A DNA stretch of 64,000 nt from positions 608,001 to 672,000 of the forward strand of contig OZ219786.1 of the NCBI GenBank assembly GCA_964291285.2, given 5' to 3'. The translations under genes were made by a program, and so were the position numbers. Positions 1-64,000 of this stretch are shown here, piece by piece. The number at the start of each line of letters is the position of its first letter. The stretch's first letter is position 1. Under the pieces are notes generated by a model. That model had not been told where the DNA came from. It ran no database searches and saw only the letters and a program-made list of their open reading frames with translations. The stretch comes from Alphaproteobacteria bacterium. Its GTDB lineage: Bacteria; Pseudomonadota; Alphaproteobacteria; Bin95.

Positions 1-512
1 GCTGCGTCGGCGCCGGGCGCGACCAGGCTCTCCACCAGAGCGTCCGCGATGTCGCGCGGCTCCTTGCCCGCCAGGAGCGGCTCCTGGCGCAGGCGGATGA
101 ACTCGGCGCGCTTCTCCGGCGGCATGGACTCCTGGAAATCCGCCCGCGTATCGCAGAGCACCAGGGTGGCGACCCGGTCCGGGAAGCGGGCATGGAAGTC
201 CTGCGCGATCCGTCCGCCCATGGAGAGCCCGACCAGATGCGCCCGCTCGGCCCCGAAACGGTCGAGCACCCGGAGCGCGTCCTTCGCGAAATCGCCGAAA
301 TCGAGCGGGCCGTCATAGTCGTCGGAATCGCCATAGCCGCGCGCGTCCCAGGCGACGGCGTGGAAGCCGCCGCCGAGCGCCTCGAGCTGCCCGGTCCAGT
401 TCTTCCGGTTGCCGCCGATGCCGTGCAGGAAGAACACGAGCGGGCCGGACCCCGCCCGGTCCACGGCAAGCCGCGGCGTCCCTTCGATTAAGACCGTCTC
501 GATGTCCGTCAT
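1..512 (-). CDS. Alpha/beta fold hydrolase (3' end runs off the window)
   Basis: Not in the ORF track. Manual translation from ATG at 512 gives MTDIETVLIEGTPRLAVDRAGSGPLVFFLHGIGGN...WDARGYGDS...HLVGLSMGGRIA, with an HG oxyanion motif and a GxSxGG nucleophile elbow. Confidence 0.85.
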   Translation of the reverse strand, partial: MTDIETVLIEGTPRLAVDRAGSGPLVFFLHGIGGNRKNWTGQLEALGGGFHAVAWDARGYGDSDDYDGPLDFGDFAKDALRVLDRFGAERAHLVGLSMGGRIAQDFHARFPDRVATLVLCDTRADFQESMPPEKRAEFIRLRQEPLLAGKEPRDIADALVESLVAPGADA

Positions 513-525
513 TCGCGCCCGCCCG

Positions 526-1953
526 TCAGATGGAGAAGCCGCCGAGCTTGGTTTCCAGATATTCGGCGATGCCCTCATGGCCGCCCTCGCGGCCGAGGCC
601 GCTTTCCTTCGAGCCGCCGAAGGGGGCGGCGGCGGCGGTCGGGTTGATGTCGTTGATGCCGACAATGCCGAACTTCAGGCCCTCGAACATGCGGAAGCCC
701 TTGGCCATGTCGCGCGTATAGACATAGGAGGCGAGGCCGTAATGGGTGTCGTTGGCCATGGCGAGCGCCTCGTCCTCGTCCCGGAAGGCGATGATCGGCG
801 CGACCGGCCCGAAGGTCTCCTCGCGGTAGATCTGCATGTCGGGCGCAACCCCGGAGAGCACGGTCGGCGCATAGAAGGTGCCCTTCGCGAGCGCGCCGTC
901 GGTCATCCGGTGGCCGCCGCAGAGCACCTCCGCCCCGAGGCCGGCCGCGTCCGCCACCTGGCGCTCGACCTTCTCGACGGCCGCCTCATCGACGAGCGGG
1001 CCGATCTGCACGCCGTCCTCCAGCCCGTTGCCGGCGCGCATCCGCCCGACGCGCGAGACGAACTCCTCCGTGAAAGCATCGACGGCATTTTCGTGCACGA
1101 AGATGCGGTTGGGGCAGATGCAGGCCTGGCCCGTGTTCAGGAACTTGACCAGGGCCGCCCCCTTGGCGGCGTGGACGGGGTCGGTGTCCTCCAGCACCAG
1201 AAAGGGCGCATGGCCGCCCAGCTCAAGCGAGACGCGCTTCATCTGCGGGGCGGCGCGCGCGGCGATCATCTTGCCGACCTCGGTCGAGCCGGTGAAGGTG
1301 ATCTTCCGCACCCTCGGGTCGGTCAGGAACACATCGCCGACGGGGGCCGGGTCCTCGGCGGTCACGAGGTTGACCACGCCCGCCGGCACGCCCGCCGCCT
1401 CCAGACACTCGAACACCTTGACCGCGGAGAGCGGCGTCGCCTCGGCCGGCTTCAGCACGATGGTGCAGCCGGCGGCGATGGCCGGCGCCACCTTCCGCGT
1501 CACCATCGAGACCGGATAGTTCCAGGGCGTGACCGCCGCCACGACGCCGACCGGCTGGCGCATCACCATGAAGCGCTGGTCGCCGCGCGGGGCGGGGATG
1601 GTCTCGCCATAGACGCGCTTGGCCTCTTCGGCGTACCAGAGCAGGAAGTCCGCGCCGTAGCGCACCTCGTTGCGGGCCGCGCGCAGCGGCTTGCCCTGTT
1701 CGAGCGTCATGGTGCGGGCAAGGTCCTCCGCCCGCTCGGTCATGATCTCCCAGGCGCGGTAGAGGATGCGCGAGCGCTCATAGGCGGTCTGCCCCGCCCA
1801 GCCGGGAAAGGCGCGCTCGGCCGCCTCGATGGCGCGGGCCGCATCCGCGCCGCCGCCATCCGGCACCTCGCCGATGACATCGCCGTTTGCCGGGTTCGTT
1901 ACCCGGAAGCGTCCGCCGCCGGCCGCCTCGCACCAGACTCCGTCGATGAACAT
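526..1953 (-). CDS. gabD: NAD(P)-dependent succinate-semialdehyde dehydrogenase (GabD-like aldehyde dehydrogenase)
   Basis: ALDH motifs TPWNYP, FTGSTEVG, LELGGH, GQACICPNR, EETFGP, PFGGSKESGLGREG. Confidence 0.85.
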   Translation of the reverse strand: MFIDGVWCEAAGGGRFRVTNPANGDVIGEVPDGGGADAARAIEAAERAFPGWAGQTAYERSRILYRAWEIMTERAEDLARTMTLEQGKPLRAARNEVRYGADFLLWYAEEAKRVYGETIPAPRGDQRFMVMRQPVGVVAAVTPWNYPVSMVTRKVAPAIAAGCTIVLKPAEATPLSAVKVFECLEAAGVPAGVVNLVTAEDPAPVGDVFLTDPRVRKITFTGSTEVGKMIAARAAPQMKRVSLELGGHAPFLVLEDTDPVHAAKGAALVKFLNTGQACICPNRIFVHENAVDAFTEEFVSRVGRMRAGNGLEDGVQIGPLVDEAAVEKVERQVADAAGLGAEVLCGGHRMTDGALAKGTFYAPTVLSGVAPDMQIYREETFGPVAPIIAFRDEDEALAMANDTHYGLASYVYTRDMAKGFRMFEGLKFGIVGINDINPTAAAAPFGGSKESGLGREGGHEGIAEYLETKLGGFSI

Positions 1954-2097
1954 GGCTCCGCACCCCTCTCCGTTTCCTCGGCCGCCCGCCCCTTACCCCG
2001 CCAGCGCCGCGGGCTCAAGGTTTCCGGCGCCGCCGCTTGCGCCGGGCCGTTTCCCGCAACACCATGGAGGAAGAGGACCGAAAAGGGGATGCGGCCC

Positions 2098-2967
2098 ATG
2101 AAATTCGCACTGCGCTATTGCAACACCGGACGCTACACCGACCCGGCGGAGGCGGTGGCCCTGCTCCAAGCCGGCGAGGCGGCGGGGTTCGAGTCCGCCT
2201 GGACCATCGAGCACACCGTGGTGCCGAAGGGCTACCGGTCCTCCTATCCCTATGCGGCCGGTGGCCGGATGCCCGGCGACGAGGCGGAGTTCGTCATGCC
2301 GGACCCGCTGATCTGGATGTCCTGGGTCGCGGCGCGCACGGAGCGCATCCGCCTCGGGACCGCGATCCTGATCCTGCCGCAGCACAATCCGGTCGTCACT
2401 GCCAAGCAGGTGGCGACGCTGGATGCCATGTCGGGCGGGCGGATCGAGCTCGGCATCGGCGTGGGCTGGCTGCGCGAGGAGTTCGATGCGCTGGGCGTGC
2501 CGTTCGAGGACCGGGGCGCGCGCACGGACGACTATGTGCATGCCATGCGCGAACTCTGGCGCTCGCCGGCGCCGACTTACAGGGGCCGCTTCGTCTCCTT
2601 CGAGAACGCCTATATGCAACCGAAACCGCGAAACGGCACGGTCCCGATCACGGTCGGCGGCCATTCGAAGGCCGCGGCCCGGCGGGCCGGCCGGCTGGGC
2701 GACGGCTTCTTCCCGGCGCGCGGCGCGCCCGAGGACCTGTTCGACCTGGTGCGCGCGACGGCCCGCGAACACGGGCGCGACCCGGACGCGATCACGCTCA
2801 CCTGCTCGATCCCCGACGACCTGAACGAACTGCCGCGCCTGGCCGCCATGGGCGTCGGGCGCGTCACCGTGCCAGTGACGGGCGTCGCCGGCCTCGCCAT
2901 GCGCGTGGACGGGCCCGAAGACCTGATGGCGTGGAAGGAGACCATCGAGCGCTACGCCGACCTCTGA
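2098..2967 (+). CDS. LLM-class flavin/F420-dependent oxidoreductase
   Basis: C-terminal part of ORF 409..2967 from ATG 2098 (MKFALRY). Motifs GFESAWTIEH, RIRLGTAILILPQHNP, ATLDAMSGGRIELGIGVGW, RRAGRLGDGFFP. Confidence 0.85.
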   Translation: MKFALRYCNTGRYTDPAEAVALLQAGEAAGFESAWTIEHTVVPKGYRSSYPYAAGGRMPGDEAEFVMPDPLIWMSWVAARTERIRLGTAILILPQHNPVVTAKQVATLDAMSGGRIELGIGVGWLREEFDALGVPFEDRGARTDDYVHAMRELWRSPAPTYRGRFVSFENAYMQPKPRNGTVPITVGGHSKAAARRAGRLGDGFFPARGAPEDLFDLVRATAREHGRDPDAITLTCSIPDDLNELPRLAAMGVGRVTVPVTGVAGLAMRVDGPEDLMAWKETIERYADL

Positions 2968-2985
2968 GCGGGGCGACGGCGCGGG

Positions 2986-3720
2986 TCAGGCCCGGACGGC
3001 GGCGATCAGATATTCGACATTACCTTCCGGGCCGCGCAGCGGGCTTTCCTCCAGGCCCAGCACGAACCAGCCTTCGAGGCTTTCCAGCCAGACGCGTACC
3101 GCCTCGCAGACCTCCCGGCGCACGCCCGGGTCGCGCACGACGCCGCCCTTGCCGACGCGCGCCCGTCCGGCCTCGAATTGCGGCTTGATGAGCGCCACCA
3201 GATGGGCACCCGGCCGGGTGAGCGCAAGCGGCGCGGGCAATACGGTCCTGAGCGGGATGAAGGAGGCGTCGCAGACGACGAGATCGACGGGGTCCGGGAC
3301 TTCGGCCGCCGTCAGGTGGCGCGCATTGGTGCGCTCCAGCACGCATACGCGGGGATCGTTGCGCAGCTTCCAGGCCAGCTGCCCGCGCCCGACATCGACG
3401 GCCCACACGCGGGCCGCGCCGTTCGCCAGCAGCACATCCGTGAAGCCGCCCGTGGAGGCACCGACATCCAGGCATGTCCGACCCCGGACGGAAATGCTGA
3501 ACGCCTCGAGGCCGTGCGCGAGCTTCAGCCCGCCGCGCGAGACCCAGGGATGCGCCCGCCCGCGCACCTCCAGCGGCGTGTCCGCGCCGATGGCATGGCC
3601 GGCCTTGTCGAGCCGTTGCGTGCCGGAATAGACCTTGCCCGCGAGGATGAGCGCCTGCGCCTGCGTCCGGTTTTCTGAGAGGCCGCGCGCGACCAGGACC
3701 CGGTCGAGGCGGTCCTTCAC
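2986..3720 (-). CDS. tlyA: TlyA family rRNA methyltransferase
   Basis: N-terminal S4 domain, [35 protein letters not shown]; sits downstream of dxs as usual. Confidence 0.93.
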
Positions 3721-5636
3721 CCCACTGCCGCGACCGGCTTAGGGCCGAAGGCGGCGAACACCGTCCGGAAAATGGCGTCCGTGTCCAGCCCCGCCTGGGC
3801 CACCTGCGCTTCCGGCTTGTCATGGTCGATGAAGATGTCCGGCATGACCAGGGAGCGGATCTTCAGACCGCCGTCCAGAAGGCCCCGGGCCGCCAGGAAC
3901 TGGAGCACGAAGGCCCCGAAGCCGCCGACCGAGCCTTCCTCCACCGTGATCAGGAGCTCGTGGTTCTCCGCCAGCTGGCGCACCAGGTCCTCGTCCAGCG
4001 GCTTGGCGAAGCGCGCATCGGCAACCGTGGTCGAAATCCCCTCCGTCTCCAGCCGTTCCGCCGCCGCCAGCGCATCGTGGAGCCGCGCGCCGTAGGAGAG
4101 GATGGCCGCCCTCGACCCTTCGCGCATGATCCGGCCCCTGCCGATTTCCAACGCCTCGCCGCGTTCAGGCAGGGGCACCCCGACGCCCTCGCCGCGCGCA
4201 TAGCGCAGCGCCGAGGGTCCGCCGTCGATGCCCACGGCCGTCGCGACCATGTGCACGAGGTCGGCTTCATCGGCGGCCGCCATCAGCACGAAATTGGGCA
4301 GGCAGCCCAGATAGGCGATGTCGAAGGCGCCGCAATGGGTCGCGCCGTCTGCGCCGACATAGCCGGCCCGGTCGATGGCGAAGCGCACCGGCAGCGACTG
4401 GATCGCGACATCGTGGACGACCTGGTCGTAGCCGCGCTGGAGGAAGGTGGAATAGATCGCCGCGAACGGCTTCATGCCCTCGCAGGCCAGCCCGGCGGCG
4501 AAGGTCACTGCATGCTGCTCGGCGATGCCCACATCGAAGGCGCGGTCCGGGAAGCGCGCGCCGAACGCATCCACGCCCGTGCCCGACGGCATGGCCGCGG
4601 TAATGGCGCAGACCGTCGGGTCGCGTTCGGCCTCGGCGATCAGGCTCTTCGCGAAAATCGAGGTGTAGGAAGGCGCGGCGGGTTTCGATTTCGCCTGGAC
4701 GCCGGTATCGAGGTCGAACTTGGAAACGCCGTGATACTTGTCGCCGGAGACCTCCGCCGGCTCGTAGCCCTTGCCCTTCTGCGTGACCGCATGGATCAGC
4801 ACCGGCCCCCGACCGTCCGTGTCGCGGACATTGCGCAGGATGGGCAGCAGATGGTCGAGATTGTGGCCGTCTATCGGGCCCACATAGTAGAAGCCCATCT
4901 CCTCGAACAGCGTACCGCCGGTGACGAGGCCGCGCGCATATTCCTCCGCCCGGAGCGCGGCGATCTCGAACGGCTTCGGGAAGCGGCGCGCCACTTCCTT
5001 CGCAACCTGCCTCAGAGAGCGGTAGGAACGCGAGGAGATCAGCCGCGCGAGATAGTTGCTCATCGCCCCGACATTGGGCGCGATCGACATGTCGTTGTCG
5101 TTCAGAACGACGACGAGCGGCAGTTCCATCGCGCCGGCATTGTTCATCGCCTCATAGGCCATGCCGGCCGTCATGGCGCCGTCTCCGATCACGGCGATGC
5201 ACCGCTTGCTCTGGCCGCGAAGCTGGGCCCCCGCCGCCATGCCGAGCGCCGCCGAGATCGAGGTCGAGCTGTGCGCGGCGCCGAAGGGGTCGTAAGGGCT
5301 CTCGACGCGGCGGGTGAAGCCCGAGAGGCCGCCGCCCTGGCGCAGCGTGCGCATGCCGGACCGGCGCCCGGTGAGAATCTTGTGCGGATAGGCCTGGTGG
5401 CTGACATCCCAGATCAGGCGGTCGTGAGGGGTTTCGAACACCGCATGCAGCGCCACGGTGAGCTCGATCACGCCCAGGCTGGCCCCCAGGTGGCCGCCGG
5501 TCTGCGAGACCGTATCGACCGTCTCGAAGCGCAGCTCGGCGGCGAGTTGCTTCAACTCGTTGTCGGACAGTTCACGGAGGTCCGCAGGAGAGTCGATGCG
5601 GTCCAGTAGGGGCGTCGTTCGGTTCGACAGGTACAT
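3717..5636 (-). CDS. dxs: 1-deoxy-D-xylulose-5-phosphate synthase
   Basis: [69 protein letters not shown]. Start codon approximate. Confidence 0.97.
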
Positions 5637-5646
5637 CGGACACCTC

Positions 5647-6534
5647 TCAACTACTGCGTTGGACGGCAAACCGGGCAGCGTCCCGCAAGGGATCGGCGCG
5701 GGTTCCGAAACAATCGAGATGCGCGGCCGCCTGCTCGCTCAGCATGGCCGCCCGCGCCCGCGCCGACTCGATGCCCAGAAGCGAAACGACCGTTGCCTTG
5801 CCTTGCGCCGCATCCTTGCGCAGCCGCTTCCCGGCTTCCTCTTCCGAGCCGTCGGCGTCGATCAGGTCGTCAGCGATCTGGAAGGCGAAACCGAGGTCCT
5901 GGGCATAGGCGGTGAGAGCACGCTCCGCATCGGCCGCCGCCCCGCCCAGCAAGGCGCCCGCGCGGCAGCAGAAGGCGATCAGCGCGCCGGTCTTCATGCG
6001 CTCCAGACGGGCGATTTCGCCATATTCGAACTCGGTGCGCTCGGCGAGCATGTCGAGCATCTGGCCGCCGCACATGCCCTCGGCGCCGGCGGCGCGCGCC
6101 AGCCCGCCAACCAGTCTCAGGCGAACGGTCGGACTCGGATGCGTTTCGGCATCGGCCAGCACTTCGAAGGCCAGTGTCAGCAGGGCGTCGCCCGCCAGAA
6201 TGGCGGTCGCTTCGTCCCAGGCGGCGTGGACCGTCGGCCGGCCGCGCCGGACGTCGTCATCGTCCATCGCCGGCAGGTCGTCATGGACCAGCGAATAGCA
6301 ATGCACCAGTTCGACGGCGGCGCCGCAGCGCAGCGCAAAGCGTTCCTCCACGCCGAACAGGTCCGCAGAGGCGACGACCAGAAACGGCCTGAGCCGCTTG
6401 CCGGGGCCGAGCGCGGCATAGCGCATGGCGTCGAACAGCCGCCTCTCCGCGCGCCCCGTCTCGGGCAGCAGGCCGGCCAGAATCCGGTCAACCTTGGCGC
6501 GGACCCGTCCGAGACGGTCGGGAAAGCCCGTCAC
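5647..6534 (-). CDS. ispA: Farnesyl diphosphate synthase / polyprenyl synthetase
   Basis: [24 protein letters not shown] (FARM), FQIADD (SARM); lies between xseB and dxs. Confidence 0.93.
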
Positions 6535-6785
6535 CCGCCGGCTTCCGGGTCGAGCGGCTCAGCTGCGGGAACGCCATTGCGGTCGAGCGCGATCTTTTCG
6601 ACCTTCTCCTGCGCCAGACGCAGCTTGTCCTCGCAGTGACGCTTGAGTGCGGCGCCGCGCTCATAGGCGGCGATAGCGTCTTCCAGCGGCGTGCGGCCCT
6701 GCTCCAGCCGCTGGACGATCTGCTCGAGTTCCGCCATGGCGTCCTCGAAGCTCATCGCCGAAATTTCGGTCGTTTCGGCCGTCAA
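6531..6785 (-). CDS. xseB: Exodeoxyribonuclease VII small subunit
   Basis: SFEDAMAELEQIVQRLEQG...LEDAIAAYERG...C...L..AQEKV; TTG start at 6785 with GGAGG upstream. Confidence 0.93.
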   Translation of the reverse strand: MTAETTEISAMSFEDAMAELEQIVQRLEQGRTPLEDAIAAYERGAALKRHCEDKLRLAQEKVEKIALDRNGVPAAEPLDPEAGG

Positions 6786-6957
6786 AAGCCAACCTCCGCG
6801 CCAAGCCAGCAAGCGGATTCATCATACTACGCCTGCGGTGCATGTTCAAACCGGAGGGACTGAAATCCACCCCGTAAGCGCCGGACAGGGCCGCGGATAA
6901 TAACCGGGCGCCCAACAAATCAGCTTCCCGCAACCGGGCGATTTTCCGCAGTATCGG

Positions 6958-7947
6958 TCAGGTTGCGGTTTCGCCCGTGGCGAGCACGATCTTGCCGGCG
7001 ACCTTGCGTGAGAGAAGGCGGCGGAGCGCGTCGGCCGCCCGTTCGAGAGGCCAGGTCTCGGCGATGCGCGGCTTGAGCGCGCCCGCCTCGTAAAGCTTGA
7101 AGAGGTCCGCGAAGCTCCGTTGCAGCCGTTCCGGCTCGCGTTCCCGGTGGGAGCTCCAATAGACGCCGATGGCGGCGGCATTCTTGACCAGCAGCAGATT
7201 GGCCGGCGCCTGCGGAATGCGCCCGGCCGCGAAGCCGACCACCAGAAGCCTGCCGCCCCAGGCGATCGAGCGCATGGAAGCGTCGAAGACGTCGCCCCCC
7301 ACGGGATCGTAGATCACGTCCGCGCCGCGTCCCTCCGTGATGTCCCTGACGCGCGCCCGGATATCCTCGCTCCTGTAATCGATGCCGTGGTCCGCGCCGT
7401 GTCCGAGGGCGACGGCCAGCTTCTCTGGCCCGCCGGCGGTGGCGATGACGGTCGCGCCCATCGCCTTGCCGATCTCGACCGCGGTTAGCCCGACGCCGCC
7501 GGCCGCGCCGTGCACGAGCAGCGTTTCGCCGGCCTTCAGGTTGCCCCGATGGTCGAGGCCGATATGGCTCGTGCCGTAAGTCACGGGGAAGCCCGCGGCC
7601 GTGACGAAATCCATGCTCTCCGGCAGGCGGTAAACGTGCACGGCCGGAACGCAGACCTGTTCGCGGTACGCGCCGTAATCCATCACCGCCATCACGCGCT
7701 CGCCGATCTCGAAGCCTTTGACGTCCGGCCCGAGCGCATCGATATGGCCGGCGCATTCGAAACCCGGACTGAAGGGGAAGGCCGGGCGCGTCTGATACTG
7801 GCCGGCAGCCACCAGCGAGTCGGCGAAATTCACGCCGACGGCCGCCGCCCGCACCCGCACCTCGCCGGGGCCCGGCGCCTCCGGTTCGATGTCCTCGACG
7901 GTGAAGGCGTCGATCCCGTCGAAGGACCGGCAGAGGACCGCGCGCAT
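6958..7947 (-). CDS. NADPH:quinone oxidoreductase family (MDR) protein
   Basis: GVNFADSL..G.YQ.RP..PFSPG.E, LVHGAAGGVG, YDPVGG, VVGFAAG.IP. Confidence 0.9.
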   Translation of the reverse strand: MRAVLCRSFDGIDAFTVEDIEPEAPGPGEVRVRAAAVGVNFADSLVAAGQYQTRPAFPFSPGFECAGHIDALGPDVKGFEIGERVMAVMDYGAYREQVCVPAVHVYRLPESMDFVTAAGFPVTYGTSHIGLDHRGNLKAGETLLVHGAAGGVGLTAVEIGKAMGATVIATAGGPEKLAVALGHGADHGIDYRSEDIRARVRDITEGRGADVIYDPVGGDVFDASMRSIAWGGRLLVVGFAAGRIPQAPANLLLVKNAAAIGVYWSSHREREPERLQRSFADLFKLYEAGALKPRIAETWPLERAADALRRLLSRKVAGKIVLATGETAT

Positions 7948-8645
7948 CAGCGCAGCACCCGGCCCAGCATCGCCTCGGAGCGCCCGTTTGCAAGCTCCTT
8001 CATAGCAGTCACTTCGGTCACCGCGCCTTCACGCGCGAAGGCGTGGTCCGTGTCGGGATAGGTGTAGATTTCGGCAGCCGCGTGGCCGGCCAACGCCGCC
8101 GCCGTCGCATCGCGCACCGGGGCCGGGGTCCAGGGGTCCGCCTCGCCGATATGCAGCATCACGGGTCGCGTTATCTGCGCCGCTTCGTCCAGATAGTCCT
8201 CAATGCCGACGCCGTAATAAGAGATGTCGCAATCTGCCTCGCCGCGCGCGGCATGCAGGAAGGCGAGCAGCCCGCCCAGGCAATAGCCCTGGGTCGCGAC
8301 CTTGCCGCTGCATTCGGGCATGTCCCGGAGCCGCGCGACGGCCGCCGCCGTGTCCGAGACCGCGAGATCGACATTGAAATCCGAGCGCGTCGCCAGTGCC
8401 CGGTCCCGGTGGCCGGGGGTCTCCGGGTCGAGCTCGAATTCCGGGTCGATGCGCCAGTAGAGCTTCGGGCAGACAGCCAGGAAGCCCTTGCCGGCCCAGT
8501 AGTCGGCAATCGCGCGCATGAAGCGGTTGACGCCGAACACCTCGTTCAGCAGCAGCAGGCCGGGCGCGGGCCCGCCGGCGTCGGGATAGGCGGCATAAGC
8601 GCCGAAGGTCTCGCCGGCGCGCGTGGTGATCGTAAGCTCGGACAT
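7947..8645 (-). CDS. Dienelactone hydrolase family protein
   Basis: From ATG 8645 (MSELTITTRAGETFGAY): EVFGVN, GYCLGG nucleophile, YYG, HAFAR. Confidence 0.88.
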   Translation of the reverse strand: MSELTITTRAGETFGAYAAYPDAGGPAPGLLLLNEVFGVNRFMRAIADYWAGKGFLAVCPKLYWRIDPEFELDPETPGHRDRALATRSDFNVDLAVSDTAAAVARLRDMPECSGKVATQGYCLGGLLAFLHAARGEADCDISYYGVGIEDYLDEAAQITRPVMLHIGEADPWTPAPVRDATAAALAGHAAAEIYTYPDTDHAFAREGAVTEVTAMKELANGRSEAMLGRVLR

Positions 8646-8766
8646 GGGATCAAGCGTCTCGTTTCGGGGAGTGGCGCGCATTGTAGCAGGCGGTTCCGGC
8701 AAGGCGGACATGCCGTGCGTTTTGCGTGACAATGGGCGGGCTGGAGAAACAGGGGGAGCCGAACGC

Positions 8767-9600
8767 ATGGCCGAGCTGGAAGGGAAGACCGCCGTCATCA
8801 CGGGAGGCGCGAGCGGCATCGGCGAGGCGACGGCGCGGCTGTTCACCGCCGAGGGTGCGCGCGTCGTGATCGCCGACATGCAGCGCGAGCGGGGCGAGGC
8901 GCTGGCGGCGGAACTCGGCGAGGCGGCGCTGTTCGCCCCCTGCGAGGTCCGCGACGAGACGGAGGTGAAGGCGGCCGTCGATCTGGCGCTCGACCGCTGG
9001 GGGCGGCTCGACTGCATGTTCAACAATGCGGGCTTCGGCGGCGCGCTCGGGCCGCTTGAGGCGATTCCGGCGGAGGAGTTCGACCTGTCCTTCGACGTGC
9101 TGGTGCGCGGCGTGTTCCTCGGCATGAAGCATGCCATCCCGGCGATGAAGGCGCAGGGCTCGGGCAGTATCGTCAACACCGGCAGCATCGCCGGCATCAC
9201 CGCCGGGCGCGGGCCGCAGGTCTATTCCGCGGCCAAGGCGGCCGTGGTGCATCTCTCCAGGGTCTCGGCGATGGAACTCGGCGAGCACTTGGTCCGGGTG
9301 AATTGCGTCTGCCCCGGCTATATCGCGACGCCGCTTTCGGCCAACACCGTCGGCAAGCCGGACAGCCTGATCGAGGAACGGCTCGACGACTACGCCTTGC
9401 AGCAGCCGATCCCGCGCGTCGGACGGCCGCGCGACATCGCCGAGACCGTGCTGTTTCTCGCGAGCGACCGGTCGAGCTTCGTCACCGGCCAGGCGATCAC
9501 CGTGGACGGCGGCGCGGCCACGGGCGTTCTCTGGCGCGACCAGAAACCCTTCTACAGGCAATACCGCCCCATCCGCGTCTATCACCCCGACCGCCGTTAG
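8767..9600 (+). CDS. SDR family oxidoreductase
   Basis: TGGASGIG, NNAG, YSAAK, VNCVCPG, VTGQAITVDGG. Confidence 0.92.
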   Translation: MAELEGKTAVITGGASGIGEATARLFTAEGARVVIADMQRERGEALAAELGEAALFAPCEVRDETEVKAAVDLALDRWGRLDCMFNNAGFGGALGPLEAIPAEEFDLSFDVLVRGVFLGMKHAIPAMKAQGSGSIVNTGSIAGITAGRGPQVYSAAKAAVVHLSRVSAMELGEHLVRVNCVCPGYIATPLSANTVGKPDSLIEERLDDYALQQPIPRVGRPRDIAETVLFLASDRSSFVTGQAITVDGGAATGVLWRDQKPFYRQYRPIRVYHPDRR

Positions 9601-11614
9601 CCCGACTTCCGCAACTCGGCTTGAGAATCGACTGATTTGACGGTTTTCCGGCGCGAGAAGTGTCGGATTTCGGTGCAGTACCTCTCGGGACCGGCTTGTA
9701 GTGCCGACCTACCCCCTTGATCGGGCTGGCGAAGATCCGGACGCTGCGCTGATGTTCGTGCGCTGCAAGAGACGCTTCAAGGACGGCAAGGAGCACCGCT
9801 ACTGGAGCGTTGTGGAGAACGTCCGGGTCCACGGCGGTCGGGTTGTTCAGCGTCAGGTGCTCTATCTCGGGGAGATCAACGACAGCCAGCGAGCGGCGTG
9901 GTGCCGCTCGATCGAGGTGGTGGAGGGCAAGTCGCGATCACGGCAGATGGCGCTGTTTCCCGAGGACCGGGAGGCGCCGGCGCTGACTTGCGAAGTGGTG
10001 AAGATCGACCTCTCGCAGGTGGCGCTTCACGACCCGCGCCAGTGGGGGGCGTGCTGGCTGGCGCTGTCCTTGTGGGACCGCCTGGACCTGGACCGCTTCT
10101 GGGAAGAGCGGCTGCCGGCGAGCCGGCAAGGCACGCGGTGGCTGGACATCCTGAAGATCCAGGTCTGCTACCGGCTGATCGACCCGGGCAGCGAGTGGCG
10201 CCTTCACCGTCACTGGTATGAGCACAGCGCGCTTCGCGATCTTCTGGGTGGCGAGCGGGCGATCGCCGACGACACACTCTATCGCTGTCTCGACAAGCTG
10301 CTGGCGCACAAGCAGGGCTTCTTCTCGTTTCTGCGCGACCGCTGGGCGACGCTGTTCGAGGCGCGCTTCGACGTGCTGCTCTACGACCTGACCTCGACCT
10401 ACTTCGAGAGCGATCCGCCGTTCGATGACAAGCGCCGCTTCGGCTACAGCCGGGACAAGCGGCCCGACTGCGTGCAGGTGGTGATCGCCCTGATCGTTAC
10501 GCCGCAGGGCTTTCCGCTGGCCTATGAGGTGATGCCGGGCAACACCTCCGACGACACCACGCTGGCGGCGTTCCTCAAGAAGATCGAGGATCAGTATGGC
10601 CGCTCCGAGCGGGTGTGGATCATGGACCGCGGCATCCCCACCGAGGAGACGCTGGCCGCGATGCGCGAGGGCGAGGCGCCGGTGCGCTACCTGGTGGGCA
10701 CGCCCAAGGGCCGGCTGACGCGGCTCGAGAAGGTGTTCCTGGGCCTGCCCTGGCAGGAGGTGCGCCAGTCCGTGACTGTCAAGCTTCTGGTCGAGGATGG
10801 CGAGCTCTACGTCCTGGTGCGCAGCGAGGGGCGGCAGGTGAAGGAACGCGGCATGCGCCGGCGCCGGCTGAAGAGGCTGTGGCGTCGATTGGCCGAGTTG
10901 CAAGGGCAGTCGAACAGCCGGGATCAGTTGTTGCTCAAGCTCGGCGCCGCCAGGAAGGAGGCCGGCCGGGCCTGGAGCCTGGTCGACATCACCGTGCCCG
11001 GGACCGACAGCGAACTCGCCGCCAACGGCTTCTCATTCCGCCTGCAGCGCGACCGGCTGCGCCAGGTCCGCCGCCGCGAGGGCCGTTACCTGCTGCGATC
11101 CAACATGGTCGCCGAAGACCCCGCCACGCTGTGGCATCTGTACATGCAGCTCGTCGAGATCGAGCAGGCGTTCAAGGAACTCAAGCACGACCTCGCGATC
11201 CGCCCCATCTTCCATCAGCGCCAAGAGCGCATCGAGGCGCATATCTTCGTCTCGTTCATCGCCTACTGCCTGCTGGTGACCCTGAAGAACCTCGCCCGGC
11301 CGCGCGCCCCGGGCCTCACCCCACGCGCCATCCTTGAGGCCTTCGCCACCATCCAGATGGTGGACGTCCATCTGCCAACCACCGACGGCCGGCACCTCGT
11401 CCTGCCGCGCCACACCCGGCCGAACAAGGAGCACGAGCTACTGCTGCAACAGCTCGGCATGACCTGGCCGCAGCAACCCGCACCCCGGATCTCCGCCTGA
11501 CGGCACACGGCGCCGCCTCTCCGTTCGCCGCCTTGTAGTGCCGACCCTCGGGGAGACGATCAAGGCTATTCAATGAGTTAGCATCCTCATGACCCCCGAG
11601 TTGCGGAAGTCGGG
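9601..11614 (+). mobile_element. IS1634-family insertion sequence, copy 1 (2014 bp)
   Basis: Perfect 19-bp terminal inverted repeats CCCGACTTCCGCAACTCGG / CCGAGTTGCGGAAGTCGGG, flanked by TTAG at 9597-9600 and 11615-11618; near-identical to 33086-35099. Confidence 0.95.
9752..11500 (+). CDS. IS1634-family DDE transposase
   Basis: LLYDLTSTYFE, FGYSRDKRPDC.QVVIAL, WIMDRG, Y..L.EIEQAFKELK.DL.IRPIFHQ...RIEAHIFVSF. Confidence 0.92.
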   Translation: MFVRCKRRFKDGKEHRYWSVVENVRVHGGRVVQRQVLYLGEINDSQRAAWCRSIEVVEGKSRSRQMALFPEDREAPALTCEVVKIDLSQVALHDPRQWGACWLALSLWDRLDLDRFWEERLPASRQGTRWLDILKIQVCYRLIDPGSEWRLHRHWYEHSALRDLLGGERAIADDTLYRCLDKLLAHKQGFFSFLRDRWATLFEARFDVLLYDLTSTYFESDPPFDDKRRFGYSRDKRPDCVQVVIALIVTPQGFPLAYEVMPGNTSDDTTLAAFLKKIEDQYGRSERVWIMDRGIPTEETLAAMREGEAPVRYLVGTPKGRLTRLEKVFLGLPWQEVRQSVTVKLLVEDGELYVLVRSEGRQVKERGMRRRRLKRLWRRLAELQGQSNSRDQLLLKLGAARKEAGRAWSLVDITVPGTDSELAANGFSFRLQRDRLRQVRRREGRYLLRSNMVAEDPATLWHLYMQLVEIEQAFKELKHDLAIRPIFHQRQERIEAHIFVSFIAYCLLVTLKNLARPRAPGLTPRAILEAFATIQMVDVHLPTTDGRHLVLPRHTRPNKEHELLLQQLGMTWPQQPAPRISA

Positions 11615-11623
11615 TTAGGGCCG

Positions 11624-12565
11624 TTGCCGCTCTTCGAGACCCACATCGTCGTGGACTGGTCGGCGCGCTCGAAGCCGAGTCCCGCCCGGCCGAGCCGCGA
11701 TTCCATCTGGTGGGCGGCGGTCCGCGAGGGGCACCCAGTGGAGCCGCAATATGAGCGGACCCGCCATGACGCGGTCGAGAGCCTTGCCGCCTTCGTCGCC
11801 GGGGAACTGGATGCCGGGCGCCGCGTTCTGGCCGGCTTCGATTTCCCGTTCGGCTATCCGGCGGGTGTTGCCGAACATGTGACGGGCCGGGCCTCCGCTT
11901 CCGCAGTCTGGAACTGGCTTGCAGACCGGATTGAGGACAAGCCGGACAATGCCAACAACCGCTATGAAGTCGCCGGAGAGATGAACCGATACTGGCCCGG
12001 CGTCGGGCCGTTCTGGGGCCGCCCGGCAGGATGGGAATATCCGGGAATCCCGACACGGCAGAAGGACCGCACCTGCCGGGACGGGCACCCGCAGGAACGC
12101 CGTATCGCCGACCTCCGGGCATCGGAAGCGAAGACCGTTTGGCAATTGGCTTATGCGGGCTCCGTCGGTTCGCAGGTGCTGGTGGGCCTGCCTGCCTTGA
12201 AACGGCTGCTCTCGGACTCGCGCATCGACGGCCGCGGCGGAGTCTGGCCGTTTCAGACCGGGTTGAAACCGCCGGATACCCAAGAGAAACCCCTCGTTCT
12301 CGCCGAAATCTACCCGTCTCTTCTCAGGAAAGAGATCGCCAGGCGCCGACGCGATGGTGAAGTCCTTGACCGCGCCCAGGTCCGCGTCAACGCAGCGGCA
12401 TTTGCGCGGCTGGACAGGCGGGGCGGCCTTGCCCCACTGTTCGACGGGGCGTGCGACCTTAACCCGGACGAACGCCATCTGATCGAAAAGGAAGAGGCTT
12501 GGATACTCGGCCTCGGTCACGAGGACGGGATTCGGGACGCTGCGAGAATGGATTGCGATGCCTAG
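11624..12565 (+). CDS. Conserved hypothetical protein, DUF429-like predicted RNase H-fold nuclease
   Basis: VVDWSA, GFDFPFGYP, GSVGSQ..G, VWPF, AEIYPS and EEAWILG motifs; TTG start 10 bp after the IS right end. Confidence 0.65.
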   Translation: MPLFETHIVVDWSARSKPSPARPSRDSIWWAAVREGHPVEPQYERTRHDAVESLAAFVAGELDAGRRVLAGFDFPFGYPAGVAEHVTGRASASAVWNWLADRIEDKPDNANNRYEVAGEMNRYWPGVGPFWGRPAGWEYPGIPTRQKDRTCRDGHPQERRIADLRASEAKTVWQLAYAGSVGSQVLVGLPALKRLLSDSRIDGRGGVWPFQTGLKPPDTQEKPLVLAEIYPSLLRKEIARRRRDGEVLDRAQVRVNAAAFARLDRRGGLAPLFDGACDLNPDERHLIEKEEAWILGLGHEDGIRDAARMDCDA

Positions 12566-14636
12566 CGATCATGTTGCCTGCCGCATCGGCGTCGATGTCG
12601 GCGGGACCTTTACCGATGTCGTCATCGACCATGCCGGCGTGCAAACCTCGGCCAAGGTGCCGACGACGCCCGATACGCCCGAAACCGGCGTCATGGACGG
12701 CATCGGGGCGGCGCTGGAGCGCGCCGGCGTCGCGGCGCAAGCGGTCGATCTCGTCATTCACGGCACCACGCTCGCCACCAATGCGCTGATCGAGCGCAAG
12801 GGCGCGCGGACCGCGCTGCTGACCACCGGAGGCTTCCGCGACTCCATCGAGATGGCCTACGAGCACCGGTTCGAGCAATACGACCTCTACATGGAGCGCC
12901 CGGAGCCGCTGGTGCCGCGCGAGCTCCGCCTCGGCGTGCCGGAGCGGCTGGCGGCCGACGGCTCGACGCTAATGCCGCTCGACGAGGCGGCGGTCGCCGC
13001 CCATTCCGCGTTCTTCCGCGAGGAAGGGGTCGAGGCGGTCGCCGTCGGTTTCCTGCATTCCTATGTCGATGACTCGCATGAACGCCGCGCGGCCGCGATC
13101 CTGCGCCGGGAGCTGCCGGAGGCCACCGTCTGCCTGTCCTCGGAAGTGTCGCCCGAGATCCGCGAATATGACCGCCTGTCCACCACGGTCGCCAACGCCT
13201 ATGTCCGCCCGTTGATCGCGGGCTATGTCGGCCGTCTGGAGGCCGCGCTCCGGGAACGCGGGCTCGCCTGCCCGCTGCTGCTCACCATGTCGAGCGGCGC
13301 GGTGACGACGGTGGAGACGGCGCAGCGCTTTCCGATCCGGCTGGTCGAGTCCGGTCCGGCCGGCGGCGCGGTGCTCGCCCGCAATGTCGCCGCCGGGCAC
13401 GGCCTCGACAAGGCGCTCTCCTTCGACATGGGCGGCACCACGGCGAAGATCTGCCTGATCGACGATTACCGCCCGCAACTGTCCCGCAATTTCGAGGTGG
13501 CGCGGCAATACCGGTTCCTGAAGGGCAGCGGCCTGCCGCTGCGCATCCCCGCCATCGAGATGGTGGAGATCGGCGCAGGCGGCGGTTCCATTGCGCGCAC
13601 CGATACGTTGCGCCGGATCGCTGTCGGGCCGGACAGCGCCGGTGCCGATCCCGGACCCGCCAGCTACGGCCGCGGCGGCGGCGCGCCTACGGTGACGGAT
13701 GCCGACCTGATGCTCGGGCGCATCGACCCCGCCCGGTTCGCCGGCGGCACGATGGTGCTGGACGCCGATGCCGCGCGCGAGGCTGTTGAGCGCGATGTCG
13801 GAGGACCGCTGGGCATGACGGGCGAGGTCGCGGCGGCCGGGGTCAGCGAAATCGTCGATGAGACCATGGCCAATGCCGCGCGCGTCCATGCGATCGAGAG
13901 CGGCAAACCGCTCGCGGGGCGGGCGCTCATCGCCTTCGGCGGCGCGGCCCCGCTCCATGCCGCGCGCCTCGCGACCAAGCTCGGCATCGACACGGTGGTC
14001 GTGCCGCCGGGAGCCGGGGTAGGCTCCGCAATCGGCTTCCTGTCGGCGCCCATCGCCTATGAAGTGGTGCGCTCGCGTTTCGTCGCGCTCGATAATTTCG
14101 CTCCGGCAATCGTCGATGCGCTGTTCGACGAGATGCGCGCCGAGGCGGAGGCCGTGGTGCGGCTGGGCGCGCCCGACGCCGTGCTGGAGGAGACCCGGAC
14201 CGGATACATGCGCTACCGCGGGCAGGGGCACGAGATCGCGGTGGAGCTGCCGGAAAGCGCCGACGCGGAGGACTATCGCGAGCGCTTCGACGAAGCCTAC
14301 AGGCGCCTCTACGGCCGCACGATTCCGGCGCTGGAGGTGGAGGCGATGTCCTGGAGCCTGGCGCTCGGCGCCGCCGACCGGCTGCCGGCGCGCCTGCCGC
14401 TGGCGCCGCCGAGGGCGGCCGGCGCGCCTGCCGGCAAGCGGACGCTTTACGATACGGAGTCGGGCGGACCGATGGAGGCGGCGGTGCATGCGCGCGCCGA
14501 CCTCGCGCCGGGTGTCCGGCTTGCAGGCCCGGCGGTCGTGGTAGAGGATGAGACCGCCACCGTGGCGCCCGAAGGCTTCGACCTCACCGTCGCCGCCTCC
14601 GGCGCCCTGGTGCTGACGCGGAGGGGGGCAGCATGA
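12558..14636 (+). CDS. Hydantoinase A / oxoprolinase family protein
   Basis: GVDVGGTFTD, HGTTLATNALIERKGA, ESGPAGG, DMGGTTAK, IGAGGGSIA, AFGGAAPLHA. Confidence 0.93.
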   Translation: MPSDHVACRIGVDVGGTFTDVVIDHAGVQTSAKVPTTPDTPETGVMDGIGAALERAGVAAQAVDLVIHGTTLATNALIERKGARTALLTTGGFRDSIEMAYEHRFEQYDLYMERPEPLVPRELRLGVPERLAADGSTLMPLDEAAVAAHSAFFREEGVEAVAVGFLHSYVDDSHERRAAAILRRELPEATVCLSSEVSPEIREYDRLSTTVANAYVRPLIAGYVGRLEAALRERGLACPLLLTMSSGAVTTVETAQRFPIRLVESGPAGGAVLARNVAAGHGLDKALSFDMGGTTAKICLIDDYRPQLSRNFEVARQYRFLKGSGLPLRIPAIEMVEIGAGGGSIARTDTLRRIAVGPDSAGADPGPASYGRGGGAPTVTDADLMLGRIDPARFAGGTMVLDADAAREAVERDVGGPLGMTGEVAAAGVSEIVDETMANAARVHAIESGKPLAGRALIAFGGAAPLHAARLATKLGIDTVVVPPGAGVGSAIGFLSAPIAYEVVRSRFVALDNFAPAIVDALFDEMRAEAEAVVRLGAPDAVLEETRTGYMRYRGQGHEIAVELPESADAEDYRERFDEAYRRLYGRTIPALEVEAMSWSLALGAADRLPARLPLAPPRAAGAPAGKRTLYDTESGGPMEAAVHARADLAPGVRLAGPAVVVEDETATVAPEGFDLTVAASGALVLTRRGAA

Positions 14637-16321
14637 CCGCTACATTCGATGCGGTGCGCCATCAGGTGATGTGGAACCGGCTGCTTTCGGTGGTCGAGGA
14701 GCAGGCGCAGACGCTGGTGCGCACGGCGTTCTCGACCTCGGCGCGCGAGGCCGGCGACATTTCGGCAGGGGTCTTCGACCTCACCGGGCGGATGCTCGCC
14801 CAGGCGGTCACGGGCACGCCCGGCCATGTCAATTCGATGGCGCTTTCGGTCGGCCATTTCGTCGAGAAATTTCCGCCGGAGACCATGCGCGAGGGCGATG
14901 TCTTCATCACCAACGACCCGTGGAAGGGCACCGGCCACCTGAACGACTTCACCGTCGTCTCCCCGACCTTCCGCGACGGGCGGATCGTGGCGCTGTTCGC
15001 CTCCACCAGCCATGTCGTCGATGTCGGCGGCCTCGGCCAGGGCCCCGACGCGCGGCAGGTCTATCAGGAGGGCCTGTTCGTGCCGCTCATGCCGTTCGCC
15101 GAGGAGGGGCGGGTGAACGAGTGGTTCCTCGAGATGGTGCGCGCCAATGTGCGCGAGCCGCGCATGGTGATCGGCGACCTCTACGCGCTCGCCGCCTGCA
15201 ACGACACCGGCAGCGAACGGCTGCTGGCCATGATGGACGAATACGGCCTCGAAGACCTTTCCGCGCTGGCGGACTTCATCGTCGACAGCAGCCGGCAGGC
15301 GATGGCCGATGCGATAGGCGCCCTGCCGCAGGGAAGCTGGGCCCACTCCATGACCATCGACGGCTTCGACCGCGAGGTCGAGTTGGTCGCCCGGCTGACG
15401 GTCGGCGACGGCGTCATCGACGTCGATTTCGACGGAACCTCCGGGCTCTCCGATTTCGGCATCAACTGCCCGCTCTGCTACACCATCGCCTATACGAGCT
15501 TCGGCGTGAAATGCATCGTTGCGCCGGAACTGCCGAACAATGCGGGCGCGCTCGACGCCATCCGCGTGACGGCGCCCGAGAACTGCATCCTGAACCCGCC
15601 GCATCCCTGCGCCGTCTATGCGCGCTCCAATATCGGCCACATGCTGCCGGACGTGGCGTTCGGCTGCCTGTACCAGGCGATTCCGGACCGGGTACCGGCG
15701 GAGGGCTGCTCGGCGCTCTGGACGCTCAGGCTCGGCGCGGGGCAGGGGATCACCGCGTGCGCGGGTTCCCAGTCCACGCCGTTCCAGATCATGAGCTTCC
15801 ATTCGGGCGGCGCAGGCGCCCGGCCAGGGCTCGACGGCCTCTCTGCGACGCCCTTCCCCTCTGGCGTGCGCAATGTGCCCGTCGAGGCGACCGAGGCGAT
15901 CACGCCGCTGGTGTTCTGGAAGAAGGAACTGCGCCCCGACAGCGGCGGTGCCGGGCAGACGCGTGGCGGCCTTGGCCAGACCATCGAGGTCGAGAACCGG
16001 GAAGGCGCGCCTTTCGGCATCTACGCCACGTTCGAGCGCACCGTGCATGCGGCGCGCGGCCGGGGCGGCGGCGGGCCCGGTGCGCTCGGGCGCCTCAGCC
16101 TCGGTTCCGGAAGGAAACTCCGCAACAAGGGCTTCCAGGTCGTTCCGGAAGGCGAGAGGCTGGTGGTGGAGATGCCGGGCGGCGGCGGGCTGGGAGACCC
16201 CGCGGCGCGCGATCCCGCGGCTGTCGGGAAGGACGTGCGGCGCGGACTGGTCAGCCCGGAAGCGGCCGCGCGCGACTACGGCTTCGATCCGGATTCCAGC
16301 CGCACCTCGCCGAGCCGCTGA
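14633..16321 (+). CDS. Hydantoinase B / oxoprolinase family protein
   Basis: LVRTAFS..ARE.GD.S, NDPWKGTGHLND, SGGAG..RGGLG, PGGGGLGDP; ATGA overlap with the A subunit. Confidence 0.93.
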   Translation: MTATFDAVRHQVMWNRLLSVVEEQAQTLVRTAFSTSAREAGDISAGVFDLTGRMLAQAVTGTPGHVNSMALSVGHFVEKFPPETMREGDVFITNDPWKGTGHLNDFTVVSPTFRDGRIVALFASTSHVVDVGGLGQGPDARQVYQEGLFVPLMPFAEEGRVNEWFLEMVRANVREPRMVIGDLYALAACNDTGSERLLAMMDEYGLEDLSALADFIVDSSRQAMADAIGALPQGSWAHSMTIDGFDREVELVARLTVGDGVIDVDFDGTSGLSDFGINCPLCYTIAYTSFGVKCIVAPELPNNAGALDAIRVTAPENCILNPPHPCAVYARSNIGHMLPDVAFGCLYQAIPDRVPAEGCSALWTLRLGAGQGITACAGSQSTPFQIMSFHSGGAGARPGLDGLSATPFPSGVRNVPVEATEAITPLVFWKKELRPDSGGAGQTRGGLGQTIEVENREGAPFGIYATFERTVHAARGRGGGGPGALGRLSLGSGRKLRNKGFQVVPEGERLVVEMPGGGGLGDPAARDPAAVGKDVRRGLVSPEAAARDYGFDPDSSRTSPSR

Positions 16322-16554
16322 CCGGAGCGCCGGTCGAAGGTCCAGAACAGCACCGCGCCGTCCTGCTCCAGCCGGATGACGAGGTCGTCGCCGGCCACGC
16401 GCCAGTCCCTGACCTCAGCGCCCTGCGGCACTTGCCAGCGGACCTCGCCCGCCGCCACGGGCGCCAGAGACCGGTTGACGATCGTCACCAGGACGACCGC
16501 CACGCCGGCGACGATCAACACGCCCATGCCTATGACCAGGGCCTTCAGACCCAT
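16276..16554 (-). CDS. Small membrane-anchored hypothetical protein
   Basis: MGLKALVIGMGVLIVAGVAVVLVTIVNR... with a single N-terminal TM helix; GGAG upstream; divergent from rluD. Confidence 0.65.
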   Translation of the reverse strand: MGLKALVIGMGVLIVAGVAVVLVTIVNRSLAPVAAGEVRWQVPQGAEVRDWRVAGDDLVIRLEQDGAVLFWTFDRRSGQRLGEVRLESGSKP

Positions 16555-16632
16555 AGACTGCTCTCCGCCGCTCGTCCCGGCCGCGGATTTGCCATAGTTG
16601 TGCGCACAAGTCATCGCCATGGAGTGGGTTCT

Positions 16633-17559
16633 GTGACAACGGGGGAGGAAAGCACGGTCTTCGAGGCCGTCGCGCCGCCGGAAGCCGACGGCGAGCGACT
16701 CGACCGCATGCTGGCCCGCGCAATCCCCGAACTCTCGCGTTCGCGCATCCAGGCGCTGATGGCGGAGGGGCGGGTGACGCCGTCGGCGCGCAAGGCGGTC
16801 GCGGGGCAACGCTACCGCGTCAGCGTTCCGCCAGCCCGGCCCGCCGAGCCCGCGGCCGAGCCGATTCCGCTGGCGGTGGTCCATGAGGACGCGCATCTGA
16901 TCGTCGTGGACAAGCCGGCGGGCATGGTGGCGCATCCCGCCCCCGGCCATGACAGCGGCACCCTGGTGAACGCGCTGCTGGACCATTGTGGCCCGGAGCT
17001 GACGGGCGTGGGCGGCGTTGCCCGGCCGGGTATCGTCCACCGGCTGGACAAGGACACCTCCGGCCTCATCGTGGCCGCCAAGACCGAAGCGGCCCATGCC
17101 GGGCTCCGCCGGCTTTTCGAGGCGCATGACATCGACCGGGGCTACCTCGCGCTGGCGCAGGGCCTGCCGTCGCCCGCCCGGGGGCGGATCGAGGCGCCCG
17201 TCGGCCGGGATCCCCGCCATCGCAAGCGCATGGTGGTAGTCGAGCGGGGGCGCCCGGCCGTCACCCGCTACCGGGTCGAGAAGGCGTACGGTACGCGGGC
17301 ATCGCTCGTGGCCTGCCGGCTGGAGACGGGCCGCACCCACCAGGTCCGGGTCCATATGGCCCATATCGGCCATGCGCTGCTCGGCGACCCGCTCTATGGC
17401 GGGCGGCGGCGGGGATTGCCGGCCTTTCCCCGCCAGGCGCTGCACGCCGCGCGGCTCGGCTTCCGCCATCCGGCGACGGGGGAGAACATGCTGTTCGAAA
17501 GTCCGCCTCCGGCAGACTTTCATGAACTCGCGGTAATGTTGGAAGACTTGAATTTATAG
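16633..17559 (+). CDS. rluD: RluA-family 23S rRNA pseudouridine synthase (RluD-like)
   Basis: RLDR S4 start, VVDKPAGMVAHP, GIVHRLDKDTSG, LETGRTHQVRVH, RQALHA; directly upstream of rpoH. Confidence 0.9.
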   Translation: MTTGEESTVFEAVAPPEADGERLDRMLARAIPELSRSRIQALMAEGRVTPSARKAVAGQRYRVSVPPARPAEPAAEPIPLAVVHEDAHLIVVDKPAGMVAHPAPGHDSGTLVNALLDHCGPELTGVGGVARPGIVHRLDKDTSGLIVAAKTEAAHAGLRRLFEAHDIDRGYLALAQGLPSPARGRIEAPVGRDPRHRKRMVVVERGRPAVTRYRVEKAYGTRASLVACRLETGRTHQVRVHMAHIGHALLGDPLYGGRRRGLPAFPRQALHAARLGFRHPATGENMLFESPPPADFHELAVMLEDLNL

Positions 17560-17575
17560 GCTGTTCTTCCTATAT
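17547..17575 (+). promoter_or_regulatory. Sigma32 (RpoH)-type promoter upstream of rpoH, probably autoregulatory
   Basis: CTTGAA (17547-52), 16-nt spacer, CCTATAT (17569-75), matching the alphaproteobacterial RpoH consensus. Confidence 0.75.
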
Positions 17576-17602
17576 TCAGGGTGTGTCGAGAGGGTTCGGA
17601 CT

Positions 17603-18541
17603 ATGGCCGAAAACATCGTTGCCAGCCGCAATATCCCCGCGCTTAACGGCGAGAGCAATCTCTCCCGCTACCTGCATGAAATCCGCCAGTTCCCGATGCT
17701 GGAGCAGGAAGAGGAGTACATGCTGGCGAAGCGCTGGGTCGAGCATCAGGACGTGGATGCGGCGCACCGCCTGGTGACCAGCCATCTGCGTCTGGTCGCG
17801 CGTATCGCCATGGGCTATCGCGGCTACGGGCTTCCGGTCAGCGAACTGATCTCCGAAGGCAATGTGGGCATGATGCAGGCGGTCAAGCGCTTCGACCCGG
17901 AAAAGGGGTTCCGCCTTGCGACCTACGCAATGTGGTGGATCAGGGCCTCGATCCAGGAATACATCCTGCACTCCTGGTCGCTGGTGAAGATAGGCACGAC
18001 CGCGGCGCAGAAGAAGCTGTTCTTCAACCTGCGCCGCATGAAGCACAAGATCCAGGCTATCGAGGACGGCGACCTGTCGCCCGAGCATGTCACCAAGATC
18101 GCCGACGAGCTCAGGGTGTCCGAGGACGAGGTCGTGCAGATGAACCGCCGCCTCGCCGCGCCGGACCGTTCGCTGAACGCGCCGATGCGCATTGAGGGCG
18201 AGGGCGAGTGGCAGGACTGGCTGGCCGACGAAAGCGAGAGCCAGGAGACGCTTTACGGCGAACGCGAAGAGTTGGAGCGCCGCCGGAGCATGCTCGCTGG
18301 CGCGATGGAAGCGCTGAACGAGCGCGAGCGGCGCATCCTGCACGAACGCCGCCTGCGCGAGGACCCTGCCACGCTCGAGGACCTCAGCCGCGAATTCGGC
18401 GTGAGCCGCGAACGCATCCGCCAGATCGAGGTGCGCGCCTTCGAGAAGCTCCAGCGCGCCGTCCGCGACGCGGTGGTGCAGGACCGGCTGCAGACGGAGC
18501 GGGCGATCAGCGAAGGCGCGGGCGCCGCCGCCGGAGCGTAG
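17603..18541 (+). CDS. rpoH: RNA polymerase sigma factor RpoH (sigma32)
   Basis: LVTSHLRLV, GYRGYGLP, RLATYAMWWIRA, RpoH box QKKLFFNLR, VSRERIRQIE. Confidence 0.97.
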   Translation: MAENIVASRNIPALNGESNLSRYLHEIRQFPMLEQEEEYMLAKRWVEHQDVDAAHRLVTSHLRLVARIAMGYRGYGLPVSELISEGNVGMMQAVKRFDPEKGFRLATYAMWWIRASIQEYILHSWSLVKIGTTAAQKKLFFNLRRMKHKIQAIEDGDLSPEHVTKIADELRVSEDEVVQMNRRLAAPDRSLNAPMRIEGEGEWQDWLADESESQETLYGEREELERRRSMLAGAMEALNERERRILHERRLREDPATLEDLSREFGVSRERIRQIEVRAFEKLQRAVRDAVVQDRLQTERAISEGAGAAAGA

Positions 18542-18555
18542 TAGCCGCCTCTGCC

Positions 18556-19194
18556 CTACCCGGCCCGCGAGAACTCTCCGGTAGCCGGGTCCATCATCCA
18601 CAGGGTCCCGTCGGCGATGTCGAACCAGGCGCCGTGCAGGCTGAGGCCGCCGCGGCTTTCCAGACCCGACACCCAGGGAAACGTCCTCAGATTCGCCACC
18701 GACTGGCGGATCGAGGCCCGTTCGAGCGCGGTCTGCCGTTCCGCATCGCTCAGGTCCCCGCGGCCCGCCATCGTCTTGGCGGCAGGACCGAGCAGGTTCA
18801 TCCACCTGCCGATGAAGCCGTCCGGGGAAAGCGGCTCCTCCGGCGGGTGGAGCGCCGCGCGGATGCCGCCGCAGCGACTGTGGCCGAGCACGACGATATG
18901 CCGGACCTTCAGGCCCTGCACCGCGAATTCGAGCGCGGCCGAAGTCGAATGGCAGAAATTGTCCGCCTCGCAGGGCGGCACGAGATTGGCGACAGTGCGG
19001 ACGGTGAAGATCTCGCCCGGCGCGGCATTGAAGATCGTCTCCGGCGCCGCCCGCGAGTCGCAGCAGGCGATGACCATGACCTCCGGCGCCTGCCCCTGCT
19101 CGGCAAGCCGGCGGTAGCGGTCCTGCTCCCTGGCGTAGCGGTCGCCCCTGAAGGACCGGTAACCATGGAGAAGCAGTTCCGGGAACCCGGTCAT
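18556..19194 (-). CDS. Beta-class carbonic anhydrase
   Basis: GQAP, IACCDSR, PGEIFTVRTVAN, HSRCGG zinc ligands; start ATG 19194. Confidence 0.92.
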   Translation of the reverse strand: MTGFPELLLHGYRSFRGDRYAREQDRYRRLAEQGQAPEVMVIACCDSRAAPETIFNAAPGEIFTVRTVANLVPPCEADNFCHSTSAALEFAVQGLKVRHIVVLGHSRCGGIRAALHPPEEPLSPDGFIGRWMNLLGPAAKTMAGRGDLSDAERQTALERASIRQSVANLRTFPWVSGLESRGGLSLHGAWFDIADGTLWMMDPATGEFSRAG

Positions 19195-19317
19195 GGAGAA
19201 GGACCTCCCTGGGCGCCGGTTCCTTCGCCGGGCTTCGCCCGGCTCGGCTTGAAGCGGGTGCAGGGCGCTCCATATCGCCTGCGAGCGATACTGACAACCG
19301 ATGGACCCGAAACCGTC

Positions 19318-20004
19318 ATGCCATTCCAGACCGGCCTTCTCCTCTTCCCCAACCTCACCCAGCTCGACATGACGGGCCCTTACGAGGTCTTCACCAAGTT
19401 TCCGGACACGCAAATCCATCTCCTCTGGAAAACCCTCGAGCCGGTGACGGCCGCCGGCGGCATGCGGCTGCTGCCGAGCACGACATTCGCCGACTGCCCG
19501 CAGCTCGACCTCGTCTGCGTGCCGGGCGGCGCAGGCATGAACCCGCTGCTCAACGACGAGGAAGTGCTGGATTTCCTGCGCCGCCAGGCCTCGGGCGCGC
19601 GCTACATCACCTCCGTCTGCACGGGCTCGCTGGTGCTGGGCGCGGCGGGTCTGCTCCGCGGCAGGCGGGCCACGACGCACTGGATGTCGCTGCCGATGCT
19701 GGCCGCCTTCGGTTGCGAGCCGGTGGCCGAGCGCGTGGTCGTGGACGGCAATGTGATCACTGGCGGCGGCGTCACCGCCGGCATCGACTTCGCCCTGACC
19801 GTGGCGGGAGAACTGCTGGGCGCGGAAGCTGCGGAGCGGATCCAGCTCGGCATGGAATACGACCCGCACCCGCCCTTCGACGCCGGCAGCCCGGAACGGG
19901 CCGGACCGTCCGTCGTCGAAGCCGTGTGCGAAGCGGCCGCGGCGCGGCAGACCGAACGCGAAGTGGAAATCGAGCGCGCGACGGCCCGGCTCGCCTCCGG
20001 CTAG
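19318..20004 (+). CDS. DJ-1/PfpI family protein (isonitrile hydratase-like)
   Basis: TQLDMTGPYEV, VPGG, TSVCTGSL.L..AGLL.G.RATTHW, TGGGVTAGIDF, EYDP.PPF.AG.P. Confidence 0.9.
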   Translation: MPFQTGLLLFPNLTQLDMTGPYEVFTKFPDTQIHLLWKTLEPVTAAGGMRLLPSTTFADCPQLDLVCVPGGAGMNPLLNDEEVLDFLRRQASGARYITSVCTGSLVLGAAGLLRGRRATTHWMSLPMLAAFGCEPVAERVVVDGNVITGGGVTAGIDFALTVAGELLGAEAAERIQLGMEYDPHPPFDAGSPERAGPSVVEAVCEAAAARQTEREVEIERATARLASG

Positions 20005-20876
20005 TCGCGTATCCAGCCCGGCCCCCAGAGATTGAGCGTGCGTTCTTCCGCCGGCCAGTGGCGGGGCGCCATTTCGCGCGGCATGTGTTCGATCTCGGCC
20101 GAGAGCTCGACCGGGTCGCCGTGCGGGTCCCGGATCATGAAGAACAGGTTGTTGCCGGGGCCGTGGCGGCCGGGGCCCCACCAGATCTTCGCGCCGCTGT
20201 TGGAGAGATGGTCCGCCCAGTCGCGGATATCCGTCCAGCCGCCGGTCTCGTAGGCGTGGTGGTCGGCCTTGGTCTCCGAGGCGGCGAAGACGGCGAAGCT
20301 GTGGTGTTCCTCGTCCGAGCGGTAGAAGGCGACCTGGCGCGATGAAGGGTCGTCCATGTCCGAGAGCACATAGTCGGAAGGGGCGAAGCCCAGCACATCC
20401 TCGTACCAGCGCATCATCGGGCCGAGGTTCCGGCTCGCCACAACGACATGCTGCAGGCGGGCGGTGAAGCTGCGGCCCGGCACACCGTTTACCGTGCGGA
20501 TCGCCGGAAGGTCGGCCCGCGGGAGGCCGAACACCGAGAGCCAGCCATCCGGATCGCGCACCGCCACCGCATCCGGATCGAACACTTCGGACGGCGACGG
20601 CTCCATGTTGATCCCCTGCGCCGCGATGAACGCGCGCACGGCATCCAGCTGCGACCGGTCCCGGAGCCGGAAGCCGTGATAGGGACGGGTGCCGGGCTCG
20701 CCCCGGCCGATCACGAGGCGCCGGCCGGGCCCCTGCAGCAGCCGGCCGCCATCCGGCAGGTCGAAGCTGTCGAAGCCGAGAAGACCGGCATAGAAATCCG
20801 CGAGCCGGTCCGGGGCATCGCTGTCGAGGCGCAGATGGTCCAGCGGCGCGGGCCAGATCGGCGATTCTGTCGGCAT
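20001..20876 (-). CDS. VOC family protein (extradiol dioxygenase-like)
   Basis: Two VOC domains: LQHVVV, EHHSFA, DHHAYE, WGPGRHGPGNNLF...DP.G..VE. Confidence 0.85.
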   Translation of the reverse strand: MPTESPIWPAPLDHLRLDSDAPDRLADFYAGLLGFDSFDLPDGGRLLQGPGRRLVIGRGEPGTRPYHGFRLRDRSQLDAVRAFIAAQGINMEPSPSEVFDPDAVAVRDPDGWLSVFGLPRADLPAIRTVNGVPGRSFTARLQHVVVASRNLGPMMRWYEDVLGFAPSDYVLSDMDDPSSRQVAFYRSDEEHHSFAVFAASETKADHHAYETGGWTDIRDWADHLSNSGAKIWWGPGRHGPGNNLFFMIRDPHGDPVELSAEIEHMPREMAPRHWPAEERTLNLWGPGWIRD

Positions 20877-20961
20877 CGGGTCGCCTCGCTTTCTTGCCTT
20901 CGGGTCCGGGGAGGAGGAAGATAGCATCGGAAAACCTGAGGGTTCGGGAGGATAGGCGAAA

Positions 20962-21945
20962 ATGGACGCAGCAGCTATTCCGATCATCGATATCGACCCC
21001 GTTCTGGGAGGCGAAGCCGGCGCGGCGGAGAAGGCGGCGGCCGAACTGTCCCATGCCTGCCGCAATGTCGGCTTCTACTATCTCAGCGGGCATGGCGTGC
21101 CGCGCGCGCTCGTCGATGGGGTGTTCGGGGAAGCACGGCGGTTCCACGCACAGCCGTTGGAAGCCAAGCTGGGGCTCAGGGCCGGGGCCGACAATGTGGG
21201 CTACATGCCCTATGGAGGCAGCGTCTCCAGGGCGTCGCGCATCTATCACGGCGACCGGCCGAACCAGAACGAGGCCTTCTTCCTGAAGCGGGACCTTCCG
21301 CCCGACCATCCGGACGTGCTGGCCGGCAAGCGCTTCCGCCCGCTGAACCGCTGGCCCGAAGAGGCGGCGCTGCCGGGCTTCCGCGCGAACGTGCTCGCTT
21401 ATGCCGAGGCGATGGAGCAGGTGGCGATGGCGTTGATGCCGCTCTATGCCCGGGCGCTGGACCTCGCGCCGGACTTTTTCGACGAGGCCTTCGACGATCC
21501 GCAGTTCACGCTGAGGCTCACCCGTTACGCTGCGCATGAGCGTTTCGAGGAGGACGAGTTCAGCCTGGCGCCGCATACCGACAGTTCGTTCATGACGCTG
21601 CTCGCGACAACCGACGTGCCCGGCCTTTCGATCCGGCTTCCCTCGGGCGAATGGGTCGAGGCGCCGTCGGAGCCGGACTGCTTCATCGTCAATATCGGCG
21701 ATATGGGCCACCGCTGGACCAACGGCCATTTCCTCTCCACACCGCACCGGGTCCTCAACCGGTCGGGCCGGGAGCGCTACGCCATCCCGTTCTTCTTCGA
21801 TTGCAACATCGATTACGAGATGGTCTGCCTGCCGACCTGCTGCGGCCCCGACGACCCTCCAAAATTCCCGCCGACCACCTATATGGACTACATGCTCTGG
21901 TTCACCGGCGTGAACTACGCCCACGCGCGGGAAAACGCCGCCTGA
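20962..21945 (+). CDS. Isopenicillin N synthase-like 2OG-Fe(II) oxygenase
   Basis: IPIIDI, GFYYLSGHG, HTD, VNIGD...RWTNG...ST.HRV, RYAIPFF. Confidence 0.9.
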   Translation: MDAAAIPIIDIDPVLGGEAGAAEKAAAELSHACRNVGFYYLSGHGVPRALVDGVFGEARRFHAQPLEAKLGLRAGADNVGYMPYGGSVSRASRIYHGDRPNQNEAFFLKRDLPPDHPDVLAGKRFRPLNRWPEEAALPGFRANVLAYAEAMEQVAMALMPLYARALDLAPDFFDEAFDDPQFTLRLTRYAAHERFEEDEFSLAPHTDSSFMTLLATTDVPGLSIRLPSGEWVEAPSEPDCFIVNIGDMGHRWTNGHFLSTPHRVLNRSGRERYAIPFFFDCNIDYEMVCLPTCCGPDDPPKFPPTTYMDYMLWFTGVNYAHARENAA

Positions 21946-21984
21946 GCCGCCAGCCCGACAACCGGAGTACAACGGTCCCACGCC

Positions 21985-23427
21985 ATGCGCCTTGCTCTCG
22001 CCTTCCTCCTGTTTGCATCCATCGCGGTCGCAGCGCCCCCGCTCAGCGCCCACGGCACGCCGGAGAGCTTCGCCGAACTCGCCGAAAAGGCGTTGCCGGC
22101 CGTCGTCAATATCTCGACCCGGCAGACCGTGGAGCAGCGGCAAGTGCCGGACCTGCCGCAATTCCCGCCCGGTTCGCCCTTCGAGGAGTTCTTCAAGAAG
22201 TTCTTCGGCGACCGTGACGACCGCGAGGGCCGGCCGCCGCGCAGGGCGACGTCGCTCGGCTCAGGCTTCGTCATCGATCCCTCCGGCATCATCGTCACCA
22301 ACAACCATGTCATCGAGGAAGCGGACGAAATCCATATCCGTCTTCACGACGACAGGGAGTTCAAGGCGGAAGTCGTGGGCCGCGACCCCGAGACCGACCT
22401 GGCGGTGCTCAAGGTCGAAGCGGACGGCCCGCTGCCCCATTTGGAATTCGGAAACTCGGACAAGACCCGGGTCGGCGACTGGGTCATCGCCATCGGCAAT
22501 CCCTTCGGCTTCAGCAGCACGGTGACGGCCGGCATCGTCTCGGCGCGCAAGCGCGATATTCGCGCCGGGCCCTATGACGACTTCATCCAGACCGATGCGG
22601 CGATCAACAAGGGCAATTCCGGCGGCCCGATGCTGAACCTCGACGGCGAGGTGATCGGCGTGAACACCGCGATAACGTCGCCGTCCGGCGGCAGCGTGGG
22701 CATCGGCTTCGCCGTGCCGGCCTCGCTTGCCGCGCCCGTCATCGACCAGCTCCGCCGCTTCCGCGAGACCCGGCGCGGCTGGCTCGGCGTCCGCATCCAG
22801 AACGTCACCGACGAAATCGCCGCAACATTCGAGGGCTTCGGCGAAGCGCGCGGCGCGCTGGTCGCCGCCGTCATGCCGGATAGCCCCGCCGACACGGGCG
22901 GCATCCGGGCGGGTGACATCGTGTTGTCCTTCGACGGCAAGCAGGTGCCGAAAATGCGCGCCCTGCCGCGTATCGTGTCCGATGCGGAAGTGGGCGCGAC
23001 AGCGCCGGTGGAGGTATGGCGAAACGGCAGGATCGAGCGCCTGGAAGTCGTCGTGGGACGCCTGGAGGAGAACGACCAGGCCAGCGCGGAGGGAGGATCG
23101 AAGGAATACCCGATCGAGTTGCTGGGCCTTGTGGTCGCGCCGCCGAACGACGAACTTCGCAAGGAATACGAACTGGACGAGGAGACCCTGGAGCGGGGCG
23201 GCGTGGTCATTGTCGGGGTAGCGCCGGGCAGCGATGCGGAAGAAAAGGGCCTCGAAGCCGGAGACCTCATCCTCGAAGCCGACCACAGTCCGGTGCAGAA
23301 CGCGAAGGAACTGGAGGAGCGCGTCGCCGCCGTGCGCGAGGCGGGGCGCAATTCCGTCCTGCTGCTGCTGAACCGCGGCGGCGACGACCGGTTCGTGGCC
23401 CTGCTGCTGAAGACGGAAGCGGAGTAG
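21985..23427 (+). CDS. Do/DegQ (HtrA) family periplasmic serine endoprotease
   Basis: Signal peptide, LGSGF, TNNHV, DLAVLK, IQTDAAINKGNSGGP, two PDZ domains. Confidence 0.95.
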   Translation: MRLALAFLLFASIAVAAPPLSAHGTPESFAELAEKALPAVVNISTRQTVEQRQVPDLPQFPPGSPFEEFFKKFFGDRDDREGRPPRRATSLGSGFVIDPSGIIVTNNHVIEEADEIHIRLHDDREFKAEVVGRDPETDLAVLKVEADGPLPHLEFGNSDKTRVGDWVIAIGNPFGFSSTVTAGIVSARKRDIRAGPYDDFIQTDAAINKGNSGGPMLNLDGEVIGVNTAITSPSGGSVGIGFAVPASLAAPVIDQLRRFRETRRGWLGVRIQNVTDEIAATFEGFGEARGALVAAVMPDSPADTGGIRAGDIVLSFDGKQVPKMRALPRIVSDAEVGATAPVEVWRNGRIERLEVVVGRLEENDQASAEGGSKEYPIELLGLVVAPPNDELRKEYELDEETLERGGVVIVGVAPGSDAEEKGLEAGDLILEADHSPVQNAKELEERVAAVREAGRNSVLLLLNRGGDDRFVALLLKTEAE

Positions 23428-23432
23428 CGGTC

Positions 23433-24584
23433 TTGACCGAACAGACTGCCGGTCCGGTCCAGGTCGCGCGCATCCGGATCGAGGTCTTCCGCGCCCCGAT
23501 GCCGAGCCCCGTGGTGGTCTCGTTCGGCTCCATCGCCGAGCGGGCCGTCGCGATGGTTGCGCTTGAGGACGGCGATGGCGCCGTCGGCCGGGGCGACATC
23601 TGGGGCAATTTTCCCTCGATCACAATGGAATACCGCGCACGCCTCGCGGGCCGGCTGCTGCCGGACCTGCTTCTGCGCCGGACCGTGGATGACATTCCGG
23701 CGCACTATGCCGGGATGATGCAGCAGTTGCGCGTGCTGGCGATCCAGTCGGGAGAATACGGGCCCGTTGCCGCAATCGTTGCAGCAGCGGACCAGGCGCT
23801 CTGGGACCTTGCGGCCAGGCGCCGGGGCGTGTCCCTGCGCCGCCTGCTCGACCCCGGCGCGCGGGATCGCATCGCCGCCTATGCCAGCGGCCTCAACCCC
23901 GATGACGGGCCCGAAATGGCGGGACGGGCGCGGCAGGCGGGCCACCGCAATTTCAAGCTCAAGGTCGGGTTCGGCGAGAAGACCGACCGGAGCAATGTCG
24001 AGGCGATCCGCCGGGATATGGACGGTGGCGAGCGGCTGTTCGTGGACGCCAACCAGAGATGGGACCCGGAAACGGCCGAGAAGGCCGCCGGCTGGCTGGC
24101 GGATGCCGGCGTCGGCTGGCTGGAGGAACCGATACGGGCCGATTCGCCGGACGAGCACTGGCAGCGGCTGCGCACCGCCATGCGTCTGCCGCTCGCGGGC
24201 GGCGAGAACCTGCCCGACCACGGCCTGATCGACCGGGCGCTCGGCTGGCTGGACATCATGCAGCCGGATGTCGGCAAGTGGGGCGGCGTCTCCGACAATA
24301 CCGCCATTGCGAGGCGCGCGCTGGCCCGGGGGCGGACCTACTGCCCGCACTGGCTGGCCGGCGGGCTGGGGCTGCTCCACTCGGCCAATATCCTGGCGGC
24401 GGTCGGCGGCGACGGGCTTCTGGAGATGGACGTCAACCCCAACCCGCTCCGCGACGCCGTGATCGGGGACGCGCTCAAGGTCGAGGACGGTCATGTGCGC
24501 CTGCCGGACGGGCCGGGCCTCGGCGTCGAGATCGATCTGGAGGCGATGGCCGGCTGGCGGATTGCCTCGGAAGAGTTCGCCTGA
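23433..24584 (+). CDS. Mandelate racemase / muconate lactonizing enzyme family protein
   Basis: ALWDL, YAS, FKLKVG, VDANQ.W, WLEEP, AGGEN, QPDVGKWGG, PH, P.GPGLG. TTG start is an estimate. Confidence 0.88.
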   Translation: MTEQTAGPVQVARIRIEVFRAPMPSPVVVSFGSIAERAVAMVALEDGDGAVGRGDIWGNFPSITMEYRARLAGRLLPDLLLRRTVDDIPAHYAGMMQQLRVLAIQSGEYGPVAAIVAAADQALWDLAARRRGVSLRRLLDPGARDRIAAYASGLNPDDGPEMAGRARQAGHRNFKLKVGFGEKTDRSNVEAIRRDMDGGERLFVDANQRWDPETAEKAAGWLADAGVGWLEEPIRADSPDEHWQRLRTAMRLPLAGGENLPDHGLIDRALGWLDIMQPDVGKWGGVSDNTAIARRALARGRTYCPHWLAGGLGLLHSANILAAVGGDGLLEMDVNPNPLRDAVIGDALKVEDGHVRLPDGPGLGVEIDLEAMAGWRIASEEFA

Positions 24585-24596
24585 CGCTGTTGCGGC

Positions 24597-25568
24597 TTAC
24601 GCTCCTTCCGTCAACTCCGGCACGACCCATAGCGGGTCGGAGCCGCGCGCGACGCGCTGGACATTGTCGAAGGCGTTGCGCACCCGCGCGGTATTGCTCT
24701 CGAAGGTCGGGCCGGCGAGATGTGCGGTGAGTGTGACATTCTCCATGTTGAAGAGCGGGTTGTCGGCCGGCGGCGGCTCCTCGTCGAACACGTCGAGCCC
24801 TGCCGCGGCGATGGTCCCGTCAGCCAGCGCCGCGCATAGCGCCGCCTCGTCCACCACCGGCCCGCGCGAGGTGTTGACGAGGATCGCGGAGGGCTTCATC
24901 AGCGCGATTTCCCCGGCGCCGATCAGATGGCGGGTCGATGCGTTCAGCGGCACATGCAGCGAGACGATATCGGCTTCCCGAAGCAGCTCCCGCAACAGGC
25001 GGAAGCGGACATTGAGAGCATCCTCCCGGTCCTCCGGCAGCCGCTCGATGTCGTAGTAGATCACCTCCATGCCGAAGGCGAGCGCAAGCCGCGCGGTCTT
25101 CTTGCCGATGGTGCCGAGGCCGACGATGCCGAGCGTGCGCCCGCGCATCTCGTGCAGGCGCGGCGTGCTGTTGCCGCGCCAGTTGCCGGCCGCCACCGTC
25201 CGGTGCTGGCGGATGAGTTGGCGCGAGACCGCCAATGCCAGCAGGATCGCATGCTCCGAGACGGCGGTGGAGTTGGCGCCGCCATTGTTGCAGAGCGGTA
25301 CGCCGGCGCGCCGGGCCGAGTCGAGGTCGGCCTGGTCGTAGCCGGCGCTCAGAAGCTGGATCAGCTTCAGGTTCGGGCCGGCCTCGAACAGCGCGTCTTC
25401 CACGAGCCCGTCCACGAAGCCCACCAGATATTCGGCGTCCCGCATCGCGTCGAGATATTCGGCGCTCTTCGCCGGCACGATGGAAAGCTCGAAGCCCGAA
25501 GGCGCCATGTCCCGCGCGACATCGGCGGCATCGGGAAAATTGGTGACGAATACGATCCTGGGCTGCAT
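24597..25568 (-). CDS. D-isomer-specific 2-hydroxyacid dehydrogenase
   Basis: GIVGLGTIG, SLHVPL, VNTSRG.VVDE, AGLDVF..EP. Confidence 0.9.
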   Translation of the reverse strand: MQPRIVFVTNFPDAADVARDMAPSGFELSIVPAKSAEYLDAMRDAEYLVGFVDGLVEDALFEAGPNLKLIQLLSAGYDQADLDSARRAGVPLCNNGGANSTAVSEHAILLALAVSRQLIRQHRTVAAGNWRGNSTPRLHEMRGRTLGIVGLGTIGKKTARLALAFGMEVIYYDIERLPEDREDALNVRFRLLRELLREADIVSLHVPLNASTRHLIGAGEIALMKPSAILVNTSRGPVVDEAALCAALADGTIAAAGLDVFDEEPPPADNPLFNMENVTLTAHLAGPTFESNTARVRNAFDNVQRVARGSDPLWVVPELTEGA

Positions 25569-25695
25569 GGACTCGGTCCGTTCCTGCGGGTCTTGGGGAC
25601 GGCCGCCGCTCCGGGCTGCCGAAGGGTTCAGGGCGAAAAACGGTAGCGGCGGCAGCATGGCCTGTCCATCCGCCGCCCTCCCGGCGCGTGTGCCG

Positions 25696-27393
25696 TTATG
25701 CGTGCTGCTTCGCCTCGAACGCGGCGACTTCGCTCATGAACGGCGCGGCGACATCGGCATTGATCTTGCAGTCCAGGAAGACCGGGCCTTCCGGCGCCGC
25801 CAGCAAGGGGCCGAGCGCCTCCAGGTCATCGGGCGTGCGCACCGTATGGGCGTCGTAGCCGAACGCCTCGGCGACGGGTGCGAAATCGACATCCGGAAAG
25901 ACCGATTTGGCGACCGGAAGCTGGCGCAGCCTCAAATGGTGCAGTTCCGCGCCATAGGCGCAGTCGTTCATCAGCACGATAACCAGCGGCAGGTCCTCGC
26001 GCACGACGGTTTCCAGCTCGCCCATGGTCATCAGGAAGCCGCCGTCGCCCACCACGAACACCGTCGGAATGTCGGGACGCGCCCGGGCGAAGCCGAGCGC
26101 CGCGCCGAACCCGAGCCCGATGGAGGCGAAATCGTTGGTCATCTTGAAATGCGCGGGGTCCGGGACGGACAGGTAAGGCACGACGCCCAGGAAATTGCCC
26201 GCGTCGTAAACGACATTCCGGGCCTCCGGCAGCATACGGTCCAGCATGGCGGCAAGCGAGCGCGGATCGATCGTGCGCGCCGTGTTGGCCGGCTGGAAAT
26301 CCCCCGCGATGGAGAAGCCGTCGAGGGCGGCCATGCTCCCGGCGCTGTGCTGGGGCTTGTCGGCGACGGCCTTTTCCGCCGTCGCTTCGAGAAGCTGTTC
26401 GGCCGCCAGCTTCGCGTCGCCGACCACGGCCACATCGGCCGTGGTCCAGCGGCCGATGCTGGCCCGCGAGGCGTCGATCTGGATCAGCGGCGCATCGGGC
26501 AGCGATTCGCCGAAGCTCATGGTGAGGATGTTCAGCCCTGCGCCGACCGCGAGCACGCAATCGGCCTCGGCCGCCATGCGCCGCGCCGCGGAATGCGAGA
26601 ACGAGCCGATGATGCCGAGGTTCAGCGGATGGCCCCGGAACATGTCCTTGCCCCGGGCGGTCGTGGAGAGCATCGCGCCCGTCCTTTCCGCCAGGCTGGC
26701 CAGCGCCTCGCGCGCACCCGACTTCCAGGCGCCGTGGCCCGCAAGGATGAGCGGCCTCTTCGCCCGGTCCAGCAGGGATGCCGCCGCCCGGATGGCATGC
26801 TCGCGCGCCGGTTCGGCCCGGCGCGCGGGAACCGGCCCGGCGTCCACCGCCTCCGGCGCCGCTTCGTCCGGATCGACTGCGATCTCCCTATGCTGCACAT
26901 CGACCGGCAGGAGCAGCGCAACCGCCTGCCCGGTCCGTGCAAGGGCGGCCGCATCCGCCAGCGTGGCGCGGGCCGTCGCGGCGCCGGTCGGCACGAACGC
27001 GCGGACCCCGGCGGCCTTCAGCACGCCGGCCCCGTCCAGTCCCTTGTAGTCGGGCCCGAGCGCGTTCACCGGCCCGGTCGGCAGCGCCGCCTCGCCGTAG
27101 ATGATGAGAACGGGATTGCCGGTCCGCGCGGCGAAGGACGCGGCCTGCAGCCCGTTGGCAAGCGCCGGCCCCCGCCCGACCAGGGCCACGCCGAGGCGCC
27201 CGGTCGCGGCCGCATAACCGTCCGCCATGCCGATGGCGACATTCTCGTGCCGTGCGCCGAGAAGCGCGATTCCCATTGCGTCCAAGGTCACGGCGAACGC
27301 CGCCGTGTCGTCGCTCATCAGCCCGAACACCGTGTCGACGCCCATCGCCTTGATGTCTTCGGCCAACGCCTGATAGATCGGAACGCTCCGCAT
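25696..27393 (-). CDS. Thiamine pyrophosphate-binding protein (acetolactate synthase-like)
   Basis: RHE...MADGYA..TG, GP...N, TPP motif GDGGFLM...ELET...N..YG. Confidence 0.88.
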   Translation of the reverse strand: MRSVPIYQALAEDIKAMGVDTVFGLMSDDTAAFAVTLDAMGIALLGARHENVAIGMADGYAAATGRLGVALVGRGPALANGLQAASFAARTGNPVLIIYGEAALPTGPVNALGPDYKGLDGAGVLKAAGVRAFVPTGAATARATLADAAALARTGQAVALLLPVDVQHREIAVDPDEAAPEAVDAGPVPARRAEPAREHAIRAAASLLDRAKRPLILAGHGAWKSGAREALASLAERTGAMLSTTARGKDMFRGHPLNLGIIGSFSHSAARRMAAEADCVLAVGAGLNILTMSFGESLPDAPLIQIDASRASIGRWTTADVAVVGDAKLAAEQLLEATAEKAVADKPQHSAGSMAALDGFSIAGDFQPANTARTIDPRSLAAMLDRMLPEARNVVYDAGNFLGVVPYLSVPDPAHFKMTNDFASIGLGFGAALGFARARPDIPTVFVVGDGGFLMTMGELETVVREDLPLVIVLMNDCAYGAELHHLRLRQLPVAKSVFPDVDFAPVAEAFGYDAHTVRTPDDLEALGPLLAAPEGPVFLDCKINADVAAPFMSEVAAFEAKQHA

Positions 27394-27490
27394 CCCCGCC
27401 TCTCCCGCACCGGTTCGCCGGCCATCATACCCGATATCGGCAAGCCCGCTGCGGGGGACGCTCCGGCCTCCGCCGCCGGGCGGCCCGGCC

Positions 27491-28189
27491 CTACATGTCC
27501 GCGGCCTCCGCGCCGCTCATCAGCCGGGAGAAGCGCACCGGCAGCATCTCCGCGGTCTGCAGCCGTCCGCCCGCCTCCCTGGTGACCAGCAGCAGGCGCT
27601 GGTCGTCCTCCAGCCCCGCCGGAATGACCATCCGCCCGTCCGGCTTCAGCTGTTGCAGCAGCGCCGGCGGGATGAGATCGGGCGCGGCGGTGACGATGAT
27701 GCGGTCGAAGGGCCCGTGCTCCGGCCAGCCCAGGCTGCCGTCCCCGATGCGGAAGCTCACATTGGCATAGCCCTGCCCGGCGAGCCGGCGGCGGCCGTCC
27801 CGTGCCAGTTCTCCGATCACCTCGACAGTGAACACCTCCGCCGCGAGTTCCGCCAGCAGCGCGGTCTGGTAGCCGAGCCCCGTGCCGATTTCCAGCACCC
27901 TGTGATCCCGGCCGATCCCGAGCAGGTCGGTCATCAGGGCGACGATGAAGGGCTGCGAGATGGTCTTGCCGCTGCCGATGGGAAGCGGCCGGTCGAGATA
28001 GGCATAGGGCGCCATCTCGACCGGCACGAAGGCATGGCGGGGGACCCGCCCGATAGCCTCCAGAACCGGGCCGGAGATCGCGGCCCGGCCGGTCCTGTCT
28101 GCAACGCGGTCGGCATGGCGCTCAATCTGCTCGACCATCGCGCGGCGCAGAACCGCAAACGCGTCTTCCCTGCCTTCCGCCTCCGTCAT
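27491..28189 (-). CDS. pcm: Protein-L-isoaspartate O-methyltransferase
   Basis: VPRHAFVP, AY.D.PLPIG.G.TISQP, VLEIGTGLGYQ, PFDRIIVTAA, QLKPDGRMVIP. Confidence 0.92.
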   Translation of the reverse strand: MTEAEGREDAFAVLRRAMVEQIERHADRVADRTGRAAISGPVLEAIGRVPRHAFVPVEMAPYAYLDRPLPIGSGKTISQPFIVALMTDLLGIGRDHRVLEIGTGLGYQTALLAELAAEVFTVEVIGELARDGRRRLAGQGYANVSFRIGDGSLGWPEHGPFDRIIVTAAPDLIPPALLQQLKPDGRMVIPAGLEDDQRLLLVTREAGGRLQTAEMLPVRFSRLMSGAEAADM

Positions 28190-28391
28190 GGTCAGCCGCC
28201 CGGCCTCCATCCCGCCGGAGCGCCTTTGCGCGGGCGCGCGCCGGCCCGGCCGAACGCTGCCACAACCGGCGCATCCGCGATAGAGCCTCAAGCCATCGCC
28301 CGTGGCGCCGATCGGTGTCGATGCAGGATACCGGGCGGCACGGGGTGCACGGGCCTTACAGCACGATCCTTCCGGGCAGTCTCACCCGACC

Positions 28392-29110
28392 CTAATTCAA
28401 TGTCTGGAAGAGCCGCCGCAGCAGCATCATGCGCGGAACCAGCGAGGAGACGTAGAGATGCTCCTCCAGCGTGTGCGCGCCGGCCCCGTCGACGCCCAGC
28501 CCGTCCAGCGTCGGTGCGATCGGCGCGGTGAAATTGCCGTCGCTGCCGCCGCCGGTGAAGGTCTCGCCCAGCTCGAAGCCGATCTCGGAGGCCAGCCCGC
28601 GGGCGTGCTCGTAGAGCGAGGCGATGGCGTTCGATTTCCGGTAAGGGGGCCGGTTCATTCCCCCGCTGACGGTCAGTTCGACCGCGGGGTTGTAGGGCCT
28701 GATCCCCTGCACCTTCGCCACCGCGGCCACGCCGTCCTCGGGCCGGGTCATGCGGATATCCAGCTCCGCCGTGCAATATTCCGGCACGACATTGACGCCC
28801 GTGCCGCCGGAGAGCAGCCCGACATTGACGGTCACGCCGGTTTCGTAGTCCGTCATCGCCTCCAGATCGACGATCTGCCGGGCCATCTCCAGCACCGCGC
28901 TTTCGCCGTCCCGGTGCGACACGCCGGAATGCGCCGGCTTTCCACGCGCCACGATCTTCATCCGCGCCGCCCCCTTCCGGCCGGTCACGCAGCATCCGCC
29001 GTCGCGCGCCGGCTCCGTCACCAGCACGTATTTCGCCTGCTCCGCCGCCGCCACGATATGGGATTGCGAAGTGGGAGAGCCGACCTCCTCCTCCGACACC
29101 ACCAGGCCGC
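28392..29110 (-). pseudogene. M20 family metallopeptidase, N-terminally truncated at the island edge
   Basis: EEEVGS, EP, RKG, AHSG, GGTGVNVVP, GGGSDGNF, DGLG..G.GAH..EE are present. Similarity stops just upstream of the EE motif, so the N-terminal HxD and G..D metal ligands are absent. Confidence 0.8.
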
Positions 29111-29122
29111 ACCTAGCGGTGC

Positions 29123-29135
29123 TAAGGCATTGATA
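29123..29135 (-). promoter_or_regulatory. IHF-binding consensus site at the island's left junction
   Basis: Minus strand TATCAATGCCTTA matches WATCAANNNNTTR exactly, about 15 bp from the M20 breakpoint and upstream of integrase 1. Confidence 0.5.
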
Positions 29136-29217
29136 CAGCGTTTTTTCCTCGTGCGACAGCGGGTCGGGGGTGCAACTGCAATCTCCCCCGCCTGCAACCG
29201 GATGCAGGAGGAAATCC

Positions 29218-30336
29218 ATGCCCAATGTCCGCCTCAGCGCGAGCCGGATCGAGGCTCTCAGGCCCCGCAAATCCCCATACGACGTGCGCGACAGCGACCT
29301 GAAGGGCTTCGGCGTCCGCGTCCTGCCCACGGGCGCCAAGCGTTTCTTCATCCACAGCCAGCACGAGGGGCGCCGGGTCTGGAAGACGGTGGGCGACGCC
29401 GGCGGCATCGGCCTCGACGAGGCCCGCCGGCAGGCGGCGGAACTGCTTGCCGCGCTCCGCCGCGACGAAATACCCGCCCTGCCGGAAGACAGGGTCTTCG
29501 GGGCCGTGGCAGAGGAGGTGTTTTCTCGCTACGGGCGTCACTGGAAGCCCGGAACCATGAAGGTCAACCGGAACTATCTGCGCAACCAGATTCTTCCCCG
29601 GTTCGGCGGGATGAACATAGCCGACATCACGAAAGCCGATGTGCAGCGCTGGTTCGCGTCCCTTTGCGCGACGCCCGTCGCTGCCGACCGGTCCATGCCG
29701 ATCCTCTCCGTTATCATGCGCCAGGCCGAGCTTTACGGCTACCGCCCGGAGGGCAGCAATCCCTGCACCGGCATCCGGCGCTACCGGCGCGAGGGTCGGG
29801 AGCGGTTTCTTTCCGCGACCGAGCTTCGCCGCCTCGCGCGCGTGCTCGAAGATCATGAAGACCGGCATTCGCGCAGCGTCGCGTTCATCCGCCTGCTGCT
29901 ACTGACCGGCTGCCGCAAGACCGAAATACTGACGCTGCAATGGCCCGACTTCCGGGAGGGCCGCCTGTTCCTGCGCGACGGCAAGGCCGGTCCCCGGACG
30001 GTCTGGCTGTGCTCGCCCGCGCGCGACATCCTCGACGGGCTTGCGCGCGAGGGCAGGTGGGTCTTCCCCTCCACGCAGCGGCAGGGGCCGGTCTCGATAA
30101 CGATCTTCGAGACCTTCTGGCGGCGGGTCCGGGAGAAGGCGGAGATTGCCGATGTTCGCCTGCACGACCTCCGTCATACATATGCCAGCATCGCCATCAT
30201 GGGAGGCGAAACCGTCACGACGACGGCACGCCTGCTCGGGCACAACGACGCGCAGACGACACTGAAATACGTCCATCTCCGCGACCGTTCGGTCCGGGAG
30301 GCCACTGACGCTCTCGCCGGCATTCTCGGGGAGTGA
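29218..30336 (+). CDS. Tyrosine recombinase/integrase 1 with N-terminal arm-binding domain
   Basis: AGGAGG RBS; D..L.GFGVRV.P.G.K.F arm-type N-terminus; LTGCRKTEI, K, HDLRH, LLGH, TLKY catalytic residues all present. Confidence 0.93.
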   Translation: MPNVRLSASRIEALRPRKSPYDVRDSDLKGFGVRVLPTGAKRFFIHSQHEGRRVWKTVGDAGGIGLDEARRQAAELLAALRRDEIPALPEDRVFGAVAEEVFSRYGRHWKPGTMKVNRNYLRNQILPRFGGMNIADITKADVQRWFASLCATPVAADRSMPILSVIMRQAELYGYRPEGSNPCTGIRRYRREGRERFLSATELRRLARVLEDHEDRHSRSVAFIRLLLLTGCRKTEILTLQWPDFREGRLFLRDGKAGPRTVWLCSPARDILDGLAREGRWVFPSTQRQGPVSITIFETFWRRVREKAEIADVRLHDLRHTYASIAIMGGETVTTTARLLGHNDAQTTLKYVHLRDRSVREATDALAGILGE

Positions 30337-30339
30337 GCC

Positions 30340-31563
30340 ATGCCGACACGCAAGAGGCTCACCGACGCCGGCATCGCGAAGCTCAGGCCGCAGGCGCGCG
30401 AATACACGGTATGGGATACCCGGGTGGCCGGGCTCGGGGTCCGGGTCCGGCCTTCCGGCAGCCGGACCATCATCTACCACCGCAAGACGGCCGACGGCGT
30501 TCGGAAGAAGTCCTTCGGCCCGGCGGCGCTGCGAACGGTCGCGGACGTGCGCCATGCCTGTCTCGCGGAAGCGTCCGGGGTGTCCGGCGCGGAGGACAGC
30601 TCCCGCGAGGCGGTGCCGCTGTTGCGGGATTTTGTCGTCGGCCCCTGGAAGGCGGCCTGCTTCGACCGCTGCAAGCCCACGACGCAGAGGGGGTTCAGGA
30701 GCGATCTGAAGCGCCAGCTGCTTCCGGCCTTCGGCGCTCGGCGCCTCGACCGGATCACGCGCGCCATGGTGCTCCGCTGGTTCGAGGACTACAGCAGGAC
30801 AGCGCCCGGCAACGCCAACAAGGCGCTGAAACTGCTGCGGCAGATCCTCAACCATGCCATCGCCTGCGGCCATATCAGCGCCAACCCGGCGAGAGGCATC
30901 CGACACAATCCCGGCCGGAAGATGACGCGGTTCCTGTCCCGTGAGGAAATCGCCCGCCTTCACCGCGTCCTCAACCGGTACACCGAAGGCTCCGCATCCG
31001 AGGCCCAGCAGGCCGACGTCATCCGCCTGCTGCTGCTCACCGGCTGCCGCAAGAGCGAGATCGTGTATCTCCGCCGGAAGGAAGTCAGGGACGACCGGAT
31101 CGAACTCGCGGATACCAAGACCGGGCCGAGAACGGTCCTGCTCAATGCCCCAGCCAGAGAGATCGTCGCGCGACGCATGGCGGAGGGGACCGGCCCCTGG
31201 CTGTTCGCCTCCACAAGATACCCATCCCGTTCCCGATGCCCCAAGCTCTTGCTCTGGTACCGGGTGCGACGCGAGGCCGGCATCGAGGACGTGCGCCTCC
31301 ACGACCTTCGCCACACGGTCGCCAGCCAGGCGGCGATGAACGGCGTGCCCCTGCCAGTCGTCGCCCGCATGCTTGGACACAGCAACGTACGAATGACGAT
31401 GCTTTACGCCCATGTCGGAGACCGCGAGATCGAGGCTGCGGCAGAGCGGGTCGGACAGACCATCGCAGCGATAATCGGCATCGAAGAACCGGAAGCGACG
31501 GCTCCTCCTTCACAAAGGCAAGAGACCATGCCCGAGAGGCCGTCACCGATGCGTGGGGTGTGA
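30340..31563 (+). CDS. Tyrosine recombinase/integrase 2 with N-terminal arm-binding domain
   Basis: WD..VAGLGVRV.PSG, LTGCRKSEI, TKTG, HDLRH, MLGH, MLYAH; begins 3 bp after integrase 1. Confidence 0.93.
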   Translation: MPTRKRLTDAGIAKLRPQAREYTVWDTRVAGLGVRVRPSGSRTIIYHRKTADGVRKKSFGPAALRTVADVRHACLAEASGVSGAEDSSREAVPLLRDFVVGPWKAACFDRCKPTTQRGFRSDLKRQLLPAFGARRLDRITRAMVLRWFEDYSRTAPGNANKALKLLRQILNHAIACGHISANPARGIRHNPGRKMTRFLSREEIARLHRVLNRYTEGSASEAQQADVIRLLLLTGCRKSEIVYLRRKEVRDDRIELADTKTGPRTVLLNAPAREIVARRMAEGTGPWLFASTRYPSRSRCPKLLLWYRVRREAGIEDVRLHDLRHTVASQAAMNGVPLPVVARMLGHSNVRMTMLYAHVGDREIEAAAERVGQTIAAIIGIEEPEATAPPSQRQETMPERPSPMRGV

Positions 31564-32052
31564 GGAAACCGCGCCGAATAGTGTCCTGAACGGGCTTCGT
31601 GACCGCTCAATCCATCGGGCGACGAACGCCGTTGTGTAACCGGCGTTTAGCCCGAGCGGCGCTTCAGGGGCGGCGACCTCCGCGCACTTGCGGAGGCAGT
31701 CCTCGAACCGCTGCGCGGCTTCCGGGTGATACCAAGCAGGCCATGGCTGCACTTGCGGAGCCCTCTCACTATTGTGCCCGTTCAACGACGATGCGCGACC
31801 ACCCACCGCTGCCTGGATCCGCCATGTTCGTCTATACCAAATCCACTTTGGCGAGTTCCGAGCGTGCGAAGGGCGCGCTGAAGAGTTCGACGCGCTGGTT
31901 GCGGAGGCCAGAGCCTTCCAGGATTCACTGCGCCCGGGCGCCGGCGACTGAGCCGGTCCGGCATCCGGAAGCGCAGCATCGCGGGTCTTCCACCGCAAAC
32001 TCCGCGCAAGACGCAGCCATATCGGCGGCCGACGACCTCCCGGAGCGAGGGC

Positions 32053-32346
32053 TCAGCCCAGTCTGGAAAAGGTCTTGATGAGCCTACTCCGGGTGCTGGG
32101 ATGGCCACTGGAAAGCGTCGATTTCCCCGTCTTCTTCATGACCCAGGTAGAGATGGTTGGGTTGACGTTGCCGGGGCCGGACAGACGGGGCGTCCGGTAT
32201 TGGTCGCAGAGCGCGTTGTACTCGCGAAGCAGGGCCGAATCTCTCTCGATGATCTCGAACAGATCATGCACCACCTCTTCGGTGTGCCGCAGAGGCAAAC
32301 GGTCAAGCGCGGCTTGGACGAGTTTGTCAATCGACGATCGGGGCAT
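32053..32346 (-). CDS. Hypothetical protein (97 aa)
   Basis: ATG with GAAAGGA upstream; protein-like composition unlike the GC shadow ORFs; no recognisable motif. Confidence 0.5.
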   Translation of the reverse strand: MPRSSIDKLVQAALDRLPLRHTEEVVHDLFEIIERDSALLREYNALCDQYRTPRLSGPGNVNPTISTWVMKKTGKSTLSSGHPSTRSRLIKTFSRLG

Positions 32347-32833
32347 ATCATTTCCTTTCGATATGCGCTGTCAGGGCGCCTGCCCATGGTGCAGACGGCA
32401 CCGACGACCTCGCCGATGCTTGCATATATACAGTCGAAGAGAAAAATCGGCGAAGCACGGCGGTAATTTTATTCGCGATTGCGATCTTGCGCCGCAGTCT
32501 GACGGTCGTGCTCGTGATCTCGAAATACGGTTCGTCACGGCCGGTGAGGGGCGTGGGGAAGAGCGCTATCCGCCTGCGGCAGCGACTGGAACCCTTTGCA
32601 AATCTCTCCACCGTGGCGCAGCCGCCGTGCGGAAAACTCGTCCGGACGGAAGTGCAGTAGCAGCAAATCGACCAGAAATCCTGACTGACCGCGCATTGCG
32701 CGCGTATGTCGGTCGTATATCGGTCGATCCTTATGCCGTGTTCGGGCACATGTCGGTCATGTATCGGTGAGCTAGGGACAGGCGGGGTCCTGCGGGGGCA
32801 GGAGGATGACGATTCGCGTGTATCGGTGCGATA

Positions 32834-33085
32834 CACGCGCACGCCTCGCACGCGGTCATGAATGGGGAAAGCCTGCATGTCGCCGGACTCCTGCTCGGGC
32901 ATCGGCGCGCAAGCACGACAAACCGTTATGTTGACCTCGACGATGCGACCCTGGGCCAAGCTGATGAGCGGGTGGCGGAGAACATGGAGCGCAAGTTGAG
33001 ACGAGATCATCAGCGCGATTGTGCGACTTCCCCAAGACCTGAGGAAGGAAATTCCCGTGGCGAAAGGTACGGTAGATTTCGCTAG
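32834..33085 (+). pseudogene. C-terminal fragment of a third tyrosine recombinase
   Basis: H.HASHAVMNGESLHVAGLLLGHRRASTTNRYVDL aligns with box II of the two upstream integrases; the HDLR motif and everything before it are missing. Confidence 0.75.
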
Positions 33086-35099
33086 CCCGACTTCCGCAAC
33101 TCGGCTTGAGAATCGACTGATTTGACGGTTTTCCGGCGCGAGAAGTGTCGGATTTCGGTGCAGTACCTCTCGGGACCGGCTTGTAGTGCCGACCTACCCC
33201 CTTGATCGGGCTGGCGAAGATCCGGACGCTGCGCTGATGTTCGTGCGCTGCAAGAGACGCTTCAAGGACGGCAAGGAGCACCGCTACTGGAGCGTTGTGG
33301 AGAACGTCCGGGTCCACGGCGGTCGGGTTGTTCAGCGTCAGGTGCTCTATCTCGGGGAGATCAACGACAGCCAGCGAGCGGCGTGGTGCCGCTCGATCGA
33401 GGTGGTGGAGGGCAAGTCGCGATCACGGCAGATGGCGCTGTTTCCCGAGGACCGGGAGGCGCCGGCGCTGACTTGCGAAGTGGTGAAGATCGACCTCTCG
33501 CAGGTGGCGCTTCACGACCCGCGCCAGTGGGGGGCGTGCTGGCTGGCGCTGTCCTTGTGGGACCGCCTGGACCTGGACCGCTTCTGGGAAGAGCGGCTGC
33601 CGGCGAGCCGGCAAGGCACGCGGTGGCTGGACATCCTGAAGATCCAGGTCTGCTACCGGCTGATCGACCCGGGCAGCGAGTGGCGCCTTCACCGTCACTG
33701 GTATGAGCACAGCGCGCTTCGCGATCTTCTGGGTGGCGAGCGGGCGATCGCCGACGACACACTCTATCGCTGTCTCGACAAGCTGCTGGCGCACAAGCAG
33801 GGCTTCTTCTCGTTTCTGCGCGACCGCTGGGCGACGCTGTTCGAGGCGCGCTTCGACGTGCTGCTCTACGACCTGACCTCGACCTACTTCGAGAGCGATC
33901 CGCCGTTCGATGACAAGCGCCGCTTCGGCTACAGCCGGGACAAGCGGCCCGACTGCGTGCAGGTGGTGATCGCCCTGATCGTTACGCCGCAGGGCTTTCC
34001 GCTGGCCTATGAGGTGATGCCGGGCAACACCTCCGACGACACCACGCTGGCGGCGTTCCTCAAGAAGATCGAGGATCAGTATGGCCGCTCCGAGCGGGTG
34101 TGGATCATGGACCGCGGCATCCCCACCGAGGAGACGCTGGCCGCGATGCGCGAGGGCGAGGCGCCGGTGCGCTACCTGGTGGGCACGCCCAAGGGCCGGC
34201 TGACGCGGCTCGAGAAGGTGTTCCTGGGCCTGCCCTGGCAGGAGGTGCGCCAGTCCGTGACTGTCAAGCTTCTGGTCGAGGATGGCGAGCTCTACGTCCT
34301 GGTGCGCAGCGAGGGGCGGCAGGTGAAGGAACGCGGCATGCGCCGGCGCCGGCTGAAGAGGCTGTGGCGTCGATTGGCCGAGTTGCAAGGGCAGTCGAAC
34401 AGCCGGGATCAGTTGTTGCTCAAGCTCGGCGCCGCCAGGAAGGAGGCCGGCCGGGCCTGGAGCCTGGTCGACATCACCGTGCCCGGGACCGACAGCGAAC
34501 TCGCCGCCAACGGCTTCTCATTCCGCCTGCAGCGCGACCGGCTGCGCCAGGTCCGCCGCCGCGAGGGCCGTTACCTGCTGCGATCCAACATGGTCGCCGA
34601 AGACCCCGCCACGCTGTGGCATCTGTACATGCAGCTCGTCGAGATCGAGCAGGCGTTCAAGGAACTCAAGCACGACCTCGCGATCCGCCCCATCTTCCAT
34701 CAGCGCCAAGAGCGCATCGAGGCGCATATCTTCGTCTCGTTCATCGCCTACTGCCTGCTGGTGACCCTGAAGAACCTCGCCCGGCCGCACGCCCCGGGCC
34801 TCACCCCACGCGCCATCCTTGAGGCCTTCGCCACCATCCAGATGGTGGACGTCCATCTGCCAACCACCGACGGCCGGCACCTCGTCCTGCCGCGCCACAC
34901 CCGGCCGAACAAGGAGCACGAGCTACTGCTGCAACAGCTCGGCATGACCTGGCCGCAGCAACCCGCACCCCGGATCTCCGCCTGACGGCACACGGCGCCG
35001 CCTCTCCGTTCGCCGCCTTGTAGTGCCGACCCTCGGGGAGACGATCAAGGCTATTCAATGAGTTAGCATCCTCATGACCCCCGAGTTGCGGAAGTCGGG
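33086..35099 (+). mobile_element. IS1634-family insertion sequence, copy 2 (2014 bp)
   Basis: Same 19-bp IRs; CTAG on both sides (33082-85 and 35100-03). One visible difference from copy 1 (G11304 vs A34789, Arg/His). Confidence 0.95.
33237..34985 (+). CDS. IS1634-family DDE transposase
   Basis: Identical to 9752..11500 except one residue. Confidence 0.92.
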   Translation: MFVRCKRRFKDGKEHRYWSVVENVRVHGGRVVQRQVLYLGEINDSQRAAWCRSIEVVEGKSRSRQMALFPEDREAPALTCEVVKIDLSQVALHDPRQWGACWLALSLWDRLDLDRFWEERLPASRQGTRWLDILKIQVCYRLIDPGSEWRLHRHWYEHSALRDLLGGERAIADDTLYRCLDKLLAHKQGFFSFLRDRWATLFEARFDVLLYDLTSTYFESDPPFDDKRRFGYSRDKRPDCVQVVIALIVTPQGFPLAYEVMPGNTSDDTTLAAFLKKIEDQYGRSERVWIMDRGIPTEETLAAMREGEAPVRYLVGTPKGRLTRLEKVFLGLPWQEVRQSVTVKLLVEDGELYVLVRSEGRQVKERGMRRRRLKRLWRRLAELQGQSNSRDQLLLKLGAARKEAGRAWSLVDITVPGTDSELAANGFSFRLQRDRLRQVRRREGRYLLRSNMVAEDPATLWHLYMQLVEIEQAFKELKHDLAIRPIFHQRQERIEAHIFVSFIAYCLLVTLKNLARPHAPGLTPRAILEAFATIQMVDVHLPTTDGRHLVLPRHTRPNKEHELLLQQLGMTWPQQPAPRISA

Positions 35100-36929
35100 C
35101 TAGGAGAAGAGGAGTTTGGCAGACTGTATACCGGCGTCGTCCTGGAGATGTCGCCGCTGCCGGGCTTCCGGCCCGGCCGGGGGAAGCCGGGTCTGCAGCG
35201 TCTGCTCTGGCCCTGGCTGCGCGGATTCGGCGATCCGCTCGCATATGCGGGCGCCTGCGGGTTGCTCCTTGCGCTGCCGGGGATCGCCATTCCGTTGCTG
35301 CTCGCGGGCTTCGTCGACTACACACTCGAAGGTGGCGAGCAGGCTTGGGGCGCGGTGTTCGTCGGCGCGATGCTGGTGGCGTCCGCGCTCTTGTATGCGC
35401 TCACATGGTTGCAGCAACGCTGTTTGCATCGCCTGACCCTGCATGTCTCCGTGGAGCAGGCGGATCGCTTCGTCACGCGGCTCCTGCAACTCCCGATCGA
35501 CTACTTCTCGCGCCGCCAGCCCGGTGACATAGTGGCTCGCTTGAAGTCCATCGACGAGACGGCGGCCACGGCGTCGAGGGAACTTGTGGCGCTCTGCATC
35601 GAGCTGGCGATGAGTGCGCTCTTTCTTGTTCTGATGTTTGCGATGGACGGCTTGCTGGCGGCCATGGTGGCCACGCTGGCCGTCATGTGCGTGGCTCTGA
35701 TGCGCCTGCTTTCGCGATATCGAGTGGACACCAATCAGATCTGGAGCAAGGAGAAGGGCCAGCTACACGGCATCGAGATGGAGAACATCGGGCGAATCGA
35801 CTCCGCTCACGTCAAGGCACAGGAACACGATTGCCTCGCCCGGATGGGCGGGCACCAGGCGCGCGAGGTAGTCGCCCGACAACGGGTCTTCGCGCTCGGT
35901 CAAGTGATCGCGTCGTTCCCCGCGCTGTTCCAGGTGCTGGGCAGCGCGCTCGTACTGGGCTTCGGCGGCTGGCGCGTCATGGTCGGCGACATGAGTCCTG
36001 GTCTTCTGATGGGGTTCTTCCTCGTGGCGGAGAACTTTCTGCGCCCGGTGGCCCGCTTTGTGGAGTTCGCTGATCGGATGCGCGTTCTCGAAGCCGGCCT
36101 CCTGCGCGTACGCGATATCGCAGACGCCGCGCCTGACGAGGGCCAGACAACATTGCAGGACGGCACGGCTGCCCGGACGATTTCCACGATCGACGGCCGC
36201 CTGCGGACGGTCGGCCGCGTTCGCTTCGAGGACGTTACCTTCGGATACCGTCGCGGCGTGCCTCTCATCGAGAATTTCAGCCTGTCCGTCGAACCCGGCC
36301 AGCGGGTGGCCATCGTCGGGTCGAGCGGCTCCGGCAAGTCGACACTCGCCGGATTGCTCGCCGGCCTCAACCGGCCGTGGTCGGGACGCATCCTGCTCGA
36401 CGGCCATCCGCATGCCGACATTCCCAACCCCGTCCTGACCCGGTCCGTGGCAATCGTGGAGCAGCGCATCCAGCTCTTCGAGGGCAGCATTCGCGACAAC
36501 CTGACCATGTGGGACCCGACCGTGGCGGACGAAGCCATCATGGCGGCCGCCCGCGATGCGGCGATACACGACGAAATCATGGCCCGCGCAGATGGCTACG
36601 ATGCGCGTGTCGCCGAGGGAGGGCACAACTTCAGCGGCGGCCAGCGTCAACGGCTGGAAATCGCCCGCGCCCTCGTCAGCGACCCGTCCGTGTTGATCCT
36701 CGACGAAGCAACGGCGTCCCTGGATCCTGTGGTCGAACTGCGGGTGGACGACGCGTTGCGCCGTCGCGGCTGTACTTGCTTCATCGTCGCCCACCGTCTC
36801 AGCACGATCCGCGACGCCGACCTGATCGTTGTGCTCGAAAGCGGCAGGGAGGTGAAGCGCGGCTCCCACGAGCAACTGCTAGCCGAGCCCGGCGGCGCCT
36901 ACGGACGCCTGTTGGAGAGCGCGTCGTGA
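35100..36929 (+). pseudogene. NHLP bacteriocin export ABC transporter (peptidase/permease/ATPase type) missing most of its C39 peptidase domain
   Basis: The frame opens at the IS end with LGEEEFGRLYTGVVLEM, the tail of a C39 domain. Then an ABC membrane domain, GSSGSGKST, FEGSIRDNLTMWD, NFSGGQRQRLEIARAL, LRRRGCTC.IVAHRLSTIRD (TIGR03796-like). Confidence 0.82.
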
Positions 36930-39900
36930 CGACGGCCAGGCCACGGGACGACGCCGTTGCCGTCGTCGACGCATTTCGGGAGCGGGCGACGGGAGCGGGC
37001 GAACCGGTCCGCGGCGGCGCCAACAGGATGGTCGTCCTCGACGACGCGAACGTTGTCTGGTTCGTCGAGAGCGGCTCGCTGGACGTCTTCGTTGTCGAGT
37101 ACCACGAGGCCGATGCCGCTCTTAGCGCGTCGAGACTCAAGCACGTGTTCCGGGCGGGGCCGGGAGAAGTTGCGTTCGCCTTCCTGCCCACCGAGTCCGC
37201 GTTGCGGCTCGTCGCAAAGGGTTCGGCGGACGCCCGACTGCGCCGGGTACCGGTCTCGGCCTTGCTCGACAAGGAATTTGTCAACGCGCTGTCCGGGCGA
37301 GTGGATGTGTGGGTGACGGCGCTCTGCGCGGCGGTCGTGCGCGACATCACGCTGCGCCCACGGATCGCCCGGCGCATCGAAGCTCCCGGCGAGGTGGAAC
37401 TGCCGGCGGGAGCCGTCGTGGCCGCCCGGCGCGGCGTGGCATGGATCACCTTGCCGGAAGACGGCGGAGGGGCAGCGTATCTGGACACCGAAGCGCTCGA
37501 CGGAGAGGGCCTCACGTTCGCCCCCGTTACCCGGGAAGCGTGGCTACGGCTCGGGGATCCGATCGCGCTGCCATGCGCCACCACCGAACAACTGCTGAGC
37601 AGCGGGGCTCTGTCGCGGGCTCTGGCGGATTTCCACTGTCTGATCGCGCGCGCCGAACTGTTCAACCGCCAACTGCTGTTGGCCGACGTGGCTCAGGCGC
37701 AGATGGAGTCGCGTCGCCATCAGCTTGCCAGCGAGCATGGTGCCCGGCGTGGCCTTGCCGGCCTCCTCCGACACGGTGCCGGCTGGCTGCGCGCGCGGGC
37801 GGATGCGGTTCCCGACGGTCGGCAAAGCGCGTTGGCGGCGGCACTCGCCGCCATCGGCGAGTGGGATGACATTCGATTTCGCGAACCCCGCACCGAGGGG
37901 CGGGACTCCGACACGATGCCGATGCTCGATGACATTCTGCACGCTTCCGGCGTGCGCGGCCGACGTGTCACACTGGCGGTCGAGGATCGCTGGTGGCGTG
38001 GCGACAGCGGCGCCCTGTTGGGGTTCCTGCGCGAGGGCGACGAGCCGGTGGCGCTGCTGCCGGGGCGGACGGGCGGCTACCGCATGGTGACTCATCGCGG
38101 TACCCGACGCATCGATGCCGCCGGGGCGCGGTTGCTCCACCCGCATGCGTGGACATTCCTTCGATCTTTGCCCGATGAGCGCAAGGCCACCGGCGGCGAT
38201 CTTCTGCGCACTGCCGGGACGCGTTTGGGCCTCGACCTGCTCCGCGTCTCACTGCTCGGCTTGGTAGTCGGCATGGTGTTGCTGGCTCCGGCTGTCGTGT
38301 TCGGCTTGCTGACCGACCACTTCATCCCCGCCGGCGCCGCTAGCGCGCTGCTGCAGTTGACCGCGCTGCTCGTCGTGCTGGGCGCGGCTGGCGCGGTGCT
38401 GCAAATTCTTCAGGGCACGACGATGCTGAAGCTGGAGGCGCGCATCGCCCTGCACCTCGATGCGGCGATTCAGGACCGAATGTACAAGCTGCCGCCGGCT
38501 TTCATGCGCAGATTCACAACCGGCGACCTCGCCATGCGTGCGTCCTCCTTCCGCACCCTTCGCGATCGTGTCTCGGGCATGATCCTGCAATCCCTGCTGT
38601 CCGCGGTCTTTCTGCTGCCCACATTCCTGTTCCTGTTCTTCTACGACATCGCCATGGGCTGGATCGGTCTGGCCCTGGGGGCGACCGTCCTAGCGCTCGG
38701 CGCCGTGCTCGGGTTCAGGCAGATCGAGCCTCAGCGTCGCTGGTTCGACGCGTCACGGGAGGTGGCGAGCGTACTGCGGCAGTTCCTGAACAGCATGGGA
38801 AAACTGCGAACCACCGGAGCCCAGGCGAGCGCATACACAATCTGGGCGCAACGATACCGGGAGCAGCAACGAGCGTTTGTCGACATCGGCACTTTCGACC
38901 ATCACCTGGTGGCGCTCGGCGTCGCGGCACCCGCATTCGCGGGGACGGTGCTTCTCTGGGCCGCGTGGACGCATTTCGATGGCACCACCGGTGACTTTCT
39001 CGCCATCTTTACTGCATTCATGGTCTTCAATCTGGCGATCACCCGGCTGGCAAATTCCTTCTCCGCGCTTGCCGGCGTCTGGCCGGGCGTGGACCAGGTG
39101 CGCCCGCTGCTGGAGCAGCAGCCGGACCCTCGTCTGGTGAGCGCCGAAACAACGAGCGGCAATGGCCGCGGCACGGTCGGCGGCGCGAGGAGCCGCAGCC
39201 GGCTCGCGCGATACGCGAACGCTGCGCCGGATTCCGAACCGGACACATCCACGAGAAGAGATATCGAGATCAGAGGCGGAATCGGTATCCACCACGTAAT
39301 ACCAACGGTCGTTGATTGGAACCGATAGCAGATCCTCCCTCCGCAGCTCGCCCCCTGAGCCGAGGCCTCCTACTGCAAGAGGTAATCTCCGCCGAGAGAG
39401 GCTAATCGGTTCTTATCTGTGGCCGGTGGTATAAGCTGGGGCTATGACGATGGGCCGCTGGTGCTCGAGGATGTGTCGCTGCATGCCGACCCCGGCGAGT
39501 TCATCGCCATCGTCGGCGGATCGGGCGCCGGCAAGAGCACCTTGCTGCGTCTGGCGCTCGGTCTGGCACGGCCGACATCGGGTTTCGTCAGCTATGACGG
39601 CCGGGATCTGGAGCATCTGGATGCGGTGTCGATACGGCGGCAAATCTCGGTCGTGCTGCAGGACGGCGACCTGCCGGAAGGCTCGGTGGAGGACGCGATT
39701 CTCGGGGTCTCGAACAGTCTCACCATCAACGACGCCTGGCAGGCGGCCCGCCTCGCGGCCGTCAGCGACGATATCGCCGCCATGCCGATGGGCATGCACA
39801 CCGTGATCGGATCCAGCGGGACAACGCTGTCCGGCGGCCAGGTTCAGCGCATCCAGATCGCCGCAGCGTTGGTGCGCAACCCCCACATCCTGATTCTCGA

Positions 39901-40126
39901 CGAAGCGACCAACTGGCTGGACAACCGGAAGCAGGCCGAGGTGATGCACAACATCGAACATCTGGAAATCACCCGCATCGTGGTAGCCCATCGGATGTCC
40001 ACGATTCGCCATGCCGACCGCATCTACGTACTTGAAGCGGGCAAGGTCGTTCAGCAGGGTTCCTATGGCGCCCTGGCCGACCGGGAGGGAACCTTTCGCG
40101 ATCTGATCCGGCGCCAGCTCGCTTGA
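36926..40126 (+). pseudogene. NHLM bacteriocin system ABC transporter ATP-binding protein, interrupted by the 132-bp element
   Basis: GTGA overlap with the previous gene; VWFVESGSLDVF, R.R.V.L....WW..DSG.LLGF...PVALLP (TIGR03797-like). The ATPase part (GGSGAGKST, LSGGQ, LDEAT) continues in the same frame after the insertion. Confidence 0.85.
39300..39431 (+). mobile_element. 132-bp MITE-like structured element, copy A
   Basis: TACC...GGTA ends with imperfect 27-bp terminal IRs; TAA duplication at 39297-99 and 39432-34; 130/132 identical to the reverse complement of 57495-57626. Confidence 0.92.
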
Positions 40127-40337
40127 GCGGGCGGGCAACCGTGATCGGCAAGCCGGAACGCCCGCCGGTCATGTGACCCGGTCGAGAGCGCAGAGGGACG
40201 ATGCCGCGCCCGAGGCGCGGGGCATGCCGGATCGTGTTCCTCGTTGTTGACGGGCGGATCGTGTCCGGACGGTCCGGAGAGTCACGAATTGCCAAGGATC
40301 ACAACTGTAGTACCCGTCTACGGACCGGCCGACGCAG

Positions 40338-43300
40338 TCACGCATCCACGCCGTGCATGGATGCTACACCGGAGTTCGGGTCCGGCCGCGCCGGGAAGAT
40401 GTCCTCGAGAATCAGATAGAGGCATGGAGCAAGGAACAGGGTGGTCCCAGTGGCGAAGAGCACGCCCCAACCGAGAGAGATGGCCATCGGCACGACAAAC
40501 GAGGTGGCCGGGTTGTTGATTGTCATCAGCGGCAGCAGCCCGGCAAAGGTGGTAGCGGAAGTGATCAGAATGGGACGGAAGCGGACGATTCCGGCTGTCC
40601 GCACGGCAACGTCCACGGTCGCGCCACTGCGGCGTTGCCGGTTGATGCAGTCGAGCAGGATCAGGCTGGAGTTGACCACTACACCGGTCAGCGCGATCAG
40701 TCCGAAAATGGAGGTGATGATCAGCGGCCAGCCCATCACCAAGTGGCCGACGATGGCTCCCACCACACCGAATGGAATGACGCTCATGATGACCAGCGGC
40801 TGCACGTAGGACCGCAGCGGGATCGCGAGTAACGCGTAAATTGTCAGCAGCGCTACGGGTATGAGCCTGAGCAGGCTTCCGTATGTCGAGGCGCGCTCCT
40901 CGGATTCCCCGGCAAAGGAGTAGCTGATGCCACCATAGCGGGCCAGTACCTGCGGCAGAATTTCGGTCTCAAGACGGCGTATGACCGACTCGGGAGAAAC
41001 GACACCGCGGTCGACGTCGGCGCTCACGGTCACTACCCGCCGCCGGTCGATGCGCGAGATGCTAGAGGCGCCCCTGCCGAGTTCCACGCTCGCCACTGCG
41101 CCGAACGGTACCTCGAAACCGTCGCCCAGTCGCACGTGCATGTTTTCCAGATCGCCGAGCGAGCGGCGTTCAGCTTCGGGATAGCGCACCATGACGCGCA
41201 CGTCCTCCGCGCCACGTTGCACGCGCTGTACTTCCTCGCCGTAAAACGCCTGGCGCACCTGGCGGGCCAGCATGTCCAAGGTCACCCCGAATTGCTCGCC
41301 GTCCGGACGTAGCTGCAGTTTCGCCTCCAGCTTGCCGGACCGGAACGAGTCGGAAATATCCGCGACACCGTCCAGACGCGCCAGCTCTGCGCGCAGTTCA
41401 GCCGCCGCGCCCGCCAAATCGGCAACATTGCGCCCGAACAGACGAAACGCGATTGCGTCACCGACACTCAGATCGCTGCTCGAAAACGTGAGCCGCACGC
41501 TGTCGTAGACCGGGCCGGTGAGTTTCCGCCAGCGCCCCGCCAGATCGGTCACGGATACATCTCCGCGCAGCGACAGCGGCAGAATCGAAAGCACCACTTC
41601 AGCGGTGTGGCTTTGCGGGGCGCCTGGCGCGCCGCCCAGGACCTGGCCGACAGACGTGAAACTGTGCCGAATCAGCGACGGCAGCTCAGGGTAGGCTTCG
41701 TCAAGTTCGGCCCGCAGGGCAAGCGCGGCAGCTTCGATCTGGCGCGCCGCCCGCGCCGTTTCGTCCACATCGACACCCTCCGGCATCTCAAGTTGAGCGA
41801 CGACTCTGTCGCCCTCCACTGCAGGCATGAACTGCACGTCGATGTGTCCGCCGAGGATCCCTCCCGACGCCAGAATCAGCACGCCGACGGCGCTGGCAAG
41901 CACCAGGTGACGCCACTCCAGCACGCGGTCCAGAGCGGGGCCGTATACGTTCTGCGCAAGCCGGTCCATCGAAGAGCCGATACGCTGTTGCAATCGCTGC
42001 CAACGCCCGGAGCGTGGATTGGCGTGCGCCACTGCGCGCCTGCGGCGGTGCGCCAGATGCGCCGGGAGAATCAACTGTGATTCGACCAAACTGAAGAAGA
42101 GGCAGATGATGACAATATAGCCGATGATCGAGAACATTTTGCCGATGCTGCCGGGTGTGAACAGCATGGGCATAAATGCTGCGACGGTGGTCAGCACCCC
42201 GAAGATGACAGGTGCGGCGACCTCCTCGGTACCGTCCACGGCGGCGGCGACCGGGGCTTTGCCCGAGCGTTCGTGGGCGTATACGCGTTCGCCAACCACG
42301 ATCGCGTCGTCCACCACGATACCGAGAACCAGAATGAATGCGACCACCGAAAGCGTGCTGATGGTGATACCCAGCGGCCCGAATGTGGCCAGCGCGCCGA
42401 GAATGGCGACGGGAATGCCAGCCGCCACCCACATGGCCAGCCGGAAATCCAGCGGCAGGGCAAGCAACACCAGTACCAACGCGAGGCCACCGGCGGCCGC
42501 ACCGAGGAGAATTGCGAGGCGATCCCGCAGCGCGTCCGATTCGTCGTACCAGACCTCGAGCTGGACCCCTGCGGGCATGCCGGCACGTGCTTCCTCCACA
42601 TGCGCCCGTACCCGCCGGGCAATGTCGACCACATCCTCATTGCCGACCTGGTAGACTTTGATCATCGCCGCAGGATGACCGTCGAAGCGGGCCTGGGTGA
42701 TCCCTTCGCGAAATCCGTCGACGATGTTCGCGATCTCGTGCAGACGCAAGCGCGTGCCGTCCTGCCCGGACACCACCACTACACCGCGCAGATCATCGCC
42801 TCGGTACGCCTGCCCCTGGGTCCGCAGCCGGATTTCGCCGCCACCCGACCGGATCGCGCCGCCCGGCAGATCCAGCGAGGCTCGCTGAACCGCGGCAGCG
42901 ATCTGGTCGAACGTCAACCCGTGGCGCCGCAAGGTCTGCTCGGACACCTCGACGGAAATTTCGTCGCCGCGCACATAGAGCAGTTCGACCTGCGAGATTC
43001 CGTCGATCGAGGCAATTCCATCGCGCACTCCCTGAGCGAGCTCCTTGAGCGTGCGTTCGTCCGCGTGGCCGTAAATGGCGATCTCCAGCGCGGTCGTTCT
43101 CAGCGTCTGCCGCTGCACGATCGGCCTTTTCGCTTCCGCGGGAAACGTGGATATGGAAGCCACCCGCGTCTTCACTTCGTCGGCGACGCGTGCGGCGTCG
43201 GCGGAGGCCGACAGCGTCAGGGTCACGGTGCATATTCCTTCGCTGGAAACGGACTCCATCCGCTCGATCCCCTGCGCGCCTTCGAGCGTTTCCTCGATTC

Positions 43301-43499
43301 GCAGGCACACGCCTGTTTCCACTTCCTCGGGCGCAGCGCCCGGATAGTTCACCGTGATCAGCAGGGTGCCCAAGTCGACGGCGGGAAGACCCTCCTGGCG
43401 CAACTGCGTGACGGACAGGCCGCTGCCAAGCAGCAACAGCATCATCAGCATGTTCGCCGCAACGGGATTGCGCACGAACCAGGCGATAATGTGCTTCAC
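40338..43499 (-). CDS. RND efflux transporter permease (AcrB/AcrD/AcrF family)
   Basis: 1053 aa; YPGAAPEEVE, LGIVVDDAIVVGE, GVVVN.S, RFRPILITS.TT..GLLP. Confidence 0.92.
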   Translation of the reverse strand: MKHIIAWFVRNPVAANMLMMLLLLGSGLSVTQLRQEGLPAVDLGTLLITVNYPGAAPEEVETGVCLRIEETLEGAQGIERMESVSSEGICTVTLTLSASADAARVADEVKTRVASISTFPAEAKRPIVQRQTLRTTALEIAIYGHADERTLKELAQGVRDGIASIDGISQVELLYVRGDEISVEVSEQTLRRHGLTFDQIAAAVQRASLDLPGGAIRSGGGEIRLRTQGQAYRGDDLRGVVVVSGQDGTRLRLHEIANIVDGFREGITQARFDGHPAAMIKVYQVGNEDVVDIARRVRAHVEEARAGMPAGVQLEVWYDESDALRDRLAILLGAAAGGLALVLVLLALPLDFRLAMWVAAGIPVAILGALATFGPLGITISTLSVVAFILVLGIVVDDAIVVGERVYAHERSGKAPVAAAVDGTEEVAAPVIFGVLTTVAAFMPMLFTPGSIGKMFSIIGYIVIICLFFSLVESQLILPAHLAHRRRRAVAHANPRSGRWQRLQQRIGSSMDRLAQNVYGPALDRVLEWRHLVLASAVGVLILASGGILGGHIDVQFMPAVEGDRVVAQLEMPEGVDVDETARAARQIEAAALALRAELDEAYPELPSLIRHSFTSVGQVLGGAPGAPQSHTAEVVLSILPLSLRGDVSVTDLAGRWRKLTGPVYDSVRLTFSSSDLSVGDAIAFRLFGRNVADLAGAAAELRAELARLDGVADISDSFRSGKLEAKLQLRPDGEQFGVTLDMLARQVRQAFYGEEVQRVQRGAEDVRVMVRYPEAERRSLGDLENMHVRLGDGFEVPFGAVASVELGRGASSISRIDRRRVVTVSADVDRGVVSPESVIRRLETEILPQVLARYGGISYSFAGESEERASTYGSLLRLIPVALLTIYALLAIPLRSYVQPLVIMSVIPFGVVGAIVGHLVMGWPLIITSIFGLIALTGVVVNSSLILLDCINRQRRSGATVDVAVRTAGIVRFRPILITSATTFAGLLPLMTINNPATSFVVPMAISLGWGVLFATGTTLFLAPCLYLILEDIFPARPDPNSGVASMHGVDA

Positions 43500-44680
43500 T
43501 CGCGGCTTCCGTATTCCTGCGCGTCGTCCGCGATCCGCACGGACATGCCGTCCACCACAGCTTGCAGCACGGAGATGCAGACGCGTTCGCCGGCGTCGAG
43601 CCCGGCGCCGATGTAAGCATCGTCGTCGCCGATACGCACCACTTGCACGGGACGGAACCTCAGCCGATCGCCCGCATCGACCACGAGCACCTGATTGCCA
43701 TCGCGAACCGCCGAGCGCGGCAGCACCACGATGTTGTCGAATGACCTTCCCAAGATCTCGGCATGCACGAACAACCCGAAGGGCGGCAGCAACAACCGGT
43801 CCTGGCCCCCCGCGCCACCGCCACGCGCGTCGATGCGTGCCACCACGTACACCATGCGGCTACGCGGGTCGATTTCTGCCTCGGCTCGCACTACACGGCC
43901 CTTCCAGCGGTGTTGCCGCCCGGCATATTCGGCGGTCAAGGTCACCGGCGGAGCGGTCGCCGGATCGAGTTCGCCGCGCTGCTCGCGCGGAAGGTCGAGC
44001 CAAGCCATTTGCCGATCCGCAACCGGCAAGCGCACTTCCACGTAATCCACTGCGTACAGAGTTGCGATAGTCGCACCGCGGCTCACGAAATTGCCGGTGT
44101 CCACCTGTTTCGCCTGCACCATCCCATCGAACGGAGCCCGCACTTCCGTGCGCGCAACGTCCAGCTCCGCTCGCTCGAGCGCCGCCTTCGCGTCGGCAAG
44201 CATGGCGTCGGCCACTCGCGCGGTCTGCACCCCCGCTTCCAGGGCGGCGCGACTGATCACCTAGCGCTCTTTCAGCTTCTGCAGCCGACGAAGTTCGAAC
44301 CAAGCGAACTGACGCTCCGCCTCAGCGCGGTCCACCGTAGCGCGCGCCCGATCCGCCTCGATGCGGTAGTCCCGACTGTCTATTCGCAGCAGTGGTTCGC
44401 CCGCCTCGAAATGGCCGCCGGTGACGAGACTGGCGGACGTCCAAACCACCATACCGGACACCTCCGACGTCAGGTCGGCCACGCTTCGCGGTGACACGGT
44501 CCCCTGGGATTCGACTACCATGTCCACCGGGCCGGGCCGCACATCGACCACCCGTACGAAGGGGAAGCCGAACTGCGCCTCGGCCAGCGGCAAGGGCGGG
44601 CTGGACATAGCCAGCGCGATCGCCGCGACGACGGAGACGAAAATTACCGCCAACGGTGCAAAGAGCTTTCGTACGATCAA
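43496..44680 (-). pseudogene. RND periplasmic adaptor (MFP) subunit split by one in-frame TAG
   Basis: ORFs 44261..44680 and 43496..44260 abut in the same frame (KER*VISR); lipoyl half motifs SEVSG.V and VRAPFDG lie on either side of the stop. Confidence 0.85.
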
Positions 44681-44744
44681 TGCGCAAGGCCCAGCCTGCT
44701 CACGCCTTTGACGATCTCCATTGTCCTGTCCTCCCTAGTCTTCA

Positions 44745-44940
44745 GTGCGTCCGCACACCGGTCCAAGGCGTCCCTGAAGTCGGCCTCGGCTACTTTGGAC
44801 CCGCCATGTGCGGCATAGTCGGTTTTAGAGTTGAACGGCGGGTTGCGACGGGTCGAGGTAGATCGGGTCCACCGACGCTGTGTTCATGCCCCGCCAAATG
44901 TCCGGGTTGTCGCCCGTCCAGATCGACCGCCTGAACCGGC
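44745..44940 (-). pseudogene. Remnant of an amino-type (N4/N6) DNA methyltransferase N-terminus
   Basis: RSIWTGDNPDIWRGMNTASVDPIYLDP, then after removing 10 extra bp (44839-48) PFNSKTDYAA..GSK.A...FRD, i.e. GDN...VD.IYLDPPFNS (motif IV). Confidence 0.7.
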
Positions 44941-45429
44941 TCCGGACGCTTACGGACGCGCTCCCGAGGCCGGCCCGGTGCGGATCCCGGCCTTGTCCCT
45001 GTATGCCATAAGTCCTTGCCAGCACCGTGTCTCTCACCGCCGACGCGTGGCTCTGACGCCACGGCTGCACTGGTCATCCAAATCCACTCGAATACTCCAA
45101 TTCTCCAGCGATCTGCTTCCGGTCGCTCGAGTTCCGCAGCCCTCCCGGCATGGTGGTACCCGAAGGATAGAGGTATTTTATGCCGCTCTACAAGGCCACG
45201 AAAGCTTCGCGTATCGCTCGCCATAGCTCCTGTGGCAGGCCGGCTCGCGAGCGACGGCTCGCGCCCGGTACAGTCCAGATCGCAGCTTTCTCGCCCCGCC
45301 GCCGGAAAACCGCGGAACTTAGCGACCCCCTTCCGCCCGGCACGCTTCGCCAAGCGGGGTGGCGTCTCAGCCACTGGTCGATCATCGGTACGATCAAGCT
45401 GTTGATTTAGATCATGTTTCCTCTCCTTC

Positions 45430-45750
45430 TTGACCATCACGGCGCTCCGGCGCAGCTTGGCTGCCTGCTTGAAGGGATCCACCGGTGCAACCCGACCCGG
45501 ACGTGGCACCCGTCACGGGCCGGCTGACGGGTGGCAAATGGACCCATCCGACAGGATTGTCACGGCGGCGGCGCGGATGTTGTGATTCGCTTCCGGGCAT
45601 GCCGGACGAATCGGAGATCGACGCGCTGAAGGCCGTGCTGGCGATGGCAGAGGCCAATGCGACTGACGCCGAGGCGCGGCCACGGTTGCGGAGGCCGAGG
45701 TTTGCAACGCCGTGGCGAAGGTGTTGGACGCCGAAGCGCAGTTCGCCGCC
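45430..45750 (+). mobile_element. IS66-family remnant (tnpB 3' end and tnpC 5' end)
   Basis: PAQLGCLLEGIHRCNPTRTWHPSRAG* (TGA 45525-27) resembles the IS66 TnpB C-terminus (AQL..LLEGIDWR.P.RTWRP). It is followed by MPDESEIDALKAVLA..., which resembles a TnpC start. Confidence 0.65.
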
Positions 45751-45751
45751 A

Positions 45752-47090
45752 CGGAGGAAAGGTCAACCGCGGGATCACGATCACGCTCGAGAACGAGCCT
45801 TCGATGTTCTTCGCCTACAACAACGGCATTACCGCCACGGCCGAGCAGGTCGATATCGCGAACGAGGGAGGACAGCTGCTGCTCCGCGGTCTCCGCAACT
45901 TCCAGATCGTGAATGGCCGGCAGACGACCGCCTCCATTCGCGTCGCGAAGCTCCGGAAGCTCGATCTCGCCCGGACATTCGTGCAGATGAAGCTGTCGGT
46001 CGTGACGCCCGAAAGGGCGACGGAGCTGGTGCCGCGAATCTCCGAGTACGCCAACAGCCAGAACCGGGTCAGTGCAGCCGACTTCTTCGCCAATCATCCG
46101 TTCCATGTCCGGATCGAGGGATTTTCCTGCCGCATTCATGCGCCTTCTCCGGACGGCACCTTTCGGCAGAGCAAATGGTTCTACGAACGGGCCCGCGGTC
46201 AATATGCCGATGCCCGGGCCAACCTCACGCCCGCCCAGCGCAGGAAGTTCGACCTCGAGAGCCCCAGGAGCCAGCTCTTCACCAAGACGGATCTCGCAAA
46301 GTTCCTGAATGTCTGGGAGGGCCGCCCGCACGAGGTGAGCCTGGGTGCGCAGAAGAATTTCGCCGCTTTCGCACAGCGAATCGGCCGGGCCTGGAGAAAA
46401 TCCGCCGACGACTTCAACGAAGCCTGGTATCGCACGGCCGTCGCAAAGGCGATCATCTTCAAGTCCACGGAACGCATCGTGTCGGCGCAAACCTGGTACC
46501 AGGGCGGGTATCGGGCAAACATCGTCGCGCATACGATCGCGAAGCTCGCCCACGATGTCGCCGATCGGAACCGGGCGGTCGATTTCGAGACCATCTGGCG
46601 CCGACAGTCACTGGGGAGCGTCCTGGACGACGCCATTGCGATCGCTGCCACGGAGGTCCACGAGGTCCTCGTCCACCCACCTGCTGGCATAAGCAACGTG
46701 ACCGAATGGGCCAAGAAACAGGCATGCTGGGAACGAGTTCGAAACCTCGATATCGACTGGCCCGACGCTTTTCTTCAAGGACTAATTTCTGTTCAGGGAC
46801 AGAGAGATTCCGCACGAACCGCCCGTCGCGAACAACGAGAGCTGAACGGGATCGAGGCGCAGATTGCGGTCGTCAACGCCGGTGGCCAGTTCTGGTCGGA
46901 CGCACTGGCGTGGGGCCGGGCACGACGTTTGCTGACGGCGATGGAAACAGGAATTCTAGAGTTGGCTGCTCGGGTACCGACCCGGACGCCTACGGACAAG
47001 CAGTCGTCCAGGGCCATCGAGATCTTGGACAAGCTGAATGGGGAAGGATATTCGGGAGAGCTTCCCATCCCGTCAGAACAACCGAAGTAA
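45752..47090 (+). pseudogene. AIPR family protein, N-terminally truncated
   Basis: KVNRGI..TL.NEP.MFFAYNNGIT, QIVNG.QTTASI, ISEYANSQN.V..ADF, WFYERARGQY, NVTEWAKK..CW. The N-terminal domain is replaced by the IS66 remnant. Confidence 0.82.
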
Positions 47091-47447
47091 AGGGAACGAA
47101 CGTGATCAACCTGGGCCTATCAGGGTCGGCATCACATAGCGACTGGGGCCATCCGTTCTGCGGACAGCTTCCACCATAGTCCCAACAAAAAGCAAGACAT
47201 ATCAATAGGCTGTAACGTCGATCAGCGTCCTATATGCCAGCTGACCCAACGGCCTTCGCAACGGTCGACGCCCGCTGCGTGACCTTCCGGCCGATAATGA
47301 CGCGAAATCCGTCGCGGGCAAATGTTGTCAGGTATCGCAGTCAATCCGTGGTCATGCCACAACCTATTGAAAACAAACCAAGTTTGAGAGACAGCGAAGA
47401 CGCCGGATGGTAGGCGTCAGGATTCCTACAGAAATTCCGATCCCCTC

Positions 47448-47537
47448 TGGCGGTGGGGGTGGGATTCGAACCCACGGTACGCTTGCGCGTACAACGGTTT
47501 TCGAGACCGCCCCGTTCAACCGCTCCGGCACCCCACC
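47448..47537 (-). tRNA. tRNA-Ser (anticodon CGA)
   Basis: GGTGGGGTGCCGGAGCGGTTGAACGGGGCGGTCT-CGA-AAACCGT, long variable arm, GGTTCGAATCCC T arm, encoded CCA; 90 nt. Confidence 0.97.
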
Positions 47538-47646
47538 GCTGACGGGTTGTCGCGCGGCTTCTTACAGTGAGGCACGCCCTGCGCCAACCTCTTTCTGCGG
47601 CGGATGCACGGCATCGCCCTGCCCGCCCGCGCGGCCGCAGGCCTTG

Positions 47647-50465
<2,819 letters not shown>

Positions 50466-50469
<4 letters not shown>

Positions 50470-51722
50470 GCGAAGACGCAATCGAAATCGTGGCCCGGCT
50501 CGGCCGGGAGGCGCGGGCAGCGGCGGACAGGCTGGCGGTGACGCCGGGCGAGGTGAAGGACCGCGCGCTCTACGCCGCGGCGGAGGCGGTGCGGGACCGC
50601 TGCCCGCGCCTGCTGGAAGCGAACGCCCGCGACCTGGAGGACGCGGCCCACCTGCGCGCCTCGCTGGCGGACCGGCTCCGGCTCGACGAGGACCGGGTCG
50701 AGGCGATCGCGCGCGGGCTGGAGGAGGTCGCCGGGCTTCCCGATCCCGTAGGCTCCGTCGCCGCCTCCTGGACGCGGCCGAACGGGCTGCGCTTCGAGCG
50801 CATCCGCACGCCGCTCGGCGTGGTCGGCATCATCTACGAGTCCCGTCCCAATGTGACCGCGGACGCGGGCGGCCTCTGCCTGAAATCCGGCAATGCGGCG
50901 ATCCTGCGCGGCGGGTCGGAGAGCTTCCATTCCAGCGCGGCCATCGTCGAGGCGCTGCACGAGGGACTGGCAGCGGCCGGCCTGCCGAAGAGCTGCATCC
51001 AACTCGTGCCGACGCGGGACCGGGCGGCCGTCGGGGCCATGCTCTCCATGCGCGGCGCGGTCGATGTGGTGGTGCCGCGCGGCGGCAAGGGGCTGATCCA
51101 GCGGGTGCTGGACGAGGCGCGGGTGCCCGTGATCGGCCATCTGGAAGGCCTCTGCCATGTCTATGTGGACGGCGCGGCGGACCTCGAGAAGGCGCGGCGG
51201 GTCGCGGTCAACGCCAAGATGCGCCGCACGGGCGTCTGCGGGGCGGCGGAAACCATCCTGTTCGACCGCGCCGTCGTCGAAAGTCACATGCCGGCGATCC
51301 TCGAAGACCTGATCGCGGCGGGCTGCGAGGTGCGCGGCGACACGGAAGTCTGCGCGGCGGACGGGCGCGCGTTGCCCGCCGGCGAGGAGGACTGGAACAC
51401 GGAATATCTGGACGCCGTGATCTCGGCCCGGGTGGTGGACGGCGTCGAGGAGGCAGTCCGCCATATCCAGCGCTACGGCTCCCGGCACACCGACACGATC
51501 CTGACCGAGAACGATGCAGCCGCGGCGCATTTCCTCGCCCATGTGGACAGCGCCATCGTGCTGCACAACGCCTCCACGCAATTCGCGGACGGTGGCGAGT
51601 TCGGCTTCGGGGCGGAAATCGGCATCTCGACCGACAAGTTCCACGCCCGCGGCCCGGTCGGGGCCGAACAATTGACGAGTTACAAATATGTGGTGCGGGG
51701 CGACGGCACGGTGAGGCCCTGA
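50466..51722 (+). CDS. proA: Gamma-glutamyl phosphate reductase
   Basis: [60 protein letters not shown]. Confidence 0.97.
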
Positions 51723-51725
51723 GCT

Positions 51726-52724
51726 GTGCGGCCGGGGCGCGTTCGCGCCGCGTCGTCGGCCGCGCGTGTCCGCATCGCGCCGTCGACGGGCCGGATCGGC
51801 CTTCTCGGTGGGTCCTTCAACCCCGCCCATGCCGGCCACCGGCATATCTCGCTCGAAGCGCTGAAGAGGCTCCGCCTCGACCGGGTGTGGTGGCTGGTGT
51901 CGCCGCAGAACCCGCTCAAGGAGGAGGATGGCATGGCGCCGCTGGCGGAGCGCGAAGCGGTCGCCGCCGCCGTCGCCGACCATCCGCGCATTGCCGTATC
52001 CTCGCTCGAGACCGGCCTCGGCACCCGCTATACGATCGACACCGTCCAGGCGTTGAAGCAGCGGTTCCCGGCGGCTGATTTCGTCTGGCTGATGGGGGCC
52101 GACAACCTCCGGCAACTGCCCCGCTGGCGGGACTGGCAGCAACTGTTCCGCGAGGTCCCGATTGCCGTCTTCGCGCGCGCGCCCTATCATGCGAATGCGG
52201 CTTCCGGCATAGCGGCGCTGCGGTTCGCAAGGGCGCGGCTGCGCCCGGAACGCTCCGCGCTTCTGGCCGGCGGCAAGCCCCCTTTGTGGTGCTACCTGCC
52301 GGTCCGCCGCCACCCGGCGTCCGCGACGGCTATTAGGAGTCTCCGTTCGTCGATGCAGACATTCATGGCGACCGCGCCCGCACCGCCCGGCGATCCCGAC
52401 CTCATGGGGGCCGTGCGCGCGGTACTGGACGAAATGAAGGCGCTCGACGTGGTGGAAATCGATATGCGCGGTAAGACGGCCGTCTGCGATGACATGGTCG
52501 TCGCCTCCGGCGGCTCGCAGCGCCATGTCCAGGCGATCGCCGACAAGCTGGTCGAGGCGCTGAAGCCGATGTTGCCGGCGGTCCCGCCGGTCGAAGGCGC
52601 GGCCCAGGGGGACTGGGTGCTCATCGACGGCGGCGACGTCATCGTCCACCTGTTCCGCCCGGAGGTCCGCGACTTCTACCGTCTCGAGAAGATGTGGGGC
52701 TCGCTGCCGCAGGAGCGCCCCTAG
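51726..52724 (+). CDS. nadD-rsfS: Nicotinate-nucleotide adenylyltransferase NadD joined in frame to ribosome silencing factor RsfS
   Basis: N-terminal part: GGSFNPAHAGH, WWLVSPQNPLK, WLMGADN, SATAIR. C-terminal part: KA.DVV.ID, D.MVVASG.S.RHV, WVLID.GDVIVHLF.PE.R.FY.LEKMW. No stop codon between them. Confidence 0.88.
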   Translation: MRPGRVRAASSAARVRIAPSTGRIGLLGGSFNPAHAGHRHISLEALKRLRLDRVWWLVSPQNPLKEEDGMAPLAEREAVAAAVADHPRIAVSSLETGLGTRYTIDTVQALKQRFPAADFVWLMGADNLRQLPRWRDWQQLFREVPIAVFARAPYHANAASGIAALRFARARLRPERSALLAGGKPPLWCYLPVRRHPASATAIRSLRSSMQTFMATAPAPPGDPDLMGAVRAVLDEMKALDVVEIDMRGKTAVCDDMVVASGGSQRHVQAIADKLVEALKPMLPAVPPVEGAAQGDWVLIDGGDVIVHLFRPEVRDFYRLEKMWGSLPQERP

Positions 52725-53207
52725 ATGCGCTTCGCCGTGGTCGCGGTCGGCCGGATGCGCGGCGACCCGGCAGCGGCGCTGTTCGAGCGCTACCGCAAGC
52801 GGTTGCGGGCGCCGCTCTCGGTCACGGAAATAGAAGTTCCGGCCGGGCCGGCGCGCGCCCGCCGCGAAGGCGAACGCCTGCTTGCCGCGGTGCCGACGGG
52901 CGCTGCGGTCGCGGTACTGGACGAGGGCGGCGAGATGCTCTCCAGCGAGGGTCTCGCCCGGCGCCTCGCAAGCTGGCGCGACAGCGGGCGGCGCGATTGC
53001 GCGTTCCTGATCGGCGGTGCCGACGGACATGGCGCCGATGTTCTGGAGAAGGCCGATTTCCGCCTCTCGCTCGGGCGCATGACATGGCCCCATCTCCTCG
53101 TCCGCGCTATGTTGGCCGAGCAGCTCTACCGGGCGGAGACGATCCTCGCCGACCATCCCTACCACCGGGGCAGGCAGAAGCCGGCCTTTCGCGCCGGCGC
53201 CAATTGA
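52725..53207 (+). CDS. rlmH: 23S rRNA pseudouridine-1915 N3-methyltransferase
   Basis: LDE.G...SS, FLIGGADG, SLG.MTWPH.LVR.ML.EQLYRA..I...HPYH. Confidence 0.95.
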   Translation: MRFAVVAVGRMRGDPAAALFERYRKRLRAPLSVTEIEVPAGPARARREGERLLAAVPTGAAVAVLDEGGEMLSSEGLARRLASWRDSGRRDCAFLIGGADGHGADVLEKADFRLSLGRMTWPHLLVRAMLAEQLYRAETILADHPYHRGRQKPAFRAGAN

Positions 53208-53237
53208 ATAAGCTGGGTGGGCGTCGCCCGCGCTTCG

Positions 53238-53265
53238 GGCCTGCCGGACCCCCTTCCGGCAGGCC
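53238..53265. repeat. Perfect 11-bp intergenic hairpin without a U-tract
   Basis: GGCCTGCCGGA, 6-nt loop, TCCGGCAGGCC, between rlmH and ctpA. Confidence 0.6.
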
Positions 53266-53286
53266 GGGAAAGGACAGGTAACCGTT

Positions 53287-54531
53287 ATGGTCATTCGCTT
53301 TCTGGCCATCCTTGCCCTGGCGGCCTTCGCTGGTTCGGCTGCGGCTGAGGACGACGACAATTACGACCAGATCTCACTGTTCGGGACCGTGCTGGAGCGC
53401 ATCCGGGCGGACCATGTGGCGGAGCCCGAGGTCGAGGCGCTGATCGAGGCGGCCATAAACGGCATGCTCTCCTCCCTGGACCCGCACTCGGCCTATCTGT
53501 CGCCGCGCAGCTTCAAGGAAATGCAGGTCCAGTCGAAGGGCGAATTCGGCGGGCTCGGAATCGAGGTCACGATGGAAAACGGCCTGATCAAGGTGGTCTC
53601 CCCCATCGACGACACGCCGGCCTTCCGCGCCGGCCTGAAGCCGGGAGACCTGATTACCCATATCGACGACGAGGTGGTTCTGGGACTCACGCTCAGCCAG
53701 GCGGTGGACAAGATGCGCGGGCCGGCTGATTCGCCGATTACCGTCACCGTCCGGCGCGCAGGCGAGGCGCCTTTCGACGTCACCATCGTGCGGGCCGTCA
53801 TCCGCATCCAGTCCGTCCGCCGCCGTGCCGAAGGCGATGTCGGCTATGTCCGCATCACCTCCTTCAACGGCAATACGCTGACGGGGCTGGAAAACGCCGT
53901 TTCGCGCCTGAAGGAGGAGATCGGCGACGGGCTGAAGGGCTATGTGGTGGACCTGCGCAACAATCCGGGCGGGCTGCTGGAGCAGGCGATTTCGGTTTCC
54001 GATGCGTTTCTGGAACAGGGCGAGATCGTCTCCACGCGGGGCCGGGACGAGGATTCCGCCCAGCGCTTCAACGCAAAGCCGGGCGACATTGCGGGCGGCC
54101 TGCCGCTGGTGGTGCTCATCAATGAGGGGTCCGCCTCGGCATCCGAGATCGTGGCCGGCGCACTCCGGGACCACCGCCGCGCGATCGTCATGGGCACAGG
54201 CTCGTTCGGCAAGGGCTCGGTGCAGTCCATGATCCCGATTACGGGCCATGGCGCGCTGAAACTGACGACGGCACGCTATTACACGCCGTCCGGGGCATCG
54301 ATACAGGGCAAGGGCATCGAGCCCGACATCGAGGTCGAGCAGGCGGTGCTGTCGCCCGTCGAGGGCAGGCGCCGGGTTCGCGAGGCGGACCTGCGCGGCA
54401 CCCTCGACAAGGTCGAGACACCCAGCTCCGGGGACGAAAAGAAGCCGGCCGAGCGTTCCGACTACCAGTTGACGCGCGCGCTCGACCTTCTGCAGGCGCT
54501 GTCCTTCTACAACAGCGCCGCCTCGCATTAG
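53287..54531 (+). CDS. ctpA: S41 family carboxyl-terminal processing protease
   Basis: LDPHS.Y, GEFGGLGIEV, PDZ domain, DLRNNPGGLL, SASASEIVAGAL, FGKGSVQ, TTARYYTPSG. Confidence 0.93.
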   Translation: MVIRFLAILALAAFAGSAAAEDDDNYDQISLFGTVLERIRADHVAEPEVEALIEAAINGMLSSLDPHSAYLSPRSFKEMQVQSKGEFGGLGIEVTMENGLIKVVSPIDDTPAFRAGLKPGDLITHIDDEVVLGLTLSQAVDKMRGPADSPITVTVRRAGEAPFDVTIVRAVIRIQSVRRRAEGDVGYVRITSFNGNTLTGLENAVSRLKEEIGDGLKGYVVDLRNNPGGLLEQAISVSDAFLEQGEIVSTRGRDEDSAQRFNAKPGDIAGGLPLVVLINEGSASASEIVAGALRDHRRAIVMGTGSFGKGSVQSMIPITGHGALKLTTARYYTPSGASIQGKGIEPDIEVEQAVLSPVEGRRRVREADLRGTLDKVETPSSGDEKKPAERSDYQLTRALDLLQALSFYNSAASH

Positions 54532-54551
54532 AGGAGGCGCGCGCAAAAGCG

Positions 54552-55049
54552 GTGAGCGTTCGTCCCCCTGCGGGCTACCGGGCCAATGTCGGAATCGTGC
54601 TGGTGAACCCGGCCGGCGAAATATTTGTCGGCCGGCGCCGTGACACGCCGGACGCCTGGCAGATGCCCCAGGGGGGCATCGACAGGGGCGAGACGGTCCG
54701 CGCCGCAGCCGCGCGCGAGCTTGCCGAGGAGGCCGGAACCGACAAGGCCGAGGCGGTCGCCGAAACGCCCGGCTGGCTCACATACGAGCTGCCGGGAAAC
54801 CTTGCCCGGCGCCTCTGGGGCGGTCGCTACCGGGGGCAGGCCCAGAAATGGGTGCTGATGCGCTTTACCGGAACCGACGCCGATATCGACCTCTTCCGGC
54901 ACAGGCCGCCGGAATTCGACGCTTGGCGGTGGGTTTCGCCGCCGGAGTTGCTGGCGAGCATCGTCGCCTTCAAGCGCCCCGTCTACGAACAGGTGCTCAC
55001 CGCCTTCGCCGACGACCTTCAGCGCCTGCGGGAGCGTGGCCTGGCATAG
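54552..55049 (+). CDS. rppH: RNA pyrophosphohydrolase
   Basis: YR.NVG, WQMPQGGID.GE....AA.REL.EE Nudix box, YRGQ.QKW, EF..WRW, FKR.VY. Confidence 0.93.
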   Translation: MSVRPPAGYRANVGIVLVNPAGEIFVGRRRDTPDAWQMPQGGIDRGETVRAAAARELAEEAGTDKAEAVAETPGWLTYELPGNLARRLWGGRYRGQAQKWVLMRFTGTDADIDLFRHRPPEFDAWRWVSPPELLASIVAFKRPVYEQVLTAFADDLQRLRERGLA

Positions 55050-55161
55050 GCCGGCAGCCGCCGTCCGGCACCCGTATTGACCCGCCCGGACGGAGCGGGT
55101 TTGATCCTCGAGGTTTTTCCGAGGGTTGCACGGCTGCGCCCGGGGCAAGCGGAGGGCAGGC

Positions 55162-55953
55162 ATGAGCCGTCGCATCGTCGATATTTCGGTTGCGTTGAAG
55201 GCCGGTATTGCGAGCGACCCGCCGCATATGCTGCCCGAGATCGACTATCTGGACCACCACGACACCGCGCCCGCCATGGCCGAGTATTTCGGCGTCGGCG
55301 TGGACGCGCTGCCGGACGGCGAATACGCCGCCGTCGAGAAGGTCCGCATCTCCACCCACAACGGCACGCATCTGGATGCGCCCTGGCATTTCTTCTCGAC
55401 GATGAACCACGCGCTGAAGGAGGGCGGCGAGCCCTCCTGGCGGATCGACGAGGTGCCGCTGGAATGGTGTTTCCAGCCGGGCGTCAAGCTGGATTTCCGC
55501 CATTTCGAGGACGGCTATGTGGTGCAGCCGGAGAATGTCGAGGCGGAGCTCGACCGGATCGGCCATGCGCTGCAGCCGCTGGAGATCGTGCTGGTGAACA
55601 CCCGCGCGGGCGCGCGCTACGGCGAGGAGGACTTCATCCATGCCGGCTGCGGCATGGGCAAGGCGGCGACGCTCTGGCTGCTGGAGCGGGGCGTACGCGT
55701 CACCGGCACCGACGGCTGGAGTTGGGATGCGCCCTTCTCATGGACGAGGGAACGGGTGCAGGAGACGGGCGACGCCGGCCTGATCTGGGAAGGCCACCGC
55801 GCCGGGCGCGAGATCGGCTATTGCCACCTGGAGAAGCTGAGTAACCTCGAAGCCCTGCCGGCGGACGGCTTCCAGGTCGCCTGCTTCCCGGTCAAGGTAC
55901 ATCGCGGTTCGGCAGGCTGGACGCGGGCCGTTGCGATTCTCGACGGAGACTGA
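55162..55953 (+). CDS. Cyclase family protein (kynurenine formamidase-like metal hydrolase)
   Basis: THNGTHLDAPWH, GTD.WSWD, H.EKL.NL, P.K...S.GW.R. Confidence 0.88.
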   Translation: MSRRIVDISVALKAGIASDPPHMLPEIDYLDHHDTAPAMAEYFGVGVDALPDGEYAAVEKVRISTHNGTHLDAPWHFFSTMNHALKEGGEPSWRIDEVPLEWCFQPGVKLDFRHFEDGYVVQPENVEAELDRIGHALQPLEIVLVNTRAGARYGEEDFIHAGCGMGKAATLWLLERGVRVTGTDGWSWDAPFSWTRERVQETGDAGLIWEGHRAGREIGYCHLEKLSNLEALPADGFQVACFPVKVHRGSAGWTRAVAILDGD

Positions 55954-55954
55954 G

Positions 55955-56713
55955 ATGGGCTTTGCGCAATCCCTGAGGCTCGACGACAGGACCGCGGTCG
56001 TTACCGGTGCGGGGCGCGGCCTCGGCCGCGGCTGCGCGCTGGCTCTGGCGGAACTGGGCGCGCATGTCGTGGCGGCAGCCCGCTCCGGCGACGAGCTGGA
56101 AAGCCTGGCCGTCGAGATAAGGGCGGACGGCGGCAGCGCGGAAGCTCTGGTGCTGGACGTGACCGACAGCGATGCCGTGCGCCGCGCCTTCTCGGAGCTT
56201 CCGCGCGTGGATGTGCTCGTCAACAATGCCGGCTGGAACCGGCCCCAGCATTTTTTCGACGTCGAGGAATCGGTGCTCGACGCCATGCTGGCGCTCAATG
56301 TCAAGGCGGCGTTCATCGTGGCGCAGGCGGCGGCGCAGCGCATGGCAGAGGGCGGCGAGGGCGGCTCGATCGTTAACATGTCGTCTCAGATGGGGCATGT
56401 CGGCGGGCCCGAGCGCACCGTCTATTGCGCGACCAAGCACGCGCTCGAAGGCATGACCAAGGCGATGGCCATTGAGCTTGCGCCCCACCGCATCCGGGCG
56501 AACACGGTCGGCCCCACCTTCGTCGAGACGCCGCTCGCCGGGCCGTTCCTCCAGAACAGGGAGTTCCGCGAATTCGTGCTGGACAGCATCCCGCTCGGGC
56601 GGCTCGGCGAAGTCGCGGAGGTGGCGGCGGCGGTGGCCTTCCTCGCCTCGCCGGCGTCCTCGCTGATTACCGGGACGAGCCTGTTGGTGGACGGGGGCTG
56701 GACGGCGAAGTAA
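55955..56713 (+). CDS. SDR family oxidoreductase
   Basis: TGAGRGLG, NNAG, SSQMGHVG, YCATK, ITG.SL.VDGGWTA. Confidence 0.92.
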   Translation: MGFAQSLRLDDRTAVVTGAGRGLGRGCALALAELGAHVVAAARSGDELESLAVEIRADGGSAEALVLDVTDSDAVRRAFSELPRVDVLVNNAGWNRPQHFFDVEESVLDAMLALNVKAAFIVAQAAAQRMAEGGEGGSIVNMSSQMGHVGGPERTVYCATKHALEGMTKAMAIELAPHRIRANTVGPTFVETPLAGPFLQNREFREFVLDSIPLGRLGEVAEVAAAVAFLASPASSLITGTSLLVDGGWTAK

Positions 56714-57290
56714 GCGCAGCCACGCGGGCCTGCAATTCGGGCACGACCTCCGCCTCGAACCAGGGGTTCAGTTTCAGCCAGTTGTTCACCCGCCAGCTCG
56801 GATGCGGGATCGGCAGGAAGTCGGGCAGGTAGCCGCGCCACGCCGCCACGGTCTCGCCGAGCGTCTGTCTGCGCCGCTTCCCGAGATAGCGGGCCTGGGC
56901 GTAGGCGCCGGCCAGCACGGTGAGTTCCACTGCCGGGAGTTCGGCGCGCAGGCGCGGATGCCAGAGCGGCGCGCATTCCGGGCGGGGCGGAGCGTCGCCG
57001 CCACGCGGCAGCCGGCCCGGATAGCAGAAGCCCATCGGCAGGATGGCCACCCGGCTTGCATCGTAGAAGTCCTCGGGCGCGAGGCCGAGCCAGGCGCGCA
57101 GCCGCCTACCGCTTGCATCGTCCCAGGGCACGCCGCTCGCATGGACCTTCGTGCCGGGCGCCTGGCCGACGATCATCAACCGTGCGGCCGTTTCGGCCCG
57201 CAGCACCGGCCGGGGGCCGAGCGGCAGACGGTCGGCGCAATGCGTGCAACCGCGCACCTCCGCCAGAAGCGCCTCAAGCCGCGTGCTCAC
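56667..57290 (-). CDS. Uracil-DNA glycosylase family protein
   Basis: C..C, GQAPG..VH.SG.PWDD.SG.RLR.WL, FCYPG, PP.PEC, PHPSWR. Confidence 0.88.
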   Translation of the reverse strand: MSTRLEALLAEVRGCTHCADRLPLGPRPVLRAETAARLMIVGQAPGTKVHASGVPWDDASGRRLRAWLGLAPEDFYDASRVAILPMGFCYPGRLPRGGDAPPRPECAPLWHPRLRAELPAVELTVLAGAYAQARYLGKRRRQTLGETVAAWRGYLPDFLPIPHPSWRVNNWLKLNPWFEAEVVPELQARVAALTSPSSPRPPTGSSR

Positions 57291-57970
57291 GGCGCGAAGG
57301 CCTCGCCGCCGAAGGGATAGCGGACTTCCTCGCGATAGACCGGCGCCGCGCCGCCGAGCCGGCTCGACATGAGCGAGAAGCCGTCCACGGCGAAGGCCGG
57401 CAGGCGGAACGCGCCACGGTCCCCAAGCCAGGCTGCGACGGCGGCCGGGCGCGCGCCGGCCGTGCGGGCAAGGGTTATGTGCGGCGTGAACTTATACCAC
57501 CGGCCACAGATAAGAACCGATTAGCCTCTCTCGGCGGAGATTACCTCTTGCAGTAGGAGGCCTCGGCTCAGGGGGCGAGCTGCGGAGGGAGGCTCTGCTA
57601 TAGGTTCCAATCAACGACCGTTGGTATTACGCTCTTCCGCGGGAAGGCCGGCACGGACGAGCGCCGATTCGACGCGTCGCCTGAGCGCGGTCAGCGGCGC
57701 CGAGCCGGCGACCCCCGCCCAGACCGCCCGTGGCCGCGCACCCCCGAAGCTGCCCAGCGACTCGATGGCGAGCTCGAATTTCTCGCTGCCGACATGGCTG
57801 AGCGCGTCCGCCAGCTCCTCGGCAAAGCCCCGATCCACCTCGCCGATGAAGCGCAGCGTCAGGTGGTAGTTCTCCTCCGGCGACCAGCGCGCGCCGGGAA
57901 GGCCGCCCGCGAGTCCGGCAAGCTGCCGGCGGATGTCCTCCGGCAGGAGTATCGTGGCGAAGAGGCGCAA
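57287..57970 (-). pseudogene. thpR: RNA 2',3'-cyclic phosphodiesterase (2'-5' RNA ligase family) interrupted by the 132-bp element
   Basis: MRLF..., first HxT motif (YHLTLRFIG) before the insertion. Removing the insertion restores EERKFTPHITLAR (second HxT) and an open frame to TGA at 57287. Confidence 0.9.
57495..57626 (-). mobile_element. 132-bp MITE-like structured element, copy B
   Basis: Reverse complement of copy A with 2 substitutions; TTA (TAA on minus) at 57492-94 and 57627-29. Confidence 0.92.
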
Positions 57971-57982
57971 GGTCCGGCCCGG

Positions 57983-59122
57983 CTACTCGAACAGCGTGAG
58001 GACGCCTGTATAGCCGTAGATCCGCCCGCCCGAGAACTCTCCGTTGGCGAAGAAGCCGGCAAGCGGCAGGTCGCCGATCTCCTCCCGGACGATTTCCATC
58101 TCGCCGTCCTCGGTGCCGAACATGTGGGGGCCGCGCGCGAGGCAGGAGACATAGACGCCGCCCTGCGCCGGCCGCGAGAGGCGGTCCTTCACGCTCCGCA
58201 GCATGCGGCGCAGGTCCGCTTCCGCCGCCACCGGGTCGCGCCGCACGAAGAACAGGCGCTCGCCCGGATCGATCAGCGCGCCGAGCGCAACGATGCCGTC
58301 CTGCGCGTCGAGGCCGATGATGTTGCGGACGAGATAGTCGGCCTCGGACGACCCCGGCACCGGCCGCGCGGCGTGCAGCCAGTGCGCCACCTCGCGGATG
58401 CGGGCGACGGAATCGAGGCCGAGATCGCTGCAGAGCACGTCGAAGGCCGGCTCGCCGTCGATCTCCAGCACGAGATTGTTGTGGGATCGCGTGACCGTAC
58501 GGGCGGGGCCGATGGGCGCGCAGCCCTGGCTGAGCCCCGAGACGACGCCGACCGCCTCGCCGAAGACCAGGCCCGAAACCACCCCCTCCTCGACGGAGCC
58601 GGCAAGCTGGGATGTCGGTCCTTCGGCGGACGCGATGCCGCCGACTGTGAACGCGCCGAGCGTTTCGGAGAGGTCGGCAACGATCTCCCCCATGTTCCCG
58701 TTGCGCGGGTCGGCATGGAGCAGCGCCGTTGCGCGCGCCTGTCCAGCGGCCCAGCCGGCGAGGCCCACGCCCGCTTCGGCCGTGTCCTCCCTGATGCCAG
58801 GCACGAGGCGCACGGCGTCCTCCGGGAACCCGAAGGCGGCCGCGGCAATTGCGGGCCGGCCGAAGGCGGCGCGGCCAGTGCCGCAAACGCCCATGCCGAC
58901 CGTGCCCGCCCAGTCGATGATCCCGGTGTCTTCCTTGAGCGTCTCGACGACCTCGGGCAGACGGTCGGCGATGCTGTCGCTCACATAGACGATGCCGGTA
59001 TTCGCCCCGGCGGCGCCTTCCGCCAACGCCGCCCGGACGGGGCCGAGCGCCGCCTGCCAGTCGCCGCCCTCACCGAACCCTGCCGCGATAGCCGCCGGCC
59101 TTTCTTCTCCCGCGCCGCTCAT
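57983..59122 (-). CDS. FIST domain signal transduction protein
   Basis: G..G.GV, GG..S, SQGC.PIG....VT....N....ID..PA, YLVRN..G.D, Y.SC..RG..MFG, GFFANGE.....YGYT. Confidence 0.85.
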   Translation of the reverse strand: MSGAGEERPAAIAAGFGEGGDWQAALGPVRAALAEGAAGANTGIVYVSDSIADRLPEVVETLKEDTGIIDWAGTVGMGVCGTGRAAFGRPAIAAAAFGFPEDAVRLVPGIREDTAEAGVGLAGWAAGQARATALLHADPRNGNMGEIVADLSETLGAFTVGGIASAEGPTSQLAGSVEEGVVSGLVFGEAVGVVSGLSQGCAPIGPARTVTRSHNNLVLEIDGEPAFDVLCSDLGLDSVARIREVAHWLHAARPVPGSSEADYLVRNIIGLDAQDGIVALGALIDPGERLFFVRRDPVAAEADLRRMLRSVKDRLSRPAQGGVYVSCLARGPHMFGTEDGEMEIVREEIGDLPLAGFFANGEFSGGRIYGYTGVLTLFE

Positions 59123-59132
59123 GCTGCCCGCC

Positions 59133-59802
59133 TTACTCCCGGCCGCTGGCGCCGGGCCGTCCGGAGGATAGCGCCAGAAGGCTCGCGACGTAAGGCTTGA
59201 GGCGGGCGGCGACTGCGGCGGCGCCTTCGGCATTGGGATGGATGCCGTCCGGCTGGTTGAGCAGGGGGTCCGCTGCCACACCCTCCAGGAGGAAGGGGTA
59301 GAAGACCACATCGTAGCGCGCCGCCAGCCGGGGATAGAGGCTGTCGAAGGCTTCCACATAGGCGCGGCCCAGATTGCGCGGCGCCTTCATCCCGGCGAGC
59401 AGGACCGGAATGCCCTCGGCCGCCAGCCGGTCGAGAATGGCGGCGAGCGCGGCTTCGGTCTCCGCCGGGTCGAGCCCGCGCAGCGCATCGTTGCCGCCGA
59501 GCGCCACCACGGCATGGCTCGGCCGGTCGCCGAGCATCCAGTCGAGGCGTGCCAGCCCGCCTGCCGCCGTGTCGCCGGAGACACCGCCGTCCAGCACCGC
59601 CGCGTCGATGCCGTCCGCCCTGAGCCGCTTGCGCAACTGCGCCGCAAGGCCGTCTTCCGGCGCCAGGCCGTAGCCCGCCGCGATCGAATCGCCGAGGAGC
59701 AGCAGCCGCGCCTCCGCCGCCGCTGCGCCGGATGCGTCGAAGAGCGCGACGGCAAATCCGCAGGCGAGCGCGACATGAAAAATTCTGGCGATATTTTTCC
59801 AT
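59133..59802 (-). CDS. Arylesterase / acyl-CoA thioesterase I (SGNH, TesA-like); start uncertain
   Basis: GDSIAAGYGL, GVSGDT..GG..R, LGGNDALRG, P.N.G..Y, PFLL.GVA, Q.DGIHPN. Confidence 0.88.
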
Positions 59803-59913
59803 CGCGCCGGAAAATGGAAAGAACTTTTCCATCGTGGCCGGCCGGCTTGCCGGACAGGCGTTTCGGGTCGACACTTCTTCATCGGCGTTTCGATGGGCTG
59901 GGGTTTCGCCATC

Positions 59914-60717
59914 ATGTCTGCTGCACAAAGGGCCGGACACTATATCCGGGCAGCGCGCCGCCGTCCTGCCGCGCTGGCGGCCGGGGCGGCGCTGGCGCTG
60001 GCGGCGGGTTCGGCGGCGGGCGCCGGCGACCTCTACCTGCGCCTCGGCGCCGGCCTCGACCGCCCCGCCGGGACCGCGTTCGCCGACCGCGACTGCTCTC
60101 CCCCGTCCGGCCAGGCGCTTTACGGCTGCGGCAGGGGCGCGGACGGCGCTCCCTACCGCACGGTGGGCGGCTTCGGGACGGCGGCCGTGCTGGAGGCCGG
60201 TCTCGGATGGGCCGTCCGGCCGCGGGTCCGGCTGGAGGCGCTGGTCGAATACCGCCCGCGCCTCGCGTTCGAGGGCCGGGCCAATTTCCTCGCGCCCGGC
60301 CGCCGGCAGGAGGTTGCGGCGCGCCTCTCGACGCTTTCGGCCATGGGCGCCGTCTATCTGGGCCTTGCCCCGTCCGGCCTCCTGCGGCCCTTCGTCGGGG
60401 CGGGCGCGGGCCTTGTCCGCACGAGGACCGGGGATGTCCGCATGACGTTCCCGGCGACGACGACAATCGTGCCGGGCGCGGGGCGGACGGGTTTCGCCTG
60501 GATGGCGACGGCAGGGGTCGCAGTCCCGCTCGGCGCGCGCACGGCGCTCGACCTCTCCTGGCGCTACAGCGACCTCGGCGAGGCGCATACGGGCACAGGG
60601 GGCGGCCGCGTCGTCTGGCGCGACGGCAGCAGGCCGGCGCGCCCGCTCGACCTCGCCCCGACGCGGGCGCGGCTCCGCTCCCACGGCCTCCGGGCGGCGC
60701 TGCGCTACACCTTCTGA
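59914..60717 (+). CDS. Opacity/OmpA-like outer-membrane beta-barrel protein
   Basis: Signal-like N-terminus, LYLR.G.G, R.E..VEYR, PFVGAGAG, FAW...AG, LD..WRY.DLG, C-terminal LRYTF. Confidence 0.75.
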   Translation: MSAAQRAGHYIRAARRRPAALAAGAALALAAGSAAGAGDLYLRLGAGLDRPAGTAFADRDCSPPSGQALYGCGRGADGAPYRTVGGFGTAAVLEAGLGWAVRPRVRLEALVEYRPRLAFEGRANFLAPGRRQEVAARLSTLSAMGAVYLGLAPSGLLRPFVGAGAGLVRTRTGDVRMTFPATTTIVPGAGRTGFAWMATAGVAVPLGARTALDLSWRYSDLGEAHTGTGGGRVVWRDGSRPARPLDLAPTRARLRSHGLRAALRYTF

Positions 60718-60747
60718 AACGCCGGCGCCCGCTGCGGCATCCGGCGC

Positions 60748-60775
60748 GTTGAACGGGGCTGCCGCCGGGCCATAT
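60748..60775 (+). promoter_or_regulatory. Possible RpoH-type promoter for the ABC operon
   Basis: GTTGAA, 16 nt, CCATAT; same spacing as the motif upstream of rpoH. Confidence 0.4.
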
Positions 60776-60814
60776 GCGCCGGGGGGACCGGCCGGAAACA
60801 GGGGATGCGCGCGC

Positions 60815-61492
60815 ATGGCAGGCTCGGACTGGGCGGTGGAGCTGGAAGATGTCCGCCTGACATTGGTGAGCGCCGCCGGTCCGGTCGATGTGCTGCGCGG
60901 CATCGACCTCGCCGTGGCGCCCGGCGAATCGGTCGCCGTGGTCGGCCCGTCCGGGTCCGGCAAGACCTCGACCCTGCTGGTGGCCGCCGGGCTGGAGCGC
61001 GCGACCGGGGGCCGGGTCGCGGTCGCCGGCCGCGACCTGGGGACCATGACCGAGGACGAGCTCGCCATGCTGCGGCGCGAGAAGGTCGGCATTGTCTTCC
61101 AGTCCTTCCACCTGATGGCGACGATGACGGCGCTGGAGAACGTGGCCGTGCCGCTGGAACTCGCCGGGCGGCGCGATGCGCTTGAGCGGGCGCGCGCCTG
61201 CCTGGAAGCGGTCGGCCTAGGGGCCCGCACCGGCCACTATCCGGGCCAGCTGTCCGGCGGCGAGCAGCAGCGGGTCGCGATCGCGCGCGCCTTCGGGCCG
61301 GCTCCGGCCGCGATCTTCGCCGACGAGCCGACCGGCAATCTCGACGTCGAGACCGGCCGCCGGGCGCTGGACGCGCTGTTCGGCCTCGCCGCGGACGGCG
61401 GCACCACGCTCGTCCTCGTGACGCACGATGCGGACCTTGCGGCGCGCTGCGCGCGCCAGGTGCGGATCGAGGACGGTCGCATTGCGGACTGA
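60815..61492 (+). CDS. ABC transporter ATP-binding protein (YbbA-like)
   Basis: GPSGSGKTS, VFQSFHL..TMTALENV, HYP.QLSGGEQQRVAIARAF, ADEPTGNLD. Confidence 0.92.
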   Translation: MAGSDWAVELEDVRLTLVSAAGPVDVLRGIDLAVAPGESVAVVGPSGSGKTSTLLVAAGLERATGGRVAVAGRDLGTMTEDELAMLRREKVGIVFQSFHLMATMTALENVAVPLELAGRRDALERARACLEAVGLGARTGHYPGQLSGGEQQRVAIARAFGPAPAAIFADEPTGNLDVETGRRALDALFGLAADGGTTLVLVTHDADLAARCARQVRIEDGRIAD

Positions 61493-63989
61493 CCTCGCGC
61501 TCGCCTGGCGGCTGGCGCGGCGCGAAATGCGCGGCGGGCTCGCCGGCTTCCGCATCTTTCTCCTCTGCATCGCCATCGGCGTTGCGGCGATTGCGGCGGT
61601 CCACTCCGTCAGCATGGCGGTCCAGACCGGCATTGCCCGCGACGCGCGCGCGCTGCATGGCGGCGACCTTGCGGTCCGCACCACCTATGTGCCGGCGGAC
61701 GCCGCCGCCCGGGCCGATTTCGCCTCGCTCGGGCGCGTCTCGGAAGTGGTCGAGATGCGGGCCATGGCGCGCGCCGGCGGCGGCGCGGCCCTGGTCGAGC
61801 TCAAGGCGGTGGACGGTGCCTATCCGCTCGCGGGCGCTCTGCGCCTTTCCGGCGGCATGGCGCTGGCGGATGCGCTCGGCGACGGCGGCGCCGTCGCCGA
61901 GGCGACCCTGCTGGAGCGGCTGGGCGTCTCCGTCGGCGACCGGATCGAGGTGGGCGACGGGTCCTTCGCCATCCGCGCGACCCTCGAGCGCGAGCCGGAC
62001 CGCGCCGTCGGCCTCTTCTCCTTCGGGCCGCGCTTCATGCTCGACAGGGACGGGCTCCGGCGGACCGGCCTGGTGCAGCCCGGGAGCCTGATCCGCTACA
62101 AATACCGCATCGCGCTGGACGAGCCCGGCCGCACGATCGCGGAGCACCGCCGCCTTGCGGGCGAGTATGCCGACCGGGGCTGGCGGGTAACGGGCATCGG
62201 CTCGGCCGCCCCCGGCCTCAGGCAGACTATCCGGCGGCTCACGCTGTTCATGACGCTCGTCGGGCTCGCGGCGTCGATCATCGGCGGCATCGGCGTCGCC
62301 AATGCGGTGCGCGTGCATCTCGCCTCGCGCCGGCCGGCGATTGCGACGCTCGGCTGCCTCGGCGCGACGCCCCGGCTGATCGGCCTCACATTCGGCCTCC
62401 AGATCGCGGCGATGACAGTGCTGGCCATCGCCATCGGGCTCGCCCTGGGCGCGGCTGCGCCCTACCTGTTCGTCGGGCTGCTGGAGACCTATCTGCCCGT
62501 CGATCTGGCGCTCGGCGTTTATCCGGGGCCGCTTCTACTGGCGGCCGCTTTCGGGGCGCTTACGTCCGCCGTCTTCTCCCTGCCGCCGCTTGCCGCCGCC
62601 GCCCGGCGCCCGCCGGTTGCGCTCTTCCGCGATGTCGAGGCGGCGGGCGGCGAACGGGCCGGCCCTGCCGCGGTTCTGGCGTCCGCAACGCTGGCGGTAC
62701 TGCTCGCCGCGCTTGCGGTTGCGACGGCGCCGGACCGGGTGCTGGCGCTCTGGTTCGTCGCCGGTACGCTCGCGGCCTACGGCATCTTCTTCGCGGCGGC
62801 GACGGCAACCGTGCGGCTTGCGCGCCGCCTGAAGAGCGCCGGTCCGGGGGCGCTCCGCCGGGCGCTGGCGGCGCTCGCGCGGCCCGGCGGCGAGACCGGG
62901 GGCCTCCTGCTGTCGCTCGGTTTCGGCGTCACCGTGCTGGTCGCCGTCGCCTCGGTCGAGGAGGGGCTGTCCCGCCAGTTGAGCGAAGAGATCCCGGCCG
63001 ATGCGCCGACCCATTTCTTCATCGACATCCAGCCCGGCCAGGCGACGCGGTTCGACGCCGTCATAGCGGAGACGCCGGGCGCCGTGCTGGACCGGCGCAC
63101 GCCGCATCTGCGCGCCCGCATCGCCTCGATCGACGGCGTGCCGGCGGCGGAGGCGCAGGTGCCCGAGGACGCGCGCTGGGCGATCCGCGGCGAGCGCGGC
63201 CTCACCTGGTCGGCAAAACAGCCGGAGGGAACGGAGATCGTGGCGGGAAACTGGTGGCCGGCCGACTATCGGGGACCGCCGCTCGTCTCCTTCGACGCCA
63301 ATCTGGCCCATGCCTTCGGCCTCCGGCCGGGAGACCGGATCGGCTTCAACATCCTCGGACGCACCATCGAGGCGGAGGTCGCCAATCTGCGCCGCATCGC
63401 CTGGCGGACGCTCAGGATGCAGTTCACCACCATCTTCGCGCCGGGCGCGCTGGAGCGCGCGCCGCAGACCTATATCGCTACCGTCCGCACGCCGCCGGAG
63501 GCCGAAGCGGACCTGACCGCCGCCATGGCCACGGCGCTCCCCAATGTCTCGGCGATCCGGGTGAAGGACGCGCTCGCGCTGGTGACGGAGCTGGTGGCGC
63601 AGATGGGCGTCGCGATCCGCCTCGTCGCCGCGGTCGGGCTGGCGGCCGGTCTCGCGGTGCTGGCCGGCGCCATCGCTGCGGGACGCCGCCGCCGCCAGCG
63701 TGACGCGGTGGTCTTCAAGGTGCTGGGCGCGACCCGGGCCGACCTCGTGCGCAGCTACATGCTGGAGTTCGCCATGCTCGGGGGCGTGGCGGCGTTGCTC
63801 GGCTCGCTGCTCGGCCTCGCCGCCGGCTATGTGCTGCTGGAGAGGGTCATGGACATCGCCTGGACCGCGCCCGTCGTGACGGCGGCGGCGACGGCGCTGG
63901 CGGCGGTCGCGGTGACGGCGCTGTTCGGCTTCCTCGGCACATGGCGCCTGCTCGGCCAGCCCGCCGTCCCGGCGCTCAGGGAGCCCTAA
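61482..63989 (+). CDS. ABC transporter permease (YbbP / FtsX-like)
   Basis: RLARRE.RGG...F..F..CIA.GV.AI, VELKAVD..YPL.G, P..FFIDIQ, K.LGATR; two FtsX repeats. Confidence 0.9.
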   Translation: MRTDLALAWRLARREMRGGLAGFRIFLLCIAIGVAAIAAVHSVSMAVQTGIARDARALHGGDLAVRTTYVPADAAARADFASLGRVSEVVEMRAMARAGGGAALVELKAVDGAYPLAGALRLSGGMALADALGDGGAVAEATLLERLGVSVGDRIEVGDGSFAIRATLEREPDRAVGLFSFGPRFMLDRDGLRRTGLVQPGSLIRYKYRIALDEPGRTIAEHRRLAGEYADRGWRVTGIGSAAPGLRQTIRRLTLFMTLVGLAASIIGGIGVANAVRVHLASRRPAIATLGCLGATPRLIGLTFGLQIAAMTVLAIAIGLALGAAAPYLFVGLLETYLPVDLALGVYPGPLLLAAAFGALTSAVFSLPPLAAAARRPPVALFRDVEAAGGERAGPAAVLASATLAVLLAALAVATAPDRVLALWFVAGTLAAYGIFFAAATATVRLARRLKSAGPGALRRALAALARPGGETGGLLLSLGFGVTVLVAVASVEEGLSRQLSEEIPADAPTHFFIDIQPGQATRFDAVIAETPGAVLDRRTPHLRARIASIDGVPAAEAQVPEDARWAIRGERGLTWSAKQPEGTEIVAGNWWPADYRGPPLVSFDANLAHAFGLRPGDRIGFNILGRTIEAEVANLRRIAWRTLRMQFTTIFAPGALERAPQTYIATVRTPPEAEADLTAAMATALPNVSAIRVKDALALVTELVAQMGVAIRLVAAVGLAAGLAVLAGAIAAGRRRRQRDAVVFKVLGATRADLVRSYMLEFAMLGGVAALLGSLLGLAAGYVLLERVMDIAWTAPVVTAAATALAAVAVTALFGFLGTWRLLGQPAVPALREP

Positions 63990-64000
63990 CCCGACTTCCG
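63990..64000. mobile_element. Terminal 11 bp of a probable third IS1634 copy at the window end
   Basis: CCCGACTTCCG equals the first 11 nt of the IR and is preceded by CTAA (YTAR). Confidence 0.7.

Follow-up and report, generated by a model that had tools for sequence, protein, structure and literature searches.

Three-bp TNA (often TWA) target duplications are characteristic of IS5-family elements of the IS1031 group and of the eukaryotic Tourist/PIF-Harbinger MITEs. The textbook duplication of the IS630/Tc1/mariner elements is 2 bp, TA (PMC2170065). RUP, a 107-bp MITE of Streptococcus pneumoniae, is attributed to IS630-Spn1 (PMC2229807). Here we describe a 132-bp unit present twice in a 64,000-nucleotide stretch of an alphaproteobacterial genome (C2:608001-672000, the window). 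We predict, with a probability of roughly 0.8, that it is a MITE of IS630 (IS630/Tc1/mariner) type that obtains its transposase in trans from a resident IS630-family insertion sequence, for which the best candidate is an element here called IS-A.

Copy A lies on the forward strand at 39300-39431 and copy B on the reverse strand at 57495-57626. The two are identical at 130 of 132 aligned positions, with G/T at element position 25 and T/G at position 34, and a TAA duplication is present on both sides of each, as the preliminary description had reported. The duplications occupy 39297-39299 and 39432-39434 on the forward strand around copy A; around copy B they read TAA on the reverse strand, at 57627-57629 on its upstream side and 57492-57494 on its downstream side. 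The ends of the unit are imperfect inverted repeats of about 27 bp each, of the form TACCANCGG ... GAACCGAT, and 20 of the first 27 positions agree between left and right. Every copy in the genome starts with TACCA and ends with TGGTA, except one decayed copy that is duplicated. With terminal inverted repeats, a 3-bp target duplication and no transposase gene, the 132-bp unit (58% G+C) is a genuine MITE that encodes nothing, and its earlier description as non-autonomous stands. An IS200/IS605-type palindrome-associated element was ruled out, since such elements have neither inverted-repeat ends nor a target duplication and both are present here. One of the six reading frames is open (44 codons), which is unremarkable at this length, and nothing further hints at coding. 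Neither window copy sits in that frame.

Copy A interrupts a gene for an NHLP bacteriocin export ABC transporter permease/ATPase. Its 5′ part (37826-39298, forward strand) matches positions 2-440 of the TIGR03797 (NHLM_micro_ABC2) profile, which align to residues 484-920 of the frame 36377-39298; 37826 marks where the profile match begins and is not a call of the start codon. In the filled allele this frame runs into copy A and meets a stop codon at 39326-39328. The 3′ part, which holds the ATPase domain (39437-40126, forward strand), matches profile positions 463-686 with 353.7 bits and shares its frame with the 5′ part; the reading frame is kept once 135 bp at copy A are taken out, which bears out the earlier claim that their removal restores the gene. 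Copy B splits a gene for a LigT-like 2H phosphoesterase on the reverse strand between its two LigT_PEase (PF02834) halves. The 5′ part, with the first HxTx lobe, is at 57630-57982 (frame 57611-57982, 68.9 bits) and the 3′ part, with the second, at 57290-57491 (frame 57287-57520, 31.5 bits). Insertions into genes keep the frame because 132 + 3 = 135; both window copies bring a stop codon in the frame entered. An aminotransferase gene elsewhere in the genome is also split, and with it the host genes named as interrupted come to only three. Several other copies lie at ORF boundaries or in spacers, as judged from a rough GC3-based scan, and 11 of the 28 full-length copies are inside other repeated, mostly mobile, DNA. 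We therefore do not retain the earlier idea of a preference for genes.

The preliminary description had proposed a genome-wide tabulation of copies. This gives 28 full-length copies and one copy split by another insertion sequence, in a genome of five contigs that is 100% complete by marker genes. Twenty-four of the 28 are within two substitutions of the consensus. Fourteen are identical to one another, and copy B has this master sequence; 10 more are two substitutions away, and four older copies show 10-17 differences. Copy A belongs to a G25/T34 subfamily and is identical to four other copies in the genome. An identical TNA flanks both sides of 26 of the 28 copies, and the other two are the old copy with a decayed end and its duplicate. 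Over 23 distinct insertion sites, the only features in common are T-N-A and G or C as its neighbor on either side, with TTA and TAA favored. The target is thus S-TNA-S rather than the CG^TAA^G given earlier, and the CGTAAG common to copies A and B is a coincidence of two sites.

Unoccupied versions of these sites verify the 3-bp duplication, as those in same-genus genomes and in paralogues hold a single TNA. The DNA of the copy B locus is matched in all 16 same-genus genomes analyzed and the site is empty in all 16. It reads GAGCG(T/C)AA(G/A)TTC in the seven genomes that were read, with exactly CGTAAG in one. For copy A, no orthologous match was found in the same 16 genomes, in which only matches of 69-82% confined to the ATPase-domain part occur; the assignment of one copy to the core genome and one to an island agrees with this. 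For 11 of the 28 copies, the genome itself also contains paralogous sites without the insertion, which consist of flank, one TNA and flank at 95-100% match. Only one other genome was found to carry the MITE (G061, with two full and three truncated copies), and an exact search for a 37-nt core gave one other genome record in genome_contigs and none in metagenome_contigs. No match was found by blastn among 72,556 plasmids. What follows the truncated copies of G061, which span element positions 1-109 and 1-81, is unrelated DNA and not a transposase.

We looked for a source of transposase among the resident insertion sequences. None of the 32 genomic DDE_3 matches falls in the window, in agreement with the earlier remark that no cognate transposase is found there. 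Elsewhere the genome carries IS-A, a 1167-bp element with 10 full-length copies at 98.5-100% identity. Its two ORFs match NF033545 (IS630 family transposase) at profile positions 1-132 (ORFA) and 125-298 (ORFB; 153.7 bits, cut-off 100), and the transposase also matches Pfam DDE_3 (PF13358, 90.4 bits) and HTH_29/32/33. IS-A is a member of the IS630 family. It is flanked by TNA at 20 of 20 ends across the 10 full copies, with matching pairs in eight of the 10, and three copies have empty paralogues with a single TNA at the site. We also found a second IS630-type element, IS-B (1225 bp), with TACCA ends and TNA flanks. Common to the MITE and these resident elements are the TACCANCGG terminus, the TNA duplication and, further in, a GAACC-AT motif. 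IS630-family elements on plasmids of Sinorhizobium fredii and Methylobacterium read TAA-TACCAACG...GGTA-TAA (one copy each).

The ends of IS-A begin TACCAGCGG. One of them, compared in register with the two ends of the MITE, agrees at 21/27 and 19/27 positions (25/32 when counted by eye from the aligned strings). By sequence comparison this appears to be a clear similarity, short of the near-identity expected of a proven parent. Both MITE ends resemble this one IS-A end, which is beside the 3′ end of the transposase gene, rather than one end each, and the interior of the MITE matches no insertion sequence. In G061, IS-A is likewise found, at 98% identity and about 4.4 kb away from the best MITE copy, so that IS-A (98% or more) and the MITE co-occur in both MITE-bearing genomes (n=2). 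Relatives of IS-A at 80-92% identity occur in 10 of the 16 same-genus genomes and the MITE is absent from all 10; the presence of the insertion sequence therefore does not predict the MITE.

Based on these similarities, IS-A or a close relative is probably the enzyme source. The terminal inverted repeats would be where a DDE transposase, made in trans by a resident IS630-family element, binds and cleaves, with IS-A the best candidate. The enzyme may excise the MITE by cut-and-paste and join it to the target at staggered positions 3 bp apart, at T-N-A between G or C, and repair of the gaps would then duplicate the TNA.

The enzyme could instead have come from a cognate parent with near-identical ends that was lost from the genome or lies in unsampled DNA, in which case that element would have driven the recent burst of an IS630-type MITE. 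We consider this unlikely, though several observations point toward it. The ends of classic MITE-parent pairs are usually closer than 21/27, and the best in-register match to an insertion sequence end in this genome is only 19-21/27. Solo or short elements with 23-24/27 end matches also occur in the genome, and same-genus genomes contain many other small TACC-ended elements whose left ends come nearer to that of the MITE, with up to 93% over 30 nt and no adjoining transposase. A tblastn search with the IS-A ORFs at 13 loci in relatives with similar ends likewise gave no adjoining transposase, only one weak and unrelated 27-residue match. Against a lost parent, the genome is complete by marker genes, and a search for either end of the MITE gave no further insertion sequence terminus in it (up to seven mismatches) and none in G061 (up to three mismatches). 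An apparent third insertion sequence end at C1:611966 was rejected, as it is another small TACC-ended element inside a decayed IS630-type gene. In addition, the near-identity of 24 copies, together with the continuing polymorphism of one site (below), argues for an enzyme that is present now. The earlier suggestion to look for a transposase with TACCA-type ends leads to IS-A and IS-B, but neither these nor any other insertion sequence in this genome or in G061 has ends near-identical to those of the MITE.

Mobilization by an IS5-family transposase is quite improbable. By the textbook, TNA duplication points to the IS1031 group of the IS5 family or to the eukaryotic PIF/Harbinger-Tourist system, and there is a resident candidate, F1, a ~933-bp element with DUF4096 and DDE_Tnp_1 domains that we take to be IS1031-group-like. 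The F1 copies that were read (8 of 12 full-length) are flanked by TNA between G or C. However, F1 has ends that begin GAGCCTGAC, and in register with those of the MITE only 5-9/27 positions agree, which is the level of chance. The comparison of resident IS5-type ends covered F1 and two further delimited families, which begin GGCAGAATCG or GGCCCTGTGG and are at CTAG-like sites; the boundaries of a fourth family, F2, could not be delimited. The TACCANCGG terminus and inner motif of the MITE are common only to IS630-type elements. The preliminary description had named an IS630- or IS5-like enzyme, and its first suggestion is favored by the shared terminus, the inner motif and TNA, while the second fails on the ends.

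Public sequencing runs bear on whether copy A is real and whether it is fixed. In three runs whose library type is unrecorded (X1, X2 and X3), contigs omit exactly 135 bp at copy A and join 39296 directly to 39432. Those of X2 and X3 extend across the empty site with at least 255 letters that fit on each side, and in X1 two contigs flanking copy A break at the junction. The depth of the MITE is about 23-25 times that of the flanks in X1 and X3, near the genomic copy number. The filled junction was not found among the 30 run pieces listed, beyond which there are 149 further pieces. Three sponge-metagenome runs (X4-X6) share only a small part of the words, and the X4 pieces, which are 90-95% alike, do not bridge the site. 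No RNA run is listed among the runs that matched. Contigs that lack the insert had been named beforehand as a sign that it was placed in the transporter gene by repeat mis-assembly. Such an artefact is nevertheless very improbable. A perfect 3-bp target duplication is not something that an assembler produces, the TNA architecture of copy A recurs in 25 other copies, and its sequence is a specific subfamily variant common to four others. The break in the X1 contigs is expected at a branch and hints at two alleles, and a polymorphic insertion accounts for both forms. The ABC exporter, at least, is intact in part of the population. The MITE has moved very recently, as had been proposed from the two window copies, and it is apparently still moving.

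The unit folds into a long hairpin, with energies of -52.3 and -55.6 kcal/mol and z about -3 on both strands, which could suggest a structured RNA with a function of its own or a regulatory repeat of REP type. It is scarcely credible that the unit is primarily either of these, since terminal inverted repeats give a hairpin on either strand, no Rfam family reaches threshold in 39000-39800 (five sub-threshold matches at E up to 10, the best with 20 bits against a cut-off of 44), and the copies, which are too alike for a covariation test, occur in either orientation, within genes and within other insertion sequences, with target duplications and empty sites.

The 132-bp MITE is ordinary selfish DNA and is useful chiefly for annotation. 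It accounts for the three split genes (NHLP-type ABC exporter, LigT-like phosphoesterase and aminotransferase) and marks the genome as one whose mobilome is very active. For the insertion sequence and the MITE alike, empty sites verify the 3-bp TNA duplication of the IS630-type elements, and the assignment of a MITE to IS5/Harbinger by TNA alone is therefore unsafe. We suggest, tentatively, that the MITE and its resident partners may represent a widespread branch of IS630/Tc1/mariner elements with TACC...GGTA ends and a 3-bp stagger at S-TNA-S, where all members studied biochemically use a 2-bp TA. Our literature search for a coupling of IS630 with TNA, 3-bp or TTA duplication found no relevant paper. 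If the branch is real and unrecorded, this genome offers a live and still-polymorphic pair of insertion sequence and MITE for the study of how the active site of a mariner-type enzyme changes its target spacing.

Compared with IS5-family elements, the MITE has unrelated ends; the TNA-flanked resident IS5-type element described above agrees with it at only 5-9/27. The closest relatives by their ends are alphaproteobacterial IS630-family elements with TACCA...TGGTA ends, for example IS-A, IS-B and those of Sinorhizobium fredii SMH12 psfSMH12b (NZ_CP035039.1) and a Methylobacterium plasmid (NZ_CP099615.1). Common to these and the MITE are a terminal TACCANCG, an inner GA(A/C)C(C/T)-AT at about positions 19-27, TNA flanks and the S-TNA-S preference. 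The MITE differs in that it lacks a transposase gene, its interior is not similar to theirs, and both of its ends are like one and the same end of the insertion sequence. With the canonical IS630/ISY100/Tc1-mariner elements it shares a presumed enzyme class (DDE_3 with an N-terminal helix-turn-helix) and a presumed cut-and-paste mode. The studied members insert at TA and duplicate 2 bp (PMC2170065), whereas the duplication is 3 bp for the MITE and for the resident IS630-type elements alike. This counts against simple membership of the IS630 family, though IS-A and IS-B deviate likewise.

RUP is the nearest parallel among MITEs. It too is small, non-coding and present in many copies, has inverted repeats like those of a resident IS630-family insertion sequence, and is presumed to be moved in trans (PMC2229807). 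It often lands in other insertion sequences, as the 11 of 28 copies in repeated DNA do here, but it targets TA and is A+T-rich, unlike the G+C-rich MITE with its TNA duplication (PMC2229807). The two have no sequence relation, and the 132-bp MITE matches the ends of its candidate insertion sequence at only 19-21/27. The family had been described as unrecognized, and it is itself new. The novelty was overstated, however, because IS630-derived MITEs are a known kind of element, as RUP illustrates (PMC2229807), and only this 132-bp family is new.

The window spans C2:608001-672000 of the source genome (6.13 Mb, 5 contigs, 68% G+C), which contains 28 full-length copies of the 132-bp non-coding MITE, as well as one extra copy interrupted by an insertion sequence of about 1.9 kb (blastn, whole genome). 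Copy A is at 39300-39431 on the forward strand and copy B is at 57495-57626, reverse-complemented. The two are as similar as the preliminary description reported, with 2 of 132 positions differing and TAA on both sides of each. Fourteen of the 28 copies are identical, and two groups of five, one of which includes copy A, are each two substitutions from the 14. Given this near-identity and the four older copies (10-17 differences), the picture is of a recent burst over an older presence. The insertion sequence within the split copy (C2:1295778-1297854, locus L035) encodes a 492 amino acid transposase with DUF772/DDE_Tnp_1 domains; the MITE halves overlap by 8 nt, with element positions 26-33 duplicated. 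Three pairs of copies on different contigs have common immediate flanks (C3:84957 and C5:402268, C2:1147238 and C5:265161, C1:195687 and C2:440501), because they lie at one and the same position in a larger element that is itself repeated. In two of these pairs the members are nevertheless different subfamily variants, which may have arisen by separate insertions into a hot site, by conversion, or through later mutation.

An identical trinucleotide, invariably T-N-A, flanks both sides of 26 of the 28 copies. We tallied 23 distinct sites, omitting three copies with flanks common to another and two copies of one decayed duplicate. The duplicated triplet is TTA at nine sites, TAA at six, TCA at five, and TGA at three, with G or C 5′ of the triplet in all 23 and 3′ of it in 19. 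Genome-wide, TTA and TAA account for only 11.6% of TNA triplets, and only 25.3% of these triplets lie between two G or C bases; the binomial tails against this background are 1.8e-9 (TTA/TAA share) and 1.3e-8 (G or C on both sides). Based on these counts, the favored target is S-TNA-S (S is G or C), leaning to TWA (TTA or TAA). The target proposed earlier, CGTAAG, is one form of S-TNA-S and not the rule.

Recent movement, also proposed earlier, is borne out by three independent lines of filled and empty sites, from relatives, paralogues, and public runs. The flanks of copy B adjoin without an insert in all 16 other genomes of the genus. The empty site reads GAGCG(T/C)AA(G/A)TTC in the seven loci read; the predicted CGTAAG is exact in one. 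We also reconstructed every empty site from the two flanks and a single TNA and searched for it in the same genome. Uninterrupted paralogues were found for 11 of the 28 copies (95-100% identity across the junction), and these 11 lie in other repeated sequences, including one within a copy of IS-B, a resident IS630-type element.

For copy A, three public runs from a single study (X1-X3) have contigs in which 39432 follows immediately on 39296, so that exactly 135 bp are absent. X2 and X3 each have one long contig across the site, with at least 255 letters per side and otherwise no differences, and in X1 two flanking contigs stop at the junction. No filled copy A junction is among the 30 pieces listed (the runs have 149 further pieces). 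In X1 and X3, MITE pieces are covered about 23-25 times as deeply as the flanks. This ratio approximates the copy number in the genome and suggests that these runs, of unrecorded library type, are DNA runs. Sequences without the insert, anticipated as the sign of an assembly artefact, do occur, but we read them as polymorphism: with the filled allele in the assembled genome and the empty one in X1-X3, the ABC transporter gene is polymorphic for this insertion.

Copy A divides a gene for an NHLP-type bacteriocin export ABC transporter, with TIGR03797 positions 2-440 upstream of the element and positions 463-686, in an unchanged frame, downstream. Copy B separates the LigT_PEase halves of a 2H phosphoesterase. 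In both, the frame entering the element reaches a stop within a few codons. A third copy (C1:590684) divides a class I/II aminotransferase, and the remaining copies are mostly in spacers, at ORF boundaries, or in other mobile DNA, according to the paralogue search and a rough GC3-based scan whose "ORFs" include some transposase genes. At its right end, copy A provides an in-frame GTG (39419-39421) from which the ATPase-domain frame downstream is open (39419-40126). There is no convincing ribosome-binding site at the usual distance before this GTG, so it is no more than possible that the ATPase half is translated on its own. Ahead of the TIGR03797 match, the transporter frame has about 480 further codons without a stop (36377-37825). 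This stretch may extend the protein at its N-terminus, belong to a fused upstream gene, or be open by chance, the DNA being G+C-rich.

None of the 32 DDE_3 matches in the genome is inside the window, in line with the earlier statement that no cognate transposase is present there. The most abundant DDE_3-type element, IS-A, measures 1167 bp and is present as 10 full-length copies (98.5-100% identity) plus fragments. Its two ORFs, one HTH and one DDE_3, cover positions 1-132 and 125-298 of NF033545 (IS630 family transposase; 153.7 bits, cut-off 100). IS-A ends start with TACCAGCGG. All 20 flanks are TNA, with matching pairs in eight of 10 copies, and empty paralogues of three copies have a single TNA. 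TNA flanks and TACCA ends are likewise seen in IS-B (1225 bp). Aligned in register, the two MITE ends agree with one IS-A end at 21/27 and 19/27 positions, both resembling one and the same end, and have in common with it TACCANCGG and an inner GAACC-AT motif. The architecture TAA-TACCAACG...GGTA-TAA occurs on IS630-family elements of Sinorhizobium fredii and Methylobacterium plasmids (one copy read each). The obvious rival driver is the IS5-family element F1 (about 933 bp, DUF4096 and DDE_Tnp_1, 12 copies), which duplicates TNA as the MITE does, but it starts with GAGCCTGAC and agrees with the MITE ends at no more than 5-9 of 27 positions. Of the IS630- and IS5-like drivers offered in the preliminary description, the IS630 type is the more probable, combining partial end similarity with TNA. 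No insertion sequence with ends near-identical to those of the MITE was found in the source genome or in G061, another genome with the MITE, so IS-A is a candidate driver and an unproven partner.

The element is absent from the 16 other same-genus genomes and 44 more distant genomes searched; 10 of the 16 carry IS-A relatives (80-92% identity) yet do not have the MITE. Several same-genus genomes have other small elements with only the first ~30-70 nt and the TNA flanks in common with it. Small TACC-ended, TNA-flanked families with MITE-like left ends and differing interiors occur in the source genome (C1:615526, about 65 bp; C1:611840-611966; C3:1279847, about 115 bp; C3:22779; C3:2019071; C2:778515) and in its relatives (loci L036-L044); a decayed IS630-type transposase gene contains one of them. 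The insertion-sequence load of the source genome is unusually high (60 DUF4096 and at least 150 DDE_Tnp_1 matches besides the 32 to DDE_3), with many matches in sets of identical copies. A DDE_Tnp_1 element with a 619 amino acid frame has two copies in the window, at 10379-11272 (C2:618379-619272) and 33864-34757 (C2:641864-642757).

G061 (OZ219791.1), an alphaproteobacterial MAG, has two full MITE copies (97% and 86%) and three truncated ones. It is apparently not a close relative of the source alphaproteobacterium; the phosphoesterase-locus flanks have no DNA match in it, versus matches in 16/16 genus members. Its IS-A is 98% identical to that of the source genome, and segments of 1.4-2 kb near shared IS-A match at 99.2-99.6% identity (loci L045-L047 versus C3:379497-380929, C3:464000-465966, and C3:384460-385886). 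Such similarity to a genome that is apparently not closely related suggests that mobile DNA has been exchanged recently. The pattern fits horizontal spread of a mobile-DNA block, though two genomes give no more than a hint of it.

The IS630 and mariner elements that have been studied make a 2-bp duplication, TA (PMC2170065). The MITE and the resident IS630-type elements depart from this defining textbook feature in their 3-bp TNA, and in the literature covered we found no paper coupling IS630 with TNA or a 3-bp duplication. IS630-derived MITEs are already known, among them RUP with IS630-Spn1 (PMC2229807) and one that a large census labels MITEEc1_IS630 (PMC11602168). The 132-bp unit is a genuine MITE family of this known kind, with recent activity, and is so far uncatalogued in the sources compared.

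Follow-up and report, generated by a model that had tools for sequence, protein, structure and literature searches.

An IS630-type MITE of 132 bp with a TNA target duplication in an IS-crowded alphaproteobacterial genome

The 132-bp unit and the two genes that it interrupts

The window analysed here is a stretch of 64,000 nucleotides (contig C2:608001-672000) of a 6.1-Mb genome with 68% G+C in 5 contigs. It contains a non-coding unit of 132 bp (TACCAACGG...CCGGTGGTA) at positions 39300-39431 on the forward strand and, reverse-complemented, at positions 57495-57626, and the locus raises the questions of whether this unit is a mobile element, whether it still moves and which enzyme would move it. 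An earlier note, made from the sequence alone, had proposed a non-autonomous MITE family that inserts into genes at CG^TAA^G and is mobilised in trans, perhaps by a TA/TNA-targeting IS630- or IS5-like enzyme. Direct reading bore out that the two copies are alike except at positions 25 and 34 of the unit, that both carry a TAA duplication and that the reconstructed empty sites of both read CGTAAG; the span 39297-39434 given there for copy A comprises the element itself (39300-39431) plus both TAA repeats. The features are as follows.

39300..39431, + strand: MITE copy A (132 bp), a member of the G25/T34 subfamily
39297..39299: TAA repeat to the left of copy A (target-site duplication)
39432..39434: TAA repeat to the right of copy A (target-site duplication); public-run contigs pass directly from 39296 to 39432
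39300..39329, + strand: left terminal inverted repeat of copy A (TACCAACGG...GAACCGAT...), sharing 20/30 and 19/30 positions with the two ends of a resident 1167-bp IS630 element
39402..39431, - strand: right terminal inverted repeat of copy A, sharing 23/30 positions with one end of the 1167-bp IS630 element
57495..57626, - strand: MITE copy B (132 bp), with no difference from the family consensus
57627..57629: TAA repeat of copy B (target-site duplication), lying upstream of it on the - strand
57492..57494: TAA repeat of copy B (target-site duplication), lying downstream of it on the - strand
36377..39296, + strand: upstream part of an NHLP-type bacteriocin export ABC transporter gene, membrane domain (ABC_membrane; TIGR03797 positions 2-440)
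39435..40126, + strand: downstream part of the same NHLP-type ABC transporter gene, ATPase domain (ABC_tran, 110 bits; TIGR03797 positions 461-686)
57630..57970, - strand: N-terminal part of thpR/ligT (RNA 2',3'-cyclic phosphodiesterase), LigT_PEase, 113 residues (TIGR02258 positions 1-118, 103 bits)
57287..57493, - strand: C-terminal part of thpR (KFTPHITLAR... to stop)

Copy A was located between the membrane and the ATPase domains of one NHLP-type ABC exporter gene. The upstream ORF (36377-39328) runs into the copy and, after 9 codons in it, stops at a TAG (39326-39328), and the unit has no ORF of its own; removal of 135 bp, which had been expected to restore the gene, did bring it back in frame, the downstream part continuing the same frame. 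Copy A interrupts, and has inactivated, the bacteriocin ABC exporter gene, as copy B has thpR. The MITE accounts for two broken genes in the window and adds an element mobile at present to a chromosome already loaded with ISs, knowledge that helps in annotation and in deciding which gene losses are recent.

Searching the whole genome for the unit, the check that the earlier note had called for, revealed 28 full-length copies at 86-100% identity, a number that makes the repeat real and far beyond chance. They fell into age classes: 14 copies were identical to the consensus, two subfamilies of 5 copies each were 2 bases off the consensus, and 4 old copies had 10-17 differences from it. One further copy was split by another IS (C2:1295778-1297854). 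The two ends of the unit are identical to each other at 19/30 positions, forming imperfect terminal inverted repeats of about 30 bp; they start with TACCA and have a GAACCGAT box about 20 bp inward from each tip. The unit therefore has the traits by which a MITE is recognised, namely small size with no transposase gene, inverted ends, a target duplication with empty sites, and near-identical multiple copies. No IS in the source genome matched its interior, and a distant blastn comparison with 72,556 plasmid records gave no match.

A structured RNA gene, a REP-like regulatory repeat or a small intron could also give a compact repeat of this kind, and the unit did fold better than shuffled controls (z of -2.5 as DNA and about -3 as RNA). 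However, the long hairpin is essentially the pairing of the two imperfect inverted ends, and compensatory changes were found in 0/35 predicted pairs among 26 sequences from three genomes. The Rfam search gave three weak matches of chance level, the best (a miRNA model) reaching 20 bits where the gathering score is 44, and no promoter-like or terminator-like sites were found in copy A. Target duplications and empty sites, moreover, are traits of a transposon, and an RNA or regulatory repeat is considered highly improbable. With plasmid records and Rfam as the reference, the unit represents a real MITE family of the IS630 type that had not been named before.

Target site and recent movement

The left flank was TNA in all 28 copies and the same triplet was present on the right in 26, the other two being old copies, identical to each other, whose right end has decayed. 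When copies sharing both flanks were collapsed, 24 distinct sites were obtained, 23 of which had a matched 3-bp TNA duplication. The triplets over these sites were TTA (9), TAA (6), TCA (5) and TGA (4), preceded by G or C at 24/24 sites and followed by G or C at 20/24. The target of the MITE is therefore S-TNA-S; CGTAAG, correct for copies A and B, represents two instances thereof and does not hold as a general target. The middle base differs from site to site but agrees between left and right at 23/24 sites, so that the duplication spans 3 bp and is not the 2-bp TA that is classical for IS630/Tc1/mariner elements.

The general statement that the family inserts into genes was not upheld. At least one flank was itself repeated in 14/28 copies, so that these copies sit in or beside other ISs (one of them was found inside a resident 1225-bp IS630 element), and a high-GC3 ORF crossed only about five of the single-copy sites. 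The MITE has no preference for genes, many copies being in ISs or probably between genes. The idea that TNA insertion targets stop codons, suggested by a 419-aa ORF ending at the TAA of copy B, was dropped, since Pfam gave no hit for this ORF and the true gene there, thpR, lies in a different frame.

The expectation that one copy lies in an island and the other in the core genome was supported by comparison with 16 congeneric genomes. The thpR locus was present in all of them (16/16), with its flanks abutting without an insert in each, and the site of copy B, read directly in 8 congeners, was CGTAA in 3 and CGCAA in 5. No ortholog of the ABC gene carrying copy A was found in the 16 congeners, consistent with an accessory region.

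For site A, an empty form was found in public sequencing runs. In 3/3 runs, all under one organism label (organism A), contigs of 4.3-10.4 kb went straight from 39296 to 39432 and so lacked precisely 135 bp, 3 bases being ambiguous. An empty allele therefore exists in nature, while the assembly carries the insert; being contigs, these data show that this allele exists and give no allele proportions. No contig bridging the flank into the MITE at site A was present among the contigs listed from the public runs. Among the runs with a small share of words (X4-X13), contigs of X4 were 85-95% identical on the flanks and on stretches of the ATPase domain, and none joined across site A. Among the public runs listed for the locus, none was an RNA data set.

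The crossing of site A by all three runs without the 135 bp is also what would be seen if the insert at 39297-39431 were an assembly artefact, as the earlier note had allowed for. However, copy A has the same exact ends and perfect 3-bp duplication as the other copies, which misassembly does not yield, and De Bruijn contigs break at multicopy repeats and keep the unique path, so that a filled allele could be present in the runs yet unseen. Hence an artefact is regarded as extremely improbable.

In another reading, the parent IS has been lost and the family no longer moves, the identical copies having arisen by duplication of larger segments or by gene conversion and not by transposition. It would fit with the absence from the genome of an IS with near-identical ends, with four copy pairs that share both flanks and therefore lie in larger repeats, and with the repeated flanks of half the copies. 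The 24 distinct sites, each with its own TNA duplication, argue against an immobile family, as does the empty site A in the three public runs versus the insert in the assembly; and the 14 identical copies lie mostly in different sequence contexts, contrary to segment duplication. We consider an immobile family very unlikely. The 14 identical copies together with the empty form of site A bear out the recent movement that had been supposed and, with the uninterrupted thpR locus of the congeners, point to MITE activity that is current or very recent.

Candidate sources of the transposase

The genome is crowded with ISs, having 32 DDE_3 matches and 263 first-look DDE_Tnp_1 candidates, 150 of which were scored. 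None of the DDE_3 matches placed an IS630 transposase within the window, in line with the earlier observation that a cognate transposase is absent there, and no DDE_Tnp_4 (Harbinger-like) transposases were found in the genome. Two IS630 elements with TACCA-type ends, as had been sought, are resident elsewhere. One, of 1225 bp with ends TACCAAGCGCGG...TTGCGGTTGGTA, encodes a 357-aa transposase whose score for NF033545 ('IS630 family transposase', cut-off 100) is 222 bits; at its 8 full copies, 16/16 flanking triplets were TNA, with a matched pair at 5/8. The other, of 1167 bp with ends TACCAGCGG...CCGCTGGTA, has two overlapping ORFs and a DDE_3 domain of 91.9 bits, and matched TNA duplications were present at 8/10 of its full copies. 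Both share the TACCA...TGGTA tips with the MITE. A third TNA-duplicating element is a 931-bp IS5-like IS (IS1031/IS427-like) in at least 10 copies, with a DDE_Tnp_1 domain of 131 bits. Comparison of the first 30 bases, for which about 8.5/30 identities are expected from base composition, gave the following values for the MITE ends.

Against the 1167-bp IS630 element: 19-23 of 30 identical
Against the 1225-bp IS630 element: 13-18 of 30 identical
Against the 931-bp IS5-like IS: 5-8 of 24 identical, which is chance level

The TACCA tip was common to all IS630-type ends, as was a GA(A)CCNAT-like box spanning positions 20-27. These matches favour the IS630 side of the earlier proposal. A mover of the IS5 family, that is, the 931-bp element, would also explain the 3-bp TNA duplication, as its copies carry matched TNA duplications and its DDE_Tnp_1 domain is well recognised, but its ends (GAGCCTGAC...) are unrelated to those of the MITE, its transposase is of a different family, and the tip TACCA of the MITE is that of the IS630 elements. 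It is therefore very unlikely that this element moves the MITE.

Fuzzy end searches and two scans of the source genome for TNA-flanked inverted-repeat elements revealed no autonomous element with near-identical ends, and no full-length element in that genome had ends nearer to the MITE than 23/30. The nearest terminal matches (TACCAACGGTCATTGA...) came from a truncated copy of an IS630 element next to parB (C1:611454-611966), as well as from other mini-elements. The split copy at C2:1295778-1297854, considered as a parent, turned out to be the MITE interrupted by an IS4/IS1634-like IS of about 1.9 kb with an 8-bp duplication.

From the resemblance of the ends, the MITE is assigned to the IS630 family and is probably cut out and pasted by an IS630-type DDE transposase that another locus of the genome provides in trans. 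The 1167-bp element is somewhat favoured as the most likely transposase source, the resident 1225-bp IS630 element being the alternative. It is highly probable, as the best explanation as a whole, that an IS630 (Tc1/mariner-type) MITE mobilised in trans has inactivated the bacteriocin exporter gene and thpR in the window. A DDE transposase made elsewhere in the genome would recognise the TACCA-tipped ends of about 30 bp with their GAACCGAT box, excise the MITE and insert it at a TNA triplet that has G/C on either side; filling in of the 3-nt staggered cut would then generate the TNA duplication. The acting transposase and the cut-and-paste chemistry are the conditional parts of this scheme, and the latter is adopted because it is established for IS630/Tc1 enzymes. 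Two points were counted on the other side: the ends match any full-length element at 23/30 or fewer positions, and TA is given as the textbook IS630 duplication in excerpts of PMC7386202.

Named relatives and distribution among genomes

Using tblastn against plasmid records, the nearest named elements were ISAli3 and ISAzs14, with transposases 47-50% identical to that of the 1225-bp element. ISAli3 of Azospirillum lipoferum 4B has ends TACCAGCGG...GCCGCTGGTA and duplications TGA, TTA and TTA at 3/3 copies, and ISAzs14 of Azospirillum sp. B510 has ends TACCAGAGCC...GGCTTTGGTA and duplications TCA and TTA at 2/2 copies. Both have TACCAG...CTGGTA tips, of which the MITE shares TACCA, and, like the MITE, a 3-bp TNA duplication; unlike it, they are autonomous, about 1.17-1.18 kb long with a transposase gene, so that only the terminal architecture is common. 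Judged by this architecture, the 132-bp unit can be classified as a non-autonomous member of the ISAli3/ISAzs14-type IS630 lineage. These two relatives reveal that a TACCA-tipped, TNA-duplicating lineage has already been catalogued by name and that TA is not universal in the family. The MITE, which the earlier note did not recognise, indeed had no match in Rfam or plasmid records, but its novelty is lowered by belonging to this catalogued subgroup.

RUP of Streptococcus pneumoniae, Nezha of cyanobacteria and Correia of Neisseria are bacterial IS630-derived MITEs and, together with MITEEc1, duplicate TA. The 132-bp unit is similar to such MITEs in being short, non-coding and multicopy, with IS630-like inverted ends and movement in trans, whereas it differs from these four in its TNA duplication. 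MITEEc1 is filed under IS630 in ISfinder, as cited in excerpts of bioRxiv 10.1101/2024.01.18.576219. In the literature searched on IS630, MITEs and target duplications, no stated TNA duplication for bacterial IS630 was found. Among eukaryotic elements, Zator has a 3-bp duplication. Excerpts of PMC7386202 give TA as the classical duplication of the IS630-Tc1-mariner superfamily and TAA as the duplication of the fungal Fot elements (pogo superfamily). Fot and Zator share with the MITE the transposase superfamily and a 3-bp duplication of the T...A type instead of TA, but they are eukaryotic and belong to different clades. The present family is thus a clean example of an IS630 lineage duplicating TNA rather than TA, the mechanism itself not being new.

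The exact 132-bp family was found only in the source genome (G000) among the 60 relatives searched. Shorter matches to the first 24-70 bases were present in 11/16 congeners, and five loci that were read through both ends (G004, G008, G009, G012, G015) contained related MITEs, 110-230 bp long, that have these same ends. An exact-match scan of 185,579 species genomes with the 24-base left end revealed three other genomes (G061, G062 and G063), of which G063 is the same as G012 and carries a different MITE. G062 had 5 copies, up to 97% identical. G061, a 6-Mb single-chromosome MAG deposited as Candidatus Binatia, had at least 30 copies at 77-92% identity; among the 18 that were fetched, both ends were recognised in 15, and matched TNA duplications were present in 11 of these 15.

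The RpoB of a congener was 94% identical to that of the source genome, against 71% in G062 and 59% in G061. For the 1167-bp IS, identity was 98.4% in G062 and 79-85% in G061, where it has a deletion; in congeners its full-length copies reached at most 88% identity, with partial matches up to 93%. In addition, the three runs in which the locus of the window is present also contained, as loose ends, MITE variants typical of G061. These sequence comparisons suggest that the IS and the MITE may have been exchanged horizontally between unrelated bacteria of a shared habitat, no direction being implied. The wider proposal, that an active IS630-type transposase/MITE pair is being exchanged between unrelated bacteria of the same samples, and that it would represent a TNA-specific bacterial IS630 lineage, the prokaryotic counterpart of the 3-bp-duplicating eukaryotic relatives, is put forward tentatively, with slightly less than even confidence. 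We regard the TNA duplication in place of TA and the sharing across distant lineages as being of moderate interest. Excerpts of a survey describe prokaryotic MITEs as largely genus-specific (bioRxiv 10.1101/2024.01.18.576219), whereas the present MITE family is common to very distant bacteria.

Target site and coding context of the two copies in the window

Examination of the thpR site, which is split by copy B of the 132-bp MITE in the source genome (G000), in eight congeners (loci L064-L071) revealed CGCAAG in five and CGTAA in three, indicating that the TAA target in G000 reflects a silent difference at the third position of an arginine codon. In copy A, which splits the NHLP-type bacteriocin ABC exporter gene, a GTG located within the right end of the MITE shares its reading frame with the ATPase domain encoded downstream, giving a 235-aa ORF (window 39419-40126, + strand). 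Since a scan of copy A for promoter-like sites found none, re-initiation at this GTG would be only a formal possibility.

Insertion-sequence load

The IS load of G000 is extreme: the whole genome had 32 DDE_3 matches and 263 first-look DDE_Tnp_1 candidates, 150 of which were scored, and one sequence flanking MITE copies was present 49 times. The earlier note had referred to IS1634 inverted repeats, in agreement with two copies of an IS1634-like transposase domain found in the window:

Window 10379-11272 (C2:618379-619272), DDE_Tnp_1 domain of a 619-aa IS1634-like transposase
Window 33864-34757 (C2:641864-642757), DDE_Tnp_1 domain of a 619-aa IS1634-like transposase

Nested elements and possible exchange between MITE copies

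Outside the window, a MITE copy (G000:C2:1295778-1297854) was split by an IS of the IS4/IS1634-like type, about 1.9 kb long, which encoded a 513-aa transposase and was flanked by an 8-bp duplication, ATAGCAGA. The 1225-bp IS630 element also hosts other elements (G000:C4:681073-682445 and G000:C2:388048-390206), one copy containing a MITE copy and another a 931-bp IS5-like IS.

Comparison of flanks revealed that 1) the MITE copies at G000:C1:119556 and C1:1111839 had one flank in common and the other different, and 2) the pairs C5:402268 and C3:84957, and C5:265161 and C2:1147238, had identical flanks but different MITE subfamily variants. The half-shared flanks and the differing variants each suggest recombination or gene conversion, either between MITE copies or between the ISs that host them.

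Other TNA-flanked repeats and relics

The 931-bp IS5-like IS (e.g. C1:405533-406463; ends, GAGCCTGAC) also makes TNA duplications, matched at 10 copies in G000; this triplet is therefore the target of two transposase families in G000 that are not related to each other. An 828-bp repeat present in four copies (e.g. C3:1434990-1435817), with inverted ends CGATGGCGTC, had TNA flanks as well.

A truncated IS630 copy with an end reading TACCAACGGTCATTGA was located beside parB (G000:C1:611454-611966), and its tip was shared by mini-elements of 66 bp (C1:615526-615591) and about 112 bp (C3:1279847-1279960); the three are remnants of further IS630/MITE lineages.
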